64,000 nucleotides of DNA, taken from positions 1,664,001 through 1,728,000 of the forward strand of contig OZ251997.1 of NCBI GenBank assembly GCA_965247095.1, in the 5' to 3' direction. Both the position numbers and the translations under genes were made by a program. Positions 1-64,000 of this stretch are shown in pieces (the first letter of the stretch is position 1; every line of letters starts with the position of its first letter). The notes under the pieces were generated by a model. It was not told where the DNA came from and did not search any database. It saw nothing but the letters and a program-made list of their open reading frames with translations. The stretch comes from Candidatus Multivorans sp. Its GTDB lineage: Bacteria; Acidobacteriota; Thermoanaerobaculia; Multivoradales; Multivoraceae.

Positions 1-246
1 GCGGGCTTCCAGGTCGCGGGCATTGGCGGCCGCGGTGCCGTCCGCCATGCCGCGCGCTTCCTCCTCGGTCAGAGACAGCCGGTCGCCGAATCGGGGGTCG
101 CGCTCGAGCGGCGTGAGAAACGAGACATCGTAGTTGCCGGAAAAGTCCGGCCTGCCGCTCGGGGTGCGCGGAATCTCCTCGGCAATGAGGCACGGCGCGA
201 AGAGCAGGCTCATCGCCGCACACAGGGAGAGGGCTCGGATCCTCAT
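1..246 (-). CDS. Secreted hypothetical protein of the 'PRTPxGxPDLxGxW' family (5' part; runs off the window)
   Basis: Manual translation MRIRALSLCAAMSLLFAPCLIAEEIPRTPSGRPDFSGNYDVSFLTPLERDP; signal peptide; GGAGG upstream; same motif as 13984..15075. Confidence 0.8.
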   Translation of the reverse strand, partial: MRIRALSLCAAMSLLFAPCLIAEEIPRTPSGRPDFSGNYDVSFLTPLERDPRFGDRLSLTEEEARGMADGTAAANARDLEAR

Positions 247-337
247 TCTCGACCTCCGGTACGCGCTGTGAGTGGACTCGTTGAGCCTAGCAGTACGTGC
301 CCGACGATCTCGACGCTCTTGGAGTATGACGGCGTGC

Positions 338-2104
338 TTAACGCAGCGCGAACACGAACAGCGTGTTGTTGGAACTCGGACGGAGCTCCGCCGTCAACCT
401 TCGGAAGGTCGAGGTCGTGCCGCCCTCGGCGCCGGTGCCAACCGCCACGTACTGCCGGCCGTCGACCGCGTAGCTGACCGGAAAACCGGTCACCGAGGAG
501 CCGAGGTTGATCTCCCACAGCACCTCGCCGGTTTCCTGGTCCAGAGCCCAGAAGCGGCCGCCTGTGTCGCCGCCGAACACGAGACCGCCACCGGTCGCGA
601 CGAGCGACATCGTCACCGCCCGCCGCTCGTGGCGCCAGCGCGTCTCACCGGTCTCGGCGGAGATCGCGTAGACCGTGCCGAGCAGTTCTTTTCCAGGCGC
701 CGGCTGGGTCTCGTTCACCAGCGCGTAGTGCATGGCTCCACGACCCACGCGTGTCGTCATCTGGGAGCACAAGTTCCGGAGCGGGTAGTACATCGTGTTC
801 GTCAACGGACTGTACGACCCGGCCTCCCAGTCCTTGCCGCCGAGGAGCGACGGACAGATCAGCCGCTGCTGCTCCAGTTCGGTGAACACGACTTCGGGGT
901 TCTCGACTACTACGCCAGTCGCGCCGTCGATCCGCTCGATCACGTTCTGGGGAACAGTCGGCCGCGCCCACAGGAACTCGCCGGTCTCGCGGTCGAGCGT
1001 ATAGACCAGACCGGTCTTGCCCGGAACCCCGGTCACGACCTTCCGGACCTCGCCCGCTTGAAGCCGGGGGTTCCGCCACGGGACGGCATCGGCATCGGGC
1101 GCCACCGCGGTATCGACCAGCAGCCGCTCGAAGGGATGGTCCAGGTCCCAGTGGTCGTTCAGGTGCTGGTAGTACCAGCGGACCGCGCCGGTGTCGACCT
1201 CAAGCGCCAACGTGGTGTTGTGGTACAGGTGCCTCTTCTCGTGGCCGCCGAGCAGGAACTTGGGCGCCGGCGAGGTGACCGACGTGCCCAGGATGACCAG
1301 TTCCAGGGCCGGGTCGTAGCTCGGCGCCATCCAGGAGCCGACGTGGGCCCGGTCCTCGAACGGCAAGTCGCCCCATGTCTCGTTGCCGGGCTCGCCCGGC
1401 CGTGGGATCAGCGGCCGGCGCCAGAGTTCTTCGCCGGTCGTCGCGTCATGGGCCGCGATGAAGCAGGCCTCGGGACCCCGGTTCGGCCGGCAGCTCCGAC
1501 CCGAGATCACGCGACCGGCGGCGACGAGCGGTCCGGTCGAGTGCCTGGCCGGGTCGACCTCGTAGTCGACGATCTGGGTCTCCCATGCGAGTTCGCCGGT
1601 GACCGCGTCGAGCGCGTAAACGTAGCCGTCGTTCGCCGTGTCGATGATCAATCCCCCGTAGATCGCCAGACTCCGGTTGACCGTCTCCAGACCGCCGACG
1701 TAGGTCGCGATGTCCTTCGGGATCGGGCGCCGGTACTCCCACAGGAGGTCACCGGTCGCCGCGTCGATCGCCTGGGTGACGCTGCTCGGATTCGGGAAGT
1801 ACATGACGCCGTCGTAGACCAGCGGCGTCCCCTGCTGACTGCCCGGCTGCAGACCGCGGGACCAGGCCATGGTCAGGTCGCCGACGTTCTCCCGGTCGAT
1901 CTGGTCGAGCGGGCTGTAGCCCCAGCCGTTCTGGGTGCGGCGCCAGTGCAACCAGTCGCCTGCCTCCGGTTCCTCCAGCATCGCGTCGGTGACGGGAACG
2001 AAGGCGCCCTCCGACTGGGCGCCGGCCGAGGGCGCCACGAGGGACACGAGCGCCGTCGCCGCGGCAATCCGCAGGGGCAATCGAAGGAAACGCTCTCGAC
2101 TCAT
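338..2104 (-). CDS. Secreted PQQ-binding beta-propeller dehydrogenase family protein
   Basis: Signal peptide; YSPLDQID, TPLVYDGVMY, repeated A.DAxTGxxxW motifs, SYDP, WDLD; no vicinal CC. Confidence 0.88.
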   Translation of the reverse strand: MSRERFLRLPLRIAAATALVSLVAPSAGAQSEGAFVPVTDAMLEEPEAGDWLHWRRTQNGWGYSPLDQIDRENVGDLTMAWSRGLQPGSQQGTPLVYDGVMYFPNPSSVTQAIDAATGDLLWEYRRPIPKDIATYVGGLETVNRSLAIYGGLIIDTANDGYVYALDAVTGELAWETQIVDYEVDPARHSTGPLVAAGRVISGRSCRPNRGPEACFIAAHDATTGEELWRRPLIPRPGEPGNETWGDLPFEDRAHVGSWMAPSYDPALELVILGTSVTSPAPKFLLGGHEKRHLYHNTTLALEVDTGAVRWYYQHLNDHWDLDHPFERLLVDTAVAPDADAVPWRNPRLQAGEVRKVVTGVPGKTGLVYTLDRETGEFLWARPTVPQNVIERIDGATGVVVENPEVVFTELEQQRLICPSLLGGKDWEAGSYSPLTNTMYYPLRNLCSQMTTRVGRGAMHYALVNETQPAPGKELLGTVYAISAETGETRWRHERRAVTMSLVATGGGLVFGGDTGGRFWALDQETGEVLWEINLGSSVTGFPVSYAVDGRQYVAVGTGAEGGTTSTFRRLTAELRPSSNNTLFVFALR

Positions 2105-2212
2105 ACTCGGACTCCCCGGCCAGGACCTCTTGTAGCTAGCGAGCGGCGAGCGTAGCGCAGGAGAAACGGCTCACGCCGCCCGCAGCGCCCGGTAGACGGC
2201 TATCCTCGCCCG

Positions 2213-3463
2213 ATGCCAACGACGGACAACGGCCGGATCGTGATCACCGGCCTCGGCGCGGTGACGCCGGTTGGCAACGACGTCGAGACCTTCTGGCGAC
2301 GGATGAAGGCCGGCGACTCGGGCGCCGGGCCGATCACCTCGTTCGACACCGAGGCCTTCAAGGTGAAGATCGCCTGCGAGGTACGGGACTTCGACCCCAC
2401 CGAGTGGCTGGCCGGCAAAGCGGCCCGCCGGCTGGCGCGCTCGACCCACTTCGCGGTGGCATCGGCCAAGCAGGCCCTCCTGGACGCCGATCTGGAGATC
2501 GACCCCGCCGCAGCTCACCGCTACGGGATCACGTTCAACACCGGCGGCGGCGGCGTGGCGAGCATGGAGAGCGGCACCCGGCAACTCGTCGAGCGGGGGC
2601 CGCGCAAGGCGAACCCGTTCCTGGTCACCGACGTGATGCCGAACGCCGTCTCGTGCCTGATCTCGATCGAACTCGGCGTCACCGGCCCCACCACCACCTC
2701 GACGCTGGCCTGCGCCAGCGGCAACTACGCCCTGCTCGAGGCCTACAGGCTGCTGCGTTCAGGCGAAGTCGACGCGGTCATCGCCGGCGGCACGGAAGCC
2801 GCCATCACCCCGTTGATCGTCGCCACGTTCTCCCGCCTGCAGGCCCTCTCCACCCGCAACGACGACCCGCGGGCTGCAAGCCGTCCCTTCGACAAAGACC
2901 GCGACGGCTTCGTCTTCGGCGAGGGCGCCGCCGCGTTCGTGGTCGAGACCGAACGGCACGCGGAGCAGCGGGGCGCCCGCGCCTACGCCGAGGTCAGGGG
3001 CGGCGCGGTCACCGCTGACGCGCACCACCTGACCGCGCCGCGTCCCGACGGCGCGGGCGCTGCCGCCGCAATGACCCGTGCCCTGCAGTCGAGCGCGGTC
3101 GACCCCGGCGAGGTCGATACCGTGTTCGCCCACGGCACGGCGACCCCCCTGGGCGATGTCGCCGAGACGCTGGCAATCAAGGCGGCGCTCGGCGACCGTG
3201 CTCGGGATGTCGCGGTGACCGCCACCAAGTCCCAGGTCGGCCACATGCTGGGGGCGGCCGGCGCGGTATCGGCCCTGGCCGCGGTCAAGACGATCGAGGA
3301 AGGCACGATCCCGCCGACGATCAACCTGGAGCGGCCGGACCCGGACTGCGACCTGGACTATGTTCCGAACCGGGCCCGCGCCCACCCCACCGACATCGCA
3401 CTCGTCAACGCCTTCGGCTTCGGCGGCCAGAATGTGGTCGTCGTGCTGGCCGACGCCGGCTGA
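2213..3463 (+). CDS. fabF: 3-oxoacyl-ACP synthase II
   Basis: VITGLGAVTPVG, ACASG catalytic Cys, AHGTAT, KSQVGH, NAFGFGG. Confidence 0.92.
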   Translation: MPTTDNGRIVITGLGAVTPVGNDVETFWRRMKAGDSGAGPITSFDTEAFKVKIACEVRDFDPTEWLAGKAARRLARSTHFAVASAKQALLDADLEIDPAAAHRYGITFNTGGGGVASMESGTRQLVERGPRKANPFLVTDVMPNAVSCLISIELGVTGPTTTSTLACASGNYALLEAYRLLRSGEVDAVIAGGTEAAITPLIVATFSRLQALSTRNDDPRAASRPFDKDRDGFVFGEGAAAFVVETERHAEQRGARAYAEVRGGAVTADAHHLTAPRPDGAGAAAAMTRALQSSAVDPGEVDTVFAHGTATPLGDVAETLAIKAALGDRARDVAVTATKSQVGHMLGAAGAVSALAAVKTIEEGTIPPTINLERPDPDCDLDYVPNRARAHPTDIALVNAFGFGGQNVVVVLADAG

Positions 3464-3481
3464 GGCCACTACGCCCACAAA

Positions 3482-4132
3482 CTAGTCGCGGCTCTGGACT
3501 CTCTCCCGAATCGCGTCAAGCACCTGCCGAAGCATGCGGGGCGCCGCGTAGTCCACAATCCGAGCAGAGAGCATGCCGCCCGGGTCGCTGAGCACCCGAT
3601 ACACAAGGACGGTGCGCTCCGGGGCGAGCGGAATCAGGGTCCAAGAACCGGTGCTGGTCCGGACGTTGCCGGAGCCTTCAACGTAGGTCCAGCGAGCTCG
3701 CCAGCCGGTACCCGAGCTGGTGGCGAAGGTCTCGGTCTCGACCCGTAGCGTGTACCGCCGGTCCTGCACCGGGAACGGCATGTCGAGGACCTGCCGGTTC
3801 AGGTAGACGCCCGGCGAGACCGGCTCGACATCGGACTCGCGCATCCGTGGCATGAACTCGTCGAACTCCCCCGCCGCGTCGACCACGTCGCGCACTGCCG
3901 CCAGGGGCTCTTCGATGAGGCCGAAGCCGCAGCCTTCCCGGATCCGGCGGCCGGCAGCACGGCTTGACACGCTCCACTGCCCGACAGGGGGCAGATCCTG
4001 CGCCAACTCAAGCTCGCCGCCCTGCGTGATCCCGCCGTCGGCAACGAGATCGGGGCTACAGAGATCTAGCGCCGGCGCCGGCGCGACGGCTAGCGCCAGG
4101 CTGACCGCAACCGCGCCGGCCGCTCTTCCCAT
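3482..4132 (-). CDS. Secreted SRPBCC/START (polyketide cyclase-like) lipid-binding protein
   Basis: Signal-like N-terminus; EFMPRMRES, PFPVQDRRY, GSWTL, DPGG motifs. Confidence 0.7.
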   Translation of the reverse strand: MGRAAGAVAVSLALAVAPAPALDLCSPDLVADGGITQGGELELAQDLPPVGQWSVSSRAAGRRIREGCGFGLIEEPLAAVRDVVDAAGEFDEFMPRMRESDVEPVSPGVYLNRQVLDMPFPVQDRRYTLRVETETFATSSGTGWRARWTYVEGSGNVRTSTGSWTLIPLAPERTVLVYRVLSDPGGMLSARIVDYAAPRMLRQVLDAIRERVQSRD

Positions 4133-4229
4133 GCCGTCGGACTCTACTGCGGAGGAACTCACCTTCTTCCTCGGGTCGTCACACAGCGTCATACGGCACT
4201 ACGATCGATCGTGGTACCGTTGTACGCTC

Positions 4230-4436
4230 ATGACCGAAGTGACCCTCTCACCCAAGTACCAAGTCGTCATCCCACTTGCGATCCGCACCGCCCTGGGGCT
4301 GAAACCGGGTCAGAAGATCCGGGCGATTCGCCTGGGAGAAACCATCGAGCTGATCCCGGTCAAGCCGATGTCCGAGTACGAGGGGTTTCTCCCGGGCATC
4401 GACACGGAAGTTGAGCGCGATCCAGATCGCCTGTGA
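4230..4436 (+). CDS. AbrB/MazE-family antitoxin (VapB)
   Basis: MTEVTLSPKYQVVIPLAIRTALGLKPGQ AbrB signature; overlaps the PIN gene. Confidence 0.88.
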   Translation: MTEVTLSPKYQVVIPLAIRTALGLKPGQKIRAIRLGETIELIPVKPMSEYEGFLPGIDTEVERDPDRL

Positions 4437-4861
4437 CTTCTCGCAGCGCTCCGCCCACTCCGACACCACCGCGCGCCCGATCGACCGCCAGCAACGTCGT
4501 CGATTCGTCGGCGTGGCTCGAGTTCTTCAAGAAGTCCGAGCGGGCCGCCCTCTACAGGGAGGCCATCCTGGACACGGAACGGCTTCTCGTGCCGGTGATC
4601 TGCATGTACGAAGTCTTCAAGGCCCTGTCCCGCCAGCGGTCCGAGACCGCCGCGCTACAGGCGGTGGAGGCGATGCACCAGGGAAGGGTCATCGAACTGT
4701 CCGCCGAACTCGCGCTCCGTGCGGCGCAGTTGTCCCTCGAATTCTCGCTGCCGATGGCCGACGCCTCGATCCTTGCGACCACGTACTCGCTGCAAGCGGA
4801 ACTCTGGACCCAGGACTCGGACTTCGAGGGGTTGCGGGACGTTCGCTACTTCCCCAAGTAG
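4433..4861 (+). CDS. PIN-domain toxin (VapC)
   Basis: VVDSSAWLE, YEV, MADASI, WTQDSDF acidic PIN residues. Confidence 0.88.
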   Translation: MTSRSAPPTPTPPRARSTASNVVDSSAWLEFFKKSERAALYREAILDTERLLVPVICMYEVFKALSRQRSETAALQAVEAMHQGRVIELSAELALRAAQLSLEFSLPMADASILATTYSLQAELWTQDSDFEGLRDVRYFPK

Positions 4862-4880
4862 CCGGCAACGGCGGTCGCCC

Positions 4881-6236
4881 TCAAGATGCCCGGCGGGACG
4901 CCCGCAACCGCTCGAAGTAGTCGAACGCCGCCCGCTTCACCTTCGGCGCCAGCAGCAGGGTCGCGATCAGGTTCGGCACCGCCATCAACGCGAGGGCCGT
5001 GTCGATCAGGTTGATCACCATGCTGGCGCTCCACCAAGCGCCGAGGAAGATGCCCCCGAGGTAGAACCAGGTGTACAGCCCGTCGTGCTTCGCGCCGAAC
5101 AGGTAGGCGAAGCAGCGCTTGCCGTAGTACGAGTAGCTCACCATCGTCGAGATCGCGAACATCATCACGATCAGTACGAGCAACGCGCGGCCCGTGGTAC
5201 CGAGGGCGCTCTGGACCGCGTCCGCGGTCAGCGAAACGCCGGTGATCTCACCGACGGTCTCCAGGCCGCTGGACAGGATGACGAAGGCGGTCAGGCTGCA
5301 CACGACGATCGTGTCGATGAACGGCCCCAGCATGGCGACCAGGCCCTCGCGCACCGGTTCGTTCGTCTTCGCCGCGCCGTGCGCGATCGGTGCAGTGCCG
5401 AGCCCGGCTTCGTTCGAGAACGCCGCGCGGCGGACGCCGATCATCATGGCCTGCTGGAAGCCGATCCCCATCGCGCCGCCGGCCACGGCGGTGCCGGTGA
5501 AGGCCTCGCGGAAGATGCGGGCGAACACCTCGACGGCCACGTCCGAACGCACGAACAGGACGCAGAGGGCCATGCCCAGGTACAGCAGGCACATCGCGGG
5601 CACGAAGCGAGCCGTCACCGCGCCGATCCGCTCGACGCCGCCGAACGCGACCAGCGCCACCAGGGCCACGCAGCCCACGCCGGCAAGGATCGGATCGAGT
5701 CCGAACTGGGAATTCAGCAGCTCCGCCACCTGGTTGCTCTGGAACATCGGCAGGCAACCGAACAGGCCGAAGGAGCAGAACATGATCGCCAGCGGCCGGA
5801 ACTTCTTTCCCAGGCCAAGTTCGATCGTGTACATCGGACCGCCCTGGAGCGTGCCCCGTTCGTCCCGGCCACGGTAGATCTGCGACAGGGTGCAGGAACA
5901 GAACTTGGTCCCCATGCCGACGACCGCCGCCACCCACATCCAGAACACGGCGCCGGCGCCGCCCTGGGTCACGGCGATCGCCACGCCGCCGATGTTGCCG
6001 ACGCCGATGGTCGCCGCCAGCGCCGTGGACAGGGCCTGGAAGTGGCTGATGTGTCCCGGATCGTCGTCGGAGTCGTACTTCCCGAGGGTGACGGCCGTGG
6101 CGTGCCCCATGTGGAAAAGAGGCCGCAGGCGCAGATAGAGGCAGAAGAAGGCCCCCGAACCGATCAGCAGGACGACCAGGGGCATGCCCCAGGCGTACCC
6201 GACGACGACCTGCAGGAAGTTGTCTAGCGCCTGCAA
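4881..6236 (-). CDS. Alanine/glycine:cation symporter (AGCS family)
   Basis: SHFQAL, TIGVGNIGGVA, GGPMY, FSNEAGLGTAPIAH, PFIDT. Confidence 0.92.
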   Translation of the reverse strand: MQALDNFLQVVVGYAWGMPLVVLLIGSGAFFCLYLRLRPLFHMGHATAVTLGKYDSDDDPGHISHFQALSTALAATIGVGNIGGVAIAVTQGGAGAVFWMWVAAVVGMGTKFCSCTLSQIYRGRDERGTLQGGPMYTIELGLGKKFRPLAIMFCSFGLFGCLPMFQSNQVAELLNSQFGLDPILAGVGCVALVALVAFGGVERIGAVTARFVPAMCLLYLGMALCVLFVRSDVAVEVFARIFREAFTGTAVAGGAMGIGFQQAMMIGVRRAAFSNEAGLGTAPIAHGAAKTNEPVREGLVAMLGPFIDTIVVCSLTAFVILSSGLETVGEITGVSLTADAVQSALGTTGRALLVLIVMMFAISTMVSYSYYGKRCFAYLFGAKHDGLYTWFYLGGIFLGAWWSASMVINLIDTALALMAVPNLIATLLLAPKVKRAAFDYFERLRASRRAS

Positions 6237-6293
6237 ACGATCACGTCCTGCTCACCGCCAGGTGTCCGCCCCGGCACTCCGCTTCCGAACACT

Positions 6294-7817
6294 TCACTCG
6301 ACGACGTCCAGACTCAGCGGATCCCTCGCCGGCAGCATGGTGACCCCGCCGCCGATCTTCTCCGCAATCTCCACCATCGTGGCCCGGCCGTCGCTGTCGC
6401 CCGGCTCGATCGCCTCCCAGTCGCCGACGATCAGCATGACGAGCTTGTCCGGCGAGAGGTACCGCTCCGCCACCCGCTGCACGTCCGCCGGCGTCACTGC
6501 CTCGACGTTCTGGCGGTACGTCCGCCAGTAGCTGTGAGGCCGGCCCAGGAACTCGTCCTGGGCGAACAGGGACGCCACCGCCAGCGCCGATTCGAAGTTG
6601 CTTGGGAAGGTTTCGATCGCGGACGCCTTCATGGTCGCCAACTCGTCTTCCGAGACCCGTTCCGTGCGAATCCGATCGATCTCCTCAAGCGCGATCTGGG
6701 CCGCGAAGGCCACTGTCTCGCTCTTTGACTGATACCCGATCAGGAAGTCCCCCGGCCAGTAGTCGCCGGCTCCGTAGACCGAGAACACGTTGTAGGCCAG
6801 CCCCTCATCGGAACGAATCCGCTTGATCAAGCGCGAAGTGAACCCGCCGCCGCCGAGGACCGCGTTCATCGTCTCCAAAGCGAACAGGTCGGGGTCGCTC
6901 CAATTCCGTAGTTGGAAGGTCCGATGACCAATGTAGACGCGACCTTGGGGCACGTCCTGCGTGGCAACGTAGACCCCCGGGCTCCGCGCTGCGTACTGAG
7001 GCGCCTGCGGCGGCCAAGGCGCCTGTTCACGGCCGTCCTCGGGCCAGCTGTCAAGTAGCGCCGATAGCGTGGCCGCCAACTCGTCGCTGTCGAAGTCGCC
7101 CGCAGCGGCCACGATCATCTGTTTCGGATGCACGTAGCGCCGGTGAAACCCGACCAGATCGTCACGCCCGATCGCATCGAGAGAGGCGCTCGTATCCAGG
7201 CGCGATTCGACGTGGTCCATTCCGTAGAGCAGCCACTGCCATTCCCTGAGCGCGACCTCGAACGGATCGTCGTTCCGCTGTTTCAGGCGCTCCAGCCGGT
7301 TCTCCTTGGCAAGATCGAGCCGTTCCACATCGAAAAGGGGTTCGCTCAACATGGAGAAGAACAGGTCGAGACACTCGTCGAGCACCGTCGACAGGCAGTT
7401 CATCGACATCCGGGCGCCGGTGCTCCCGATTGAGGACGAGAAGTTGCCGGCCACCGCTTCCACCGCCTCGTCGAAGGCCTTTGCTTCGAGTTCGCCGGCG
7501 CCGCCCGTTCGCATCAGGGTGCCGGTGAGGCCGGCCAGCCCCGTCTGCTCAGCCGGCGCCAGGTAGGCGCCGATGCGGAGGCGCACTGTGATGTCGACCA
7601 GCGGCAGCGCGTGATCTTCCACCAAGTAGGCGGGAACGCCGCCCGCGAGTTCGCGCCGGTAGGAGTCCGCGTCCGGAAGGTCGAAGTCGAGCGGGCCGTA
7701 GGTCAGGTCCCGGGGATGTCCGACGATCTCAGCAGAAGCCTGCGCGCCGGCGGAGGACACCCCGCCGAAGAAGACCCCCGCAAGAAGAACAGCACTCACG
7801 AAACGGCGGCCGATCAC
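6294..7817 (-). CDS. M16 peptidase family protein, non-catalytic partner
   Basis: EDHALPLV, LGGGGFTSRL..RIR..EGLAY; no HxxEH; signal peptide. Confidence 0.85.
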   Translation of the reverse strand: MIGRRFVSAVLLAGVFFGGVSSAGAQASAEIVGHPRDLTYGPLDFDLPDADSYRRELAGGVPAYLVEDHALPLVDITVRLRIGAYLAPAEQTGLAGLTGTLMRTGGAGELEAKAFDEAVEAVAGNFSSSIGSTGARMSMNCLSTVLDECLDLFFSMLSEPLFDVERLDLAKENRLERLKQRNDDPFEVALREWQWLLYGMDHVESRLDTSASLDAIGRDDLVGFHRRYVHPKQMIVAAAGDFDSDELAATLSALLDSWPEDGREQAPWPPQAPQYAARSPGVYVATQDVPQGRVYIGHRTFQLRNWSDPDLFALETMNAVLGGGGFTSRLIKRIRSDEGLAYNVFSVYGAGDYWPGDFLIGYQSKSETVAFAAQIALEEIDRIRTERVSEDELATMKASAIETFPSNFESALAVASLFAQDEFLGRPHSYWRTYRQNVEAVTPADVQRVAERYLSPDKLVMLIVGDWEAIEPGDSDGRATMVEIAEKIGGGVTMLPARDPLSLDVVE

Positions 7818-9649
7818 TGCTCACCCCCTTCTTCCGCGTCCTGCAACTCGGCCAGCCGTTCTTCGATCACGCCCACCATCCAATCCAGCGCCGGTCGCAT
7901 CTCTTCCGGCACCTGGCCGGCCTGGGCCTCCATCTGCTGAAGAGCCGCTTCGAGCTGCGCCGGGTCCTCGATCGCGGCGATTGCCTTCGCCTGGGAGATC
8001 AGAGCCGTCCGCATCTCCGGCGGCAAAGCCTCCAGTTCGGTCGGCGTCTCCGTGACTTCGGCGCCCTCCTTCCGGTAGTAGAGGCTGACCAGCCGGCTGG
8101 AGGGTTCGAAGTACTTCGCGGCCACCCGCTGCACGTCCTCCGCCGTGACCTGGTTCGTGCGCTCCGCCACCGTGTTGAAGTAGCGCCAGTCGCCCAGCGC
8201 GTCGCCGATCGCCAACTGGATCATCAGGAAGAACGGATCCCGGAGTTGCCGGTACGTATCCGCCGACACCCGGTTCTTGACCTTGGACAGCTCGTCCTCC
8301 GGCACCGGTTCGGCGATCAGTTCCGCCACGACCTGGTCCCAGGCCGCCAGGAGCTGCTCGGGCGTCGCCTCACCCTTCGTCTCGGCCTGCAGGTTGAAGA
8401 TGCCGGCATACTTCCTCGCCTCGTAGGAGGCGCTGGCGCGGGACGCGATCTCCTCGCCTTCGACGATCTCTTCGTACAGGCGTCCGGTGCGGCCATTGAG
8501 GACGGCCGCGATCACGTCGAGCGCGTACCCGTCGGCGTGTCCAAACGGCACCGCGTGGTACCGGAGCTGAAGTTGCGGCTGGCAGTCGCACTCGGCGGTG
8601 AGCCGTTTCTCGGCCAGTTGCTCGACCTCGAGCGTGACGACGTCCGGGACCTCATGCTCGCTCCGCTCCAGGCGGCCGAAGTAGCGTTCGGCCAGTTCCC
8701 GGACCTCGGCTGCATCGAAGTTGCCGACCAGCACCGCGGTCAGGTTGTTCGGGGCGTAGTAGGCGCCGAAGAACTCGTCGGCCTGGGCCTTGCTGATCAC
8801 TTCGAGGTCGGACGGCCACCCCACCACCGGCCAACTGTAGGGGTGGGACTGCCAGAACATGGCGTCCGCCTGCTCGTCGTAGCGGCCCGTCGGCGTCGAC
8901 TCGGTGCGCAGACGCCTCTCCTCGTAGACCACGTCGCGCTCGGAGTAGAACTCCCGGAACACCGGATTCAGCAGCCGGTCGGACTCGAGCCAGAACCAGA
9001 GTTCGAGCCTGTTCGCCGGCAACTGGTTGATGTAGACCGTGAAGTCCTCGCTGGTGAAGGCGTTCAGGCTCGTGCCGCCGCCGTCGGTGTAGACCTTGTC
9101 CAGCTCGTCCTTCACCATGAGCTCTCGCTGCTCCTCGACGAGTTCCTGGAACTCGGCACGCAGGGCGTTCAGGGTGTCGGTGCGGTGGGCCGGGTCGTAG
9201 GGGTCGTCGATCTCGCCCAGCCTGTAGCGGCGGCGCTGCTCGCGCAGTGCGGCGCGGATCTTCTCCTGGACCGCCTCCTGTTCCGCGATGATCTCGAGGT
9301 CCCGCTCGATGTCCTTGGTGCCGATCGTGTGCGTGCCCTTGAACATCATGTGCTCGAAGAAGTGGGCGAGGCCGGTGATTCCCGGCCGCTCGTTCGCCGA
9401 ACCGACATGGGCCGCCCAGGCGGCCGCCACCGTGGTCAGCTCCGGGCGCCGCACGAGCAGGAAGCGCATGCCGTTGTCGAGTTCGAACTCCTCGACCGGC
9501 ACCGCCGCCGCGGTCGCCGCGTCCTCCTGAGCGGACACACTCGAAGGCGAGAAGGCCAACGACGCCAGGGCGGCGACCAGCACCATGGCGAGTCCACGAA
9601 CGATGGATGCAGAGGGCAGACCTGCTCTGCTGCCGGGTGGTTTCCTCAC
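7814..9649 (-). CDS. M16 (pitrilysin-like) zinc peptidase, catalytic subunit
   Basis: HFFEHMMFKGT, NAFTSED, ERDVVYEERR; GTG start with GGAGG (exact start uncertain). Confidence 0.9.
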   Translation of the reverse strand: MRKPPGSRAGLPSASIVRGLAMVLVAALASLAFSPSSVSAQEDAATAAAVPVEEFELDNGMRFLLVRRPELTTVAAAWAAHVGSANERPGITGLAHFFEHMMFKGTHTIGTKDIERDLEIIAEQEAVQEKIRAALREQRRRYRLGEIDDPYDPAHRTDTLNALRAEFQELVEEQRELMVKDELDKVYTDGGGTSLNAFTSEDFTVYINQLPANRLELWFWLESDRLLNPVFREFYSERDVVYEERRLRTESTPTGRYDEQADAMFWQSHPYSWPVVGWPSDLEVISKAQADEFFGAYYAPNNLTAVLVGNFDAAEVRELAERYFGRLERSEHEVPDVVTLEVEQLAEKRLTAECDCQPQLQLRYHAVPFGHADGYALDVIAAVLNGRTGRLYEEIVEGEEIASRASASYEARKYAGIFNLQAETKGEATPEQLLAAWDQVVAELIAEPVPEDELSKVKNRVSADTYRQLRDPFFLMIQLAIGDALGDWRYFNTVAERTNQVTAEDVQRVAAKYFEPSSRLVSLYYRKEGAEVTETPTELEALPPEMRTALISQAKAIAAIEDPAQLEAALQQMEAQAGQVPEEMRPALDWMVGVIEERLAELQDAEEGGEQ

Positions 9650-9788
9650 AGACGGTCCTCCCTCTTCCTTCGTGACTTCCCGTAGACCCACGGGGCGTCC
9701 TTCCAACGTAGAGCCCAGCGACTCTACCGCTTCCACTCGATTCCTCCGCTCTCACCCGCCGGACTGTCAAACGAACTGTCAGAGACGG

Positions 9789-9818
9789 TTGACATTCGGC
9801 CGCCAACTGCTCTACTGT
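9789..9818 (+). promoter_or_regulatory. Sigma70-type promoter of groESL
   Basis: TTGACA (9789-9794), 18-nt spacer, TACTGT, immediately before the CIRCE. Confidence 0.7.
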
Positions 9819-9844
9819 TAGCACTCGTCCGGTTTGAGTGCTAA
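9818..9844 (+). promoter_or_regulatory. CIRCE element (HrcA operator)
   Basis: Perfect TTAGCACTC-N9-GAGTGCTAA upstream of groES. Confidence 0.97.
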
Positions 9845-9971
9845 CAGCACTCCTGCCGAATGGCCGGGAAACGGGACGGAAACGGCAGCCACGAACGCCA
9901 AGGGCGAGCGGGCCCCGGATGGTCCGAACGACTCCCATGTTGAACACCAAGCAAGAAGGAGGAAAGTACTG

Positions 9972-10259
9972 GTGAGTGTACGTCCGCTTCACGATCGGGT
10001 CCTCGTCAAAAGGCTCGAAGAGGAAGAGCAGGTTCGGGGGGGAATCATCATCCCGGACGCTGCCAAGGAGAAGCCGCAGGAGGCCGAAGTAGTTGCCGTC
10101 GGCCCCGGCAAGATGCAGGACAACGGCGAGCGCGCGGCGATGGACGTCAGCGTCGGCGACCGCGTTCTGATCGGCAAGTACTCGGGCAGCGACATCAAGA
10201 TCGACGACGAAGACATGGTCATCCTGCGCGAGGACGAGATCCTCGCGGTTGTGGGATAG
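9972..10259 (+). CDS. groES: Co-chaperonin GroES
   Basis: [24 protein letters not shown]; GTG start after AGGAGG. Confidence 0.97.
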
Positions 10260-11936
<1,677 letters not shown>

Positions 11937-12043
11937 GCGATCGACCTTCAAGGTCGGCGTGCCATCCCAGCGCCCGATGACGGGCGCTCGGACTGGTTCA
12001 CGGGTGGCGCGGCTCGCGCCACCCGGGTCCTACGGAACGAATC

Positions 12044-12077
12044 AAGGGCGGCCCTTCGGGGTCGCCCTTTTCGTTTT
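12044..12077 (+). terminator. Rho-independent terminator of groESL
   Basis: AAGGGCGGCCC-TTCG-GGGTCGCCCTT followed by TTCGTTTT. Confidence 0.85.
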
Positions 12078-12098
12078 GTCCGTGGTGGGCCGCGGAAC

Positions 12099-12833
12099 CT
12101 AGTCGCCTATGGCGCCCTTCGGCGTCGGAACCGGCAGCCGCGAGGTCGACAGGACCACGCGAACGAGTTCAGCCTGTCTGGAGCACCAGGTCTTGGAGAG
12201 GGCCTGCTTGACCAGTTGACGAACCGACTCGGGCTTCCGATTCGTGGCCCGCGCGATGTCGGCCACTGTCTTGCCTTCGGCCAGAGAGGCCGCGACGGCC
12301 TGCCTGCGACACCAGGTCTTGGCCAGTGCCCGCTTGACCAACCAGCGAATCGTCTGGGGAGACCGGTCCGTAGCTCCGGCAATCTCGTTCACCATTCTTC
12401 CCTCGGCCAGCGATGCCGCGACACCGCTCTCCGCGGGTGTCAGGCCCAGAGACGTGCCAACCTGTTCCGGATCCACCGGAATCCTGACCCACGGATCGAC
12501 GATCGTCACCAGAACTGCCACGATCGAGCCGCCATCCGGGGCGAGAGGGACAGAGTTGACATGAACGGTCAAGGGTCGTTGGCCCGGCCACGCACCGAGG
12601 ACGGCCGACGTACCGACCCCGGGGACAGCAGATCCATCGAGTGCGGCCTGCAGCAGACGCTCGAAGACAGCAGCGTCGTCGGGGCGATGAGTACCCAGCC
12701 GTCCATTCCGCTCGCGCAGACCGCCGTCCGCGCCAAACACTTCCCGCGCCCGAGCGTTCGATTCGACGATCACGCCACGGTGGTCGAGACAGATCAGCCC
12801 CACAAGGGTCTGATCCACCAGGGCGCCAGCCAC
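12099..12833 (-). pseudogene. PAS/LuxR-type regulator remnant with two tandem HTH segments
   Basis: GLTPAESGVAASLAEG...KTWCRRQ directly followed by AVAASLAEG...KTWCSRQAELV; N-terminus looks truncated. Confidence 0.6.
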
Positions 12834-12881
12834 CCCTCAAAGCTCGCTGGATGGGCGCCCGGATTGACCGCCGGACACCCC

Positions 12882-12911
12882 TTCTCTACCAACAGATTCT
12901 CTACCAACAGA
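12882..12911. repeat. 15-bp perfect tandem duplication
   Basis: TTCTCTACCAACAGA twice. Confidence 0.9.
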
Positions 12912-13123
12912 CATTGACCCCCCCCGGCGTGGGGCACCGTTTCACTGGAACAAAGATCCCCGGATCGCAACACCCGCTTTGAATGCTCGGCGTCTACTGG
13001 CTCCCGGTTCTCTGTGCGTGACAAGGTTAGTGAACCTGAAGCCGATCCACCGGCCCGGGAACGTCCACTAACGGACAGTTCGCGGCGACCAGCGGACACG
13101 ACGCCGTCGCGCCCTCGCCCGCC

Positions 13124-13987
13124 TCAGGAGCCGCCACCCGCACGGCGACCGCCGCCCAGCAAGGCCGCGATCACCTCGTCGACCGACACGCTATCCGGCT
13201 CGCCCTGGAACCCGCCCAGCCGGCGGTAGGCCTCAGCCGCAGCCCGGTGGAAGCCCTCGGGAAGCCCCACCGCCGCCAACGTGTCGGCGATCTCGTCCAT
13301 CTCGCCGGCAAAACGCCATGCCTTCGGGGCCGTCGCCGACGCCGACCTCACACTTCGCTTCTCCAATCCCGGCTGAGACCGGGCCCATTCCCCGAGCAGG
13401 CCGTCCTCGACGCCGTAGGCGCGCGCCGCGGCGCGAAGCGACACGAGCAGGGCCGCGCTGCCCTTGGTGAAGCCGGCGTAGCACATCTTGAGCGCCGAAG
13501 CGGCGCCGATCTCCGCCTCGAGGTCGATGGCCTCGAGCGCCGAACCGCCGAACAGAGCCGCCATCTCCGGCGCACCGTCGCCGGAGAGATAGAGCCGCGT
13601 CGTGCCGGGCCGAACTGCGGGCGGGCCGACGATGCCGCCGTCCACGAAGCGGGCGCCGCCCTGCGTGGCGGCCTCCGCGACCTCGCGGGCGGTGGCGGGA
13701 GAGACCGCATTCGCATCGAGGTAGAGACCGTCGTAGCCGGTCGCGGCGACCGCCTCGGCGAGCGCCAGGGCGCCGTGCGGCGGGCAGACCGACACCACCG
13801 CGTCGGCCGCCGCGGTCACCGCGCCGAGCGTCTCCAGGTCCTCGAAGCCGGCGCCTTCGGCCCGGGCTCGGGTGGCGCTACTTCGCCCTTCGGACGCCCA
13901 CACGACCCGCACCGGCGCCGCCACCGCGGCGCCGACGGTGGCGCCCATCGCTCCAGGATGGAGCTGGCCGACAGTGGCGATGGTCAA
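13124..13987 (-). CDS. NAD(P)-dependent oxidoreductase (6PGDH-like, DUF1932-type C-terminus)
   Basis: HPGAMG, DANAVSP, VDGGIVGPP, ASALKMCYAG, KAWRFAGEM; TTG start overlaps the upstream stop. Confidence 0.85.
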   Translation of the reverse strand: MTIATVGQLHPGAMGATVGAAVAAPVRVVWASEGRSSATRARAEGAGFEDLETLGAVTAAADAVVSVCPPHGALALAEAVAATGYDGLYLDANAVSPATAREVAEAATQGGARFVDGGIVGPPAVRPGTTRLYLSGDGAPEMAALFGGSALEAIDLEAEIGAASALKMCYAGFTKGSAALLVSLRAAARAYGVEDGLLGEWARSQPGLEKRSVRSASATAPKAWRFAGEMDEIADTLAAVGLPEGFHRAAAEAYRRLGGFQGEPDSVSVDEVIAALLGGGRRAGGGS

Positions 13988-15075
13988 GGGATCGCTTGCC
14001 GAGCTTCGGCTGGCGTCAACCCGAGTGGCGCGATCCGCGCCACCCGTGAACCAGTCCGTGCACCCGTCTCGGGCGCACGGATGGCACCGCCCGAAGTCTC
14101 CGCCGCCCTGGCGGCCGCCTCGGCATCCTCCGCGCGGGCGCCCGAGAGCAGGTTGTACATGCCGTAGTTGCCTTCGTGGCACGCGTACTCGAACATCGGC
14201 AACGGGTTTCTCGTCATCGGCACGACGGCGGTCCACGGCCGGGAAAACGACTCCAGGTCCTCGATCGTGTACTCGTAGACCAGCGGATCCTCCCCCGCCC
14301 GGGTGAACCGCTCGGTCAGACGCATGTTCGGGCCCGAACCCCGGAAGCTGGTCTGATCGGTGAAGTTCGTCGTCACGACGACCAGGGTGTCGCCCTCCCA
14401 GTGTCCCCGGGAATCGCCGCGCCACTGGCGGACATCCCCGGGTAGCGGCGCGCGCCCGTCGAGGGGCACGATGCGTGAGTCGTGGACCATTTCGACCAGC
14501 AGCACGACCGTGTGCTCGGTCTGGAAGATCTGAACGTTGTTGTTGTAGGCACTGGGGCTCATCGGCGGTCCGGCATTGAAGCCGAGGATGCAGCGCTCGG
14601 CGACGCCCCGGTCTTCCGGGCCGTGCGCCGGCCGGCGCCGCGCCGCCGTCCGCTCGGCGATCCGGCCCTTCGCAGCATCCGTCAGTTCGGGAATCCGGCC
14701 GTCCGGAGGATCGACGATCAGCGATGTCCGCCGGTCGTCCGTCAGCTTGTCGCCGTAGTCCCACCAGAACTGGTTGTAGGCGTTCGCTACGTCGGCCTGC
14801 GCGGACAGGCCATCGTCGGTGCGGCGATCCTTGTTCCGCCGCGCCAGCGTCTGCTCTTCGAAGTCGCTGGCCTCCTCCTCGCTGAGCTGCTCCCGCTCGC
14901 CAAACTCCTCGGGGCGCTCCAGCGGAGTGATCGTGCGGAAGTCCCAGACTCCTCGCAGGTCGGGTGCATCCCAGGGCGTGCGCACCAACTCCGAGGACTC
15001 CGTCTGCGCGACGAGGGGCGACGAGACCAGCAAGGCCGCCGCGAGCACACCGATCGACACTCTCTGCTTGCTCAT
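13984..15075 (-). CDS. Secreted hypothetical protein of the 'RTPWxxPDLxGxW' family
   Basis: Signal peptide; RTPWDAPDLRGVW, TSLIVDPPDGRIP, GDSRGHWEGDTLVV, EYACHEGNY. Confidence 0.85.
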   Translation of the reverse strand: MSKQRVSIGVLAAALLVSSPLVAQTESSELVRTPWDAPDLRGVWDFRTITPLERPEEFGEREQLSEEEASDFEEQTLARRNKDRRTDDGLSAQADVANAYNQFWWDYGDKLTDDRRTSLIVDPPDGRIPELTDAAKGRIAERTAARRRPAHGPEDRGVAERCILGFNAGPPMSPSAYNNNVQIFQTEHTVVLLVEMVHDSRIVPLDGRAPLPGDVRQWRGDSRGHWEGDTLVVVTTNFTDQTSFRGSGPNMRLTERFTRAGEDPLVYEYTIEDLESFSRPWTAVVPMTRNPLPMFEYACHEGNYGMYNLLSGARAEDAEAAARAAETSGGAIRAPETGARTGSRVARIAPLGLTPAEARQAIP

Positions 15076-15104
15076 GCGAGTTCCTCCCAGACGTTTCCGG
15101 CAGT

Positions 15105-16373
15105 TTAGCGGTGACCCGCGAACAGTGACCGGTCCGGCGGCCTGCAGTACCAGATCGACACAGCGCCCAGGAGGGCAAGGACGACGAGAACCCAGAGCGT
15201 GCCGGCGTAGGATCCGGTGCGGTCGGCGGCAGCGCCCGCCCATGTCGGACCCACATAGCCGAGAACTCCAATCAGCGCGATCCGCACACCAGAAGTGCCG
15301 ACGAACGCGGCTCGCCCGAAGAACTCGGCGAACACGACCGGCGTGCTGGTGTAGGCGGCGCCGTAGGCAACTCCCAGGGCGAAGACGCAGGGATAGGCGA
15401 TCAGGGCCGTGTCGGCAGAGACGAGAAAGGCCAGGCCGACCGCGTTGACGATCAGGGCGAGTGCCAGGACTCGGGTCGGCGCCATGAAGTCGCCTAGAGA
15501 ACCGGTCAGCCGACCGAACGAGCTGGCGCCTACCCGGACACCGAGAATCGCTCCAGCCGCAGTCGTGCCAAAGTCCAGATCCTCCAGGTGCAACGCACCG
15601 TGCGCCGTCATCACGCGCCATGGAATGGTATTCGTCGCAGCCGCGAAACTGGCGATCCAGAAGTGGGGAGTCCGAACCGCTCCGAGTACGGTTCCCCGCG
15701 GCGCTTTCGCCGCCCGGGCCTTCCCCTCACTCGGATCCTCAACAGCTCGGCCGTCGCGCCGCTGGCCGAGGTCGCTCGGTTGGTTGCGAATGAACAGGGC
15801 AGCGATCACGGCCACCAGCACCGAGACACCGGCGATGATCTGCCAGCCGGTACGCCAGTCCCAGTGGCGCAGGATGAGGGCGTCGACCGGCGTCACCAGG
15901 CCGCCCACGATTCCAGCACCCAGAAGGATCACGGCGGTGGCCCGGGCCCGATACGTGCGGAACCAGAACACGGGCAGCGACTGCGCCGGCAGCAGAGTCG
16001 AAAAGCCGATGCCCAGGCCACCGATCAAGGAGTAGCCGATGTAGAGCTCCGGCGCCGACTCCGCGCGGCTTACCATCCAGAAACCGGCCGCAGCGAGCAG
16101 CGCGCCGCCGGTGACCGTAGTGCGGACACCGACGCGCCGGATGGCGACTGCCGCCACCGGACTGGCCAAGGCGAAAGCCACGGTGAAGGCCCCGAACATC
16201 TGGCCGATCTGTTGTCGCGACAGGCCGAGTTCCGCGATCAGCTCGGGGGCGAAGAAGCCCCAACTGTAGTAGGCCGGGCCGATCCCCAGACCGTAGATCA
16301 GGAAGCCGACCCCGACCATGTGCCAGCCGTAGAAACTCGGCCGGAAGAGCCGCCGAATGTTCAGGGACGGCAA
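15105..16373 (-). CDS. MFS transporter
   Basis: FYGW start, about 12 hydrophobic segments, WF...RARA, FFGR; start uncertain. Confidence 0.85.
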   Translation of the reverse strand: MPSLNIRRLFRPSFYGWHMVGVGFLIYGLGIGPAYYSWGFFAPELIAELGLSRQQIGQMFGAFTVAFALASPVAAVAIRRVGVRTTVTGGALLAAAGFWMVSRAESAPELYIGYSLIGGLGIGFSTLLPAQSLPVFWFRTYRARATAVILLGAGIVGGLVTPVDALILRHWDWRTGWQIIAGVSVLVAVIAALFIRNQPSDLGQRRDGRAVEDPSEGKARAAKAPRGTVLGAVRTPHFWIASFAAATNTIPWRVMTAHGALHLEDLDFGTTAAGAILGVRVGASSFGRLTGSLGDFMAPTRVLALALIVNAVGLAFLVSADTALIAYPCVFALGVAYGAAYTSTPVVFAEFFGRAAFVGTSGVRIALIGVLGYVGPTWAGAAADRTGSYAGTLWVLVVLALLGAVSIWYCRPPDRSLFAGHR

Positions 16374-16377
16374 ACGC

Positions 16378-17460
16378 TCACCCCGGCCCCGTTCCCACCC
16401 CGCCGCGCCGCGCCGCGGGATAGAGATGGCAGGCCACCTGAGCACCGCCCACGGCTTCCAGGGTCGGCCGCACCCGGTCGCAGTTGTCCAGCACCTTCGG
16501 GCAGCGCGGATGGAAGGCGCAGCCCGGCGGCGGGTTGCGTACGCTCGGCACTTCTCCTGCGATCAGCCGGTGCGGCCTCGCCGCCTCAACCACCGGGTCG
16601 GGCGTCGGTACCGACGCCAGCAGCGCCTCGGTGTACGGGTGTCGCGGCCGCTCGAACAGCTCGTCCCGGTCGGCGACCTCGACGATCCGCCCCAGGTACA
16701 TCACGCCGATCCGATCGCTGAGATGGCGAACTACGGAGAGGTCGTGAGCGATGAACAGATACGTCAGGCCCAGTTTCGCCTGCAGGTCCATCAACAGGTT
16801 GAGCACCTGCGCCTGGATCGAGACGTCGAGGGCCGACACCGCCTCGTCGCAGATCAGAAGATCGGGTTCAAGCGCCAGGGCGCGTGCGATGCCGATCCGC
16901 TGGCGCTGGCCGCCTGAGAACTGGTGCGGGTAGCGATCGCCCATCGCCGGCAGCAGGCCGACCAGGTCGAGCAACTCCGCGACCCGCTCCCGGAAACGGC
17001 GGCGACTGCCGGCCAGGCCGTGGACCTTGAGCGGTTCGCCGACGATCTCCCGCACCCGCATGCGCGGATTGAGCGACCCGAACGGATCCTGGAACACCAT
17101 CTGCATCCGGCGACGAATCGGGCGTAGCTGACGCTGGTTGTAGGCGGAGAGATCCTCGCCGTCGAAGACGATACGCCCCGCCGTGGGCTCAAGCATGCGC
17201 AGGATCGCCATTGCCGTGGTCGACTTGCCGCAGCCGCTCTCCCCCACCAGACCGAAGGTCTCCCCCCGGTTGAGCTCGAATGAAACGCCGTCGACCGCCT
17301 TGATCGAGGCCACCCGGCGGCGCCTCAGGACTCCCTCGTTGACCGGAAAGTGGACCTTCAGATCCTCGACCCGCAGCAACGGATCGGCTCGCCCGACGCC
17401 CGCGCGAATACCGTTGCCCACCTGTTCCGGTGGCCTACGCGCCGCGGCTTCCTTCCCCAT
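16378..17460 (-). CDS. Oligopeptide/dipeptide ABC ATP-binding protein (OppF/DppF-like)
   Basis: [29 protein letters not shown]. Confidence 0.93.
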
Positions 17461-17482
17461 CAAACCCGCAACCCAGCGCCGG

Positions 17483-18472
17483 CTACGGCGCCCCCTCGTA
17501 TCCGTAGCAGGCCCAAGCCCGCCCCTCCGCCGCGGCGGTAAGCGGCGGCGGCGCTTCAAGGCACCGCTCATGCGTATGCGGGCAGCGCGGAGCGAAGGCG
17601 CAACCCGCGGGCAACGCCGCCAGATCCGGCGGCTGACCGTCGATCGACGCCAGGCGGCCGCCGCAGTCGCCTTCGAGCCGGGGCACAGAGCGCAGCAGTC
17701 CCTGCGTGTAGGGGTGGCGCGGATCCGCGTAGAGCGCCGCGGCGGGGCCGCTTTCTATGATCCGGCCGCCATACATCACCGCCACCCGGTCGGCGTAGCG
17801 GGCCACGACACCGAGGTCGTGCGTGATCAGGATGAGCGCCGAATCCGCCTCCCGGGTGCGCTCCTTGAGCAGCTCCAGGATCTGCGCCTGGACCGTCACG
17901 TCGAGCGCGGTGGTCGGCTCGTCGGCGATCAGCAGACGCGGATGGCACGCGAGCGCCATCGCGATCATGACCCGCTGCCGCATGCCGCCCGAGAACTGGT
18001 GCGGGTAGTCGCCGAGCCGCTTCCCGGCATCGGGAATAGCGACGGACTCGAGGTGCTCCACGGCCTGCGCCAGCGCCTCGCGCCGCTTGAGCCCGCGGTG
18101 CAGGCGCAGCGGCTCGGCGACCTGGCGACCAATCGTCAGCACCGGATTGAGCGACGACATCGGCTCCTGGAAGATCATCGCGACGCGGTTGCCCCTAACC
18201 CTCCGGACACCGGCGTCGTCGAGCGCCAGCAGGTCCTGGCCCTCGAACAGGATACGGCCGTTCTCGATCCGTCCCGGCTCGGGAATCAGCCGCAGGATGG
18301 AGAGCGCGGTGACGCTCTTGCCCGACCCGCTCTCGCCGACGACCGCCAAGGTCTCCCCGGGCGCGACGTCCAGCGACAGTGAGGTCACCGCGCGCACCGG
18401 CGGCCGCCTGCCGCCGTCCCCGCCGCGGAAGGTGACAGTCAGATCCTCGATCCGGAGCAGCGGTTCGCTCAC
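17483..18472 (-). CDS. Oligopeptide/dipeptide ABC ATP-binding protein (OppD/DppD-like)
   Basis: [33 protein letters not shown]. Confidence 0.93.
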
Positions 18473-18516
18473 GACGGGTCAGGCGCCTCCGCCAACGTGC
18501 GGTGACGGAGTCGCCA

Positions 18517-20289
18517 TCAAAACCCCATCTCCCGCTTCATCTCCTCGTCGATCCACAGCCGCGCGTAGATCGGACCCGGACGCACGGCGCCTGCACGCAG
18601 CTCGCCGCCGTAGTTCTTCACCCACGGCCACCAGGCGGTGTAGATGTAGGGCACGGGCAGCCAGATGTAGGCCGCCTGGTCAAGCATCTCCTTCGTGATC
18701 TGCTTGATGATCCGCTGCCTCTCGGCGTCGTTCCGGGTCAGGAACATCTCATGGATGCGCCGGTCGAGTTCCGGGTCGGACCACATCGACGGGTTCCAGG
18801 TCTGGCCGGTGACGAAGTTCTTGCGCAGCGTGGTCGTCGGGTTCACGTGGCCGCTGCCCATCATGTAGCCGGGACCGTGGGTGCGGGTGGTCATCATCGA
18901 CAGGTACGCCGCGTACTCGACCACCTCGATCTCCATCGTCACCCCGATCCGGTCCAGGTAGCTCGCCAGCAGGGGCGCCAACTCCATCCGCATCGGGTTG
19001 TTGGCCGATACCTGCGCCCGGAACGTGAAGCCGTCCGGGTAGCCCGCCTCGGCGATCAGACGGCGCGCCTTCTCGGGCTTGTACTCGAACAGCTCCTGAA
19101 CCGACGGCGGCATCGCCTCGAGCGGCTCGTAGTAGCCCTCGAAGGAGGGGTGCTGCGGATAGGCGAACAGCTCGGCGTTGCCGCCGAAGAAGAGGTCGAC
19201 GATCTCGCGCTGATCGATCGCCAGATTGATCGCCCGCCGCACCCTCAGATCGTCGAACGGCGCCTGGTCTACCCGCATGACCATGAAGTTTCCGCCGGTC
19301 GACAACCACCGCGACCAGCGCAGTTCCGGCGTCGTTTTCTTCAGGTGATCGACGGCAATCCAGCGGATGGACTCCAGAATGTCGAGCTTGCCCGTGCGCA
19401 GTGCGGTCAGGTACGTCGCCTCATCCTTGATCGTGCGGTAGGTGAGCTGGTCGATGAAGGGGATCTCGTACTTCTCGCCGGCGATCGTCGTCCGGTCCCA
19501 GTAAGCCGGGTTGCGAGCGTACGTCTGGGAGTTGCCCGAGATGAACCGCGCCAGCGAAAACGGGCCGGTGCCTGTGACATTGCGCCAGTCCTTCGCGTCC
19601 ACGTCGCCCAACTCGCGCGGCACGATGCCTGAGAAGTAGCCGTAGCCGAAGCGGTAGTCCCACTCGGCGTTGAACTCGCCGAACTCGAACACCACGGTGT
19701 GGTCGTCCCGGGCCGCGACACGGTCGATGTGATCGAAGTAGGTCGGGATCGCCTTTGGGCTGTCGCGCAGGCGCTCGAAGCTGAAGACGACGTCGTGGGC
19801 GTCCAGCTCGCGCCGCGCCATGACCCCCGGCTTGTCGGCAAAGTAGACGCCGCGGCGCAACGCGATGACCAGCGTCAGCGGGTCCTCCCACTCCCAGCTC
19901 TCCGCCAGCTCGCCGCGAATCGTCTCGGGGGACAGGTAGGCCTCGGAAACGAATCGCTGGTCGCCGCCCCGGACCGCCGCCTGGGCCAGATCGCCGACGA
20001 AGAGTTGCTCGTAGAACATCCCCGTGTCGTGGTTCTGCTTCCAGTTCCAGTCCGCCGTGTCCCAAGACAGCGCCGACAAGGTGACGTAGACCGTGCCGAC
20101 GTTCAGGTCGCCGCCGTAGCGCGGCGGCTCGGCCGCGCTCAGAGCCGGCTCGAAGGACAGGTCGCTTCCCATATCGGTGCCCAGGGCGTGACGGCGATCC
20201 GGCCCGCCGAGGCACGCGCACAGAAGTACGGTAAGAGCGCAGACGACGACCAGCCAGGCCGGCCGCGAAGCTGAAGTTTGTTCGTTCAA
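18517..20289 (-). CDS. ABC substrate-binding protein, family 5 (probable lipoprotein)
   Basis: GELAESWEW, GTGPF, PFDDLRVRRAINLAID; hydrophobic leader with Cys; TTG start inferred. Confidence 0.88.
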   Translation of the reverse strand: MNEQTSASRPAWLVVVCALTVLLCACLGGPDRRHALGTDMGSDLSFEPALSAAEPPRYGGDLNVGTVYVTLSALSWDTADWNWKQNHDTGMFYEQLFVGDLAQAAVRGGDQRFVSEAYLSPETIRGELAESWEWEDPLTLVIALRRGVYFADKPGVMARRELDAHDVVFSFERLRDSPKAIPTYFDHIDRVAARDDHTVVFEFGEFNAEWDYRFGYGYFSGIVPRELGDVDAKDWRNVTGTGPFSLARFISGNSQTYARNPAYWDRTTIAGEKYEIPFIDQLTYRTIKDEATYLTALRTGKLDILESIRWIAVDHLKKTTPELRWSRWLSTGGNFMVMRVDQAPFDDLRVRRAINLAIDQREIVDLFFGGNAELFAYPQHPSFEGYYEPLEAMPPSVQELFEYKPEKARRLIAEAGYPDGFTFRAQVSANNPMRMELAPLLASYLDRIGVTMEIEVVEYAAYLSMMTTRTHGPGYMMGSGHVNPTTTLRKNFVTGQTWNPSMWSDPELDRRIHEMFLTRNDAERQRIIKQITKEMLDQAAYIWLPVPYIYTAWWPWVKNYGGELRAGAVRPGPIYARLWIDEEMKREMGF

Positions 20290-21182
20290 GTGCCCCTCAT
20301 CCGTGGATCGAGAAGGTCGCGCAACGCGTCGCCGAAGATGTTCGCCGAATAGACGACCACCGTCAGACAGACGCCCGGCGCCAGCGCCAGCCAGGGTCCC
20401 AGGTAGAGGTAGGTGCGACCGTCGCCGCTCAGCATGCCGCCCCAGGTGGGCGCCGGCGGCGGTACCCCCAGGCCCAGAAACGAGAGCGCCGCCTCCGACA
20501 GGATGACGGCGCCGACGCGGGTCGTGAACAGCACGATGACGACCGGCATCACGTTCGGCAGAATGTGCCGCCGGAGGATGTGGAAGGTGCCGGCGCCGAC
20601 CGACTGTGCGGCCTGGGTATAGACGTGCTCGCGCACCGAGGTCGTAGCACCCCGCACGATCCGCGACCCGGCGATGCCGTAGAGCAGGCCGAGGATGATC
20701 ACGATCTGCGTGATCCCCGGACCGACCACGGACACGATGACGATCAGCAGCACGAGGTCCGGGAAGGTCATCCAGGCGTCGACCAGGCGCTGCGTGAGCA
20801 GGTCGAACCAGCCGCCGAGATAGCCCGAGAGCAAGCCGATCACGATCGACACCACGGTCGCCAAGCCGGCGGCGCAGAAGCCGACGATCATGGACAGGCG
20901 CGCCCCCATCAGGACCCGCGAGAACAGGTCGCGGCCGAGGTGGTCGGTGCCGAGCAGGAACTGCCGGGACGGCGGCTCGAGGCGATGCACCAGGTCGGTC
21001 TCGTTGATGCCGTACGGGGCGAGCACGCCGGCGAAGACGCCGCTCAGCAGGAAGATCAGGAACAGCACGGCGCCGGCGGCGCCCAGCGGCTTGGTCCGGA
21101 ACAGGCGCACGGTGAACCGCCACCAGCGAGGCCGGCCTCGCTCGGGCAGGACCCCAGGGCCCGCTGCGGCGACGGTTGTCAT
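20286..21182 (-). CDS. ABC permease (OppC/DppC-like)
   Basis: LGTDHLGRD, HILPN, EAALSFLGLG, GDALRDLLDPR. Confidence 0.93.
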   Translation of the reverse strand: MTTVAAAGPGVLPERGRPRWWRFTVRLFRTKPLGAAGAVLFLIFLLSGVFAGVLAPYGINETDLVHRLEPPSRQFLLGTDHLGRDLFSRVLMGARLSMIVGFCAAGLATVVSIVIGLLSGYLGGWFDLLTQRLVDAWMTFPDLVLLIVIVSVVGPGITQIVIILGLLYGIAGSRIVRGATTSVREHVYTQAAQSVGAGTFHILRRHILPNVMPVVIVLFTTRVGAVILSEAALSFLGLGVPPPAPTWGGMLSGDGRTYLYLGPWLALAPGVCLTVVVYSANIFGDALRDLLDPRMRGT

Positions 21183-21189
21183 CCAGCGA

Positions 21190-22140
<951 letters not shown>

Positions 22141-22342
22141 GGAAGGCGTCAGAGAATACAGGCGCGCGGAACCTCATGGGGACACTGCCGTCCCCGAAAG
22201 GCGACAGCCGTCAGTACCTGCCGGCCTCAGGGCGGCGGATTCCGCGACCGCGTACGCAACCGGCGGACCGCGCCGCCCGGCCTCGACCTTGCATTCTCTA
22301 CGCCAGTGCCGGGAACCGCCCGGTTAACCTCCAAGCAGAGCC

Positions 22343-24370
22343 GTGCTCATCCACGTCCCAACTCCGCTCGGCCTCTGCCGGGCGACATCGGTGGGGGCCG
22401 TCCTCGCCGTCATCGCCTTCGGGGCTGCGACCGCGCCGCCCACTCACGCCCAGGTGGAGCCCGCCCGCGGCGCCCCCGGATCCGGCGCCGCCGAAGTTAC
22501 CGTTGCCCTGGAAGGCTCCTGGGTCCGGAACGCGGAACTCAGCGATGACCCGGTCGAGCGCCTCGCCAGCCACTTCGTTGAAGGCTTCGTCTCGGGCTGG
22601 CTGCGGGAGTTCGCCGAAGACCTTGCCAACCGCCGCCGCAGCCTCGTGATCGACTTCGCTGGGCAGGACGTTCTGGTTCGAAACGCCAAGCGCGAGAACC
22701 TCAATGTGCGGACCGATGGCTACGCCCGGTACGACAGCGAGGGCAACCTGACCACCGTCTTCCTCGCCGAGGATTCGCTCGAGATCGTCACGCAGGGAAC
22801 CGGTCAGGCTTGGCTCTGGATCGAGACGATCTACCGGCGGGGCGAGCGGCTGGTCCACCTGACCGAAACCCAGAACTTCTCGACCCCCGAGTTCCTCTTC
22901 CAGACCGTGTACGACCACGCCGACGGCAAGCCGCCCCCGGGGCGGCCTGCCAAGGTCGAGCAGGGCCGCTTCGTGAGGCCGGCCGCGATCCGCATCGTGC
23001 CGCCACGACGCCAGTACCGGGGACTACTCTCCGGTCCGGTCGAGGTCCAGACCCTGGTCATCGATCCGTTGATCCAGTCGGTCGAGTTCTTCCTCGACGG
23101 CGTGCGGGCGAAGGAAGCCAGGAAACCGCCGTATGTGGCCCGCGTCCGGCTCGACGACCCTCCCCGCCCACAGACGCTGGAGGTTCGGGCCTACACCGAC
23201 CCGGGAAAGCTCGCCGGCACCGACCGCATCATTCTCAACCGGCTCGACTCGGCATTCGGAGTCCGCATTGCAGAGATTCGATCGGTAGGCCGGGCAGGCT
23301 CTTCGGCGCTCCGCGTCGCAGCCAGCGTTTCCGTGCCGCGTGCCGCGGCCCTCGAACGCGTTGCGTTCTACCGCAGCGATCATCCGGTTGCCACGTTCGA
23401 CGACCTCGACCCAGCCGCGAATCGCGGTGAGGCACGCACCATCCCAGTCGACGCGCTGATCGAGGGCGTCTCGCCCGGCGACTTCGTCCGCGTCACGGCG
23501 CAGCTCGCCGACGGCCGGGAGATGGAGGACGCCGAACTCCTCCAGGGCGCCGAGCACCGCAGCGAGATCGATGTGCAACTCGTGCAGCTCCAGGTCCTCG
23601 TTGTCGACCGCGACGGCGACCCGGTAGGCGAACTCAAAGCGGAGGACTTCGAGATTCGCGAGAGCGGCGCCTGGCGCCCGGCGGAGAACCTGCACGTCTC
23701 GGACGACGTCCCCCTGGTTCTCGGCGTCGCCATCGACTCGTCGGAAAGCATGTACCTGGTCTGGCGCCAGTTGCACGACGTGCTCCGCGTCTTCTTTGAA
23801 GGGGCTCTGGCCGACGACGATCGAGCCTTCCTGGTCGACTTCGACCACACGGTTCGGCCGCTCCAGCCGCTGACTGGAAGCCGGCCCCTGCTCAAGGCCA
23901 GACTCCATCGGCTGCTTGCCCAGGGCGGCACCGCGCTGAACGACGGGATCCTGTTCTCCCTCCTCCAGTTCCGGAATGAGCAGGGCCGCCGGGCCCTGAT
24001 CGTTGTCACCGACGGCGACGACCTCCACAGCCGCTCCAAGCGCGCGCAGGTCACCGAGTACGCCGAACGAACGGGGGTCCCCATCTACTTCATCGCTCTC
24101 GGTTGGAACGATCCTCGGAGTCCCCTCATCAGGAGACTCAGCCGGCAAACCGGTGGCCGCCTGTTCCGCATCCACCCCGGCCAGTCGCGGGCCGCCCTGG
24201 CAAGAGAGATGGAGCAGGTCTTCGACCGGATCAACGAGGACCTCCGGCATCAGCACGTGCTGACGTACTACAGCGAGCACCCGCAGGGAGCGGACGTCGA
24301 GCCGGAGGTTCGGACGACGCGCAAGGGTCTCACCGTGAAGAGCGTGCTGCCGCTCGAGGCGCTTCAATAG
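22343..24370 (+). CDS. Secreted VWA-domain protein, paralog 1 (N-terminal beta domain, Ig-like domains, VWA)
   Basis: MIDAS DSSES, GGTALND, VTDGDD, TGGR; VEFFLDG..PPY Ig-like segment. Confidence 0.85.
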   Translation: MLIHVPTPLGLCRATSVGAVLAVIAFGAATAPPTHAQVEPARGAPGSGAAEVTVALEGSWVRNAELSDDPVERLASHFVEGFVSGWLREFAEDLANRRRSLVIDFAGQDVLVRNAKRENLNVRTDGYARYDSEGNLTTVFLAEDSLEIVTQGTGQAWLWIETIYRRGERLVHLTETQNFSTPEFLFQTVYDHADGKPPPGRPAKVEQGRFVRPAAIRIVPPRRQYRGLLSGPVEVQTLVIDPLIQSVEFFLDGVRAKEARKPPYVARVRLDDPPRPQTLEVRAYTDPGKLAGTDRIILNRLDSAFGVRIAEIRSVGRAGSSALRVAASVSVPRAAALERVAFYRSDHPVATFDDLDPAANRGEARTIPVDALIEGVSPGDFVRVTAQLADGREMEDAELLQGAEHRSEIDVQLVQLQVLVVDRDGDPVGELKAEDFEIRESGAWRPAENLHVSDDVPLVLGVAIDSSESMYLVWRQLHDVLRVFFEGALADDDRAFLVDFDHTVRPLQPLTGSRPLLKARLHRLLAQGGTALNDGILFSLLQFRNEQGRRALIVVTDGDDLHSRSKRAQVTEYAERTGVPIYFIALGWNDPRSPLIRRLSRQTGGRLFRIHPGQSRAALAREMEQVFDRINEDLRHQHVLTYYSEHPQGADVEPEVRTTRKGLTVKSVLPLEALQ

Positions 24371-24430
24371 CGCCGCCAAGCGCCTCGCAGGCTCGGACTT
24401 GGCCCCATCCCCCACCGAACGGTCTCCCAC

Positions 24431-25186
24431 GTGATCGCGACCGTCATCCTGCTGACGGTGCTCGCGACGGCGGTCATCTCCGGCGTGCTCGGCATGGCCG
24501 GGGGCCTGGCGCTGATGGCCGTGCTCACGAGCCTCCTCCCCATAAGCGGCGCGATGATCCTGCACGGCGCCGTCCAGGCTGCTTCGAACGGCGCGCGCTT
24601 CGTGTTTCTGCGCGACCGCATGATGTGGGGCGTCCTGCCCTGGTACGCCGCGGGCGCCGCCTTCTCGGTCCTCGTGTTCGTATCGCTCGCCGTCGTCCCC
24701 GACCCGGCGCTGGTGCTGATCCTGGTCGGTAGCTTCCCCTGGCTGGCCCGGCTGCTGCCGACGCTGCGGGGGCTGGACGTGCGCAACCCCAGGACGGCCG
24801 CCGCCTGCGGCGCGACCGTTACCGCGGCGCAGCTCCTGGCCGGCGCTTCCGGGCCCCTGCTGGACGCGTTCTACCTCGAGACCGATGTGGACCGGCGCAC
24901 GATCGTCGCCACGAAGGCGTTCAGCCAGACCGTCGGACATCTGCTCAAGATCGGCTACTACGTCTGGGTCTCGCGCACCGTGCTCACGGAGCTGCCCGGA
25001 AGCGTGCTTACGCCCTGGTTGATCGCCGGAGGCATGGCCCTCGCCGTGGTCGGCGCGCGGATCGGCACGCTCCTGCTCGGCCGGCTCGACGATCGCCAGT
25101 TCCGGCGGGTCACGGGACCGGTGATCCTGGGGCTCGGAGCAGTGTGCGTGGCGAAGGGCGTGCGCGAGTTGCTGCTGGCGGGTTAG
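24431..25186 (+). CDS. TSUP (TauE/SafE) family transporter
   Basis: SGVLGMAGG, GASGP, VATKA; hydrophobic throughout. Confidence 0.85.
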   Translation: MIATVILLTVLATAVISGVLGMAGGLALMAVLTSLLPISGAMILHGAVQAASNGARFVFLRDRMMWGVLPWYAAGAAFSVLVFVSLAVVPDPALVLILVGSFPWLARLLPTLRGLDVRNPRTAAACGATVTAAQLLAGASGPLLDAFYLETDVDRRTIVATKAFSQTVGHLLKIGYYVWVSRTVLTELPGSVLTPWLIAGGMALAVVGARIGTLLLGRLDDRQFRRVTGPVILGLGAVCVAKGVRELLLAG

Positions 25187-25248
25187 GCGTCTGCGCGTTT
25201 GCCGTTGGCCTGTATCCTGCATCCATTCGTCTCGGCTTTCGTCTCACC

Positions 25249-27534
25249 ATGACCAGGAACCCCGACAACCGGCGCCAATGGCTGCGCCATGGCCGCGTTC
25301 GACCGGCAGCGCTGACTGCGGGCATCCTCGGCCTCGCCCTCTGCCTGCCGACTGGGCACCCGGTACGCGCCCAGGAGCGGCACCCTGACGGCGACGCCGC
25401 AACCACGGCCTCGAGCGACCCGATTGCAGCCCTCTCCGGCATCTGGATTCGTGACGAGCGGCTGAGCGAGAACCCCATCGAGAAACTCGAGGAGGCCTAC
25501 GGTTCGACCTTCGGCGGCGGACCCGGACGATCGGGGGGCGCAACGCCGGGCAGCGGCCCAACGACCGGCTCCGGCCCTGGCGGCCAGGGCCGTTTCGGCG
25601 GTTCCGGCGCCGGACGCGGTGGAGGACGGCCGGGCAGCAACCAGGACGCTTCACCCGGTATGCGGGAGACGGCCAGAGAACTCGCGGAACGGCTCGATGT
25701 CCTGCTGATCCAGGTCGAGCGACCCCGGCTCCTGATCCGGAATGCGAAGCGCGAAGACCGCATCCTCTTCCTCGACGGACGCGACACCGCGGGCGACCTC
25801 GGCGGCCGCAGCCGCGCCCGCGTCGTCGGAGACTCCCTTGAGGTCGAGACCTCCACCCCGAACCGGCAGCGGATCGAGACCTTCTTCCTGGAGGGCGAGC
25901 AACTCGTGCTGGTGACGGATGTACAGGGCGGAAGCTTCGCCGACCTGTCGTTCCGCACCGTCTACGAGCGCTCCGGCGACGCCCCGCCCAGCGTCATGCC
26001 GCCACCGGCGACCCGAACGGCCGACGCCGCCCCCGCCCCCGACGACGGTGGTTTCAACAAGGCTGACTACCTGCCGCCGGTCAGAGGCGGCTCGAACAGG
26101 CGGTCCGAGCGCGCCGACTCCGCCCGCAGCGCCCGGCCCGCGACGATTCGCATCCTGCCTCCTGAGAAGGGCTACCGCGAACTCCTCACAGGCCGCATCC
26201 TGATCCAGACCCTGACCATTGATCCGCAGATCGCCGTGGTCGAGTTCCTGCTCGACGGCGAGGAGACAGCCCGCGCCACCCTGCCGCCGTTCGAGGCGCG
26301 GATCGAACTCGCCGATCCGCCGCGCGAGCACACCATCGAGGTCAAGGCCTACGGCGCCCGCGGCGCCTACGCGGGCAGCGACAAGATCGTCCTGAACCGC
26401 CTCGATCCTCCCTTCGCGGTACGGATCGCGGGCATCGGCCCGACCCGTAGCACAGGCGAACAGGCGGTACGGGTCGAGGCCGGCATCTCGGTCCCGCGCA
26501 CCGAAACCCTGGCACGGGTCGAGTTCTACCGCACGGAACAACTCGTCGCAGCCTTCGAGCACTTCGAAGGGGAGGCGGGGCCGAGCGGCGTGCGAAACGT
26601 CATCGCCGACGTGCCAACGTCCGGCGTCTCGCCCCAGGACTTCGTCCGGGTGGTGGCCCGCCTCGGCGACGGCCGGGAACTCGAGGATGTCGAACTGCTC
26701 CAGGGCGCCGAGTTCAGCAGCGAGATCGACGTCCAGCTCGTGCAACTTCAGGTTCTGGTCGTGGACCGCCGCGGCAACCCGGTCGGCGGCCTCAGGCCGG
26801 AGGACTTCGAAGTACGGGAGAACGGCGAAAGGCGCCAGGTCGAGAGACTCTTCGTCTCGAACGACGTGCCGTTATCCCTGGGCCTGGCGATCGACTCCTC
26901 CGGCAGCATGGAACCCATCTGGCAGCAGACCAACTCCATCGCCGCGGCGTTCTTCGACGGCGCGCTGACCTGGCGCGACCAGGCGTTCCTGGTCGACTTC
27001 GACTCCACCCTGCGGCTCGTGCAACCGCTCACGGGCAGCAAAGCGATGCTGGCCCGCGGCCTGGAGCGGCTCTTCCCCCAGGGCAACACCGCCCTCTACG
27101 ACGCGATCCTGTTCTCCCTGCTCCAGTACGGCGACGCGCCCGGACGCCGCGCCCTGGTCGTGGTCACCGACGGATACGACGGCGCCAGCCGCTCCGACCC
27201 GACCCGCGCGATCGACTTCGGAAAGCGCCTGGGCGTGCCGGTCTACGTCGTCGCCATGCGCTCGGTCGGTTTCGGCCCGACCACGATGGACGAGGCGAAC
27301 CTGCGCAACAGCATGCGTCTGATCACCGGTCCTAGCGGCGGCCGCCTGTTTCAGATCGAGTCGGTCGCCCAGATGGCAGACGTGTTCGACCACATCGAGG
27401 ACGAGCTCCGACGGCAGTACGTGCTGACCTACTACAGCGAGCGCCCCTTCGGCACCGCACTCGAACCGGAGGTCAGGGTGACCAGGAAGGGGCTCAAGGT
27501 GCGGAGCGCCCTGCCGCTCGACGCGATCGAGTAG
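25249..27534 (+). CDS. Secreted VWA-domain protein, paralog 2
   Basis: MIDAS DSSGS, GNTALYD, VTDGYD; Gly-rich insert in the N-terminal domain. Confidence 0.87.
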   Translation: MTRNPDNRRQWLRHGRVRPAALTAGILGLALCLPTGHPVRAQERHPDGDAATTASSDPIAALSGIWIRDERLSENPIEKLEEAYGSTFGGGPGRSGGATPGSGPTTGSGPGGQGRFGGSGAGRGGGRPGSNQDASPGMRETARELAERLDVLLIQVERPRLLIRNAKREDRILFLDGRDTAGDLGGRSRARVVGDSLEVETSTPNRQRIETFFLEGEQLVLVTDVQGGSFADLSFRTVYERSGDAPPSVMPPPATRTADAAPAPDDGGFNKADYLPPVRGGSNRRSERADSARSARPATIRILPPEKGYRELLTGRILIQTLTIDPQIAVVEFLLDGEETARATLPPFEARIELADPPREHTIEVKAYGARGAYAGSDKIVLNRLDPPFAVRIAGIGPTRSTGEQAVRVEAGISVPRTETLARVEFYRTEQLVAAFEHFEGEAGPSGVRNVIADVPTSGVSPQDFVRVVARLGDGRELEDVELLQGAEFSSEIDVQLVQLQVLVVDRRGNPVGGLRPEDFEVRENGERRQVERLFVSNDVPLSLGLAIDSSGSMEPIWQQTNSIAAAFFDGALTWRDQAFLVDFDSTLRLVQPLTGSKAMLARGLERLFPQGNTALYDAILFSLLQYGDAPGRRALVVVTDGYDGASRSDPTRAIDFGKRLGVPVYVVAMRSVGFGPTTMDEANLRNSMRLITGPSGGRLFQIESVAQMADVFDHIEDELRRQYVLTYYSERPFGTALEPEVRVTRKGLKVRSALPLDAIE

Positions 27535-27554
27535 TCCGCCGGGAAGAAACACCC

Positions 27555-29636
27555 GTGAGAGCCACAGCCCTACGCCGTACCGCTATCGGCTGGGCGGCAG
27601 CCTCGGCAGTACTCGCGCTCGCGGTCTGCGGGTGGCCCACCGGGGCATCCGGCCAGAACGTTCGGGCGCCGAGCAGGACCGGTGTCCATCCGGATGTCCC
27701 CTTTTCCCATCTGCTGGGCCCCTGGATCAGGAACGAGCAACTCAGCGACGATCCGGTTCGGAAGGTCCAGGGCAAGCGAGTGGCGCCGAAACGCAGATCG
27801 CCAGCCGTGCACGAGCTGGCCCAAGCCCTCGCCGATCGCTACGGCACGGTGATGATCCGGATTCTCGAGGACGCCGTCGGGCTCCTCGACGACCGCGGCG
27901 GCAGCCGCGTCCTGGCGCTCGACGGCCGGCAGCACCTCCTCGGCCGCGGCGTCAAGGGGCGCATTCTCGACACCGACGAAAGCCTCACGATCGAGATGGT
28001 CGCTTCGGACTGGCGGCGGTCCGACACCTTCTTCCTGCTGAACGACCGGCTGGTGCGGATGACCGACCTCAAAGTCCGGTCCCAACCCAGGCTGTAATTC
28101 AGTACGGTCTACGACCGCCCGGAAACGCCGCCGGTCTCGGATTCCCTGGCCGCCGGCCTAGCCGCCGACGCCGGCCAGCCCGCCGCGATCCGCATTGTGC
28201 CGCCCGAACGCAGGGTCGGCGAACTGCTCAGCGGCAGAGTCGAAATCGAGACCCTGATCATCGATCCGCTCGTTGGTGAAGTGGAGTTCCTGCTCGACGG
28301 CAAACGGACCAGGCGCGTTCGCATACGACCCTTCACGACCCGCATCGGTTTGGCCGACCCACCCCGCGAGCAGAGGCTCGAGGCCCTGGCCTACGACAGA
28401 CAAGGCGAGTACATCGGAAGGGATGAGATCCTCCTCAACCAGATCGACAGGCCCTTCGCCGTCCGCATCGCGAAGATCCGCGGCGCGCAGGCAAACGGGG
28501 ACCCGGCGATTCGGGTGGCGGCCGCCGTGTCGCTGCCGCGCGCGGCGACGCTCGAGTTGGTCGAGTTCTACCGCAGCGAGCATCTCGTGTCGGCAACGCA
28601 CACCTTCGGCGAAGGAGGGGCGCCCGGCGCCGCGCGCACCATTCCCGTCGAGGCACTGATCGAGGGCGGCCGACCGGACGACTTCATCCGTGTTGTGGCG
28701 AAGCTCGCCGACGGCCGCGAGCGGGAAGACGCGGAACTCCTCCAGGGAGCGGACCACCAGAGCGAGATCGACATCCAACTGGTTCAGTTCCAGGTGCTGG
28801 TGACCGACCGCGACGGGAATCCTGTCAGCGGGCTCTCGCCGGAAGACTTCGAGATCCGGGAGAACGGCAGGAAGCGCCCGGCGGTGGCCCTCCACACCGC
28901 AACCGACGTGCCCCTGGTTCTGGGTCTGGCGATCGACTCGTCGGACAGCATGCTCTCCATCTGGAGTCGCCTGAAGTACATTGCCCGGCGCTTCCTTGAG
29001 GCCGCCCTGGGCCCAGGCGACCGGTCCTTCCTGGTCGACTTCGACGGCACGGTGCGCCTCGTTCAACCACTGACGGGAGACCAACCGCTGCTGAACGACC
29101 GGCTCGACCATTTGATTCCGCTGGGCGGCACGGCGCTGAATGACGGGCTCCTGTTCTCTCTGCTCCAGTACCGCCGCGAGCCCGGCCGCCGCGCGCTGGT
29201 CGTGGTCACCGACGGCGCCGACCAGCACAGCCGATCCCAACCCGAACAGTCCGCCGCCCTCGCGGAGCGGCTGGGCCTGCCGATCTACTTCATCGAGCTG
29301 GACGCGTCGGTTCCAAGGACCGGAACTTCATCCGGCGGCGTGGTCGCAGTCAACGTCACACCAACGACGCAACAGAAACGGGCACGGAAACGGCTCAGCC
29401 GGATCAGCGAGCAGACCGGCGGACGCCTCTTCCACATCGAGCTCTACGCCACCACGCCCTGGTGGACCGACCGCATCGAGCAGGTCTTCGATCAGATCGA
29501 AAAGGACCTGCGGCACCAACATGTGCTGACCTACTACAGCGACCAGCCGCTCGGCGCGCCGGTCGAACCCAAAATCCGAGTGACCCGGCGGGGGCTCAGT
29601 CTACGGAGCGCGGTGCCGCTCCTGGGGATCGAGTAG
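27555..29636 (+). pseudogene. VWA-domain protein, paralog 3, interrupted by one in-frame TAA at 28095-28097
   Basis: ORFs 27555..28097 and 28197..29636 share a frame; after the stop the sequence reads FSTVYDR...PAAIRIVPP, matching paralogs 1 and 2. Confidence 0.85.
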
Positions 29637-30007
29637 GGCGTCCCGCCCGGTGCGGGTGAAGCGCTCCAGCACTCGCAGCCCCTCCGTCGCCCTCGCCCTG
29701 GAACTGCCGTCCGCGGAGTAGTTCTTCGTCTCGACGACCAGCGAATCGCCCTCGAACCAGCCGCGCGAGTTGCCGTGCCAGAGCCGCAGATCGTCGGCGA
29801 GCGGCGCCTGCTCCCCCAGCGGGATGATGCGCACGTCGTGAATCAGCTCCTGCGCGACTCCCCTGGAACGGCCTGCAGGTCGGGCTGACCGTCAGCGGTG
29901 CGCGGAGCCTTCCAGTCTTCGGCTGCCAACATCCCGGTGGAGAACAGGAGAACCACGAGTAGGAACAGCCTGGCCACGCCGACGGAGCGCGAGTCGTTTC
30001 GGAGCAT
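29633..30007 (-). pseudogene. Internally deleted remnant of a 'PRTxDGxPDLQG' family secreted protein
   Basis: Signal peptide plus WKAPRTADGQPDLQ, then a frame change to ELIHDVRIIPL...GNSRGWFEGDSLVVET...ERFTR; middle and C-terminus missing relative to 13984..15075. Confidence 0.8.
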
Positions 30008-30063
30008 CGGTTCAACCTCCTTCGATCAGCGGACGCGGCCCCATAGTACGGCAGGCGACGGGA

Positions 30064-30093
30064 CCGGATGCGGGCGGGACGCCCGCGGCACAG
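30064..30093 (+). repeat. REP-like palindrome, copy A
   Basis: CCGGATGCGGGCGGGACGCCCGCGGCACAG; related copies at 39049 and 63419. Confidence 0.65.
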
Positions 30094-30160
30094 GGCGGAA
30101 GCCGCCAAGCCCCAGCAGGCGGGTATCCTCCCCGCTCCGATCCCAAGGGAGATCACCGCC

Positions 30161-32263
30161 ATGCAGCTCAGCCAGTCCGTAGCCGTCGAACGCCACGAGG
30201 AGCCGGGACTTGGCGTCGTCGGCGCGATCTGGATCGACAACCCGCCGGTGAACGCGCTGAGCCAGCACGTCCGCGAGGGGCTGGCGGCGGCGGTGCCGGC
30301 AGTAGCAAACGACCCCGAGATGCAGGCGGCCGTCATCGTCTGCCGCGGCCGGACGTTCATCGCCGGCGCCGACATCCGCGAGTTCGGCAAACCGCGACTG
30401 CCCCCGGACACCAACGAGGTCCGGCGCATGATCGAGAAGTCCCCCAAGCCCTTCGTCGCGGCCATCCACGGCACCGCCCTGGGCGGCGGGCTGGAGATGG
30501 CGATGGCGTGCCACTTCCGGGTCGCCGACGCGCAGGCGCGTCTCGGCCTGCCCGAGGTGAAGCTCGGCATCCTGCCGGGCGGCGGCGGCACCCAGCGCCT
30601 GCCCCGCTTGGTCGGCGTGCCGCGGGCGCTCGAGATGATCACCAGCGGCGAGCACATCACCGCCGCCGAAGCGCTCGACCTGGGCCTGATCGACGGTGTG
30701 GTCGACGGCCTGGAGAGCACCAGCCTGGCAGTCGGCGCGTTCCGTTTCGCGCTCCGCGCCGTGGCCGAGGGCCGGGGCCTGCCGCGGGTGCGGGACATCG
30801 AGAGCCACCGGGACGCGGCGCGCGAGAACCCCGGCGTCTTCGACGATTTCCGCCGCCGGATCGCACGCAAAACCCGGGGGTTCAACGCGCCCGAGGCCTG
30901 CATCCAGTGCGTCGAGGCGGCAGCCATGCTGCCGTTCGACGAGGGTCTTCTGCGGGAGGCCGAGCTGTCGAGGCAACTGCACGCGGACCCGCAGTCGAGG
31001 GCCCAGCGCTACTACTTCTTCGCCGAGCGCGCGGCGAGGAAGATCCCGGACATCCCGGCGGATACGAAGGTCCGGGAGATCCGCCGCGTCGGCGTCCTCG
31101 GCGCCGGCACGATGGGCGGCGGCATCTCGATGGCCTTCGCCAACGCCGGCCTGCCGGTGTCGATCGTCGAGCAGAGCCGTGACGCGCTCGACCGGGGCCT
31201 GGCCACCGTTTGGCGCAACTACGAGCGCAGCGCGTCCCGCGGAAGGTTCACCCAGGACCAGATCGAGGAGCGGATGTCGCTCCTTCGTGGCGGCACGGAC
31301 CGGGACGCGCTGGCCGAGTGCGACCTCGTCATCGAGGCGGTGTTCGAGGACATGGATCTCAAGCGGAGAGTGTTTTCCGAGCTCGACCGGATCGCCAGAC
31401 CCGGCGCCCTGCTGGCCACGAACACGTCCTACCTCGACGTCAACGTGATCGGCGCCGAGACCGAACGGCCCGAGGACGTCGTCGGCATGCACTTCTTCAG
31501 TCCGGCCAACATCATGAAGCTGGTCGAGGTCGTCCGCGGCGAGAAGTCCGCGCCCGACGCGGTCGCGACCGCGATGTCGATCTCCCGGACGATCGGCAAG
31601 GCGCCGGTCCTGGTGGGCGTCTGTCACGGCTTCGTCGGCAACCGCATGCTCTTCCAGCGCCGCCTCCAGGCCGACCGGCTCGTGCTCGAGGGCCCGCTGC
31701 CGTGGGACATCGACCGCGTGCTCTACGACTTCGGCATGCCGATGGGTCCGTTCCGCATGAGCGACCTCGCCGGCCTGGACGTGGGCTGGAACGCTGAGAC
31801 CTCGTCGTCGAGCACCTTGCGCGAGATGCTCTGCGAGCGGGACCGGCGCGGCCAGAAGACGGGCCGCGGCTACTACGTCTACGACCCCGCCACGCGCGCC
31901 GCGGCGCCCGACCCGGAGGTCATGGACCTCGCCCGGGAACTGGCGGAACGGCTCGGCATCGAACAGCGCGAGATCGACGACGAGGAGATCCTGAACCGCT
32001 GCCTGCTCTCCTCCGTCAACGAAGGAGCGAAGATCCTCGAAGAAGGCATCGCCGTCCGCGCCAGCGACATCGACGTGATCTGGATCAACGGCTACGGCTG
32101 GCCCGTCTACCGAGGCGGCCCCATGTTCTGGGCCGACGAGTTCGGCCTCGGCAACATCGTCGACATCCTCGACGACTACGCCTCCCGCTTCGACCCCGAA
32201 GAGTGGCAGGCCGCGCCGCTCCTGCGCGACACCGCCGCGGCGGGCGGCCGCCTGAGCGGCTAG
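30161..32263 (+). CDS. Enoyl-CoA hydratase/3-hydroxyacyl-CoA dehydrogenase (FadB/FadJ-type)
   Basis: AGADI, GGGLE, PEVKLG; GAGTMG, NTSY, GMHFFSP. Confidence 0.93.
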   Translation: MQLSQSVAVERHEEPGLGVVGAIWIDNPPVNALSQHVREGLAAAVPAVANDPEMQAAVIVCRGRTFIAGADIREFGKPRLPPDTNEVRRMIEKSPKPFVAAIHGTALGGGLEMAMACHFRVADAQARLGLPEVKLGILPGGGGTQRLPRLVGVPRALEMITSGEHITAAEALDLGLIDGVVDGLESTSLAVGAFRFALRAVAEGRGLPRVRDIESHRDAARENPGVFDDFRRRIARKTRGFNAPEACIQCVEAAAMLPFDEGLLREAELSRQLHADPQSRAQRYYFFAERAARKIPDIPADTKVREIRRVGVLGAGTMGGGISMAFANAGLPVSIVEQSRDALDRGLATVWRNYERSASRGRFTQDQIEERMSLLRGGTDRDALAECDLVIEAVFEDMDLKRRVFSELDRIARPGALLATNTSYLDVNVIGAETERPEDVVGMHFFSPANIMKLVEVVRGEKSAPDAVATAMSISRTIGKAPVLVGVCHGFVGNRMLFQRRLQADRLVLEGPLPWDIDRVLYDFGMPMGPFRMSDLAGLDVGWNAETSSSSTLREMLCERDRRGQKTGRGYYVYDPATRAAAPDPEVMDLARELAERLGIEQREIDDEEILNRCLLSSVNEGAKILEEGIAVRASDIDVIWINGYGWPVYRGGPMFWADEFGLGNIVDILDDYASRFDPEEWQAAPLLRDTAAAGGRLSG

Positions 32264-32290
32264 CCCGCGTCGGGCTCACCCGCCTGCTCC

Positions 32291-32452
32291 GGGCCACAGG
32301 GAGGAGGGGTCCCAGCGGCCGTGAGCGCTTTCTCGGATAGGGGGAAGTTGGCGCTCACTTCACTCCACTCGCTCCGGTTGGTCGTCGGTTCATGTAGGGG
32401 CGGAGGGCGTCGCTCGCTTCGAGCCCGCTGGGACCCCTCCTCCCTGTGGCCC
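32291..32452. repeat. 162-bp element bounded by perfect 28-bp inverted repeats (MITE-like or structured RNA)
   Basis: GGGCCACAGGGAGGAGGGGTCCCAGCGG (32291-32318) and its exact reverse complement (32425-32452); inner GTGAGCGC/GCGCTCAC stem. Confidence 0.85.
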
Positions 32453-32601
32453 TGCGCAGGCTGGACGGTGTCGGCGTGGCGTTCACCGCACCGGACAGTC
32501 GGTGCGCCGAGCTTCCAGAGGCGGGGACCGGGGCGGAAGCCGAGCCGGCGAAGCGGTTTGCGCACTGACCGGCATCCCTTGGCCGCTGCTACTGTTCTCC
32601 G

Positions 32602-34608
32602 ATGCTCAAGAGGATGCGTTATCGGGGTCTGCAGTTCCTGCGTATCGGGCTGACAATGACCTTCGTGGCTGTGCCCGCGACTTCGGCGCAGCAGCCCACG
32701 GACACCGACTGGGCGGTCACAACCGGCAACAACGCGAGCCAGCGGTACGCCGCGCTCGAGCAGATCGATCACGAGAACTTCGCCGAGCTCGAGGTCGCCT
32801 GGCGATGGTCGTCGCCGGACAATGAGTTGATGACCGGAGATGGCGGGCAGGGCGGGCGGCCGACGACGCCGCGGAACCATGAAGCGATCCCGATCAAGGT
32901 CGGCGCCCGGCTCTATGTGACGACCGGCTACGGCCAGATCGCGGCGGTCGACGTGGAGCAGGGCACGAGCCTGTGGACCTACGATCCGCAGGCCTACCTC
33001 CAGGGCCGTCCGGCGAACCTCGGCTTCGTCCACCGCGGAGCGACCTACTGGGACGACCCCGACCTTCCAGGTGACGGGGGCCGCCTGCTTTGGGCCGGGG
33101 GCGACTCGTTCCTGCGCGCGGTGGACACCCTGAGCGGCGAACCGATCGAGTCCTTCGGCGACGGCGGCGGTGTCGACCTCACCCTGGGCTTGCGCCGCGA
33201 GGTGGCGCGCAGGGTCTACAGCGTCAGTTCGCCGGTCACCCTGTGCCGCGATGTCGTCATCGGCGGCTCGTCCGTCTCGGACGGTCCTCGCGCGCCCGAG
33301 GCGCCGCCGGGCGACGTGCGCGGATTCGATGTCCGCACCGGCGAGCAACTCTGGACCTTCCACTCGATCCCGCGGGAGGGCGAACCCGGCCGTGATACCT
33401 GGAAGAAGGGTTCGTGGAAGGTCAGCGGCAACACGAACGTGTGGACGCTGATGAGCGCCGACCCGGAGCTCGGCCTCGCCTATCTGCCGTTCGGCACGCC
33501 GACCAACGACTGGTACGGCGGACACCGCCTCGGCGACAACCTCTACGCCGAATCGCTGGTCGCGGTCGACTGCGAGACCGGGGAGCGGCGCTGGCACTTC
33601 CAGATGGTCCACCACGGCCTGTGGGACTACGACCTGCCGACCCCCGCCATCCTCGGCGACATCGAGGTCGAAGGCACGACGATCCGCGCCGCGATGCAGC
33701 TCTCCAAGCAGGGCTTCCTCTACGTGTTCGACGCCCGTAGCGGTGAGCCCGTGTGGCCGATCCTGGAGCGCGAAGTGCCCCAGACGGGCATCGTCGGCGA
33801 GCGCACTTCGCCGACCCAGCCCTTCCCCACCAAGCCGCCGGCCTTCGACCGCCAGGGCATCGGTCCGGACGATCTGATCGACTTCACGCCGCAGCTCCGC
33901 AGCGAGGCGCGGGCCATCCTCTCCCGGTACCAGTACGGCCCGATATTCACGCCGCCTACGGAACGCGGCACGTTCCTGATGCCCGGCTACGGCGGCGGCG
34001 CGAGCTGGCCTGGAGGCGCTTTCGACCCGGAGACCGGCATGCTCTACGTGCCGTCCTTCACCTGGCCCGTGGTCAATACGCTCCGTGAGCCGGACGCGAG
34101 CCGCTCATCCTTCGACTATGTCGGCCGCATCAACAGCGATGTCCGGGGCCCACGCGACCTGCCCCTGGTCAAGCCGCCCTACTCCAGGGTCACGGCCTAC
34201 GACATGAGCCGCGGCGAGATCGCATGGACCGTGCCCCTGGGCTACGGGCCGCGCCGCCATCCGGCGCTCGCCGGCCTCGACCTGCCTGCCCTGGGCGCCG
34301 GCGCCCGTGGCCACATCCTGGCGACCAAGAGTCTGCTGCTCGTGAACTCCGGCCGCTCGCTGGCCTTTCGCGCGATCGACCAGGAAGCGGTCGCGGAAGG
34401 CGCCACCCGCGAGGACTGGCGGGTGGAAACCCCGGCGCTGCGCGCGTTCGACAAGGCGACCGGCGAACTCGTCGGCGAGATCGAGCTGCCCGCGCACACC
34501 GACGGCAGTCCCATCACCTTCCTCCATCGCGGCCGGCAGTACCTGGTGTTCGCGCTCGGCGGACGCGGCGCGACGTTCGAGCTGATCGCCTACCGGCTGC
34601 CGGCCTGA
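32602..34608 (+). CDS. PQQ-dependent dehydrogenase, glucose/quinate dehydrogenase-like, soluble
   Basis: PPGDVRGFDVRTG, GDNLYAESLVA, HHGLWDYDLP, PTQPFP, KPPYSR. Confidence 0.9.
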   Translation: MLKRMRYRGLQFLRIGLTMTFVAVPATSAQQPTDTDWAVTTGNNASQRYAALEQIDHENFAELEVAWRWSSPDNELMTGDGGQGGRPTTPRNHEAIPIKVGARLYVTTGYGQIAAVDVEQGTSLWTYDPQAYLQGRPANLGFVHRGATYWDDPDLPGDGGRLLWAGGDSFLRAVDTLSGEPIESFGDGGGVDLTLGLRREVARRVYSVSSPVTLCRDVVIGGSSVSDGPRAPEAPPGDVRGFDVRTGEQLWTFHSIPREGEPGRDTWKKGSWKVSGNTNVWTLMSADPELGLAYLPFGTPTNDWYGGHRLGDNLYAESLVAVDCETGERRWHFQMVHHGLWDYDLPTPAILGDIEVEGTTIRAAMQLSKQGFLYVFDARSGEPVWPILEREVPQTGIVGERTSPTQPFPTKPPAFDRQGIGPDDLIDFTPQLRSEARAILSRYQYGPIFTPPTERGTFLMPGYGGGASWPGGAFDPETGMLYVPSFTWPVVNTLREPDASRSSFDYVGRINSDVRGPRDLPLVKPPYSRVTAYDMSRGEIAWTVPLGYGPRRHPALAGLDLPALGAGARGHILATKSLLLVNSGRSLAFRAIDQEAVAEGATREDWRVETPALRAFDKATGELVGEIELPAHTDGSPITFLHRGRQYLVFALGGRGATFELIAYRLPA

Positions 34609-34687
34609 CCCGCGCAGGCGACTTGGCGGCGCCTCCGGGCAGACCGCATCGCGGACACAGAAGAAACGAAGCAAGAGGAGCAGCAAG

Positions 34688-36613
34688 ATGAGAACCGACA
34701 AGCACCTCCACCGGTCCGCCCTGGGCCTGGTCATGGCCGCAGTCCTCGTCTCCGGCGCCGGGTGCGCGCCGGGCGGCGATCCGTCCTCGACGGACGGCGA
34801 GACGACGAGCGGTTTCGGCGCCTACGCTCGCGAAGCGACCTACGACGGCGCCAACCGCTACTCCGTCTACGTCCCGATGCCCGACGGCGTCCGCGTCTCG
34901 GTCGACTACTTCATCCCCACGGCCGGCGGTGCGGAGGCTTCGGAACCGCTGCCGACCATCCTCCACTACACGCGCTACACCCGCGCCTTCCTGATCGAGG
35001 ACGAGAACGGGGAGCCCCAGCTCTCCGCCACGGGCGAGCGGGATCCAGTCCTCCAGCACATGCTGCACCGCGGCTACACGGTCGTCGTGGCCGACGCCCG
35101 CGGCACCGGCGCCTCCTTCGGCGTCCACAACGGCGCTTTCTCCATCGAGGAGACCGCGGACTCGTTCCACATCATCGAGTGGATCGCGGCGCAGCCCTGG
35201 TCGGACGGCAACGTCGGCATGCACGGGCGCTCCTATCCCGGCATGACCCAATACCAGGCAGCGACCCAGGCGCCGCCGGCGCTCAAGGCGATCTTCGCCG
35301 AGATGGCCGGGCCGACCCCCTACGACTTCGTGTTCCGCGGCGGCACCTACAAGAACGAGTTCATCGACACCTGGGGCTCGGGCACCAGGCAGGCCGATCT
35401 CTCGACGGCGCCCGCCCCGGTCGACGACGACGCCTCTGGCGCCATGCGCGACGCGGCAGTGGCCGAGCACGCCGCCAACATCTGGGCGCAGGACCTGGTC
35501 GGCACCGACGCCGCGGCGCTCCGCGACTGGGCCTACGAGGCGGAGAACGCGCGTGCGGACTGGGACACCACCGGCACGATCGACGATCTGGAAGCGATCG
35601 ACGCCTCGGGGATCGCGGTCTACCACCTGGTCGGCTGGTACGACATCTACACCTCGCAACAGCCGATGCTCTACGCCAGCCTCGATTCGGCGCCGCAGAA
35701 GATGATGATCGGCCCCTGGGTCCATAGCGGCGGCTACGGCGGCGACGTGCACAAGGCCGAGTTCCTGCGCTGGTACGACCACTGGCTCAAGGGGATCGAG
35801 AACGGGGTCATGGACGAACCGCCGGTCCACTACTACGTCGTGGAGGGCAACCACACCCTGCCGGAGGACCCCGAAGTCACCGCGAGTCTGGACGAGGAAC
35901 GCTCCGAGGAAGGTTCGACCTGGATCGGCACGGATGTCTGGCCGCCGGCCGGGCTGACCGCCCAGCGCTTCGAACTCGCCGCCGGCGGCCTGCTGGGCGA
36001 CTCCGCCGGCAACTCCGGCCAGGACGAGTACACCGTCGACTACACGTCGGCCATGGGCTCTTTCTCCCGCTGGATGAACGGCCACGGTTCCCGACGTCAG
36101 GACCTCCGTGGTACGACCTTCTTCGACGAGCGATCGGCCGAGAACGAGAAGGCGCTCACGTACACCACCGAACCGATGGCGGAGTCGATGACGATCGTCG
36201 GCTATCCGGTGCTCCACCTCACCGTCACCTCCACCCACGACGACGGCGACGTCTTCGTGTACCTGGAGGAGATCGACGCGGACGGCCGCTCGCACTACGT
36301 CACCGAAGGCGCCCTGCGCGCGTCCTACCGCGCCGTCGGCGAGGCCCCCTGGGAGGACTTCGGCCTCCCCTTTCACCGCGGCAACGCGGAAGACCTCGAG
36401 CCGCTGTCCGGCGGGCCCGCCGAACTCCTGATCGACCTGATGGGGACGGCCATCACGATCGACGAAGGCCACCGGCTGCGCCTGACCATCGCCGGCGCCG
36501 ATGCCGCGAACCACGCGCTGTATCCGGACCCCGAAGGCGCCGACGCGCCGACGATCTCGGTCCACCGGGGCGGCGAGAGTGGCTCGTGGCTCGAGGTGCC
36601 GGTGGCGCCTTAG
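34688..36613 (+). CDS. CocE/NonD (S15) family serine hydrolase, probable lipoprotein
   Basis: DARGTGASFG, WSDGNVG, GRSYPG nucleophile, GWYD, GPWVH. Confidence 0.9.
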   Translation: MRTDKHLHRSALGLVMAAVLVSGAGCAPGGDPSSTDGETTSGFGAYAREATYDGANRYSVYVPMPDGVRVSVDYFIPTAGGAEASEPLPTILHYTRYTRAFLIEDENGEPQLSATGERDPVLQHMLHRGYTVVVADARGTGASFGVHNGAFSIEETADSFHIIEWIAAQPWSDGNVGMHGRSYPGMTQYQAATQAPPALKAIFAEMAGPTPYDFVFRGGTYKNEFIDTWGSGTRQADLSTAPAPVDDDASGAMRDAAVAEHAANIWAQDLVGTDAAALRDWAYEAENARADWDTTGTIDDLEAIDASGIAVYHLVGWYDIYTSQQPMLYASLDSAPQKMMIGPWVHSGGYGGDVHKAEFLRWYDHWLKGIENGVMDEPPVHYYVVEGNHTLPEDPEVTASLDEERSEEGSTWIGTDVWPPAGLTAQRFELAAGGLLGDSAGNSGQDEYTVDYTSAMGSFSRWMNGHGSRRQDLRGTTFFDERSAENEKALTYTTEPMAESMTIVGYPVLHLTVTSTHDDGDVFVYLEEIDADGRSHYVTEGALRASYRAVGEAPWEDFGLPFHRGNAEDLEPLSGGPAELLIDLMGTAITIDEGHRLRLTIAGADAANHALYPDPEGADAPTISVHRGGESGSWLEVPVAP

Positions 36614-36743
36614 ACTCCTGAGCCAACCTCATCAGCTTTCGCGGGCTGAAACAGCCCCCCTTCTGGGGTGCCAACTCCTGTTTTGAGGCGCAAAACGGAA
36701 TCTTGATGGACAGAATGCAGGATCGCGGCTACGCTCTCTGCCG

Positions 36744-37913
36744 ATGTTCGACCGCTTCTACCGCCCCCCATCGGCGTCGAGCTACTTCCTCTTCGGCCCC
36801 CGCGGCACCGGCAAGTCGACCTGGTTGCAGCAGCACTATCCAGAGGCCCTCTTCGTCGATCTGATCGACCCGGAGGAGGAGCGGTACTACGGAGCGGCTC
36901 CTGAACGCCTGCGGGACACGGTAGCTGCGAACCCGGCGAGACGGCCGGTCGTCATCGACGAGGTCCAACGGGTACCGCAGCTTCTCCAGGTCGTGCACCA
37001 ACTGATCGAGCGCGACAAGACCCTTCGCTTCGTGCTCACCGGCTCCAGTGCCCGAAAACTCCGGCGTACGGGTGTGGATCTGCTGGCGGGTCGTGCCCTC
37101 CTCACCACGATGCACCCCTTCATGGCGGCTGAGCTCGGCACTGCCTTCAGCCTTGGCAGGGCTCTGGAGCTGGGCCTGATTCCACTGGTCGTGGACGCGC
37201 CCGAGCCCGAAGCGGCTCTCCGCACCTACGCGGGCATCTACGTCCGCGAGGAAGTGCAGGCCGAAGGTCTGCTGAGAAACGTCGGTGCATTCGCCCGCTT
37301 CCTCGAGGCCGCGAGCTTCAGCCACGCATCGGTCCTGAACGTCTCCAACCTGGCCCGCGAATGCCAGGTCGAACGGAAGGTCACGACGAGCTACCTGTCC
37401 GTGCTGGAGGACCTCCTCCTTGCGTTCACGCTTCCGGTCTTCAGACGACGGGCTCGGAGGCGGTTGACGGTTCACCCGAAGCTCTACTTCGTTGATGCCG
37501 GCGTGTTCCGTTCGCTCCGCCCAAAGGGGCCGTTCGACCGCGCCGACGAACTGGCTGGACCGGCGCTTGAAGGTCTCGTGGCGCAGCATCTTCGAGCATG
37601 GATCGCCTACTCAGGACGCGACGACGCCCTGTTCTTTTGGCGCACCAGATCCGGCAGCGAAGTCGACTTCGTCCTCTACGGCGAAAGCGGGCTGTTCGCG
37701 ATCGAGGTCAAGAACCGCAGCACAATCCATCCCCGCGACTTCAGGGGACTCAAAGCCTTCGTCGAGGACTATCCGGAAGCGACCCCCGTCCTCCTGTACG
37801 GCGGACCGCGGACGCTCCGGCGCGGCGTTCTTTGCTTGCCTTGCGAGGGATTCCTGCGGCGCTTGGCGCCGGAGCTGTCCCTGGAAGCAGCGCTACAAAC
37901 AACTTCCGTTTGA
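36744..37913 (+). CDS. AAA+ ATPase with DUF4143-type C-terminal domain
   Basis: GPRGTGKS, IDEVQ, LTGSS, PKLYFVDAG, EVDF..IEVK. Confidence 0.9.
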   Translation: MFDRFYRPPSASSYFLFGPRGTGKSTWLQQHYPEALFVDLIDPEEERYYGAAPERLRDTVAANPARRPVVIDEVQRVPQLLQVVHQLIERDKTLRFVLTGSSARKLRRTGVDLLAGRALLTTMHPFMAAELGTAFSLGRALELGLIPLVVDAPEPEAALRTYAGIYVREEVQAEGLLRNVGAFARFLEAASFSHASVLNVSNLARECQVERKVTTSYLSVLEDLLLAFTLPVFRRRARRRLTVHPKLYFVDAGVFRSLRPKGPFDRADELAGPALEGLVAQHLRAWIAYSGRDDALFFWRTRSGSEVDFVLYGESGLFAIEVKNRSTIHPRDFRGLKAFVEDYPEATPVLLYGGPRTLRRGVLCLPCEGFLRRLAPELSLEAALQTTSV

Positions 37914-37939
37914 CTCGTTCTCCGATCGGCCCCGGCCGT

Positions 37940-38422
37940 TCACGGGAACAGACGCCGGTCCCACCAGACGCGCGTCTCCAGCCCGACCTCGACCGGCAGG
38001 CCCTCGTAGTCGGGATGGCGCGTGTTGATGACCACGTTGTTCTCCGTGCGCGCCACGACGGAGGGCACGAGGAGGATCACGCTCCGGCGTTCCAGGTACC
38101 AGTCCCGGCCGAAGCGTTGCGACGCTGCGCGGTTCGGCCGATGCCAGCCGGGCAGGACGTCGGCCGCGACGACCTCGTAGCTGGTTCCCGCGGGCATGAC
38201 GATTTCCACGAAGTGCTGGTTCGGGGGGACGCGCCCGGGCCAGCCGACCAGCATCTCCAGCATGGCCGTCGAGTAGTTCCGCGAGGCGTAGATCACCTCG
38301 GCGCCGGCCTCGTGCCACCTGCCGGAAGCGCGTCCGGCGCCTTCCGCGCTCCACACCGGGAACCTCCCGTCGGCGTCGCCGATGCGATACGCCCGCATCG
38401 GCGACGCAAGCCGCCGCACCAT
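37940..38422 (-). CDS. RES-domain toxin
   Basis: GRW, IYAS, AMLE, LLVPSVV, NVVIN..HP. Confidence 0.88.
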   Translation of the reverse strand: MVRRLASPMRAYRIGDADGRFPVWSAEGAGRASGRWHEAGAEVIYASRNYSTAMLEMLVGWPGRVPPNQHFVEIVMPAGTSYEVVAADVLPGWHRPNRAASQRFGRDWYLERRSVILLVPSVVARTENNVVINTRHPDYEGLPVEVGLETRVWWDRRLFP

Positions 38423-38907
38423 CAGACGGGAAAGCCGGCCTCGGCCTGATGAATCACATCGAGCACCGCCCGCGCGCCGGCGGAACTCGAGCAGGCGACA
38501 TCGAGCGGCCTCTCGCCATCCAGCAGAGCATGCCGCGACGTCAGGTAGGCCTCGATTCCCTCCCGGTCCCCGTGGTACACCCGGCTCAGCGCATTGACGA
38601 CGCGGCTGAGCTCGTAGAGCCGCTCGCTCATCTCCCTCGACAGGGGCTTGCCTGCGTTGCGGGCACGCCGCAGCGTGGCCTCGGGGATCACCGGTCCTAC
38701 GATGTTCCTGGCGCCCAGAATCTCCGTCAGCACAGACACCGCGTCCGTGGGCAGGCCGCGGCCAACCCGGCGCGCGAGTTCCAGGTTGCTCAGGACTTCG
38801 GCATCCTCGATCCCGAGGAGCGTTCCCAGACAGGCAGCCTCGGTTACCGGCAGGTCGGCCGAGTTGGCGTAGGTCTCAAGTACGGCGGAGGCATCGGCTT
38901 TCGTCAT
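38422..38907 (-). CDS. Xre/MbcA/ParS-type antitoxin
   Basis: GLP..ATLRR..LSREMSERL, LDGERPLD; coupled upstream of the RES gene. Confidence 0.88.
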   Translation of the reverse strand: MTKADASAVLETYANSADLPVTEAACLGTLLGIEDAEVLSNLELARRVGRGLPTDAVSVLTEILGARNIVGPVIPEATLRRARNAGKPLSREMSERLYELSRVVNALSRVYHGDREGIEAYLTSRHALLDGERPLDVACSSSAGARAVLDVIHQAEAGFPV

Positions 38908-39048
38908 TTGACGACGATACGGCAGTCATTTGACGGACGTCAAGGGCTGGTCCTTCCCCGCGCGCCGCGACGGACTACGCGCCAGCGATCTCCCGCGACC
39001 GGACCTTGCGGCTAGCGCGGCAGAACTGCCGGAGGCCGGCGCTTCGCG

Positions 39049-39080
39049 CCGGATGCGGGCAGGATGCCCGCGTTCCCAGG
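39049..39080 (+). repeat. REP-like palindrome, copy B
   Basis: CCGGATGCGGGCAGGATGCCCGCGTTCCCAGG. Confidence 0.7.
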
Positions 39081-39089
39081 TCAGATCGT

Positions 39090-39872
39090 TCAACCGCGCA
39101 AGCTCCTAGCGGTGGGGTCCGCTCCAGCCAGCACCAGGGTCCACATGCGACGGATTTCGGCACCGTTCAAACCGTCGGCATCGCACGTGATCGCGTACCA
39201 GCCAACGAGGGTTGCCGTTGCGCCCGCATCGCGGCCGAGAGTCGCCCGGAGCAGCAACTCACCGCGGCGATCGGTTCCCTCGGCGCTGTCGCGCCGCTCC
39301 AGCTCGACATCCGAGAACCCGAGCACGCGCCGGTGGACCGGAAACAGGGCCTTGTACGCGCTCTCCTTGGCCGAGAACGCCAGCGTGAACATCTCCGCCT
39401 CGGTCAAGCCGCCGAACTTCCCGTGACGGAGCTCCATCTCCCCGTCGGTGAGCACGCGCCCGCCGAGACGCGTAGCCTGCTGCGGAGAAACGACACGCTC
39501 CACGTCGACGCCGAGACCCCGGTAGCGGCTCGCGGCGGCGACAGCGGCGAAGCCGTAGCCGGCGCCGTGCGAGATCGAACCGACTACACCCTCCGGCCAC
39601 AAGGGGACATCGTCGTCGTCCGCTTCGAGGTTGCCGTTCGAAGCAGCGGCGCCGAGGAGGTCCACCAAGGCAAGCCGGGCGCTGATGCGACCCGCCAGAT
39701 ACTCCTGCCGGCGCTTGTCGATGGCGCCTTCGAGGGCGCCCGGCAACTCGATCGCCGCGCCCCGGGCCGTGTCCATCAGATTCTCCAACCGGCCGATCCT
39801 GTGCGCCGCCGCGCTGATGTCAGGAGGAAGGTGGCGAACCAGGCTTGCAGGGATTCCCGCGGCCGCGCTCAC
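39090..39872 (-). CDS. 4'-phosphopantetheinyl transferase (EntD/Sfp-like)
   Basis: KRRQEYLAGR, PLWPEGVVGSISH, GVDVE, FSAKESAYKA. Confidence 0.9.
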   Translation of the reverse strand: MSAAAGIPASLVRHLPPDISAAAHRIGRLENLMDTARGAAIELPGALEGAIDKRRQEYLAGRISARLALVDLLGAAASNGNLEADDDDVPLWPEGVVGSISHGAGYGFAAVAAASRYRGLGVDVERVVSPQQATRLGGRVLTDGEMELRHGKFGGLTEAEMFTLAFSAKESAYKALFPVHRRVLGFSDVELERRDSAEGTDRRGELLLRATLGRDAGATATLVGWYAITCDADGLNGAEIRRMWTLVLAGADPTARSLRG

Positions 39873-40357
39873 GCCAGGAAGTAGCGCCGTTGCTCCGGCG
39901 TCGGCACGGGGCACTCGGCCAACCGCGGCCCGACCCGATGGCGGTTCCGCGCCACCAACCGGTAGCCCCAATCCAGAACCAGCCGGGGCGCCATCCACGG
40001 GAGTAACGCGAGCCAGCGCTCCGGTCCCCGCAACTGGGACGCCAGCCAGATCACCGCCTCGCTGCGCACCCGGATCTCGCCCAGCGGATACCCGGTTGAA
40101 GAAGCGGCGTCGGCCGCGCCGGCGGCCGCCGTGCCGGACGCGGAGGGCAAGCTCTGGATCACCATGCTGTCGAGGCCGGCGAGGTCAGGCCGTATCTCGG
40201 TCAGGCGCTCGAACAACTCACCGTCCTGCGGCGCGAAGCGGACCCCCGACGGCACGCCCCGAGCCAGACACCGCGCAACCGACCAGTTGCAAAGAGCGCA
40301 GTCACCGTCGTAGTAGACGATGACCCTGGCTGGCCAAGGCTCGCGACGCTTGTCCAT
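39869..40357 (-). CDS. DCC1-like thiol-disulfide oxidoreductase (DUF393)
   Basis: YDGDCALC, YRLVARNR, C-terminal CPVP. Confidence 0.85.
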   Translation of the reverse strand: MDKRREPWPARVIVYYDGDCALCNWSVARCLARGVPSGVRFAPQDGELFERLTEIRPDLAGLDSMVIQSLPSASGTAAAGAADAASSTGYPLGEIRVRSEAVIWLASQLRGPERWLALLPWMAPRLVLDWGYRLVARNRHRVGPRLAECPVPTPEQRRYFLA

Positions 40358-40363
40358 GGCCCT

Positions 40364-42061
40364 TCATTCTACGTTCGCGGCGTCACCCGCGTTCCCGGCC
40401 GCGGCCGTGCCGCGGTTCGCGGCCGCCCCCGGCAGCAGAGGCGTAGCACGCCCCATCACTCCCTCGGCTCGCTCGACGAGCCGGTCCAGGCCCGCCCGCG
40501 TCCGCGCGCTGACCGCGATCGCTTCGAGCCGATCCGCCAGCAGTCCGGCGCGCTCCTCGGTCACCAGATCGCACTTGTTCAGCACCACCAGAAGCGGCTT
40601 CGAGTTGAGCGACAGTTCGTCGATCAGCCCTTCCACCGCCTTCACCTTCGAACGCCAGGCCGTGTCGGAGGCATCCACCACGTGCAGCAGCAGATCAGCG
40701 TCGCCGAGCTCCTCCAGGGTGGCGCGGAACGCCCGCACCAGGTCGGGCGGGAGTTCGGCGATGAAACCAACCGTGTCGGTGATCACCACCTCGCCTTCCC
40801 TCGGAAAGCGAATCCGTCGGCTCGTCGGGTCGAGCGTCACGAACAGTTGCGAGGCAGTCTCCACCGAGCTCCGGGTCATCGCGTTGAGAAGCGTGCTCTT
40901 GCCGGCGTTCGTGTAGCCGATCAGGGACAGCACCGGCACCCGACGGTCGCGGCGCCGGCGCCGCGCCACGTCCCGCTGCCTCGACAGCCGCTCGACCTGC
41001 TTCTCGAGCTTGCGGATCCGGTCGCGAATACGCCGGCGCCCCACTTCGAGCACCGTTTCGCCCGGCCCGCGGCCACCGATGCCTCCTGTGAGCCGGGACA
41101 GGCCCTCGTCCTTCTCGGTCAGCCGCGGCAGGGAGTAGCGCAACTGGGCCAACTCGACCTGCAGCTTGCCGTCTCGGGAGCGGGCGTGCTGCGCGAACAC
41201 GTCAAGGATCAGTTGGGTGCGGTCGATCGCCTTGAGGCCGGTCGCGTCCTCGAACGCGCGGGCCTGCGCGGGCTTCAGATCGATGTCGAAGATCGCCACT
41301 TCGGCGCCGGCGCGCATGCTCTGCAGCACGATCTCGGTCAGCTTGCCGCGCCCCACGACGGTCCGCGGGTGAACACGTGACCGGCGCTGGCGCATGACGC
41401 CCGCCACTTCGACACCCGCCGAGCGTACGAGCTCGACAGTCTCCCGAAAGTGATCGGCGTCCGGCCGGACGCCGATCACGAGCGCGCGTTCCCGCTCCGC
41501 CTCGCGTCCGCTGCGCCGCCGGCCCATCTCCCGTTCGACCGCCCGAATGGTTGCCGCGAAGTCGAGTTCCAGCTCGTAGACCTGCGGCGCCTCCACGCGC
41601 AGAAAGGGCGTGGTCTCCGCGGCGCCGTCCGCTGCCGGCTCGGGCGCCAGGTACGCGACTTCGATACCGCCCGCCGAGCCGTCCTCCAGAGCCTGCACCA
41701 CCGCCACCATGTCCAGTCGCAGCAGCGCCAGGTCGTTGAGGTCGTCGGCTGTCAGGCTCTCGCCGCGCAGGTGGGTATGCACGAGGCGCAGTCGGCGGAA
41801 ACGCCCCGGACCGCCCCGCAGGCGGCCGATATCGGGAATCTCGAGCTGCCTGGCGTCGCCGACCATCACCCTGCTGACCGCGCCGTCCCGGGTCAGCAGC
41901 ACACCGACCTGACGTCCGATCTCACGCGAGAGCGCGCACAGGTGACGAGCCAGTTCGGTCGAGACCACCTGGTCCGGTCGCACCTTCCGCCGATAGGTCC
42001 GTTCGAGCGCGCCGCGCTGTGCCGCCTTGAGCCCGCGGACGTCGCCGTGCAGTGGTCTCAT
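40364..42061 (-). CDS. hflX: GTPase HflX, long form with N-terminal extension
   Basis: DRTQLILDVFA, QVELAQL, GYTNAGKS, DTVGF, NKCD. Confidence 0.95.
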   Translation of the reverse strand: MRPLHGDVRGLKAAQRGALERTYRRKVRPDQVVSTELARHLCALSREIGRQVGVLLTRDGAVSRVMVGDARQLEIPDIGRLRGGPGRFRRLRLVHTHLRGESLTADDLNDLALLRLDMVAVVQALEDGSAGGIEVAYLAPEPAADGAAETTPFLRVEAPQVYELELDFAATIRAVEREMGRRRSGREAERERALVIGVRPDADHFRETVELVRSAGVEVAGVMRQRRSRVHPRTVVGRGKLTEIVLQSMRAGAEVAIFDIDLKPAQARAFEDATGLKAIDRTQLILDVFAQHARSRDGKLQVELAQLRYSLPRLTEKDEGLSRLTGGIGGRGPGETVLEVGRRRIRDRIRKLEKQVERLSRQRDVARRRRRDRRVPVLSLIGYTNAGKSTLLNAMTRSSVETASQLFVTLDPTSRRIRFPREGEVVITDTVGFIAELPPDLVRAFRATLEELGDADLLLHVVDASDTAWRSKVKAVEGLIDELSLNSKPLLVVLNKCDLVTEERAGLLADRLEAIAVSARTRAGLDRLVERAEGVMGRATPLLPGAAANRGTAAAGNAGDAANVE

Positions 42062-42460
42062 CTAAGGCCAGTCGGTGGGTTTCGGTCGCAAAGTCAAGAA
42101 ACTGCTATCCTTGCCGCCTCGGCGGTGACGCTGGCCCCACTCGGCAAGCGTCGCGTAACTCGACAGCACGAGTCAGCGCTTGGCTTCAGCCTTTGTCCTC
42201 TAGACAGTCCGTCCATTCTCGGACGACTCACGTCGCTTGAGGGCCAACTGAACAGCCCGTGGTGCATTCAAGGCTACACCCGCCGCCCGAAATGACGCTC
42301 CGGTACGAAAACCGACTCGCGCAGGTGGAACTGCAGCGAACGCAGGGCAGCCGCCCAGCGGGTTCCGTTCATGGAATCCCGTCGCGGCCTGGTGCCCGCG
42401 CAACCGGAGACGTCCACACCGATTCAACCGACGGCGCACTCGCCGTCACCTGGAGATTTT

Positions 42461-44458
42461 GTGACCCGACGAATGCTCATCAACGCGCAGAGTTCAACCG
42501 AGCTCCGCATCGCCATCGCCAACGACTCGGTACTCGAAGACCTGAAGGTCGAGATCGCCGAGCGGGGGCTGACCCGAGGCAACATCTACTACGGCAAGAT
42601 CGCCAACATCGAGCCGAGCCTGAACGCCGCCTTCATCGACTACGGCGCCCCGAAACACGGCTTCCTGGCCATCCAGGATGTCGTGCCCGACGCGTACTAC
42701 CAGGCGGCGTCTAAGTCCCAGCGAACCAAGATCGAGGACGTACTCGTCCGCGGCCGCCCGATCGTGGTTCAGACCACGCGCGAGCCGGAGGGCAACAAGG
42801 GCGCTGCCCTGACCACGAACCTGAGTCTGGCGGGGCGCTACCTGGTGCTTTCGCCCTTCGACAAGACCAGTGGCGTTTCCCGCAAGGTCGACACCGAGGA
42901 GGTTCGCCTCAAGCTGAAGGCGATGGCGGAGTCGCTGCCGGTGCCCGACGGTGGCGGTGTGATCGTGCGCACCAACGCCCTGGGCCAGACGAAGACGGCC
43001 CTCAGTCGGGACATGAACGCGCTGCTCCGGCTATGGAAGCGCATCTCCCGGGACGCCCGCGACGCAAAGGGCACGAGGCTCCTCTACAGCGATCAGGACA
43101 TCGTGCTGCAGGGGCTGCGTGACTATCTCGACAGCGCGATCGAGGAGGTCTGGGTCGATGAAGACACCGCCTACGCACGCGCCGAGCTGTACATGCGGGC
43201 CTTCATGCCGCGCAGCAAGACGGTGCTGCACCGCTACACGGGCCGCAAGCCGCTGTTCTCGGTTTACGAACTGGAACCTCAGATCGAGAACATCTTCGAA
43301 CGCCGGGCGGAACTGCCCGCCGGCGGCTCGATCGTCATCGACCCGACCGAGGCCCTGACCGCCATCGACGTCAACTCCGGCCGGTCGAAGAAGGGATCGA
43401 GTCAGGAGGAGACCGCGGTCAACACGAACATGGAAGCTGCAGCCGAAGTCGGCCGGCAGCTTCGTCTGCGCGACATCGGCGGCCTGATCGTGGTCGATTT
43501 CATCGACATGCGCAGTCCCCGCAATCGCCGCAAGGTCGAGAAGGCGATGAAGGACGCGATGAAGGCCGACAAGGCGCGCTTCAGCGTCGGCCGGATCAGC
43601 GACAACGGGCTGCTCGAGATCAACCGCCAGCGGATCCACCAGGCGCTCCAGTTGCGCACTCACAGCGACTGCCCGAACTGTGGCGGCACCGGCCGCGTTG
43701 CCAGTCCGGACCTGGTCGCCCTGCGCCTGCTGCGCAACATCGAGTCCCACGGCGCCGCCGGCTACATGCGGGGCGTGCGGATGGCCTTGCAACCGCAGCT
43801 TGCCGACCACCTGCAGAACCGGCACCGCGAAGCGCTCGCGAAGCTCGAACGGGAGTTCGATCTCGAAATCGAGATCGCGGGCGAGCCTCAGATGCAGGGC
43901 CGCGAGCCCGAGATCAGTTGGATCGCTCGCGATCTGGCCGAAGTGAAGAAGCGCGAGCGGGAAGAGGCGCAGGAGAAGAAGCTTGAGCAGGAGATGCTCG
44001 CCACTCCCTCGATCGGCGACACCGACGAAGAACTCGAAGAAGTCGAAGAACACGAGGCGGAAGCCGGCGACGGCGCGGCCGAAGGCGCACCGAAGCGGCG
44101 CCGGCGCCGGGGCGGACGCAGGCGGCGGTCCGCAGCCGCGCGCAAGGCGAAGGAGGAGGCACCCAAGGAGGACGGCGACGCCAGGCAGGACGACGACGCC
44201 AAGCAGGCGAAGACGAGCAAGAAGCGACCCGCCAAGGCGAGGAAGACGGCGGGGACGGCCGCCATCAAGGTGCCCGGCATCGACACTCCGGCGGCGGAAA
44301 CTGCGCCCGGCGGCAATGACACGGCCGGCGACGCAGCCGCGGCGAACGGCAACGGAGCGCCGCGCCCGACCAAGCGGCGGCGACGCCGGCGGCGGCCCCG
44401 CCGGCCCCAGGCCGCCGCGGCGGGCAACGAGTCGCCGCCGGCCGAGACGGCTCCCTGA
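42461..44458 (+). CDS. rne: Rne/Rng family ribonuclease with acidic and Arg-rich tail
   Basis: GNIY.G, AAFID, AIDVNSG, LRDIGGLIVVDFIDM, CPNCGGTG. Confidence 0.9.
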   Translation: MTRRMLINAQSSTELRIAIANDSVLEDLKVEIAERGLTRGNIYYGKIANIEPSLNAAFIDYGAPKHGFLAIQDVVPDAYYQAASKSQRTKIEDVLVRGRPIVVQTTREPEGNKGAALTTNLSLAGRYLVLSPFDKTSGVSRKVDTEEVRLKLKAMAESLPVPDGGGVIVRTNALGQTKTALSRDMNALLRLWKRISRDARDAKGTRLLYSDQDIVLQGLRDYLDSAIEEVWVDEDTAYARAELYMRAFMPRSKTVLHRYTGRKPLFSVYELEPQIENIFERRAELPAGGSIVIDPTEALTAIDVNSGRSKKGSSQEETAVNTNMEAAAEVGRQLRLRDIGGLIVVDFIDMRSPRNRRKVEKAMKDAMKADKARFSVGRISDNGLLEINRQRIHQALQLRTHSDCPNCGGTGRVASPDLVALRLLRNIESHGAAGYMRGVRMALQPQLADHLQNRHREALAKLEREFDLEIEIAGEPQMQGREPEISWIARDLAEVKKREREEAQEKKLEQEMLATPSIGDTDEELEEVEEHEAEAGDGAAEGAPKRRRRRGGRRRRSAAARKAKEEAPKEDGDARQDDDAKQAKTSKKRPAKARKTAGTAAIKVPGIDTPAAETAPGGNDTAGDAAAANGNGAPRPTKRRRRRRRPRRPQAAAAGNESPPAETAP

Positions 44459-44516
44459 CAGGCGCCGGCGGCGCCCCGCACCCTTGGGCTGGCTAACCCC
44501 CTGACAACAGGGAGGT

Positions 44517-44546
44517 TTGACAAGGACCCGGCCAATCCATAACTAT
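44517..44546 (+). promoter_or_regulatory. Candidate sigma70 promoter
   Basis: TTGACA at 44517-44522 and AT-rich CATAACTAT at 44538-44546; the -10 is imperfect. Confidence 0.5.
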
Positions 44547-44674
44547 CCCTTCGTAGTCGTTCCGCTCGCGTCGCGAGGCGTCGGCGGCGGTCCCGGGGTC
44601 AATCGGGGCGATCCCGCGACCGGGTGGGTTGGGACCCACCACTTTGTGGATGTGCCCGGAAAGGAGGTGGTCTA

Positions 44675-44719
44675 GTGGAATACTGCAGATGCGGCTTGAT
44701 GGAGGTGGCGGCTCCCTAG
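44675..44719 (+). CDS. Candidate 14-aa peptide MEYCRCGLMEVAAP
   Basis: GTG...TAG directly after AAAGGAGGTGGTCTA, a very strong Shine-Dalgarno. Confidence 0.45.
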   Translation: MEYCRCGLMEVAAP

Positions 44720-44826
44720 GTAACCCCTACCTGGCGTAGGGCGCCTCCTTCGGGAAGCGATCCCACGCCATCCCATCGGCCAAACGCTTGACCGAGCCGC
44801 GCAAGCCGCGGTCCAAGAGCGTCACC

Positions 44827-44868
44827 GGAGCCCCGAGGAGCAGACGCCCTCGGGGCTCCTTCCTTTCC
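44827..44868 (+). terminator. Terminator-like hairpin
   Basis: GGAGCCCCGAGG/CCTCGGGGCTCC 12-bp perfect stem followed by TTCCTTTCC. Confidence 0.65.
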
Positions 44869-44985
44869 GATTCGCCTCAGGGCCCTGGACCCCTCAGAGC
44901 CCAGTTCCGTACAATCGCCCCCCACAATCCTGGTTCCATCCGCGCGCCCGATGACGGGCGTGCGGATTCACCGGCGGAGACGAAC

Positions 44986-47247
44986 ATGGCGGCGATCGGC
45001 ACCCCCACAAAACTGCTCGAGGGCAAACCCAAGGTCAAGGGCTCGCTGCGCTACTGCGGCGACCTCGAACGGCCCGGGCTGCTCCATGTCCGTCTGGTCA
45101 CCAGCCCGCACGCGCACGCCGAGGTGCTGAGCATCGATACCGCGGCGGCTGAGGCCATGCCCGGCGTCGCCGCCGTCATCACGGCAGCGGATCTGCCCGA
45201 ACTCCCGGCCAATAGCCGAGCGATGCTCATGCTCGCGCGCGATCGGGTCATCTTCGTCGGCCATCCGGTCGCCCTGGTCCTGGCCGAGGACGAGGCCCGG
45301 GGCGCGGATGCAGCGGAACTGGTCGAGGTCGACTACCGGCCGCTCGACGCCGCGGTCACCCTGGAACAGGCCGAGGCCCCTTCGGCGCCGCCGGTGTGGC
45401 CCGACGGCCTGCCCGGCCAGTCCGCGGAGGCAGCGGCGCACGGCGCCGGGGGCGCCGGCGACGACGGCGGCGCGGGTCCCTCGTCGCCCAACGTGACGAA
45501 CCGCATGCGCTTTGACCGCGGCGACCTCGCCGCCGGCTTCGCCGCCGCCGACGCCGTGGTCGAACGGAGCTTCACCACCGCGGCGGTTCACCAGTCCTAC
45601 CTCGAACCGCACGTGGCTCTGGTCGACCCGGACCCGATGGGCACCGGAATGACGATCTACAGCTCTACCCAGGCGACGTTCTACATCCGGGACACGGTCG
45701 CCTACGTGCTCGGCCTGTCCCACGAGCAAGTGCGCGTGATCGGCACGCCGGTCGGCGGCGGCTTCGGCGGAAAGTTCCTACTTTACGAACCGCTCCTGGC
45801 CATCGCCGCGACGCAGCTCCAGCGCCCGGTGCGACTGATGATGAGCCGAACCGAGGAGATGCTGGCCGCCACTCCCGCGCCCTCGACCCGGATCACGATT
45901 CGCGCCGGCGCCAAGCGGAGCGGCGAGCTGACGGCGCTGGAAGCCGAGCTGGCGATGGACTGCGGCTGCTTCCCATCTTCCATGACCGCACTCGCCGGCA
46001 CCCTGCTCGGCAGTTCCTACCAGACGCCGAATCAGTCCGTCGGCAGCTACGAGGTCGTCACGAACAAGCCCTCGATCGGCGCCTACCGTGCGCCGCTGGC
46101 GCCGCAGGCGGCGTTCGTGGTTGAGACCGTGCTCGATCAACTGGCCCAGGAGTTGGGGCTCGACCCCCTCGAGATGCGGCTCATGAACGCCTCGGAGTCC
46201 GGCCAGCCGATGGCCTCCGGAATGCCCTGGGCCGGCATGGGCCAGCGCCAGGTGCTGGAGGCGCTGCAGGCCCACCCCTCGTGGCAAAACCGCGAGCAGG
46301 CAAGGGCGGAGGGCCGCGGAGTCGGCATCGCGCTCGGGGCCTGGCCGGGCGGCACGGAGCCCGCGGCGGCCGCCTGCGCGCTCCAGGGCGACGGTACGCT
46401 CAAGGTTCACATCAGTTCGGCCGACATCACCGGCACGAACACGAGTCTGGCCCTGATCGCGGCCGAGGCCTTCGGCGTCGAACCGGAACGGGTCACGATC
46501 GCCACCGGCGACACCTCGAGCGGACCCTTCGCCGGCTCCTCCGGCGGCAGCAAGATCCTCTACACGGTCGGGCCGCCAGTGATTCAGGCCGCCCGTGAGG
46601 CCCGGCAGCAGACCCTGGAGCTGGCCGCGGCCACGTTCGAAGCAGCACCCGAAGACCTAGAGATCGTGGACGGAGAGGTCCGGGTCAAGGGATCGCCCGA
46701 CAAGGCCATTCCGCTCAAGAAAATCGCCCAACGCACGATGCGCTTCGGCAGCCGGCAGGCGCCGGTGTTCGGCCACGGACGCCACGCCCAGACCGGTCAG
46801 GCGCCCGGTTTCTGCGCCCAGCTCGCCGAGGTGGCGGTCGACCGGGAAACAGGCCGGGTGAAGGTCGAGAAGGTGGTCGTGGTCCAGGACTGCGGACGCG
46901 CGATCAACCCGCCGGCAGTCGAAGGGCAGATGATGGGCGGCGCCATGCAGGGCATCGGTTGGGCGCTCTACGAGGAGATGGCCTACAGCGACGACGGCCA
47001 ACTGCTGACAGCGACCCTGAACGACTACGCCCTGCCTCACTTCGTCCACGGTCCGACCGAACTCGAGACGGTGCTTGTCGAGGTGCCCTCGGACAGCGGG
47101 CCCTTCGGCGCCCGCGGCGTCGGCGAACCGCCCGTTATTCCTACCGCGGCCGCGGTCGCCAACGCAATCGCCGATGCCTGCGGCGCCCGACTCACCGAGC
47201 TGCCGATGACGCCGCCGCGCGTCCTGGCTGCCATCAACGGAGCCTGA
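44986..47247 (+). CDS. Xanthine dehydrogenase family molybdopterin-binding (large) subunit
   Basis: SPHAHA, YLEPH, GGGFGGK, AYRAP, VEGQMMGG, GVGEPP. Confidence 0.92.
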   Translation: MAAIGTPTKLLEGKPKVKGSLRYCGDLERPGLLHVRLVTSPHAHAEVLSIDTAAAEAMPGVAAVITAADLPELPANSRAMLMLARDRVIFVGHPVALVLAEDEARGADAAELVEVDYRPLDAAVTLEQAEAPSAPPVWPDGLPGQSAEAAAHGAGGAGDDGGAGPSSPNVTNRMRFDRGDLAAGFAAADAVVERSFTTAAVHQSYLEPHVALVDPDPMGTGMTIYSSTQATFYIRDTVAYVLGLSHEQVRVIGTPVGGGFGGKFLLYEPLLAIAATQLQRPVRLMMSRTEEMLAATPAPSTRITIRAGAKRSGELTALEAELAMDCGCFPSSMTALAGTLLGSSYQTPNQSVGSYEVVTNKPSIGAYRAPLAPQAAFVVETVLDQLAQELGLDPLEMRLMNASESGQPMASGMPWAGMGQRQVLEALQAHPSWQNREQARAEGRGVGIALGAWPGGTEPAAAACALQGDGTLKVHISSADITGTNTSLALIAAEAFGVEPERVTIATGDTSSGPFAGSSGGSKILYTVGPPVIQAAREARQQTLELAAATFEAAPEDLEIVDGEVRVKGSPDKAIPLKKIAQRTMRFGSRQAPVFGHGRHAQTGQAPGFCAQLAEVAVDRETGRVKVEKVVVVQDCGRAINPPAVEGQMMGGAMQGIGWALYEEMAYSDDGQLLTATLNDYALPHFVHGPTELETVLVEVPSDSGPFGARGVGEPPVIPTAAAVANAIADACGARLTELPMTPPRVLAAINGA

Positions 47248-47658
47248 GCCCGCTGGCCCCGGCGCCACGACCGCGGCCGCGGTCGCCGCTGCCACCCTCG
47301 GTAATCGCCGATGCCTGCGGCGCCCGACTCACCGAGCTGCCGATGACGCCGCCGCGCGTCCTGGCTGCCATCAACGGAGCCTGAGCCCGCTGGCCCCGGC
47401 GCCACGACCGCGGCCGCGGTCGCCGCTGCCACCCTCGGTAATCGCCGATGCCTGCGGCGCCCGACTCACCGAGCTGCCGATGACGCCGCCGCGCGTCCTG
47501 GCTGCCATCAACGGAGCCTGAGCCCGCTGGCCCCGGCGCCACGACCGCGGCCGCGGTCGCCGCTGCCACCCTCGGTAATCGCCGATGCCTGCGGCGCCCG
47601 ACTCACCGAGCTGCCGATGACGCCGCCGCGCGTCCTGGCTGCCATCAACGGAGCCTGA
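47166..47658. repeat. Tandem array of a 137-bp unit (4 copies of the 82-bp gene end, 3 identical 55-bp spacers)
   Basis: Units start at 47166, 47303, 47440 and 47577; each 82-mer encodes IADACGARLTELPMTPPRVLAAINGA*. Confidence 0.95.
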
Positions 47659-47695
47659 CCGACAGCATTCGAGCACCGGTACACTGCGGACGAAA

Positions 47696-49801
47696 ATGGT
47701 CCGCGGCGGCATCGAGACTTGGGCGCTGGCGGCCGCCGGGCTACTCGGCGCGTCGGCGCTCGGTGCGCCGCTCCTGGGCGTTGACGGATGGCAGCCCTTG
47801 GGCGTGGGCGGCGCCGTGGCGTTGGGTCTGCTCTACGTCGTTTGCCGCGTTCTGGCGCTGGAACCGCTCCTCGACCGCTCCGCGGCCTCGAAGCGGCCGC
47901 CGCTTGTCTTTCTGCTCCTGCCCTTCGCCTTCTACCTGGCGTTGATTCCGTGGTCGACCAGTACGCGGGCCCCCGACGGCGACGAGCCCTGGTTCCTCCT
48001 GGTCACCCACAGCATCGCCTACGACTTCGACCTCGACCTGGCCAACAACTACCGCGACCGGGACTCGCTCACCTTCATGCCCCGGGCAATCGAGCCGCAG
48101 CCGGGAGACCCCGAGAAGCCGGGCGGCGCGGTCCACTCCCGGCACGGCGCCCTGCTGCAGGCAGTCATGGCGCCGGCATACCGCTTGGGCGGCAGGTCCG
48201 GCGCCATGATCGTGATCGCGGCGCTGGCCGCGCTCAGCGCCTGGCTCGTGCTCGATCTGACCGCGTTCAGCCCAGACTCCCGGGCAAGACTCCTCGTCTA
48301 CCTGACCTTCAGCTTCGCCGCCCCGTTCCTGCTCTACAGCCAGCAAATCTGGGCCGAGGTCGCCGCCGTTCTCCTCGCGGTCGCGGCCTACCGGTGGATC
48401 GGGCTTCTCGTCCCCGACGAGCCAGGCCCGGAGCGCCAACCCACCGGCAACGACGCCGCAGCTGGCCGCGGAACCTGGCTGCTTCTCGCCCTGTCCCTGG
48501 CGCTGCTGCCGGCACTCAAAGTCCGACTCGTTCTCGTCAGCGCCGCGCTCGCCCTGATCTGCGTGCTGCGTCTCGAACCCGGGCGCCGTCGCCGAGGCAT
48601 GCTGCGGCTGGCGGCAATCCTCGCTCCGACCGGAGGCCTGGTGCTGTGGCTGAACCACGCGCGCTTCGGGACCGTGCTCGGCATGCATTCGTGGAGCGAG
48701 CTGGCCCTCTCCCGCGAATCGGCAGCCAGAATGGCGCTCGGCCTGAACGGACTGTTCTTCGATCTCGCCTACGGCCTCGTCGCCTGCGCACCGATCTGGC
48801 TGCTCCTGTTTCCCGGCGCCGTGGTTGCCTGGCGGCGCAACCGCCGCCTCCTCTTCGAGGTCGCGCTGATCGCCCTGCCGACCCTGCTGCTGATCGCCTC
48901 CCGCCGCGAATGGTACGGCGGCTGGTCGCCGCCGTTTCGGTACGGCCTCGTGGTGCTGCCCTTCCTCGCCCTGCTGCTGCTGCCGCTGTTCGAACGGCGA
49001 TTCGATTCCGGCCGCGCCGCTTCGGCGTCCGGGGCCGCTGCCGGAGGGCTCCCGGCGGGTACCTCGGCGCTGGCCCTGGTTCTGGCCCTTGTAAGCGGGG
49101 CGCTGGCCGTGCTCTACGTGGTGGAACCGGGCTGGACCTACAACCTGGCCGACGGCCGCCACCACTTGATCCACTACCTGGAGGCTCGTACTGGTTTCGA
49201 CTTCGCGCGCTTCCTGCCTTCGGCCACACGGCCCCGGAATGCGACCTGGCTGGTCCCCATCGCGGCCGTCTGCCTCGCTCTCGTTGCGGGGCGCGTGCGG
49301 CACAAGGCAATCGCGGCGGCGCTTGCCGGCATCCCCGTGCTCGCCCTCGCCGCCCTCCCCGTCCTCGCCGGCGCCCTGCCGACGCGGCGGTTGGAGATCG
49401 AGAGCGCCGCCATCCAGCGGAGCGGCGGCAACCTGGACCCGGAACGCTGGATCATGGACCGTACGCGGTACCCGGAAGCGTGGGTGTTCGCGGAAGGTAC
49501 GCGTGCCGAAGCGCCGGTGATTCCCGGCGGAGATGAGGTGGAACTGTCCGTGACTGTCCGCCCGGTGCGGAACCGTCCTGTGCCGCTGATCCTGATCGCA
49601 CGCTCCGGCAGCCGCGAGATCGGCCGCCTGACCTTCACCGACGAGGACGGCAGCGACGCGACCGGTTGGCAGACGCGCAAGCTGCCGGCCGCCCCCTGGC
49701 TCTCAGGCGCTCCCCTCGTCCTCGAAGTCCCCTACGGCGCCGGCGAAGCGCTGCCGCCGAACGGCGTGGCGATCGACCGGGTCGACCTGCGCTGGCAGTG
49801 A
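47696..49801 (+). CDS. Polytopic membrane protein, probable GT-C fold glycosyltransferase
   Basis: DGDEPWFL in the first loop, many TM helices, WYGGWSPPFRY, soluble C-terminal domain. Confidence 0.65.
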   Translation: MVRGGIETWALAAAGLLGASALGAPLLGVDGWQPLGVGGAVALGLLYVVCRVLALEPLLDRSAASKRPPLVFLLLPFAFYLALIPWSTSTRAPDGDEPWFLLVTHSIAYDFDLDLANNYRDRDSLTFMPRAIEPQPGDPEKPGGAVHSRHGALLQAVMAPAYRLGGRSGAMIVIAALAALSAWLVLDLTAFSPDSRARLLVYLTFSFAAPFLLYSQQIWAEVAAVLLAVAAYRWIGLLVPDEPGPERQPTGNDAAAGRGTWLLLALSLALLPALKVRLVLVSAALALICVLRLEPGRRRRGMLRLAAILAPTGGLVLWLNHARFGTVLGMHSWSELALSRESAARMALGLNGLFFDLAYGLVACAPIWLLLFPGAVVAWRRNRRLLFEVALIALPTLLLIASRREWYGGWSPPFRYGLVVLPFLALLLLPLFERRFDSGRAASASGAAAGGLPAGTSALALVLALVSGALAVLYVVEPGWTYNLADGRHHLIHYLEARTGFDFARFLPSATRPRNATWLVPIAAVCLALVAGRVRHKAIAAALAGIPVLALAALPVLAGALPTRRLEIESAAIQRSGGNLDPERWIMDRTRYPEAWVFAEGTRAEAPVIPGGDEVELSVTVRPVRNRPVPLILIARSGSREIGRLTFTDEDGSDATGWQTRKLPAAPWLSGAPLVLEVPYGAGEALPPNGVAIDRVDLRWQ

Positions 49802-50060
49802 AGTAGGCCCGCCGTTTTCCAGGAGGCGTGAAGACGGACGCCTCGCACGCGCCGCCGATCTGATCGATGTCGTTCATGACCGTGGACTCGGTGATACGAG
49901 GGCAGCCCCAATTCCGTGGGGATTGCAACCTGGGTTGCCCAGAGGCTGGCTCCCGCGGTTTGAATCCGACGATGCCTTGACGTAACGTCCACCCGTCGCG
50001 CTCGCTCGGCGCCGGCACCCGGCCGCTCCGGGATCCCCGATGACAGCCACGCATAGCAAC

Positions 50061-51374
50061 ATGAACGAGCCAAAGCTCATCCAGCTTCGGAGCGTCGAGG
50101 TCGAGGGCCTCTTCGGGATCTACGACCACCGCGTCGATCTCAATCAAGAGGACCGCGTCACTCTCCTGCATGGGCCGAACGGTGTCGGGAAGACACATAC
50201 GCTCGGAATGATCAACTCGCTTCTCGGCGGGGACACCAGCTACTTCCGGCGGGTACCCTGCAACCGGTTCAGGCTAACGTTCGCGAACAGCGCGGTCGAG
50301 TTGGCCGTCAAGTCAACTGGCGCACAAGCTCAACTCACGTTGACACAAGGCGGCGATTCCGAAACAGCCGAAATTCGCCTCCGTGCCGAAGCCGACGACA
50401 TCGCGCCACCCTACCTGCCGCTTCCGCCTTCCCTCGACGAACTTCGCGAAGGAGAACTTTCTTCCAAGGGCAAGCTCCTGGGGTTGCTCGCGTCCACTCG
50501 TGGCACCCCCGATTCGGGACTCCCGCCGTGGTTTCAAGCGTTCCTTGAGAACGCCAGCGTCCACTTCATCGAAACCCAACGCCTAGTGCGCTCCAGACCG
50601 AATCCAAGGGCTTGGTCCAATCCTTGGTCCAACCCTCGGTTCAGCGACTCCGCGGTGCCGACTGTATTGGAACGAAGCCGGGAATTCGGCGAGCGACTTC
50701 GCGAGACAATGGCGAGTTACGGCAGACAGGCACAGGTGTTGGACCAGACGTTCCCTCAGCGACTCGTGGCGGCCAGAGACAGCTTCCCTAGTGAGCAGCT
50801 TCAACAACGCATGACGGCCTTGAAGAGTGAGACGGATCAACTGAAGTCTCTCGGAATCCTGGACGAAGCCAGCGAGCAACCCAGTCACCGCCTGGATGTA
50901 AAATCTGAGTTGGACGACCCACAGGCCCGCGAGATGACGGCCCGGGTGATGACGCTCTATGTTCAAGACACGGAACGAAAACTCGAAGCTCTCGCCGATC
51001 TTTCGAGACGTGTGCGCAGCCTTTTGGACAGCATCAACGGAAAATTCAGACACAAGAGTCTACGAGTCGACCGCGAAGACGGCTTCGTGGCCGAGACCGA
51101 CTCCGGCACCAAATTGTCGCTCAGCTCGCTTTCGTCTGGCGAGCAGCATGAGTTGGTGTTGCACTACGACCTCCTGTTCCGAGCCAAGAGGAACACGATC
51201 GTACTCATCGACGAGCCTGAACTCTCGCTGCACGTCTCGTGGCAAAAGCGCTTTCTTCCCGACCTGCTGGAGTTCGCCAAGCTGTCCGCCTTCGACGCCA
51301 TCGTGGCGACCCACTCGCCCTACATCATCGGCGAGCGGGACGACCTCATGGTGGGGCTTGGCGACCAGGTCTGA
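50061..51374 (+). CDS. ABC-type AAA ATPase (AAA_15/21), AriA-like
   Basis: GPNGVGKT, LSSGE, IDEPELSLH, ATHSP; no TM partner. Confidence 0.85.
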   Translation: MNEPKLIQLRSVEVEGLFGIYDHRVDLNQEDRVTLLHGPNGVGKTHTLGMINSLLGGDTSYFRRVPCNRFRLTFANSAVELAVKSTGAQAQLTLTQGGDSETAEIRLRAEADDIAPPYLPLPPSLDELREGELSSKGKLLGLLASTRGTPDSGLPPWFQAFLENASVHFIETQRLVRSRPNPRAWSNPWSNPRFSDSAVPTVLERSREFGERLRETMASYGRQAQVLDQTFPQRLVAARDSFPSEQLQQRMTALKSETDQLKSLGILDEASEQPSHRLDVKSELDDPQAREMTARVMTLYVQDTERKLEALADLSRRVRSLLDSINGKFRHKSLRVDREDGFVAETDSGTKLSLSSLSSGEQHELVLHYDLLFRAKRNTIVLIDEPELSLHVSWQKRFLPDLLEFAKLSAFDAIVATHSPYIIGERDDLMVGLGDQV

Positions 51375-51444
51375 CGGCCCACGGCGGCGGCCAACGGCAC
51401 AACGGCCGCAATACGCCCCGTCCCTTCCTCCGATAGAGACCGAG

Positions 51445-52287
51445 ATGCTGTTCGGCAACAAGACGCCAGGCGTCCTGGCAGCCGAAATCGAGATGCACCG
51501 CCAAGCGCACTCCGGGGCGTTTCTCGTCCTTGAAGGCAAAGACGACATGCGGTTCTGGAGGGAGCGGCGAGACAAGCACTGCGAACTCGTCGACGGTGAG
51601 GGGAAGCCAAACGTGGTTGGGGTACTGCATCACCTGGATTCGCGCGGCTTCAAGGGCGCCCTTGGCCTGGTCGATAGCGACTACGACAAGTTCACTGGTG
51701 TCCGGGCACCTTCAGCCAACCTCGTGGCGACGGATGCTCACGATCTGGAGTGTGTTCTCTGTCGCTCCAAGGCGCTCGGTGCCGTCCTCGCGGAATACGG
51801 TGACGCATCGAAGATCAAGCGCTTCGAAGACGCAACCGGTACCGATGTTCGACAGGCCCTCCTGGATCGGGCGCTGATCTTCGGCCGCGTCAGATTGGCG
51901 GCTACGCTTTGGAACACGACGGAAGTGATGCCCGAGACTAGCGTTCCGCGATTCGTGGACGAAGAAAGTTGGAGCGTGGACACCGACGCCCTCATCAGCG
52001 CTGTTGTCGACAGGTCCGCCCTGGATCGAAAGGCTTGGCAGGACCGCACAGAGGAGCTCCTGGATGAAGATCCCTGGTTTGTCGCACGGGGACACGACAT
52101 GATGGAGATCTTGCGAAGCGGACTAAGGCACGTCCTTGGGGACATGCCCAAGACCGTCGGCGTGAAGAGCATAGCCAGCGGGTTGCGGCTGGCGATGTCG
52201 CGGGAGTCGCTGGAAGCGACAGGTCTTTGGGAGGGAATACGGGCCTGGGAGGACGCGAATCCTCCGTTCGCGGTCCTTCCACAATGA
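51445..52287 (+). CDS. DUF4435/TOPRIM-like protein, AriB-like
   Basis: VLEGKDD, VDSDYD, HDLE, RGHD; downstream of the ATPase. Confidence 0.8.
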   Translation: MLFGNKTPGVLAAEIEMHRQAHSGAFLVLEGKDDMRFWRERRDKHCELVDGEGKPNVVGVLHHLDSRGFKGALGLVDSDYDKFTGVRAPSANLVATDAHDLECVLCRSKALGAVLAEYGDASKIKRFEDATGTDVRQALLDRALIFGRVRLAATLWNTTEVMPETSVPRFVDEESWSVDTDALISAVVDRSALDRKAWQDRTEELLDEDPWFVARGHDMMEILRSGLRHVLGDMPKTVGVKSIASGLRLAMSRESLEATGLWEGIRAWEDANPPFAVLPQ

Positions 52288-52355
52288 CGAGCCAGCGGGT
52301 TTCGGAGTAGGCCCTCGCCGGACGTCGACTCAACCTCCTTCAGGTAGTCAGGCCG

Positions 52356-53471
52356 CTACGGTCGGACTTCGTAGTACAGGTTCGCCGGGTCGTCGAAGTC
52401 GTGCATCCGGAAGCGCGTGAAGCCGCCTTCACGCACCATGCGCTCCGCCACCGCCGGGTTGAAGCCCAGGGTTCCGAGGCCGAGGCCGTCCGGTTCGGAG
52501 AGAGCGGACGACATGCAGGCCGAGACGGAGAAGCCGTAGAGCAGCGCGAGCATCGGGTTGCGGAGGTTGTCCTCGAACCGGGGGCTGCTGCGGATGTCCT
52601 TGATCAACCAGGTGCCCTCGTCCCGGATGGCGCCGCGGATGGCGGAGATCACCCGATCCGGCCGCGTCATGTCGTGAATGCAGTCGAAGGTGACGACCAG
52701 GTCGAAGGTCGGCGCCGCCGGCAGATCCTCGCCGCGCGCGACCCGCCACTCCGCGTTGGCGACGCCGGCTTCCCGGGTGCGCTCGCTGGCGATCTCGATC
52801 GCGTGCTCGGACGGGTCGTAGCCGACGAAGCGCGAGGCCGGGAAGGCGCGGGCCAGGGAGAGGAGCGCCACGCCACCGCCGCAGCCGACATCGACGACAT
52901 CGATCCCGGACTGGAGCCGTTCCTCGACGCCGTCGAGCGTCGGGATGATCCGCGGCACCAGCGCCTGCCGCGTCCACGGACCGAGCATCCGCTCGGTGCG
53001 ATGAGCGGCGCAGGGGCCGAGCTGCTGATACGAGAGGCCGACTCCGGTCTTGAACGCCTCCGCCAGGCCGTCGATCACGGCGTGGTCGGGCGGGTAGCCG
53101 AAAGCGCCGGCGGCAAAGGCCACGGACCGCTCTTCGTCGGCCAGTACCGCGGCCGCCACGTCGCTGAATTCGAACCGGGGCTCGCCACCATTCTCTGCCG
53201 CGTGGTAGTCGACCAACCCGGCCGCGCACTGGCCTCGCAACCACTCGAGCAGCCAGCGCTCCTTGAGCCCGCTCGCTTCGGCAAGTTCCGCCGCAGTCAC
53301 GGGCCCGAGGCCCCGAAGCGTCCGGTAGATCCCCAGACGATCGCCGAGATGGATCATCAGGGAGACCAGCTCGCCCTGTTTGTACTTCCACACCTTCAGG
53401 GCGAAGGCGCTGACCTGGTCCGGGTCGAGTCGACCGTAAAGGCTCCGCGTTTCGCTGTCGTCGTCCGTCAT
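52356..53471 (-). CDS. Class I SAM-dependent methyltransferase with N-terminal winged helix
   Basis: GDRLGIY, ERWLLEWL, DVGCGGG, FDCIHD. Confidence 0.88.
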   Translation of the reverse strand: MTDDDSETRSLYGRLDPDQVSAFALKVWKYKQGELVSLMIHLGDRLGIYRTLRGLGPVTAAELAEASGLKERWLLEWLRGQCAAGLVDYHAAENGGEPRFEFSDVAAAVLADEERSVAFAAGAFGYPPDHAVIDGLAEAFKTGVGLSYQQLGPCAAHRTERMLGPWTRQALVPRIIPTLDGVEERLQSGIDVVDVGCGGGVALLSLARAFPASRFVGYDPSEHAIEIASERTREAGVANAEWRVARGEDLPAAPTFDLVVTFDCIHDMTRPDRVISAIRGAIRDEGTWLIKDIRSSPRFEDNLRNPMLALLYGFSVSACMSSALSEPDGLGLGTLGFNPAVAERMVREGGFTRFRMHDFDDPANLYYEVRP

Positions 53472-53613
53472 GCGAGTTTCTCCTCGGCTTGGAGGGGTGG
53501 CCCGACGCCGGTGCCGCCGCGCCGGAAACGGCCGCACGGTATCATTCGCGGCTCGCGCCAACGGCCCCGTCCGGGCCCTGTTTCGCGATATCCAGGAACT
53601 CAGGAGATTGCCG

Positions 53614-55374
53614 ATGCCAGCCAAACCCATCACCGTCCCGATGCCGATTCTCCGACTCGCGACCGGAACGCTTGCGCTGGCGCTCCTGCCGGTCCCGCTC
53701 GCGGCTCAGGAGGAAGGTGTGGCGGCGGCGCCGCAAACCCACTGGACGGCGACCGACGCTGTAGGCGATGGCGCCGGACCCGTCGAGCAATCGCTGCTCG
53801 AGGCGGCGCCGACCCGGGAGTCCTGGCTCCACTACGGCGGCAACTACGGGAGCTGGCGCCACTCGCCGATCACCGAACTGACATCGGAGAGCGCCTCCAG
53901 GCTGCGGCTGGCCTGGATCGCCCAGACCGGCGTCTCGGGCCAGCTTGAGTCCTCGCCCGTGGTCTACGACGGCGTCCTCTACCTGACCTCGTCGATGAAC
54001 CGCCTGCTCGCCTACGACGCCGGCGACGGCAGTCTGCTGTGGCGCTACGACCACCAGAACCCCTCCGATCTGCGCATCTGCTGCGGACCGGTGAACCGGG
54101 GCGTGGGCATCTCCGGAGATGTGGTCGTCATGGGCACCCTGGACGCCCGGCTGCTCGCCTTCAACCGCAAGAGCGGCGAGTTGCTCTGGAACACCGAGGT
54201 CGAGCCCTACGCCTCCGGCTTCTCGATCACCTCGGCGCCCCTCATCGCAGAAGGCGTGGCTGTAATCGGCATCGGCGGCGGCGAGTACGGGGTGCGCGGC
54301 TTCTTCGACGGCTACGACGTCGAGACCGGCAACCGGCTCTGGCGCCACTACACGGTGCCCGACGACGGCCAGCCCGGCGTCGAGACCTGGGCCGGCGATT
54401 CGTACAAGACCGGCGGCGCCCCCACCTGGGCCACCGGCAGCTACGACCCGGCGACCAGGACCCTGTTCTGGACCACAGGCAATCCGTCTCCCGACTGGAA
54501 CGGCGACACGCGCGAGGGCGACAACCTGTACAGCGACAGCGTTCTGGCGGTCGACATCGCAACCGGCGAGCGCAAGTGGCACTTCCAGTTCACGCCCCAC
54601 GACGTCTGGGACTACGACGGCAACTCGGAGGTGTGGCTGGTCGACGTGCAGGTCAACGAGCAGAGCATCCCCGCCCTCGTCCAGGCGAACCGGAACGGCT
54701 ATTTCTACGTCCTGGACCGGCGTGACGGCGGCTTCCTGCATGCCAGCCAGTACGTCCACCAGTTGAACTGGGCGACGCTGGACGAGAATGGCCGTCCCGT
54801 GGTCAACCCGGCGATGATGCCCGCCGACGAGCCGACCCAGCGGGTCTGCCCGGGCCTCGCCGGCGGCAACAACGCGGCCTACGCCGGCGCCTACAGTCCG
54901 GTCACGGGCCTGGCCTACGTGCCGACGATCGAGAGCTGCATGATGTTCCGCAAGGGCCTCGTCGTCTTCGTCGAGGGCATCCCCTTCTTCGGCGGCGAAC
55001 CGATTCCGTCCGACACCGCCGAAGGCAAGTCCTACGGCCACCTGTCGGCCATCGACGTGAGCACCGGCGAGACCCGCTGGAGCTACCGGGATCCGACGCC
55101 GATGCTCGCCGGCGTGCTCAGCACCGAAGGCGGTCTCGTCGTCACCGGCAACGCCAGCGGTCACCTGCTCGGTTTCAACGCCGAGACCGGCGACGAGGTG
55201 TGGCGCTACCAGACCGGCTCCGGCATCCGCAGCCATCCGATCGCCTACCAGCACGATGGGCGGACCTTCTTGGCCGTCGGCTCGGGCGGCGGCGGCATCG
55301 TCCAGACGACGGTCGGCACCGCTCCGTCCCTGCCGGAGGGCAGCGTCCTGCTGGTCTTCGAACTCGCTCAGTGA
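53614..55374 (+). CDS. PQQ-dependent alcohol dehydrogenase (methanol/ethanol family), probably lanthanide-type
   Basis: Vicinal CC in ICCGPVNRG, GGEYGVRG, GNP.PDWN, WDYDG. Confidence 0.88.
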   Translation: MPAKPITVPMPILRLATGTLALALLPVPLAAQEEGVAAAPQTHWTATDAVGDGAGPVEQSLLEAAPTRESWLHYGGNYGSWRHSPITELTSESASRLRLAWIAQTGVSGQLESSPVVYDGVLYLTSSMNRLLAYDAGDGSLLWRYDHQNPSDLRICCGPVNRGVGISGDVVVMGTLDARLLAFNRKSGELLWNTEVEPYASGFSITSAPLIAEGVAVIGIGGGEYGVRGFFDGYDVETGNRLWRHYTVPDDGQPGVETWAGDSYKTGGAPTWATGSYDPATRTLFWTTGNPSPDWNGDTREGDNLYSDSVLAVDIATGERKWHFQFTPHDVWDYDGNSEVWLVDVQVNEQSIPALVQANRNGYFYVLDRRDGGFLHASQYVHQLNWATLDENGRPVVNPAMMPADEPTQRVCPGLAGGNNAAYAGAYSPVTGLAYVPTIESCMMFRKGLVVFVEGIPFFGGEPIPSDTAEGKSYGHLSAIDVSTGETRWSYRDPTPMLAGVLSTEGGLVVTGNASGHLLGFNAETGDEVWRYQTGSGIRSHPIAYQHDGRTFLAVGSGGGGIVQTTVGTAPSLPEGSVLLVFELAQ

Positions 55375-56189
55375 CCCGACCGGCGCCGCTGGCCGGTGTG
55401 CTGTCGATCCTCCTCTGGGCGGTCGTTCCCGCCCAGGCGGAGGACCTGCGCGTCTGCCTGCTCGAGGACGACCTGCCGCGCGCCGACCGCGCCGACGCCT
55501 CCGGCTTCGACCACGACCTGTTCAGGGAGGCGGCCCAGCGCCTCGGGCGCGACTTTGTGCCCGTATGGCGCCCGAACGCCCCGCCCTACTCCGAGATCGA
55601 CGACACGGACCTGCCGCTCGACGATCTTGTGGCCGGCGACTGCGATCTTGTGCCCTCGGTGCCCGGCGAGCTGGCGCTGGGGCGGCTGCGAACAGCACTC
55701 GACCTCACGCCGCCGTACTACGCGGCCACCTTCGAGATCTACATGCCCGCCGCGGAGAGCCTTGAGTGGGACCGCCTGGCAAGCGCCTTCGCCGACCGCA
55801 AGGTCGCGGTCCGGCTCCAGTCGCTCGGTCACTTCGCGGCCCAGGCCCTGGGTCTCGACTGGACCTCGCAGCCGACCGCGGCGGATGTGGCAGCGGCCGT
55901 GGACGACGGTCGGGCCGTCGCGGCGCTGATCTGGGGCCCCGCCCTGGCGCGCCTTCAGAGGGCGCCGGTCAGCGGGTTCGAGCCTCCCACCGGCCTGCGC
56001 TTCAACGAGCACGCGGCCGTGCGGGCCGGCGACCGCCTCGGCCCCGAGATCGAGCGAGTGCTCGACGACCTGCGGCGCGACGGCACGCTGGATCGACTTG
56101 CCGCCCGGTACGGCATCTTCCGAACCCAACCCTTCACCACCGTGTCGTCGCCGGCCGCGATCCGCGCGCTGGGCGTCGGCGGCGAGTAG
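55371..56189 (+). CDS. Substrate-binding-fold accessory protein (MxaJ/XoxJ-like)
   Basis: Signal peptide, LRVC, GFD, TPPYY, IWGP; GTGA overlap with the ADH. Confidence 0.75.
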   Translation: MTRPAPLAGVLSILLWAVVPAQAEDLRVCLLEDDLPRADRADASGFDHDLFREAAQRLGRDFVPVWRPNAPPYSEIDDTDLPLDDLVAGDCDLVPSVPGELALGRLRTALDLTPPYYAATFEIYMPAAESLEWDRLASAFADRKVAVRLQSLGHFAAQALGLDWTSQPTAADVAAAVDDGRAVAALIWGPALARLQRAPVSGFEPPTGLRFNEHAAVRAGDRLGPEIERVLDDLRRDGTLDRLAARYGIFRTQPFTTVSSPAAIRALGVGGE

Positions 56190-56216
56190 CAGCCGTATGG
56201 ACCAAACGCCTTGACC

Positions 56217-56747
56217 ATGACCAGCGAACCACGAACCGAGCCCATCCGGCGCGCACCGCTCACGCGACTGGTCCTGCCTGTCCTGCTGGCCGCGTGTGCA
56301 ACCGGCGGCGGACCGGCCGCCGACCAGCCCGTCGCCCCGGCTCCAGGCGACGCACAGTCCGCGGCATCCGCGCAGCCGGAACCCGCCGGAAACGCGGCCG
56401 CGGCCACCGAAGCCACGGCCGCGAAGCCAGCGGCAGCAACGGCTGCGACGAGTTCTTCTCCCGTCGCCGCCTACCTCGACGATCCCGGAGCACTCACGGC
56501 CGGCCGGCGCATGTTCCGGGCCGTCTGCACCGGTTACTGCCACTCCACGCAGCCGGGGGTCACGAAGGACGCGCCCAACCTCTTCGACTGCAACTGGCAG
56601 CACGGAAGCGAGGACGCCGATCTCTTCCGCGTGATCACCAAGGGTGTCCCCAACACGGAGATGCTCCCGTTCGGGGGCAAGATCCCCGACGACACGATCT
56701 GGCAGGTGATTGCCTATGTGCGCTCGAACGGCATGGACTGCGGCTGA
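56217..56747 (+). CDS. c-type cytochrome lipoprotein with CxxxCH motif
   Basis: Lipobox LLAAC, Ala-rich linker, CTGYCH, APNL.D..W.HG, MLPFG. Confidence 0.8.
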   Translation: MTSEPRTEPIRRAPLTRLVLPVLLAACATGGGPAADQPVAPAPGDAQSAASAQPEPAGNAAAATEATAAKPAAATAATSSSPVAAYLDDPGALTAGRRMFRAVCTGYCHSTQPGVTKDAPNLFDCNWQHGSEDADLFRVITKGVPNTEMLPFGGKIPDDTIWQVIAYVRSNGMDCG

Positions 56748-56898
56748 TTCCCCCATTGGCTGAACCGACTCCGGCCGTCTGATCAGGTAGCGGCCGGCCC
56801 TTCCTCGCGCCGGAATCAAGGGCGGCGATCGCTGGTTCCCGAGAACAGAACGAAGCAGTCCTTGCCAAGGAGGGCTGATCGCTCAAGTTGTCGAAACC

Positions 56899-57620
56899 AT
56901 GCTCTACCTCAAGCCAACTTCCGGCCGCCACCGCACTCTGGGCGCCCTGGCGGCGGTCCTCCTGGAAACTGCCATGACTCCGATCGCTGTTGCTCAGAGC
57001 GGGAACTCCCCGGCTCACGCTCGCCACCAGCCCGTCCCGGATCTTCCACTTGCCATCTCCAGTTTCGGCGCGGCAGTCCAGGGTGGCTCGCTCTACGTCT
57101 ATGGCGGTCACATCGGCAGGCAGCACGTCCACTCGTTCGAGAACTTGAGCCAGCTCTTCCTGCGCTACCCGCTGGCGCCCGAACCGAGCGGGCCCTCGCC
57201 GGGCTGGCTGGCCCTACCGCCAGGTCCACCGCTCCAGGGCACGGCCCTGGTCGAGTACGGCCGAGCCATCTATCGGGTCGGCGGCATGCGCGCGAACAAC
57301 CCGAGGCGGGAGCCGAGCGAGCTGTACTCCGTGCGCAGTGCGGCCCGCTTTCTGCCCGCGGAGAATCGCTGGGAGCGGCTTCCGGAGCTTCCAGCCGGCC
57401 GGTCTTCGCACGGCCTCGCGATCGTCGGCGACCAGCTCGTCGTCGCCGGGGGGTGGGAGCTCCGGGGCTCAGTCGAGGATCCCCTGTGGGAACGAACCGT
57501 GATGGCGCTCGACCTGAGGAAGCTGGACAGCGACGCCGGCGGCGAGTGGAACGAACTGACGGAAACGCCGGTAGGCGTGCGCGCCAACGCCGCCGTCGGC
57601 CTCAACGGCAAGTGGCCCAC
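56899..57620 (+). pseudogene. Kelch-repeat protein, C-terminally truncated
   Basis: LYVYGG, IYRVGG and LVVAGG Kelch repeats break off at GLNGK, where receptor sequence begins. Confidence 0.7.
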
Positions 57621-58742
57621 GTCCCGGCATCTCTACGCGACACGCCCGGACAGGTCTCGATCGTCACCGACGAGGACATCGAGGACCATCTGCTCGAGGA
57701 CATGGCGGACCTGGTCAAGTACGAGCCCGGTGTCTACGTGGAGGGAGACTCCACCAGACTGGGTCTCAACGGATTCAACATCCGCGGCATCGGCGGCAAC
57801 CGCGTCCTGACCCAAGTCGATGGCGTTCCGACCGCGGAGCAGTTCGACTTCGGGCCCTTCAACGTCCATCAGCAGGCGATCGATATCGACACGCTGAAGT
57901 CCGCCGAGATCGTCCGTAGCGCGGGCTCGGCGCTCTACGGGAGCGACGCGGTCGGCGGCGTGATCTCCCTGATCACCAAGAACCCCTCGGACTACCTCGG
58001 TAGCGGTACTGGCGACCGACACCCAGGATCGGAATCGGGTGTCGATCGAGCAGTCGGTGACCGACCGCGGCGCCGTCGATCAGTGGAGATGGAGGATCCA
58101 CACGCAAAGCGTGGACACAACGCAAAACGTCGCGGAACACCGCCTGGTCGCCGCGTTCGGCCCTCCGATCGAGACGAACCGAAACGGCGAACTGACGTTC
58201 GAGCAAGAGACCTTCAGCGCTGAGCTCAATGGGCTCGTCGAGACCGGAACCGACGACTCCTTCAGCACCGCCTTCTACTTCGGCGCCAGCCTGGAAGCTG
58301 ACGCCGTCTCGCCCAAGCTCGGCGCCGCGGTCGAGCTGCACGAACGGATGACGCTAACCGCCCAGTACGCGGCCGGTTTCCGTGCGCCGCCCTACAGCTC
58401 GATCAACACGGGTTTCGCGAATCTGGCGGCCGGCTATCAGACCATCGCCAACTCCGGCCTCGACCCAGAGATCAGCGACAACTTCGAACTCGGTCTGCGT
58501 TGGAGCTCCGGCGGCACGAGCTGGAGCGTCAACGGGTTCCGCAACAACTACGACGACTAGACCTGGTCGCGTTCTTCGATCTGCCGGCCGACATGAAGCT
58601 GCGCATCGGTGTACTGAACGCAACGGATGAGGCGTACTTCGAGTCGTGGCAGGTGCGCGGCCGTCAGGCGAGCGATCCGCGCCTGCTCCTCTACTCGAGC
58701 CCGGGCCGGAACGTGGTCGCTTCGCTGACGACCAACTGGTAG
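57620..58742 (+). pseudogene. Fragmented TonB-dependent (heme/hemoglobin-type) receptor
   Basis: Plug (FNIRGIGGNRV, SALYGSDAVGGVI), barrel pieces (SPKLG, GFRAP, LDPE.S.NFELG) and C-terminus (N.TD..Y, PGRN..W) in different frames; about half normal length. Confidence 0.85.
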
Positions 58743-58842
58743 CTGCTCCCCAGCTCAGTGCTTCGGTGCGGGCGCCCAGGCCGCACCGAGACCCAAGGCC
58801 CCGGCGCGTCCTCCGGACTGGCTGCTACCGTTGGCCTCGCCG

Positions 58843-60075
58843 ATGAGCAGGAGGTGGAACAAAGCGCCACCGGTCACACGCCGCCAAGCGGTGGCGGCAG
58901 CAGGCGCCGCGGCGACACTGCCGTTCGCCGCCTCTCCCATCCTCGCCCTCCAGCCGTTTGGAACCGCCGAACGGTCGCTGCGCATCGAAGAGATGGAACT
59001 CACCTCGGTTCGCGTGAGCGAACGGACGGCGTGGATGTTCGTTCACGTGCGCACGAACCTCGGGCTCTCGGGTCTCGGCGAGTGCTCGCTCGGCAACCGG
59101 CGCGAACTGCCCGCCCTCGAGGAGGCATTCGAGGCCGCCCGCGGCCGCTCGCCGTTCGACATCGAGGCCTACCGCGCCGCCGGACGCGAACGGGCGAAGG
59201 CCGGCGGCATGTTCGAGGCGACCGCCTTCTCCGCGATCGAGCAGGCGCTCTGGGACCTCGTCGGCAAAGCCGTCGACGCACCCGTCCACCAGTTGACCGG
59301 CGGCCTGCTGCGCCAGAGCCTGCCCGCCTACGCGAACATCAACCGCGCCACCCGAGATCGCACCCCGGCCGCGTTCGCCGCGAACGCCAGCGCCGCGGTC
59401 GAAGACGGCTTTGCGGCGATCAAGGCCGCCCCCTTCGACGGCTTCCCCGCGCTCGACGCACCGGCGTCGGAGGTGGCCGCGGCCGCCGACCTCGGCGTCG
59501 CCTGCGTTGAGGCGATCCGCGCCGCGGTCGGACCGGACGTGGACATCCTGATTGACTGCCACAGCTTCTTCGATGTCAACCTGGCGATCGACGTGGCCCG
59601 GCGGCTGGAACCGCAGAACCTCTCCTGGTACGAGGAGCCGGTCGCCCCCGCCGACGTGGCCGCGACAGTGGCGATCGAGCGTGCGATCGAGCAGCGCATA
59701 GCCGGCGGCGAGTTTCTGTTCGGCATCGAGGGCTTCGGCCCGCTGTGCCGGGAGCAGGCCGTCGACGTGATCATGCCCGACGTCAAGCACTGCGGCGGGC
59801 TGCACGAGGCGCGCAAGATCGCCGCCATCGCCGAACTCGACGGCGTCGCCGTATCGCCGCACAACCCGAGCGGCCCGGTCGCCACCGCCGCCTCCGCCCA
59901 GCTCTGCGCCGGCTTGGCCAACTTCGAGATCCTCGAGATGCAATGGGGCGAGGCCGCGTGGCGCGGCGACCTGGTCGAGCCGCCGGAGCGCTTCGAGAAC
60001 GGCTCGATCGCGGTGCCGGAGGGCGCCGGCCTCGGCGTCGAGCTGAACGACGCGGTGGCACGCCAGCACGCCTGA
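58843..60075 (+). CDS. Mandelate racemase/galactonate dehydratase-like enzyme with Tat-like signal
   Basis: TRRQAV leader, EQALWD, IDCH, WYEEP, GE, PHNPSGP. Confidence 0.87.
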   Translation: MSRRWNKAPPVTRRQAVAAAGAAATLPFAASPILALQPFGTAERSLRIEEMELTSVRVSERTAWMFVHVRTNLGLSGLGECSLGNRRELPALEEAFEAARGRSPFDIEAYRAAGRERAKAGGMFEATAFSAIEQALWDLVGKAVDAPVHQLTGGLLRQSLPAYANINRATRDRTPAAFAANASAAVEDGFAAIKAAPFDGFPALDAPASEVAAAADLGVACVEAIRAAVGPDVDILIDCHSFFDVNLAIDVARRLEPQNLSWYEEPVAPADVAATVAIERAIEQRIAGGEFLFGIEGFGPLCREQAVDVIMPDVKHCGGLHEARKIAAIAELDGVAVSPHNPSGPVATAASAQLCAGLANFEILEMQWGEAAWRGDLVEPPERFENGSIAVPEGAGLGVELNDAVARQHA

Positions 60076-60231
60076 GTCGGTTTGCCCCGACGTCAGCCCG
60101 CGCTGCGAGTCATCGTAGCGATGGCGGCTCTCCGCGGCCGCCCGGCCAGGAGCCAGGAGATATAGTCCCGGCGCCGCTCCGCAGCCCTCCAGCGCGCTGA
60201 GTCGGCACTTCAACGACTCGCGGAGAACCCC

Positions 60232-60996
60232 GTGCTCGAGATCCAGACGATCCCCGTCCTGAGCGACAACTACTCCTACCTCCTGCACGAGACCGGGAGC
60301 GGCAAGACGGCGGTCGTCGACCCGCCGGAGACCGGGCCGATCGAAGCGGCGCTCGGCGCCAGGGGTCTCGGCATCGACTGGATCGTGATCACCCACCACC
60401 ACATGGACCACATCGCCGCCGTGCCGGCGCTCAAGGCGAAGTACGGCTGCCAGGTGGTCGGCCCCGCCGCCGACGAGCACCGCATTCCGAACCTCGATCT
60501 GACCGTCGTCGAGGGCGACCGCTTCCAGCTCGGCGAGGCCGAAGCGGAGGTCATCGACACGCCCGGCCACACCACCGGGCACATCAGCTACTGGTTCGAG
60601 GACGACCGCGCGCTGTTCTGCGCCGACACTCTGTTCGCGCTCGGCTGCGGCCGGGTGTTCGAGGGCACGATGGAACAGATGTGGTCTTCCCTGGCCAAGC
60701 TGCGCGCCCTGCCCAACGACGCGGTCGTCCACTGCGGCCACGAGTACACGCTCTCCAATGCCCGCTTCGCCGTCACCGTCGACCCCGACAACGAGGAACT
60801 GATCGAGCGGGTCGCGGAGATCGAGCAACTGCGGGCGGAAGGCAAACCCACAGTGCCCTCGAGCCTCGGGGTCGAGAAGCGGACCAACCCCTTCCTGCGT
60901 CCCGACGATCCGGGCATCCGCGCGCTGCTCGGCATGGCCGGCGCCTCCGACGCCGAGGTCTTCGGCGAAATCCGAACCCGCAAGGACAACTCCTGA
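60232..60996 (+). CDS. gloB: Hydroxyacylglutathione hydrolase (glyoxalase II)
   Basis: DNYSY, THHHMDH, TPGHT, GCGR, GHEYT, TNPFLR. Confidence 0.93.
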   Translation: MLEIQTIPVLSDNYSYLLHETGSGKTAVVDPPETGPIEAALGARGLGIDWIVITHHHMDHIAAVPALKAKYGCQVVGPAADEHRIPNLDLTVVEGDRFQLGEAEAEVIDTPGHTTGHISYWFEDDRALFCADTLFALGCGRVFEGTMEQMWSSLAKLRALPNDAVVHCGHEYTLSNARFAVTVDPDNEELIERVAEIEQLRAEGKPTVPSSLGVEKRTNPFLRPDDPGIRALLGMAGASDAEVFGEIRTRKDNS

Positions 60997-61061
60997 CCCG
61001 CGGACCCGGAAGATGGGCCTTAGGAGCGCCACCCGCTTTCATCAAGGTAGGAATCACGCGC

Positions 61062-62075
61062 ATGAACGAACAGGAAGCGGCCTGGCTGGCCCGCACGCAG
61101 GAAGAGCCGATCGACCCGAACCGGGAGATCTGCGATCCCCACCACCACCTCTGGGACCATCCCGAGTCCCGGTACATGCTGGAGGAGTTGCACGGAGACA
61201 CCGGCGCCGGGCACAACGTGACCTCGACCGTGTTCGTGGAGTGCGCCTCCGGCTACCGCGCGGACGGCCCCGAGGAGATGCGGGTAGTCGGCGAGACCGA
61301 GTTCGTGCTCAAGGTCGCCCACGAAGCCGAGGTCACGGGTAGCGACGCTGGCGGCGCCTCCATCGCCGGCATCGTCAGTCACGCCAACCTGCTGCTCGGA
61401 GATCGCGCCAAGGGAGTGCTGGAAGCGCACATCGAGGCCGGCGGCGGACGCTTCCGGGGCATCCGGCACTCCGCCGCCTTCGACCCCAGCCCGGACATCC
61501 GCGTCTCGCACTCGAAGCCGCCCGAAGGCATGCTGCTCCGTTCCGACTTCCGGCGCGGCTTCGCCTGCCTGGGGCCGCTGGAGCTGAGTTTCGACGCCTG
61601 GCTCTACCACCCCCAGATCGACCAGTTGACCGACCTCGCCCACGCCTTCCCGGACACCCGGATCATCCTCGACCACGTCGGCGGTCCGCTCGGGATCGGT
61701 CCTTACCGGGGCCGGCGGCGCGAAGTCGAGGCGGACTGGCGCAAGTCGATCACCGAGCTCGCGCGCTGCGACAACGTGGTGGTCAAGCTCGGCGGGCTGG
61801 CGATGAAGATCTGCGGCTTCGGCTGGCACAAACGGGACGAGCCGCCGTCCTCGGCCGAGACCGCGGAGGCCCACCGCCCCTACTACCTCCACTGCATCGA
61901 CCGCTTCGGCACGGATCGCTGCATGTTCGAGTCGAACTTCCCGGTCGACCGGGCGGGCGGCGCCTACACCCTGCTCTGGAACTCCTTCCAGCGCATCGTG
62001 GCGGACTTCTCCGAGGACGAGAAAACGGCGCTCTTCCGCGACACGGCGCGCCGGGTCTACCGGATCGACCCCTGA
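61062..62075 (+). CDS. Amidohydrolase_2 family protein
   Basis: DPHHHLW, LDHVGGP, MFESNFPVD. Confidence 0.88.
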   Translation: MNEQEAAWLARTQEEPIDPNREICDPHHHLWDHPESRYMLEELHGDTGAGHNVTSTVFVECASGYRADGPEEMRVVGETEFVLKVAHEAEVTGSDAGGASIAGIVSHANLLLGDRAKGVLEAHIEAGGGRFRGIRHSAAFDPSPDIRVSHSKPPEGMLLRSDFRRGFACLGPLELSFDAWLYHPQIDQLTDLAHAFPDTRIILDHVGGPLGIGPYRGRRREVEADWRKSITELARCDNVVVKLGGLAMKICGFGWHKRDEPPSSAETAEAHRPYYLHCIDRFGTDRCMFESNFPVDRAGGAYTLLWNSFQRIVADFSEDEKTALFRDTARRVYRIDP

Positions 62076-62128
62076 ACTTGGCTGCGAGGCTACACAGCAG
62101 AGCCATGCGTCGCTCCGCCTAAGGCCCC

Positions 62129-63178
62129 ATGCCGCGACTCGAGAAGACGCTGGGCGAGGTTCGCGGCCTGATCGCGGAAGACGGCATCGCGTCCGAACTG
62201 CACGGAGACGGCGGGTTCCTGTGCCGCTCGGTCGCCTCACTGGAAAAGGCCGGCCCCGACCAGTTGTCCTTCGCCAAGGACGAGCGGACGCTTGAAGCAA
62301 CCGATACGCGCGCGGGCGCGCTGGTCGTACCGGCCCGCACCAGCCGGCTTGCGGCCCACCAACTCGTGGTCGACGATCCCTTCCTCGCCTTCGTCAGCGT
62401 ACTCCGTCACATCGACCTCGAGCGCCGGCGCGAAGCCGCGGGTGTTCATCCGACCGCCGTCGTCGCCGCAAGCGCCGCCATAGGCGCCGACGTTTCCATT
62501 GGCGCCGGCGTCACGGTGCGCGACGAGGCCGAGATCGGCGACCGGACCGTGCTCCACGCGAACTCCTACGTCGGCCGGCGCAGCCGGATCGCCCCCGATT
62601 GCGTCCTGTTTCCCGGCGTCGTGGTGATGGAGGACGTGACCGTCGGTGCGCGCGTTACCGTCCACGGCGCCGCGGTGATCGGCTGCGACGGCTACGGGTA
62701 TCTGCAGCGCGGCGGCCGCCACGTCAAGATTCCCCAGGTCGGCACCGTCGAGATCGGCGACGATGTCGAGATCGGCGCCCAGGTCACGATCGACCGCGCC
62801 GCACTCGACGCCACGGTGATCGGCCGCGGCTGCAAGATCGGTGACCTTGTTCACATCGCCCACAACGTGACGATCGGCGAGCACAGCCTGGTCGTGCCAA
62901 CGGTCAGGATCGCCGGCAGGGCCACGATCGGCAGCGGCGTCGTGCTCGCCGGCGGCGCCGGCGTCGCGGACGGCGTTGTGGTCGGCGACGGCGCGGTGCT
63001 CAGCGGCACCACGGTGGCCTACCGCGACGTGCCGGCCGGCGCCGTGCTCTACGGCAATCCAGCGCGGCCGAAGTCCCACCAGTTGCGCATCGAGGCGGTC
63101 CTCAACCGCCTGCCCCAGATGGAGCGCGACCTGCGCGCGCTGCTACGGCGAATGGAACGTCAAGGCGAGACGGACTGA
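62129..63178 (+). CDS. lpxD: UDP-3-O-acylglucosamine N-acyltransferase
   Basis: Hexapeptide repeats, IG.DGYGY, KIPQVG, HIAHNV. Confidence 0.88.
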   Translation: MPRLEKTLGEVRGLIAEDGIASELHGDGGFLCRSVASLEKAGPDQLSFAKDERTLEATDTRAGALVVPARTSRLAAHQLVVDDPFLAFVSVLRHIDLERRREAAGVHPTAVVAASAAIGADVSIGAGVTVRDEAEIGDRTVLHANSYVGRRSRIAPDCVLFPGVVVMEDVTVGARVTVHGAAVIGCDGYGYLQRGGRHVKIPQVGTVEIGDDVEIGAQVTIDRAALDATVIGRGCKIGDLVHIAHNVTIGEHSLVVPTVRIAGRATIGSGVVLAGGAGVADGVVVGDGAVLSGTTVAYRDVPAGAVLYGNPARPKSHQLRIEAVLNRLPQMERDLRALLRRMERQGETD

Positions 63179-63188
63179 GGAGTGCGGA

Positions 63189-63380
63189 GTGAGCTGGAAG
63201 CCCGAGATCGACGAACTGGAGCGTCTCAACCGCGTCCGCTCGCCGTTCCGCTCGGCCGAGTACTTCGAGATCGAGGAGATCATCGACCCGCGCGAGACCC
63301 GCTCCATCCTCTGCCGCTGGGCCAGACTGGCCGCCGGGGCGCTGACTGTGGGCCCCCAGGCGTTCACCTACCGACCCTGA
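63189..63380 (+). pseudogene. Acyl-CoA carboxylase carboxyltransferase remnant (N-terminus fused to C-terminus)
   Basis: MSWKPEIDELE joined to RLNRVRSPFRSAEYFEIEEIIDPRETR; IIDPRETR is a carboxyltransferase C-terminal motif. Confidence 0.7.
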
Positions 63381-63418
63381 GTCCTCGCTGCGCTGACGCC
63401 CCCCGCCGGCAGCCGCCA

Positions 63419-63449
63419 CTGGGCGCGCCGGCGTCCCCGCCGGCATCCG
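63419..63449 (-). repeat. REP-like palindrome, copy C
   Basis: Reverse strand reads CGGATGCCGGCGGGGACGCCGGCGCGCCCAG. Confidence 0.6.
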
Positions 63450-63495
63450 ACCGTCTCCAACTAGACTAGGACACCCTGCCCCGGGGCGACTCACC

Positions 63496-64000
63496 GTGCG
63501 CAGCAACGTCATCACCAAAGCCTTCCTGATCGCCACCGCCCTGGCCCTTCTGGCCGCGGGCGCGGCAACGGCGGCCAAGAAGCGCCCCCCCTGCAACGAC
63601 GGCAGCCAGCCCGATCCGAACACCCTGCCGGCCCACCACCGGCAGTGGACCGAGGAGGTCGCCCTCCTGCTCACCGACGACGAGCTGCAGTCGTTCCGCT
63701 GCCTGTCCCAGGACTATCAACGGGACGCCTTCATCACCGAGTTCTGGAAAGCGCGCGACCCCTACCCCGAGACCGCCCGCAACGAGTTCAGGGAGCACTG
63801 GAGCGAGAGGCTCTCCATGATCCGCCAGTTGTTCGACAGCACGGACGACGAGCGGGCCCGCTACTACCTGCTCAACGGACCGCCCGACATCCACGTCGAC
63901 ATCTGTCCCCAACGCTCCGCCACCAAGATCGAGGCTTGGTTCTACGGCTTCCAGGACATGAGCGAGGTGCTCGGCGCGATCTACGCTCGCCGGCTCCGAC
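63496..64000 (+). CDS. GWxTD-domain protein (5' part; runs off the window)
   Basis: Manual translation: signal peptide, W.EEVALLLT, RDAFITEFWKARDPYPETARNEF, DERARYYLLNGPP. Confidence 0.82.
   Translation, partial: MRSNVITKAFLIATALALLAAGAATAAKKRPPCNDGSQPDPNTLPAHHRQWTEEVALLLTDDELQSFRCLSQDYQRDAFITEFWKARDPYPETARNEFREHWSERLSMIRQLFDSTDDERARYYLLNGPPDIHVDICPQRSATKIEAWFYGFQDMSEVLGAIYARRLR

Follow-up and report, generated by a model that had tools for sequence, protein, structure and literature searches.

What kind of gene lies in the 352-nt stretch downstream of the RNase E/G gene, at positions 44517 to 44868 of the window (the whole 64,000-nt stretch of DNA that was analyzed, to which all coordinates refer)? 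The original prediction had described a stand-alone, structured and unannotated RNA unit with its own promoter and terminator, possibly a dual-function RNA, and had proposed an Rfam search, a search for homologs with covariation and a search for RNA evidence. The stand-alone unit is retained here, and the term "dual-function" proved to be a fair guess, since the RNA carries a conserved mini-ORF. In our reading, to which we assign a probability of roughly 0.7, positions 44553 (approximately) to 44868 would constitute a gene that is present once in the genome and transcribed on its own, the product being a structured "ribosome-docking mini-mRNA" of about 315 nt.

The element (approximately 44553..44868, + strand) combines a promoter, about 315 nt of stems and a terminator hairpin into one unit, and a genome-wide search revealed only one copy of it in its own genome. 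The borders of the unit are defined by two features:

44517..44546, + strand: promoter, with the -35 hexamer TTGACA at 44517-44522, a spacer of 17-18 nt and a -10-like TAACTAT at 44540-44546
44827..44868, + strand: terminator read from the sequence, a 12-bp stem of 44827-44838 with 44848-44859 and a 9-nt loop, followed by UUCCUUUCC

The TTGACA site, the run of consecutive stems and the 12-bp terminator-like hairpin, all pointed out earlier, were found in place. The TTGACA hexamer is invariant in the alignment of 25 sequences of the same genus. Moreover, a promoter-like pair (a -35 with at most one mismatch, a spacer and NANNNT) was found at the matching distance in 83 of 114 family loci, compared with 2 of 114 in a downstream control stretch subjected to the identical scan. 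Transcription would start near 44553 (+/- about 3) and presumably terminate at the 12-bp hairpin, whose stem strands are GGAGCCCCGAGG/CCTCGGGGCTCC, followed by TTCCTTTCC, and whose counterpart in relatives shows changes on both sides in eight of nine pairs. A simple consensus scanner reported neither the promoter nor the terminator of the element, because the -10 is weak and the T-tract is interrupted. The + strand of the 352-nt stretch folds at -175.5 kcal/mol, which is better than its shuffled versions (z = -3.9, 0/100 shuffles as good).

RNA evidence comes from library contigs of four studies that map on the element, three of them (X1, X2 and X7) with matches starting at 44555-44571; such contigs carry no strand, end or level information, and the libraries can contain DNA:

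RNA-library contig X1, 199 nt: 44564-44762
RNA-library contig X7, 209 nt: 44571-44779
RNA-library contig X2, 303 nt: 44555-44831, plus 26 letters upstream of the predicted start
RNA-library contig X9, 552 nt: 44494 to 44848, thus about 60 nt upstream of the predicted start, plus 190 unlike letters

Two of the four contigs (X2 and X9) extend upstream past the predicted start. The flanks of the element (44381-44488 and 44867-45028) have no cover in the four RNA-library runs; as contigs drop rare sequence, these uncovered flanks are not usable as evidence. Short high-depth pieces at 44646-44679 derive from Shine-Dalgarno regions of other organisms, and the runs X3-X6, X8 and X10-X14 contained only small shares of the sampled words. 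By prediction and conservation, the stand-alone RNA gene with its own promoter and terminator can be regarded as real.

The defining features of this RNA lie in its middle part:

44658..44676, + strand: extended Shine-Dalgarno sequence (SD1), GGAAAGGAGGUGGUCUAGU, recognized by its pairing with the organism's own 16S 3' end
44675..44719, + strand: mini-ORF read from the sequence, with a GUG start at 44675-44677, 14 codons (MEYCRCGLMEVAAP) and a UAG stop at 44717-44719
44701..44710, + strand: second Shine-Dalgarno-like box, GGAGGUGGCG, in frame as the codons x-GAG-GUG-GCG, 11 nt before the stop

The complement to the 16S tail (44658-44673), the GUG start at 44675 and the 14-codon frame were all absent from the original prediction. 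The 16S tail used in this comparison is the organism's own, read from the 3' end of the 16S gene in the genome. Positions 44658-44673 complement all 16 nt of the free tail, GGAUCACCUCCUUUCU, with 13 Watson-Crick and three G-U pairs, and the pairing can extend to 44676, which gives 19 contiguous pairs with G-U or 11 with Watson-Crick pairs only. Across the family, the Watson-Crick runs with the 16S tail have 8-17 nt. The 13-mer AAGGAGGTGRTCY is present in the genome here and, on the opposite strand, at the 3' end of the 16S gene itself, and nowhere else.

It should be stressed that the search itself fixed the SD core, the GTG and the GGAGGTGGCG box of the pattern-derived sets, so that nothing follows from their invariance there, and only the BLAST-derived set is unbiased in this respect. 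The SD1 positions left free by the search favor pairing: the four 5' positions hold a purine in 116-143 of the 149 sequences, and the position opposite G is a pyrimidine in 149/149. The base preceding GTG is A or G in 125 of the 149 sequences and unable to pair with the 16S rRNA in the other 24. A search for co-variation of RNA and 16S rRNA found identical 16S tails in all six genomes whose RNAs differ (A, U, C, G) at the base before GTG. As this base varies while the tails are identical, pairing past the 16-nt free tail is not generally selected. Partition-function folds of 68 relatives, a model that leaves pseudoknots outside, gave no consistent partner masking or exposing SD1.

The GUG start is placed 7 nt after the GGAGG core. 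Among at least 120 stretches matching the exact pattern, an ORF of 12-15 codons ending in E-V-A-x(-x)-stop could be read in 116. Of 148 sequences, 144 have a distance of 17, 20, 23 or 26 nt between the GTG and the GGAGGTGGCG box; the four exceptions are one chance match and three sequences of a reduced variant. Within 111 distinct ORF bodies, the variable part contains no in-frame stop among 767 triplets, compared with 54 and 86 stops in the other two frames. After the GCG, a stop follows in frame two codons on in 100 bodies and three codons on in 11, and it may be TAG, TAA or TGA. The second box lies 11 nt, or 14 nt in some relatives, before the stop codon and is invariant in the relatives found by BLAST, save GCA for GCG in one of them (L027). 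Variability at third codon positions is only slightly higher than at the first two (1.53 bits vs. 1.24 and 1.30), and the N-terminal half of the peptide is hypervariable, with no residue of codons 2-6 conserved across the family. The lack of in-frame stops together with indels in threes only is, in these comparisons, a clear signature of translation, even though the peptide as such is barely conserved; the mini-ORF is presumably translated.

Around this frame, the following elements of the fold were distinguished (helix coordinates include the enclosed loops):

44562..44587, + strand: hairpin P1 of the MFE fold, CCGCU.CGCGU-loop-GCGGC.GGCGG, ending in the near-invariant GCGGCGG
44589..44621, + strand: helix P2/P2b, 44589-44600 with 44610-44621, whose loop AAUCGGGGC holds the GGGC of PK-A
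44623..44640, + strand: hairpin P3, GGUGGG / CCCACC, with the loop UUGGGA
44606..44657, + strand: pseudoknot PK-A, GGGC 44606-44609 (P2 loop) with GCCC 44654-44657, directly 5' of SD1
44630..44765, + strand: pseudoknot PK-B, UGGGA 44630-44634 of the P3 loop with UCCCA 44761-44765, adjoining the 3' strand of LR
44704..44772, + strand: long-range helix LR, GGUGGCG 44704-44710 (codons of the ORF) with CGCCAUC 44766-44772
44715..44734, + strand: stop-codon hairpin read from the sequence, CUAGGUA / UACCUGG
44742..44759, + strand: hairpin with an internal anti-Shine-Dalgarno copy, CGCCUCC-UUCG-GGAAGCG, in which CCUCC 44744-44748 can pair with GGAGG
44784..44822, + strand: genus-specific extra hairpin, ACGCU..GACCG..CCGCG-loop-CGCGG..CGGUC..AGCGU

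The search for homologs and covariation found relatives whose fold covaries. In a set of 68 sequences with identities below 80%, pairing is possible in 94.0% of cells, compared with 36.7-52.4% when the partners are slid, and 27 of 41 pairs change on both sides, compared with 12-18 in the slid controls; none of 500 shuffles reached the observed values. For P2/P2b (alignment A1), both sides change in all six pairs of columns 88-93/129-134 and in three of the four pairs of columns 108-111/120-123. For P3, they change in five of six pairs, with 95.6% of cells paired, and for PK-A in three of four, with 96.3% paired. PK-A appears in A1 as GGGCG:CGCCC, AGGCG:CGCCU and GAGCG:CGCUC, and as a full swap, GCCC:GGGC, in L041. 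The loop and partner classes of PK-B covary as well (UUGGG:CCCAA, GGGG:CCCC, UAGGG:CCCUA and UGGGA:UCCCA), the mean pairing run being 5.06 with the own partner vs. 4.74 with shuffled ones (maximum 4.93 in 1000 shuffles). LR is paired in 99.4% of cells, with changes on its 3' strand only, all of them preserving the pairing through G-U. At the place of P1, in a poorly aligning region, relatives have a hairpin of variable sequence ending in CGCGGCGG.

Further downstream, the stop codon lies wholly in the loop of a short hairpin in 38 of 68 local folds of relatives. By thermodynamic prediction (local MFE fold), a YCUCC further downstream takes up at least four of the five bases of the in-ORF GGAGG, itself a fixed sequence, in 47 of 68 relatives. 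The extra hairpin at 44784..44822 is present in most sequences of the genus (not in L018, L020 and L026) and absent outside it. A candidate pairing of a downstream GUGGCG copy with a CGCCACC strand was rejected as a switch, with an own-partner value of 5.16 vs. a shuffled mean of 5.01 and maximum of 5.31. The second GUGGCG copy is present in many relatives, often just as part of a small GCGC-GUG-GCGC hairpin.

Among the stems named in the original prediction, GGTGGGT/ACCCACC corresponds to the covarying helix P3, CTAGGTA/TACCTGG to the hairpin around the stop codon and ACGCT..GACCG/CGGTC..AGCGT to the hairpin confined to the genus. The enclosing CCGGG/CCCGG helix had to be abandoned: it shows no compensatory change, one of its pairs is held in only 33 of 68 sequences, and its bases serve P2 and PK-A, which do show compensatory changes.

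The pseudoknotted 5' domain invites a refinement of the best explanation, in which the domain would be a riboswitch-like or protein-binding sensor and the translation of the mini-ORF would be gated by a signal. The domain is present only in this branch, as RNAs of the Ms_IGR-5 and CC2171 types (compared below) start just before the SD; it contains near-invariant unpaired nucleotides (GCGGCGG and the GGGCGG loop), and the two pseudoknots link it to both ends of the ORF region. However, no ligand, protein partner or gene set is indicated, the genomic context not being conserved, no riboswitch family matched, and the folds do not show SD1 masked. We keep this refinement as a tentative one, on balance rather unlikely.

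It may also be argued that the element is a purely non-coding structured sRNA, whose SD-like sequence and ORF are untranslated by-products of folding or of pairing with a target. LR and the stop hairpin do overlap the conserved residues of the ORF (E-V-A and the last two codons), the peptide is hypervariable in its N-terminal half, and Rfam lists the relatives CC2171 and Ms_IGR-5 as sRNAs. Folding constraints alone, however, leave the features of the frame unexplained: the 0/767 in-frame stop triplets (vs. 54 and 86) in an otherwise variable region, the length changes in threes only (17, 20, 23 and 26 nt), a stop of any of the three kinds always in frame two or three codons past the GCG, and a start codon 7 nt after GGAGG. 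These features weaken the non-coding reading, and we consider it quite improbable.

If the frame is translated, the element could be chiefly a gene for a functional 14-residue peptide, with the RNA structure only controlling its synthesis. The frame stays open, variation in codons 7-8 falls mainly on the third position (GGY, UYN), and several genus-level changes are synonymous (GAA/GAG, TAC/TAT, TGC/TGT and GCG/GCA); moreover, the RreB and RreR peptides of Alphaproteobacteria are reported to be conserved within their clades (PMC5711450). On the other hand, codons 2-6 encode many unrelated residues across the family, and the peptide of the element shows no likeness to RreB-type (MSFTKRCHLAGIAR) or RreR-type peptides. 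Although the genome is GC-rich, A/U prevails at the third positions of the frame, an indication of selection for unstructured RNA over codon usage, and a covarying structure of about 270 nt is a large apparatus for 14 residues. The synthetic RreB and RreR peptides are also described as unstructured and overproduction as being without a phenotype (PMC5711450). A gene made mainly for its peptide is thus, in our opinion, a poor candidate.

The distribution of the element was established with homolog sets that rest on BLAST or exact patterns. By BLAST, it was found in all 24 other genomes of the genus, with 77-93% identity, while the core of about 100 nt (SD1 and ORF) was found in five of 16 genomes from other families of the order. 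Among the at least 120 stretches matching the exact pattern, 80 carry a title, of which 62 are from Acidobacteriota lineages, six from Krumholzibacteria, two from Latescibacteria and one from Fibrobacteraceae. The occurrence is patchy: among 401 genomes in a sample of the phylum, 23 contain the exact pattern, and a relaxed pattern matched none of 54 genomes from other orders of the class.

The genes for HflX and RNase E/G, to which the original prediction had tied the RNA, are both present beside the element, but this link is not borne out elsewhere: in a comparison of 15 loci from different genera and families, based on a crude choice of ORFs in GC-rich DNA, flanking proteins were shared in just two weak pairs. 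That the element acts in cis on a neighbor, either as a structured 3' UTR belonging to RNase E/G or as a leader-peptide attenuator controlling the molybdenum hydroxylase gene that follows, is highly improbable: although it lies 59 nt past the stop codon of RNase E/G, with 118 nt left to the ATG of the next gene, has the mini-ORF and terminator of a classic attenuator layout and is covered by a contig (X9) extending upstream, it has its own conserved promoter, a separate promoter-like site (44886-44915) is located between its terminator and the next gene, its flanking genes are not shared, its ORF contains no regulatory codon run and no conserved residue in the variable part, and no antiterminator alternative to the terminator stem was seen.

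In the covarying fold around the ORF, the 5' domain (P1-P3) tethers the segment immediately 5' of the SD via PK-A and the 3' strand via PK-B, and the end of the ORF pairs with the latter strand through LR. For the preferred reading, that of a ribosome-docking mini-mRNA, the order of events may be pictured as follows, with an interpretation borrowed from the rreB experiments (PMC5711450). A 30S subunit, which by analogy the element would be expected to bind, would dock with its whole 16S tail on the extended SD, much more strongly than on a normal mRNA, and initiation at the GUG would be slow. A translating ribosome would then have to open both LR and the GGAGG:CCUCC hairpin. Once the stop codon is reached, the second GGAGGUG box thus freed could re-pair with the 16S tail at an initiation-like spacing, 8 nt before the P-site codon. 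In this way, a ribosome would be held by the RNA at either end of a minimal track, and the fold and lifetime of the RNA would depend on ribosome engagement. In our view, sensing or buffering of free or newly made 30S subunits is more likely than a peptide role.

These results extend the range of a design. Until now, Alphaproteobacteria were the only group in which small RNAs that pair with the whole free 16S tail and maintain a tiny frame had been described as such. The design can now be recognized also in Acidobacteriota and neighboring phyla, in a more elaborately folded form with two pseudoknots connecting the 5' domain to both ends of the ORF, and the ORF end (GAG-GUG-GCN, two codons, stop) together with LR is common to the element and the Ms_IGR-5-type loci. 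The signature of the frame and these shared elements point to a conserved interaction with the ribosome, and neither to a peptide nor to an antisense regulator. Concrete elements that can be mutated to address function are SD1, the second box, PK-A, PK-B and LR. Current Rfam models miss this branch entirely.

In agreement with the earlier statement that the RNA lacks the hallmarks of tRNA, tmRNA, RNase P and SRP RNA, no Rfam family reached its gathering score anywhere in the window. The element thus remains below every Rfam threshold, but it has relatives, namely rreB/rreR in its design and the Ms_IGR-5 type in its ORF end and LR. Models of tRNA, tmRNA and 6S RNA have no match in the window, and the tmRNA and 6S RNA of this organism are encoded elsewhere (genome positions 3250158-3250501, 134.7 bits, and 3622688-3622874, 71.7 bits, respectively). 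The element resembles tmRNA in having a short ORF within a structured RNA, but tmRNA has no SD and start codon, both of which are found here. With leader-peptide attenuators (trpL, hisL and pheL) it shares a short ORF in a structured RNA and a terminator after the ORF; it differs in lacking a controlled downstream operon, a regulatory codon run and a visible antiterminator.

The next comparison concerns Ms_IGR-5 (Rfam RF02471), catalogued as an actinobacterial sRNA of no known function. The window aligns weakly to the full length of this model from 44653 to 44865 (14.9 bits, E = 0.57, gathering score 45), while none of 18 family loci tested, nor one reduced variant, matched it at E 0.1 or better. 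One locus of what we call the Ms_IGR-5 type passes the RF02471 threshold; such loci come from Methylomirabilota/Rokubacteria, Binatia, Nitrospiria and others, and their shared architecture is a definition drawn here from the sequences, not Rfam's. They have an extended SD (AGGAGGUGRUCC) and an ORF of 12-15 codons ending, like that of the element, in E-V-A-x-x-stop encoded from GAG-GUG-GCN, with the stop exactly three codons past E-V in 119 of 120 loci. Their counterpart of LR joins the last part of the ORF to a downstream strand that finishes in CACC shortly ahead of the terminator, and it covaries (6.43 with the own partner vs. 5.95 with shuffled ones, maximum 6.18 in 200 shuffles); also, past the stop codon, a CCUC(C) strand serves as partner for the GGAGG-like box. 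The differences are that these RNAs start a few bases before the SD, with no 5' domain, PK-A or PK-B, and that UUG or AUG is in most cases the start codon, which lies outside the 16S complement at 10-12 nt after AGGAGG. That Ms_IGR-5 encodes a mini-ORF is our own reading of the sequences; a narrow literature search found no paper stating it.

The model of CC2171 (Rfam RF01867), a Caulobacter sRNA of no known function, starts in its consensus with a perfect complement to the 16S tail and GUG. Its threshold is passed by five of ten alphaproteobacterial extended-SD loci, and CC2171 therefore covers part of the rre class. As in the element, a strand immediately preceding the terminator pairs with a segment of the ORF, but the ORF is longer (MSHC..., 21-26 codons), and both a second GGAGGUGG box and a 5' domain are missing. 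The window has no match to CC2171 at E 10 or better, and of the 18 family loci tested, seven reach only 24.7-31.7 bits, with the threshold at 75.

The closest design is that of rreB and rreR, small mRNAs of Alphaproteobacteria with 30S binding and without known function, described by Hahn et al. (RNA Biol 2016/17, PMC5711450). There, rreB co-sediments with 30S subunits, is weakly translated and has a start-codon-dependent stability, while its overproduction has no effect on growth (PMC5711450), which argues against simple ribosome titration. The element resembles them in being a stand-alone small transcript with its own promoter and terminator (here predicted), in an SD extended on both sides along the 16S 3' tail and into the G of the GUG start, in its tiny ORF (14 codons in rreB, 18 in rreR and 14 here) and in a genomic context that differs from clade to clade. 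In the window, the pairing runs on through A44674 and G44675 into the GUG, as in the rre genes. The element is longer (about 315 vs. 165 nt), its 16S complement has 11 perfect nucleotides and needs G-U pairs for the rest, whereas the rre genes have 16-17 perfect pairs, and 30S binding is demonstrated for rreB alone. The pseudoknotted 5' domain has no counterpart in rreB/rreR, and the in-ORF GGAGGUGG / GGAGGTGG box or a CCCAAC strand was found in none of the 120 loci retrieved with an alpha-type perfect extended SD, which are mostly alphaproteobacterial by title. One alpha-type match in Streptomyces (L209) corresponds to no Rfam family at E 0.01 or better and is probably a chance site.

It is tempting, though rather doubtful at present, to regard the element, the Ms_IGR-5-type RNAs and rre/CC2171 as branches of one ancient and widespread ribosome-engaging class, built of a docking site that fits the mature 16S tail perfectly and a test track of 12-25 codons, in whose E-V-A branch the second box would recapture the ribosome at the stop. 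Such RNAs might serve as a proofing or parking substrate, e.g., for a pioneer round on newly matured 30S subunits or as a gauge of idle subunits that sets the lifetime of the RNA, and the 5' domain might be a gating sensor in the Acidobacteriota and Krumholzibacteria/Latescibacteria/Fibrobacteraceae branch. Judged by its predicted parts, the design of the element is that of rreB/rreR, in a more elaborately folded variant with a previously undescribed pseudoknotted 5' domain of about 100 nt.

The element lies in an intergenic gap of 527 nt, and the original prediction of a stand-alone structured RNA unit was borne out: it is a real, conserved RNA gene with a promoter and a terminator hairpin. 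That prediction had overlooked the extended Shine-Dalgarno sequence (SD1), the GUG at 44675 and the 14-codon ORF. The locus comprises:

40364-42061, - strand: HflX-type GTPase gene
42371-44458: RNase E/G gene, upstream of the gap (Pfam RNase_E_G, E = 1.8e-93)
44517-44522: TTGACA (-35), read in the sequence
17-18 nt after TTGACA: -10-like TAACTAT, read in the sequence
Between the -10-like site and the end of the unit: GC-rich stems, ~315 nt
44589-44600 with 44610-44621, + strand: helix P2/P2b, stem of the 5' domain
44606-44609 with 44654-44657, + strand: pseudoknot PK-A, GGGC of the P2 loop with GCCC just 5' of SD1
44623-44628 with 44635-44640, + strand: helix P3, a hairpin with the loop UUGGGA
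44630-44634 with 44761-44765, + strand: pseudoknot PK-B, P3 loop with UCCCA
44675 (GUG) to 44717-44719 (UAG stop), + strand: mini-ORF of 14 codons, MEYCRCGLMEVAAP
44704-44710 with 44766-44772, + strand: long-range helix LR, GGUGGCG of the ORF with CGCCAUC
44827-44838 with 44848-44859, + strand: terminator hairpin of 12 bp, followed by the U-rich tail UUCCUUUCC
44986 (ATG): gene of the molybdenum-cofactor aldehyde oxidase/xanthine dehydrogenase family, downstream of the gap

The homolog search proposed with the original prediction was productive, relatives being found both by BLAST and by an exact pattern. BLAST with 44500-44900 indicated a single copy in the organism's own genome and located the element in all 24 of 24 further genus genomes (77-93% identity); of 16 genomes belonging to other families of the order, 5 carried a core of approximately 100 nt (44620-44720). 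When 25 genus sequences were aligned, no variation was seen in the -35 hexamer, the CCCGGAAAGGAGGTGGT stretch or the GGCTTGATGGAGGTGGC box. Promoter-like -35/-10 pairs were recognized 100-120 nt 5' of SD1 in 83 of 114 loci, versus 2 of 114 in a control stretch, and since the pair stands at this distance, the 5' domain is part of the transcript. In some genus members, among them L008 (G024:C1, ~4082830-4082963), L093 and L139, the 3' part of the RNA is interrupted directly behind CAUCGGCC by an insertion of ~134 bp with repeated GGGTGGCGCG-ATC-GCGCCACCCG-like arms, and the BLAST match is split at this point (query 1-288 and 285-374); to judge from its sequence, the insertion resembles a small mobile repeat.

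The exact pattern, AGGAGGTGRTCNNGTG-N17-32-GGAGGTGGCG, was scanned against one genome per GTDB species and gave at least 120 stretches, of which 80 among those listed carry titles. These were Acidobacteriota lineages (Thermoanaerobaculia, Vicinamibacteria, 'Multivoradales', 'Marinacidobacterales' or unspecified; 62 matches), Krumholzibacteria (6), Latescibacteria (2), Fibrobacteraceae (1), Eisenbacteria with a reduced variant (1), unclassified 'bacterium' (7), and Pseudomonadota, the last being a chance match within a coding region (1). Across the phylum, the pattern was present in 23 of 401 sampled genomes and 13 of 231 genera, and a reversed control pattern had no match in the 401 genomes. 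A relaxed pattern matched 12 of the 16 further genomes tested within the order, but 0 of 54 from other orders of the class. The distribution is patchy, and more diverged versions would escape both patterns. In the reduced variant (L109, L141 and L144; Eisenbacteria-labelled and similar contigs), the promoter directly precedes the extended SD, without a 5' domain, and the ORF has 12 codons (MHK.GLSGGGGS) with the GGAGGTGGCG box read in a different frame; the AAUCCCAACCGCCAACC strand and the terminator are retained.

The 16S rRNA of the same organism ends in ...CCUGUGGCUGGAUCACCUCCUUUCU, and 44658-44673 (GGAAAGGAGGUGGUCU) is able to pair with its free tail (GGAUCACCUCCUUUCU) over the whole 16 nt, 13 of the pairs being Watson-Crick and 3 G-U. 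The pairing is extendable to 44676, giving 19 contiguous pairs with a longest Watson-Crick-only run of 11. Apart from this RNA, the only place in the genome with the 13-mer AAGGAGGTGRTCY is the 3' end of the 16S gene, where it lies on the opposite strand; the 16S tails were identical in the six genomes compared for RNA/16S co-variation. No consistent partner masking SD1 was found in the folds, and the A-rich bases just 5' of it were the most open (unpaired probability 0.53-0.73).

The five distant BLAST homologs all kept the GUG-started frame, with 14 or 15 codons (one with a 3-nt insertion) and TAG or TAA as the stop; TGA was found in the genus sequence L030. Among the pattern matches listed, 116 of 120 had an ORF of 12-15 codons ending E-V-A-x(-x)-stop, and it should be stressed that sets retrieved with the pattern cannot vary in the SD core, the GTG or the GGAGGTGGCG box, since the search prescribes them. 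The gap between the GTG and the box was allowed to be anything from 17 to 32 nt; in 148 sequences it was 17 nt (2), 20 nt (12), 23 nt (123) or 26 nt (7), and the remaining four (18 nt in three, 21 nt in one) were one chance match and three reduced-variant sequences. Because 144 of 148 gaps are of 17, 20, 23 or 26 nt, the frame is kept in every true member. In the variable part between the GTG and the GGAGG box of 111 distinct ORF bodies, 0 of 767 triplets in the ORF frame were stops, and the other two frames held 54 and 86; bodies with at least one such stop numbered 0, 49 and 73, respectively. The in-frame stop followed GCG by two codons in 100 bodies and by three in 11 (TAG 69, TAA 31, TGA 11), whereas 93 of 111 bodies were stop-free within 40 nt when read in the two alternative frames. 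The peptide is poorly conserved, with many residues at codons 2-6, mainly Gly at codon 7 and Leu or Ser at codon 8; positional entropy was 1.24, 1.30 and 1.53 bits for codon positions 1, 2 and 3, and third positions are A/U-rich. We read these sequences as suggesting that selection favours translating an open, unstructured track rather than a particular peptide.

A hand-built structure was tested on an alignment of 68 family sequences with <80% mutual identity. Paired cells amounted to 94.0% of 2770, versus 36.7-52.4% after the 3' partners had been shifted by 1-3 columns; changes on both sides were seen in 27 of 41 pairs (12-18 in the shifted controls), with 180 double-change cells (22-47 in the controls), and none of 500 shuffles matched any observed measure. 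PK-A occurs in the aligned rows as GGGCG:CGCCC, AGGCG:CGCCU and GAGCG:CGCUC, and as a full swap, GCCC:GGGC, in one locus (L041). As MAFFT partly mis-registers PK-B, its loop and partner classes were tabulated directly, and they covary (UUGGG:CCCAA, GGGG:CCCC, UAGGG:CCCUA, UGGGA:UCCCA), the mean own-partner run being 5.06 versus 4.74 with shuffled partners (maximum 4.93, 1000 shuffles). LR varies in its 3' strand only, always keeping G-U pairing; its 5' strand is invariant, as expected, because the search pattern fixes it. The CCGGG/CCCGG helix of the original prediction competes with P2 and PK-A and found no support. In predicted local folds, the in-ORF GGAGG would pair with a downstream YCUCC (at least 4 of 5 bases) in 47 of 68 sequences, and the stop codon would lie wholly inside a hairpin loop in 38 of 68. 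The minimum free energy of the + strand was -175.5 kcal/mol (z = -3.9, 100 shuffles), and the - strand fold had z = -2.8.

Four metatranscriptome studies cover the element in Logan contigs, i.e., runs X1 (199 nt, 44564-44762, wholly inside the element, >99% identical), X7 (209 nt, 44571-44779), X2 (303 nt, 44555-44831 plus 26 unlike letters upstream) and X9 (552 nt, 44494-44848 plus 190 unlike letters upstream). These contigs speak to presence, not to ends, strand or level: the RNA or its close relatives are represented in RNA libraries, DNA carry-over being possible. Short contigs in X2 and X7 (345 and 123 nt; word depth 150 and 108) match only the Shine-Dalgarno region (44646-44679) and then diverge, one continuing ...GGTGATCAGTGAGGTGGT, which suggests high levels of related mini-mRNAs from other organisms in these metatranscriptomes.

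An HflX-type gene lies nearby, as originally noted, on the other strand. The link then suggested to HflX and RNase E/G proved local, as flanking proteins hardly ever recur among 15 loci of different genera and families (two weak pairs only); the adjacency is a genus feature and no evidence for function. The HflX-type ORF has 565 aa as listed, with the GTPase N-domain beginning only at residue 204, so either its true start lies further in or it bears an N-terminal extension of ~200 residues. Directly before the promoter of the RNA gene, the RNase E/G ORF ends in an Arg/Pro-rich C-terminus of low complexity (44360-44458; KRRRRRRRPRRPQ...). A promoter-like TGGACC-18-TACAAT (44886-44915) follows the terminator and precedes the molybdenum hydroxylase gene; the GGTTCCGTACAATCGC motif is found again at this location in other genus members. 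In one Acidobacteria relative (L035, 169-242), a tRNA gene on the opposite strand directly follows the terminator; rreB, a published alphaproteobacterial small mRNA, is reported to adjoin a tRNA-Gly gene (Hahn et al., PMC5711450), which is probably a coincidence.

The analysis establishes a docking sequence, a maintained frame and a second in-frame box at a fixed distance from the stop, together with a fold that anchors both the ORF end and the strand leading into SD1 to the 5' domain as well as to a single 3' strand. A 30S subunit would bind through its whole 16S tail and initiate slowly at the GUG; the translating ribosome would then melt LR and the GGAGG:CCUCC hairpin. With the ribosome at the stop codon, the freed GGAGGUG would stand 8 nt before the P-site codon and, because this is an initiation-like spacing, could catch the 16S tail again. 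The RNA may thus be a substrate reporting on, or holding, ribosomes, its fold and lifetime being set by ribosome engagement, as the rreB experiments would suggest by analogy.

The original prediction had taken the RNA for an unannotated one, which agrees with the Rfam search of the entire 64-kb window, where no family reached its gathering score; by score, the element belongs to no current Rfam family. At E up to 10, 44300-45100 gave five weak matches, including a full-length one to the sRNA family Ms_IGR-5 (RF02471; 44653-44865; E = 0.57 and 14.9 bits, where 45 are required). The tmRNA and 6S RNA of the genome are located elsewhere.

PMC5711450 describes the rreB of Bradyrhizobiaceae as a small mRNA of 165 nt with a 14-codon sORF and 17 nt perfectly complementary to the 16S 3' end, the G of the GTG start included; it co-sediments with 30S subunits, is weakly translated and gains stability on exchange of its start codon for a stop codon, and it has no known function. 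The rreR of Rhodobacterales has an 18-codon sORF, and rre genes are reported there in four alphaproteobacterial orders only. In 120 retrieved loci with a perfect extended SD and GTG, mostly alphaproteobacterial by title, we found ORFs of 14 codons (MSFTKRCHLAGIAR), 18 codons (MSRVILERGVGTVRGAVA) and 21-26 codons (MSHC...). Because a second GGAGGTGG box or CCCAAC strand occurred in 0 of these 120, the rre type has the design in common with the RNA of the window, but not the body. The Rfam family CC2171 (RF01867) was matched above threshold by 5 of 10 alphaproteobacterial extended-SD loci; in a run of CC2171 and Ms_IGR-5 on 18 family loci, the reduced variant L141 and a Methylomirabilis locus (L234), it gave only 24.7-31.7 bits in 7 of the 18. 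The literature covered on rreB, rreR, CC2171 and Ms_IGR-5 contains neither rre beyond Alphaproteobacteria nor a mini-ORF in Ms_IGR-5, and passages of two papers describe CC2171 and Ms_IGR-5 as plain sRNAs.

L234 passed the Ms_IGR-5 threshold (67.7 bits), and its order is an extended SD, GUG and 15 codons ending C-E-V-I-V-T-stop, with a GGUGAUUGU:GCAGUCACC helix before the terminator. A second scan (extended SD plus UGUGAGGUGG) gave at least 120 loci, those listed including Actinomycetota (Mycobacterium, Streptomyces, Pseudonocardia and others), Rokubacteria/Methylomirabilota, Binatia, Nitrospiria, Terriglobia and others. Among the matches listed, 118 of 120 had an in-frame start, with ORFs of 12-15 codons (M..WTCEVAA[RS]), and in 119 of 120 the stop came exactly three codons after E-V, the same spacing as in the window's family. 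In this type, a ...CACC strand located downstream pairs with the ORF end, and the pairing shows compensatory changes (own-partner run 6.43 versus 5.95 shuffled, maximum 6.18, 200 shuffles). We therefore regard the RNA of the window as related to the Ms_IGR-5 type, though diverged and extended at its 5' end; with respect to rre/CC2171, we see it as an analogue and possibly as distantly related. In structure it represents a new form of a known, functionally unexplained RNA type.

Follow-up and report, generated by a model that had tools for sequence, protein, structure and literature searches.

A conserved pseudoknotted RNA gene built around an extended Shine-Dalgarno site and a mini-ORF in Candidatus Multivorans: a possible ribosome-gated switch

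The window analyzed here, a 64,000-nt stretch of the genome of Candidatus Multivorans sp. (assembly GCA_965247095.1, contig OZ251997.1), contains a locus that lies between RNase E upstream and a molybdopterin oxidoreductase gene downstream. The existing annotation shows just an empty 528-nt intergenic gap at this place. An earlier note, made from the letters of the window, had singled out a 60-nt unit in which a complement of the 16S rRNA 3' end, taken as an extended Shine-Dalgarno (SD) site, drives a very short open reading frame (ORF). That site is real and conserved; what the note missed is that it forms the core of a predicted, free-standing RNA gene, some 310 nt long and equipped with a promoter-like site and a terminator of its own, and comparative analysis shows the pseudoknotted fold of this RNA to be conserved. 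The features of the locus are as follows.

44517..44546, + strand: promoter-like site, TTGACA (44517-44522), a 17-nt spacer and TAACTAT (44540-44546), read from the sequence
44553..44866, + strand: whole predicted RNA, about 310 nt, its ends deduced from promoter and terminator
44562..44587, + strand: predicted hairpin P1, from the minimum free energy (MFE) fold and alignments by eye
44589..44621, + strand: stem-loop P2, 44589-44594 with 44616-44621; 6/6 and 3/3 pairs changed on both sides
44623..44640, + strand: hairpin P3, GGUGGG/CCCACC; 98.4% of cells paired, 6/6 pairs compensated
44653..44657, + strand: 3' strand of pseudoknot PK2, UGCCC, pairing with 44606-44610; 91.7% paired
44658..44675, + strand: SD1, complement of the free 16S 3' tail, with the core AGGAGGUGGUC at 44662-44672
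44675..44719, + strand: mini-ORF, GTG start, 14 codons (MEYCRCGLMEVAAP), TAG at 44717-44719; open in 95/95 copies
44701..44710, + strand: SD2-like GGAGGUGGCG, of which GGUGGCG (44704-44710) is the 5' strand of helix H
44725..44741, + strand: predicted hairpin CCCUAC/GUAGGG, the genus's counterpart of P5, from the MFE fold
44744..44757, + strand: hairpin P6 with a UUCG loop; 87.4% paired, 4/4 pairs compensated
44761..44772, + strand: UCCCA (44761-44765, 3' strand of pseudoknot PK1), then CGCCAUC (44766-44772, 3' strand of helix H), from covariation
44790..44813, + strand: extra hairpin GACCGAGCCGCG...CGCGGUC, found in the window's genus only, from the MFE fold and alignments
44827..44868, + strand: terminator hairpin GGAGCCCCGAGG...CCCUCGGGGCUCC followed by UUCCUUUCC, from the sequence and the MFE fold

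The 16-mer AAAGGAGGTGGTCTAG occupies positions 44660-44675 of the forward strand, and its final G is also the first base of the GTG at 44675-44677, which opens a frame of 14 codons closed by TAG, all as the earlier note had read it. The sole 16S gene of the genome ends ...GGCTGGATCACCTCCTTT|CTAAGG, and the 16-mer forms 14 Watson-Crick and two G.U pairs with CUGGAUCACCUCCUUU of this gene; the 16-nt pairing with two G-U pairs, which had been proposed from the usual 16S tail, thus holds for the tail of this genome. At the last three positions, the CUG facing the site's UAG would belong to what we take, from the E. coli secondary structure, to be the 3' strand of helix 45, and the third-last position is free to vary among relatives (A/U/G/C). 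The usable complement comes to about 13-16 nt and may reach 2 nt further 5' (GG, 44658-44659) if mature 16S ends in ...UUUCU. When both strands of the 4.6-Mb genome were ranked by pairing energy with GGAUCACCUCCUUUCU, the site came first at -27.1 kcal/mol, after the 16S antisense strand at -30.3 kcal/mol and closely trailed by the following genomic site at -26.2 kcal/mol. This margin is small, and the site is judged to be more than chance because of its conservation, which we consider decisive. The site is conserved in 24 of 24 genomes of the same genus and, among 16 genomes of the order's other families, in 5; BLAST conservation also supports the extent of the whole predicted RNA (44553..44866). 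The SD, the start, the ORF length and the second GGAGG site are retained across two phyla; these are the features on whose persistence in relatives the earlier note had made its case depend. The SD1 stretch reads [AG]G[AG]GG[UC]G[AG]U[CU] in 95 of 95 distinct copies, a motif that was itself the search key locating the SD and that all 95 fit, and within the motif positions its departures from the full 16S-tail complement are mostly transitions.

Genomes were sampled from two phyla and searched with a covariance model of the RNA, which matched 25 of 151 in the window's own phylum and 40 of 81 in the second. Records with the titles Fibrobacteraceae, Krumholzibacteriia and Latescibacterota belong to a single phylum of the genome collection. 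Each carrier genome has one match, except for a single genome with an extra weak partial match. A pattern fixing SD1, GTG and GGAGGTGGCG found 71 of the 95 copies, and claims about these three elements rest on the 23 model-found copies that cover the region and on 10 divergent copies; the open-frame and multiple-of-three results given below are unbiased by this pattern.

Several observations indicate an independent transcription unit. The TTGACA keeps a constant position in the genus and in distant homologs, and 55 of 94 distinct loci have a TTGAC in the 70 nt that precede the RNA. An automated promoter scan missed this site, its rule for the -10 element being unmet, and the automated terminator scan likewise passed over the terminator, in which the T-run is interrupted; by a criterion devised in this analysis, a terminator-like hairpin with a T-run is present at 63 of 94 distinct loci. 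The stretches 44546-44783, 44555-44831, 44564-44762 and 44571-44779 are represented by metatranscriptome contigs, none of the contigs bridges the RNA to a flanking gene, and contigs from three studies are confined to the RNA. One contig has a depth of 66.7 compared with 6.1 and 6.8 for the flanks, a hint that comes from assembled contigs, whose depths cannot rank expression and whose uncovered stretches do not signify absence. DNA carry-over or an earlier start is possible, because one contig carries 26 extra letters resembling the -10 region of a relative. On this evidence the RNA is apparently expressed.

The predicted RNA folds with an MFE of -157.9 kcal/mol (z -2.89), and none of 100 shuffled sequences did as well. 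The covariation analysis found 32 of 41 pairs compensated, with 0 of 500 shuffles reaching the observed values, and 91.5% of the cells pair, compared with 37-55% after sliding the partners. The resulting fold includes two pseudoknots. P1 varies in sequence between lineages and its 3' strand ends in a conserved GGCGG, while the P2 region (helices 1 and 2) offers exchanges such as UA:41, CG:36. The loop of P2 contributes GGGCG (44606-44610) as the 5' strand of PK2, whose 3' strand directly abuts the SD on its 5' side; 5 of 6 PK2 pairs changed on both sides, one of them distributed as GC:83, AU:9, and strand combinations such as GAGCG/CGCUC, UAGGCG/CGCCUA and GCCC/GGGC are found. In the same manner, the UGGGA (44630-44634) within the P3 loop UUGGGA (44629-44634) is the 5' strand of PK1, and an extra G in this loop is accompanied by an extra C in the 44761-44772 segment in 10 of 14 copies, compared with 0 of 54 without the extra G, as judged by eye. 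Two other arrangements of this region were rejected: a G-quadruplex built from the four GGG runs of P2 and P3, against which covariation favors the helices, and a pairing of the P3 3' strand with either the GGCGG at the P1/P2 junction or the loop of P2, for which no co-variation was seen by eye.

The 3' domain is tied to the ORF by helix H, a long-range pairing of GGUGGCG with CGCCAYC that is 99.3% paired (one pair GC:91, AU:6). In some copies a change from GCG to GCA is matched by one from CGCC to UGCC, being at once compensatory and synonymous. A match to CC(N1-3)YGYCRHB, most commonly CCCAACGCCACC, lies 40-123 nt past the SD2 site in 79 of 80 representatives. The GGAGGTG at 44701-44707, 9 nt ahead of the TAG, had been noticed earlier as a second SD inside the ORF; it is present and conserved, but what had been overlooked is that it contributes a strand to this covarying helix. 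Between the two strands of helix H, single-sequence folds of other lineages show P5 as a two-tier CCUCC...GGAGG hairpin, and the P6 stem is CCCC/GGGG in most lineages, its register in the window having been set by eye.

The geometry of the mini-ORF relative to this fold is constrained. The ORF is 12-16 codons long among the 95 distinct copies, the distance from start to helix H is 23, 26, 29, 32 or 35 nt, with 29 nt in 78 of 95 copies, and all 17 copies off the modal length differ by 3, 6 or 9 nt. The stop codon (TAG in 56, TAA in 29 and TGA in 10 of the 95 copies) falls 6 or 9 nt past the helix H strand, and frames +1 and +2 contain stops in 47 and 48 of 68 copies. Divergent members may start with UUG or AUG and still retain the ORF. 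Taken together, these comparisons show a predicted mini-ORF that evolution has kept open, in frame and 12-16 codons long. It might be added that conservation of the frame might merely serve a clean release of ribosomes, without any switch.

Maintenance of start, frame and stop is what would be expected of a small-protein gene or a dual-function sRNA, and the earlier note had offered a highly expressed micropeptide as one option. In such a reading the 12-16-residue peptide would be active and the fold would only control its synthesis. A recurrent Gly at codon 7 (50 of 68 copies, third base free) and an acidic or Ser residue recurring at codon 2 also speak for such a product. We nevertheless find this reading very improbable, since the peptide itself drifts freely. 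The codon-position entropies are 1.31, 1.38 and 1.42 for positions 1, 2 and 3, with no third-position excess of variation and hence no sign of purifying selection on amino acids, although a 14-codon ORF is too short for dN/dS and makes this a coarse test. Swaps of E/K and L/S arise by single transitions, and codons 2-6 are highly variable, with no residue class enriched except those fixed by the RNA helix. The best-kept residues, E-V-A, are encoded by the helix H strand and are altered where the RNA allows, the EVA motif highlighted earlier becoming KVA, KVV, EVS, EVT or GGA in divergent copies. A variant group with Eisenbacteria titles uses another frame of the same RNA motif, with the stop 5 nt past the same helix H strand, and the CxC motif to which the earlier note gave weight is limited to the window's genus. 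The known dual-function RNAs SgrS/SgrT, RNAIII/hld and SR1/SR1P are, like this RNA, small, independently transcribed and structured, and carry a translated ORF, as this RNA carries an ORF; their peptides, however, are conserved and active, whereas here the peptide drifts and the pairing and ORF geometry are kept. The peptide would thus appear to be a by-product.

Given that a very short ORF is followed by a hairpin and a U-run, a cis-acting leader has to be considered as well, in which the mini-ORF would be a leader peptide and the hairpin an attenuator of the downstream molybdopterin oxidoreductase gene. The 14-codon length resembles that of classical leader peptides such as trpL, the terminator comes after the ORF and the next gene in the window is co-oriented. 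In the wider comparison these likenesses do not extend to a constant co-oriented gene or operon: flanking gene families vary by lineage, the downstream families (MoCo oxidoreductase, GEVED, BamB-like, TetR) are unrelated, and the downstream gene has the same orientation in 46 loci and the opposite one in 45 of the 91, according to a crude gene pick by GC3 times length. The mini-ORF lacks conserved regulatory codons, and the downstream gene has a promoter-like site of its own at 44886-44915. Because the flanking genes vary and the downstream orientation is split 46:45, we conclude that the RNA is not a leader; attenuation of the Mo-oxidoreductase gene is largely refuted and has very little probability left. 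Leader-peptide attenuators still share with this RNA a very short ORF for which translation rather than product would matter, and in both, as proposed here, translation remodels downstream RNA pairing; the present RNA differs from them in having no regulated downstream gene and no conserved regulatory codons, and in the placement of its ORF within a large pseudoknotted fold. RNase E is the upstream neighbor in the window's genus only (32 same-strand cases, all in the genus) and is absent from the upstream side of 68 loci for which 2.5 kb or more of that side is available, and a functional link to it was rejected. All-against-all clustering of ORFs flanking the non-genus loci gave no protein family common to the flanks across lineages, its largest cluster consisting of antisense or low-complexity ORFs, and a conserved neighboring protein was rejected on these grounds.

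The earlier note had called the system undescribed. Rfam 15 gave no match at E<=1 in the window region apart from an unrelated naRNA4 hit, and none of 11 diverse homolog loci had a family at or near threshold, which excluded a known RNA family as its identity; a literature search over titles and abstract openings found no paper on this RNA, an absence that is not proof of its being undescribed. No riboswitch model matched in the same Rfam searches and no regulated metabolic gene stands beside the RNA, although a conserved pseudoknotted domain ending right at an SD invites that comparison. The genome has a normal tmRNA elsewhere (RF00023, 134.7 bits), as well as 6S RNA (71.7 bits) and RNase P RNA (232.6 bits); neither of the latter two models matches in this region and ARAGORN detected no tRNA or tmRNA in the window, so that all three were rejected as identities. 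tmRNA is nonetheless a relevant comparison, being a pseudoknot-rich housekeeping-type RNA with a short internal frame whose stop sits in a hairpin, as the alignments indicate for the present frame; it differs in that no tRNA-like domain is found here and entry would be by SD and start codon, not by trans-translation.

What the claim of novelty had missed is RF01867, the CC2171 RNA known from Caulobacter and further Alphaproteobacteria; no other weak hit recurred among the homolog loci. Its consensus opens with ...GAAAGGAGGUGAUCCAGUG, a full 16S-tail complement running into GUG and thus the same SD-GUG fusion; the window's version of this motif is GAAAGGAGGUGGUCUAGUG, and the identical 19-mer occurs in many relatives. 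The two RNAs are also alike in being stand-alone small RNAs with their own promoter-like site and terminator, in having a short ORF from that GUG (14-29 codons in 102 distinct metagenome loci for CC2171), in a long-range helix from the ORF to a segment just before the terminator (for CC2171, 73 of the 102 loci have, further downstream, a segment that is exactly the reverse complement of ORF nt 7-13) and in carrying internal 16S-tail look-alikes. Neither family's model, however, recognizes the other. RF01867, whose gathering score is 75 bits, gave 28.1 and 26.3 bits on 2 of the 11 homolog loci, and its five weak hits in a search of the complete genome at E<=10 all lay away from this locus; used as a positive control, metagenome loci with the CC2171 5' motif reached 76.7-104.4 bits in 7 of 18 cases. 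The model of the present RNA (R1) reached at most 24.3 bits on 45 CC2171-like loci. In architecture, CC2171 has a short leader in place of the pseudoknotted 5' domain of about 100 nt, a longer ORF that starts with MSHC, and a multi-hairpin body before the terminator; the long-range helix closing this body uses codons 3-5, whereas ours comes from the last codons of the ORF. The common SD-GUG motif may stem from a shared ancestor or from convergence on the 16S tail. CC2171 is reported to have been validated by Northern blot, with the condition affecting it not identified in that work (10.1101/2022.01.24.477521).

The internal look-alikes of the 16S tail bear on a further explanation, according to which the RNA is a scaffold or decoy: helices resembling the SD:anti-SD duplex (GGUGGCG/CGCCACC, CCUCC/GGAGG) together with the 16S-tail look-alikes (GGGAUCCUCCA or GGGAUCACCCC), or else the C/A-rich linker ahead of the terminator, would bind a protein or RNA target, and translation of the mini-ORF would only tune access or stability. 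Within the molecule, SD1 finds its best partners in these look-alikes, which stand just past the stop or at P6, and the ORF of the CC2171-like RNAs, which are unrelated by model, contains CTGG[AG][TCA]C in 64 of the 102 loci; the distant homologs read have a single-stranded C/A-rich stretch of 10-25 nt before the terminator. We regard this explanation as improbable, given that the gene neighborhood links no partner protein, that the look-alike positions differ between clades and that SD1 is nearly invariant, so that no covariation for such pairing is available.

A translation-state sensor or a ribosome-capturing RNA remains the best class of explanation. The earlier note's view that the RNA engages ribosomes gains support from the conserved SD, ORF and second site, while its sponge and sensor mechanisms, like the steps that follow, stay at the level of what we infer from geometry and conservation. 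Our preferred reading, to which we give nearly an even chance, is that of a ribosome-gated RNA switch or translation-state sensor. The folded 5' domain (P1-P3 and PK2) would end at an unpaired SD matching nearly the whole free 16S tail, on which a 30S subunit could load with high affinity and place the GUG in the P site. A ribosome translating the mini-ORF would reach helix H with its leading edge from about codon 6, and by the stop it would have opened helix H together with the adjoining PK1, which ties the 3' domain to P3. Termination would take place at a fixed position, 6 or 9 nt past the H strand and usually in a small hairpin loop, where the SD2-like GGAGG, about 8 nt upstream of the P site, could re-pair with the anti-SD. 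The RNA would thereby alternate between a closed, ribosome-free fold and an opened, ribosome-occupied form, and the share of RNA in each state would report the availability of free ribosomes. Candidate downstream outputs are a bound protein, a pairing target or the decay of the RNA itself.

Much of the same geometry would suit an RNA that captures or parks ribosomes, in which the long SD duplex, the barrier of helix H and PK1 and the second SD hold a 30S subunit or a 70S ribosome, storing or titrating ribosomes, for example in slow growth, and the in-frame stop only lets held ribosomes leave eventually. Work on over-long SDs in E. coli suggests that a duplex of 13-16 bp could hold the ribosome back at the start rather than help it leave, which favors this alternative, as do the rank of the site as the strongest 16S-tail complement of the genome apart from the 16S antisense strand, the predominance of transitions, by which a wobble pair can be kept, among SD changes in copies found without fixing the SD, the prevailing 29-nt distance to helix H, the initiation-like spacing of the SD2-like site from the last sense codon and a promoter near consensus. 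The STAB-SD of cryIIIA mRNA likewise has long 16S complementarity holding 30S subunits, and its core GAAAGGAGG is the same as that of the present RNA; it differs in standing at the 5' end of an mRNA with no start codon after it, whereas SD1, some 100 nt from the start of the RNA and behind a folded domain, drives an ORF that is conserved. With one gene copy per genome, however, titration would require very high levels of the RNA. Of the 23 model-found copies in which SD2 is covered, 4 have its GGAGG weakened to CGAGG, GAAGG, UAAGG or UGAGG, several divergent copies also have a weakened SD2, and the elaborate, covarying 5' and 3' domains would be left unexplained. We therefore hold capture to be unlikely, though the most serious competitor of the ribosome-gated switch.

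More speculatively, and with distinctly less confidence than in the switch itself, this RNA may belong to a new class of housekeeping-type RNAs that need translation and convert the level of free ribosomes into a conformational signal, with CC2171 as an independently shaped second member. Compact and pseudoknotted, it would offer a complement of the entire free 16S tail, accept one ribosome and have a defined helix unzipped by it in the course of 14 codons. The two RNAs would be united by the GAAAGGAGGUGAUCCAGUG entry site and by internal mimics of the 16S tail, and the RNA would be for the ribosome the proposed counterpart of what 6S RNA is for RNA polymerase.

The RNA gene occurs in many lineages of soil, sediment and wastewater and merits addition to RNA family libraries. 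If the proposed reading is true, two or more bacterial phyla maintain an RNA dedicated to having its fold worked by the ribosome itself, and Alphaproteobacteria may do likewise through CC2171, an Rfam family that has been without a function since its discovery and would thereby gain a first functional handle. It would also provide a natural model of how ribosomes, at initiation and at termination, respond to very long SD duplexes and to pseudoknots downstream, and an example of a mini-ORF kept because it is translated, whatever peptide results. Growth-rate control still poses the question of how translational capacity is sensed or buffered, and such an RNA would represent a new means to this end.

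A predicted RNA of ~310 nt (about 44553-44866, +) contains at 44660-44675 the sequence AAAGGAGGTGGTCTAG, which the earlier note had described as a 16-nt complement of the 16S rRNA 3' end with two G.U pairs. This agrees with the host's own 16S sequence: the host genome is one 4.6-Mb contig with a single 16S gene that ends in ...GGCTGGATCACCTCCTTT and is followed by CTAAGG, and the 16-mer therefore complements CUGGAUCACCUCCUUU with two G.U pairs. When the query tail GGAUCACCUCCUUUCU was scored for duplexes on both strands of the whole genome, only the antisense strand of the 16S gene itself (-30.3 kcal/mol) scored better than this site (SD1, -27.1 kcal/mol), a rank that alone is weak proof because the next-best genomic site already reaches -26.2 kcal/mol. 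The final three paired positions of the 16-mer lie in what we take to be helix 45, by analogy of the host 16S with the E. coli structure, and the third-last position of the complement varies freely among relatives; the functional complement is ~13-16 nt. In two metatranscriptome runs, contigs at depth 150.5 and 107.6 match only 34 nt (44646-44679, minus strand, 4 differences), and these are most simply 3' ends of 16S rRNA from other organisms, illustrating the complementarity. SD1 leads into a mini-ORF that the window sequence confirms as claimed, with GTG at 44675, 14 codons (MEYCRCGLMEVAAP), TAG at 44717-44719 and, inside it and before the stop, a second GGAGGTG at 44701-44707 (SD2).

The RNA is a stand-alone gene. 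It sits in a 528-nt gap between the first and the last of the following features.

42371-44458, +: RNase E/G gene (Pfam RNase_E_G, 1.8e-93, plus a thioredoxin-like domain)
44886-44915, +: promoter-like site TGGACC-18-TACAAT, preceding the molybdopterin-binding oxidoreductase gene
44986-47244, +: molybdopterin-binding oxidoreductase gene (aldehyde oxidase / xanthine dehydrogenase family)

The RNase E/G of the window has a long C-terminal tail rich in Arg/Ala/Pro, and the motif GTTCCGTAACAATCG, noted alongside the oxidoreductase gene and its promoter-like site, is kept throughout the genus. Clustering of the flanking ORFs gave no family common to different lineages. A same-strand RNase E gene precedes the RNA at 32 loci, every one in the window's genus, and none is seen at 68 loci where the upstream sequence extends for 2.5 kb or more; the downstream genes vary (MoCo oxidoreductase, GEVED-domain protein, BamB-like protein, TetR regulator), the nearest, by a crude pick, being co-oriented at 46 loci and opposed at 45. 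Of 94 distinct loci, 55 have TTGAC no more than 70 nt 5' of the RNA, and a terminator-like hairpin with a T-run, by our own criterion, follows it in 63 of the 94; the consensus scan of the window listed neither a promoter-like element nor a terminator of the RNA. The window has no tRNA or tmRNA, an Rfam search of the region returned no family match, and ordinary tmRNA, 6S and RNase P RNAs are present elsewhere in the host genome. In one Thermoanaerobaculia-titled genome a four-tRNA gene cluster lies ~1.1 kb upstream of the RNA (L026:3-399, -), and at another locus (L034) a tRNA-like 3' end was seen by eye downstream of it.

Four metatranscriptome runs from three studies, available as assemblies and not as reads, contain short contigs that stay within the RNA (44564-44762, 44555-44831, 44546-44783 and 44571-44779), none of the contigs in these runs bridging it to a flanking gene. 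In one run the depth is 66.7 for the RNA contig and 6.1 and 6.8 for those that flank it, and one RNA contig carries 26 extra letters resembling the -10 region of a relative. Together these contigs are at most a weak indication that a discrete transcript exists.

Within the genus, the intergenic gap holding the RNA is kept in 24/24 genomes at 77-94% identity, and the core surrounding SD1 is conserved in 5/16 genomes from other families of the order. Oriented alignments indicate that distant copies too keep TTGACA upstream, the SD with its GTG, a short frame with a stop in the same place, and a hairpin with a U-run. A pattern scan with one genome per species yielded at least 120 stretches; Acidobacteriota lineages are named in 62 of the 80 listed titles (Thermoanaerobaculia 21, Vicinamibacteria 14, Ca. 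Multivoradales/Multivorans 7, Marinacidobacterales 4, unspecified 16), the others being Krumholzibacteriia (6), Latescibacterota (2), Fibrobacteraceae (1), Eisenbacteria (1) and only "bacterium" (8). A covariance model based on 68 representatives (R1) matched 25/151 sampled genomes of the window's phylum, with presence uniform inside families (e.g. 5/5, 6/6, 2/2) and many families at 0, and 40/81 sampled genomes of a second phylum, which contains all Fibrobacteraceae-, Krumholzibacteriia- and Latescibacterota-titled records; these counts come from genome samples under strict filters, so that an unmatched genome does not mean that the RNA is absent. Every matching genome except one has a single match.

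The structure, derived by inspecting the alignments and supplemented with two pseudoknots, comprises the following elements in the window.

44562-44587, +: hairpin P1
44589-44621, +: hairpin P2
44623-44640, +: hairpin P3
44606-44610 with 44653-44657, +: pseudoknot PK2, P2 loop GGGCG with UGCCC, the latter ending one base 5' of the SD stretch
44630-44634 with 44761-44765, +: pseudoknot PK1, P3 loop UGGGA with UCCCA
44704-44710 with 44766-44772, +: long-range helix H, GGUGGCG with CGCCAUC, 99.3% paired
44744-44757, +: hairpin P6
44790-44813, +: extra hairpin GACCGAGCCGCG...CGCGGUC of the window's genus, 3' of the conserved core and 5' of the terminator
44827-44868, +: terminator

Across 100 R1-aligned matches (98 distinct rows), 91.5% of 3900 cells pair, versus 37-55% with partners slid by 1-3 columns, an alignment fitted to the nested part of the structure and biased in its favour, with the pseudoknots outside the model. 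Changes on both sides occur in 32 of 41 pairs, and 0 of 500 shuffles reached any of five measures. The single-sequence fold of the window RNA (-157.9 kcal/mol, z -2.89) recovers P1, P2, P3, H and the terminator. The 5' strand of helix H consists of the codons for E-V-A and part of SD2, and copies with GCA for GCG have the partner UGCC instead of CGCC, a change both compensatory and synonymous. The stop codon of most lineages falls within a small hairpin loop, and a two-tier CCUCC...GGAGG hairpin follows it; the window's genus has a different hairpin in place of the two-tier one, and the extra hairpin is absent from genus members L018 and L019 and from all other lineages. Four near-adjacent GGG runs (UGGGCGG...CCGGGCGGGUUGGGA) in the P2-P3 region, e.g. 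44606-44633, are kept across the RNA family; a G-quadruplex formed from them is possible in principle, but the covariation favours helices.

All 95 distinct full-length copies have a start codon (GTG 94, TTG 1) and a frame open for 12-16 codons. The distance from start to H strand is 23, 26, 29, 32 or 35 nt, with 29 nt modal (78/95) and all 17 remaining copies off by multiples of three; the stop follows 6 or 9 nt past the H strand (TAG 56, TAA 29, TGA 10), and frames +1 and +2 hold stops in 47 and 48, respectively, of 68 distinct 14-codon copies. A scan pattern fixing SD, GTG and GGAGGTGGCG supplied 71 of the 95, and the multiple-of-three and open-frame results are unbiased because that pattern accepted any spacer of 17-32 nt. 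The natural range was judged on 23 copies found by R1 only and covering the region, plus 10 more divergent ones: the start may be UUG, or AUG behind a longer spacer; SD1 varies mainly by transitions that still allow wobble (GGGGG for GGAGG, GAUU for GAUC) and occasionally by changes that do not pair (GGCGA in L173, GGUAG in L191); 4 of the 23 have a reduced SD2 core; and the mini-ORF tail is KVA, KVV, EVS, EVT or GGA.

Variation is even over codon positions 1, 2 and 3 (entropy 1.31, 1.38 and 1.42), and single transitions give E/K and L/S exchanges. A variant group of three loci (L134, L137 and L104, whose title names Eisenbacteria) lacks the pseudoknotted 5' domain, retains SD and GTG, and reads GGAGGUGGCGG in another frame (MHKxGLSGGGGS, 12 codons), stopping 5 nt past the same H strand; the two of these loci tested match R1 in its 3' half only (36.4 and 35.2 bits). 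As judged from the aligned copies, conservation bears on the entry site, on the openness and fixed length of the frame and on the position of the stop with respect to helix H, and not on the peptide. A micropeptide with a CxC motif, as the earlier note had suggested, is not borne out, given the even entropy, the residue exchanges and the frame change in the variant group.

In Rfam, RF01867 (Caulobacter sRNA CC2171) alone gave a recurring signal, at 28.1 and 26.3 bits in 2/11 relatives against a gathering score of 75; in the search of the host genome it had no match at the window RNA locus. CC2171 is an uncharacterised alphaproteobacterial sRNA family, which one preprint reports as detected by Northern and as having no known function (10.1101/2022.01.24.477521). 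Its consensus opens ...GAAAGGAGGUGAUCCAGUG, the same entry motif as in the window RNA family. Scanning metagenomes for this motif extended by four more consensus letters yielded 102 distinct CC2171-like loci (L199-L278 among them), with a promoter-like site, a terminator, a GTG ORF of 14-29 codons (MSHC...) and a helix between ORF nt 7-13 and a pre-terminator segment (exact complement in 73/102); 64/102 carry CTGG[AG][TCA]C in the ORF, a CUGGAUC-type look-alike of the 16S 3' end. The CC2171 family seems broader than the Rfam model because only 7 of 18 such loci tested reach its threshold. R1 scored at most 24.3 bits on 45 CC2171-like loci, and by model the two are separate families with the entry site and general plan in common.

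The consensus fold leaves SD1 unpaired and places it directly 3' of PK2, the start codon comes one base after the SD1 duplex, and helix H starts 29 nt past the start. The leading edge of a ribosome is ~13 nt ahead of its P site; a translating ribosome would reach helix H near codon 6 and would have unwound it on arriving at the stop, an opening that would also free the neighbouring PK1 strand and release the 3' domain from P3. With the ribosome at the stop, GGAGG stands ~8 nt upstream of the P-site codon, an initiation-like spacing. From the unpaired SD1, the geometry of start and helix H, and the SD2 spacing, we therefore read the RNA, tentatively and with slightly more doubt than belief, as a switch run by the translating ribosome that may report or buffer free ribosomes. 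Capture or parking of ribosomes would differ from this mainly in ribosome dwell time and seems improbable. The ribosome-centred part of the earlier interpretation is thus retained, as inferred, in the form of the putative switch, and its micropeptide part is dropped. The best intramolecular partners of SD1 are internal look-alikes of the 16S tail, GGGAUCCUCCA past the stop or GGGAUCACCCC at P6, which suggests that SD:anti-SD-like pairings may compete within the RNA.

On comparative sequence evidence, the RNA is a new, widely distributed structured family with an integral mini-ORF that is predicted to be translated. It sits among sORF-bearing or leader-like RNAs, the nearest being CC2171, and it might, although we are rather doubtful of this, represent a distinct class of ribosome-operated RNAs.
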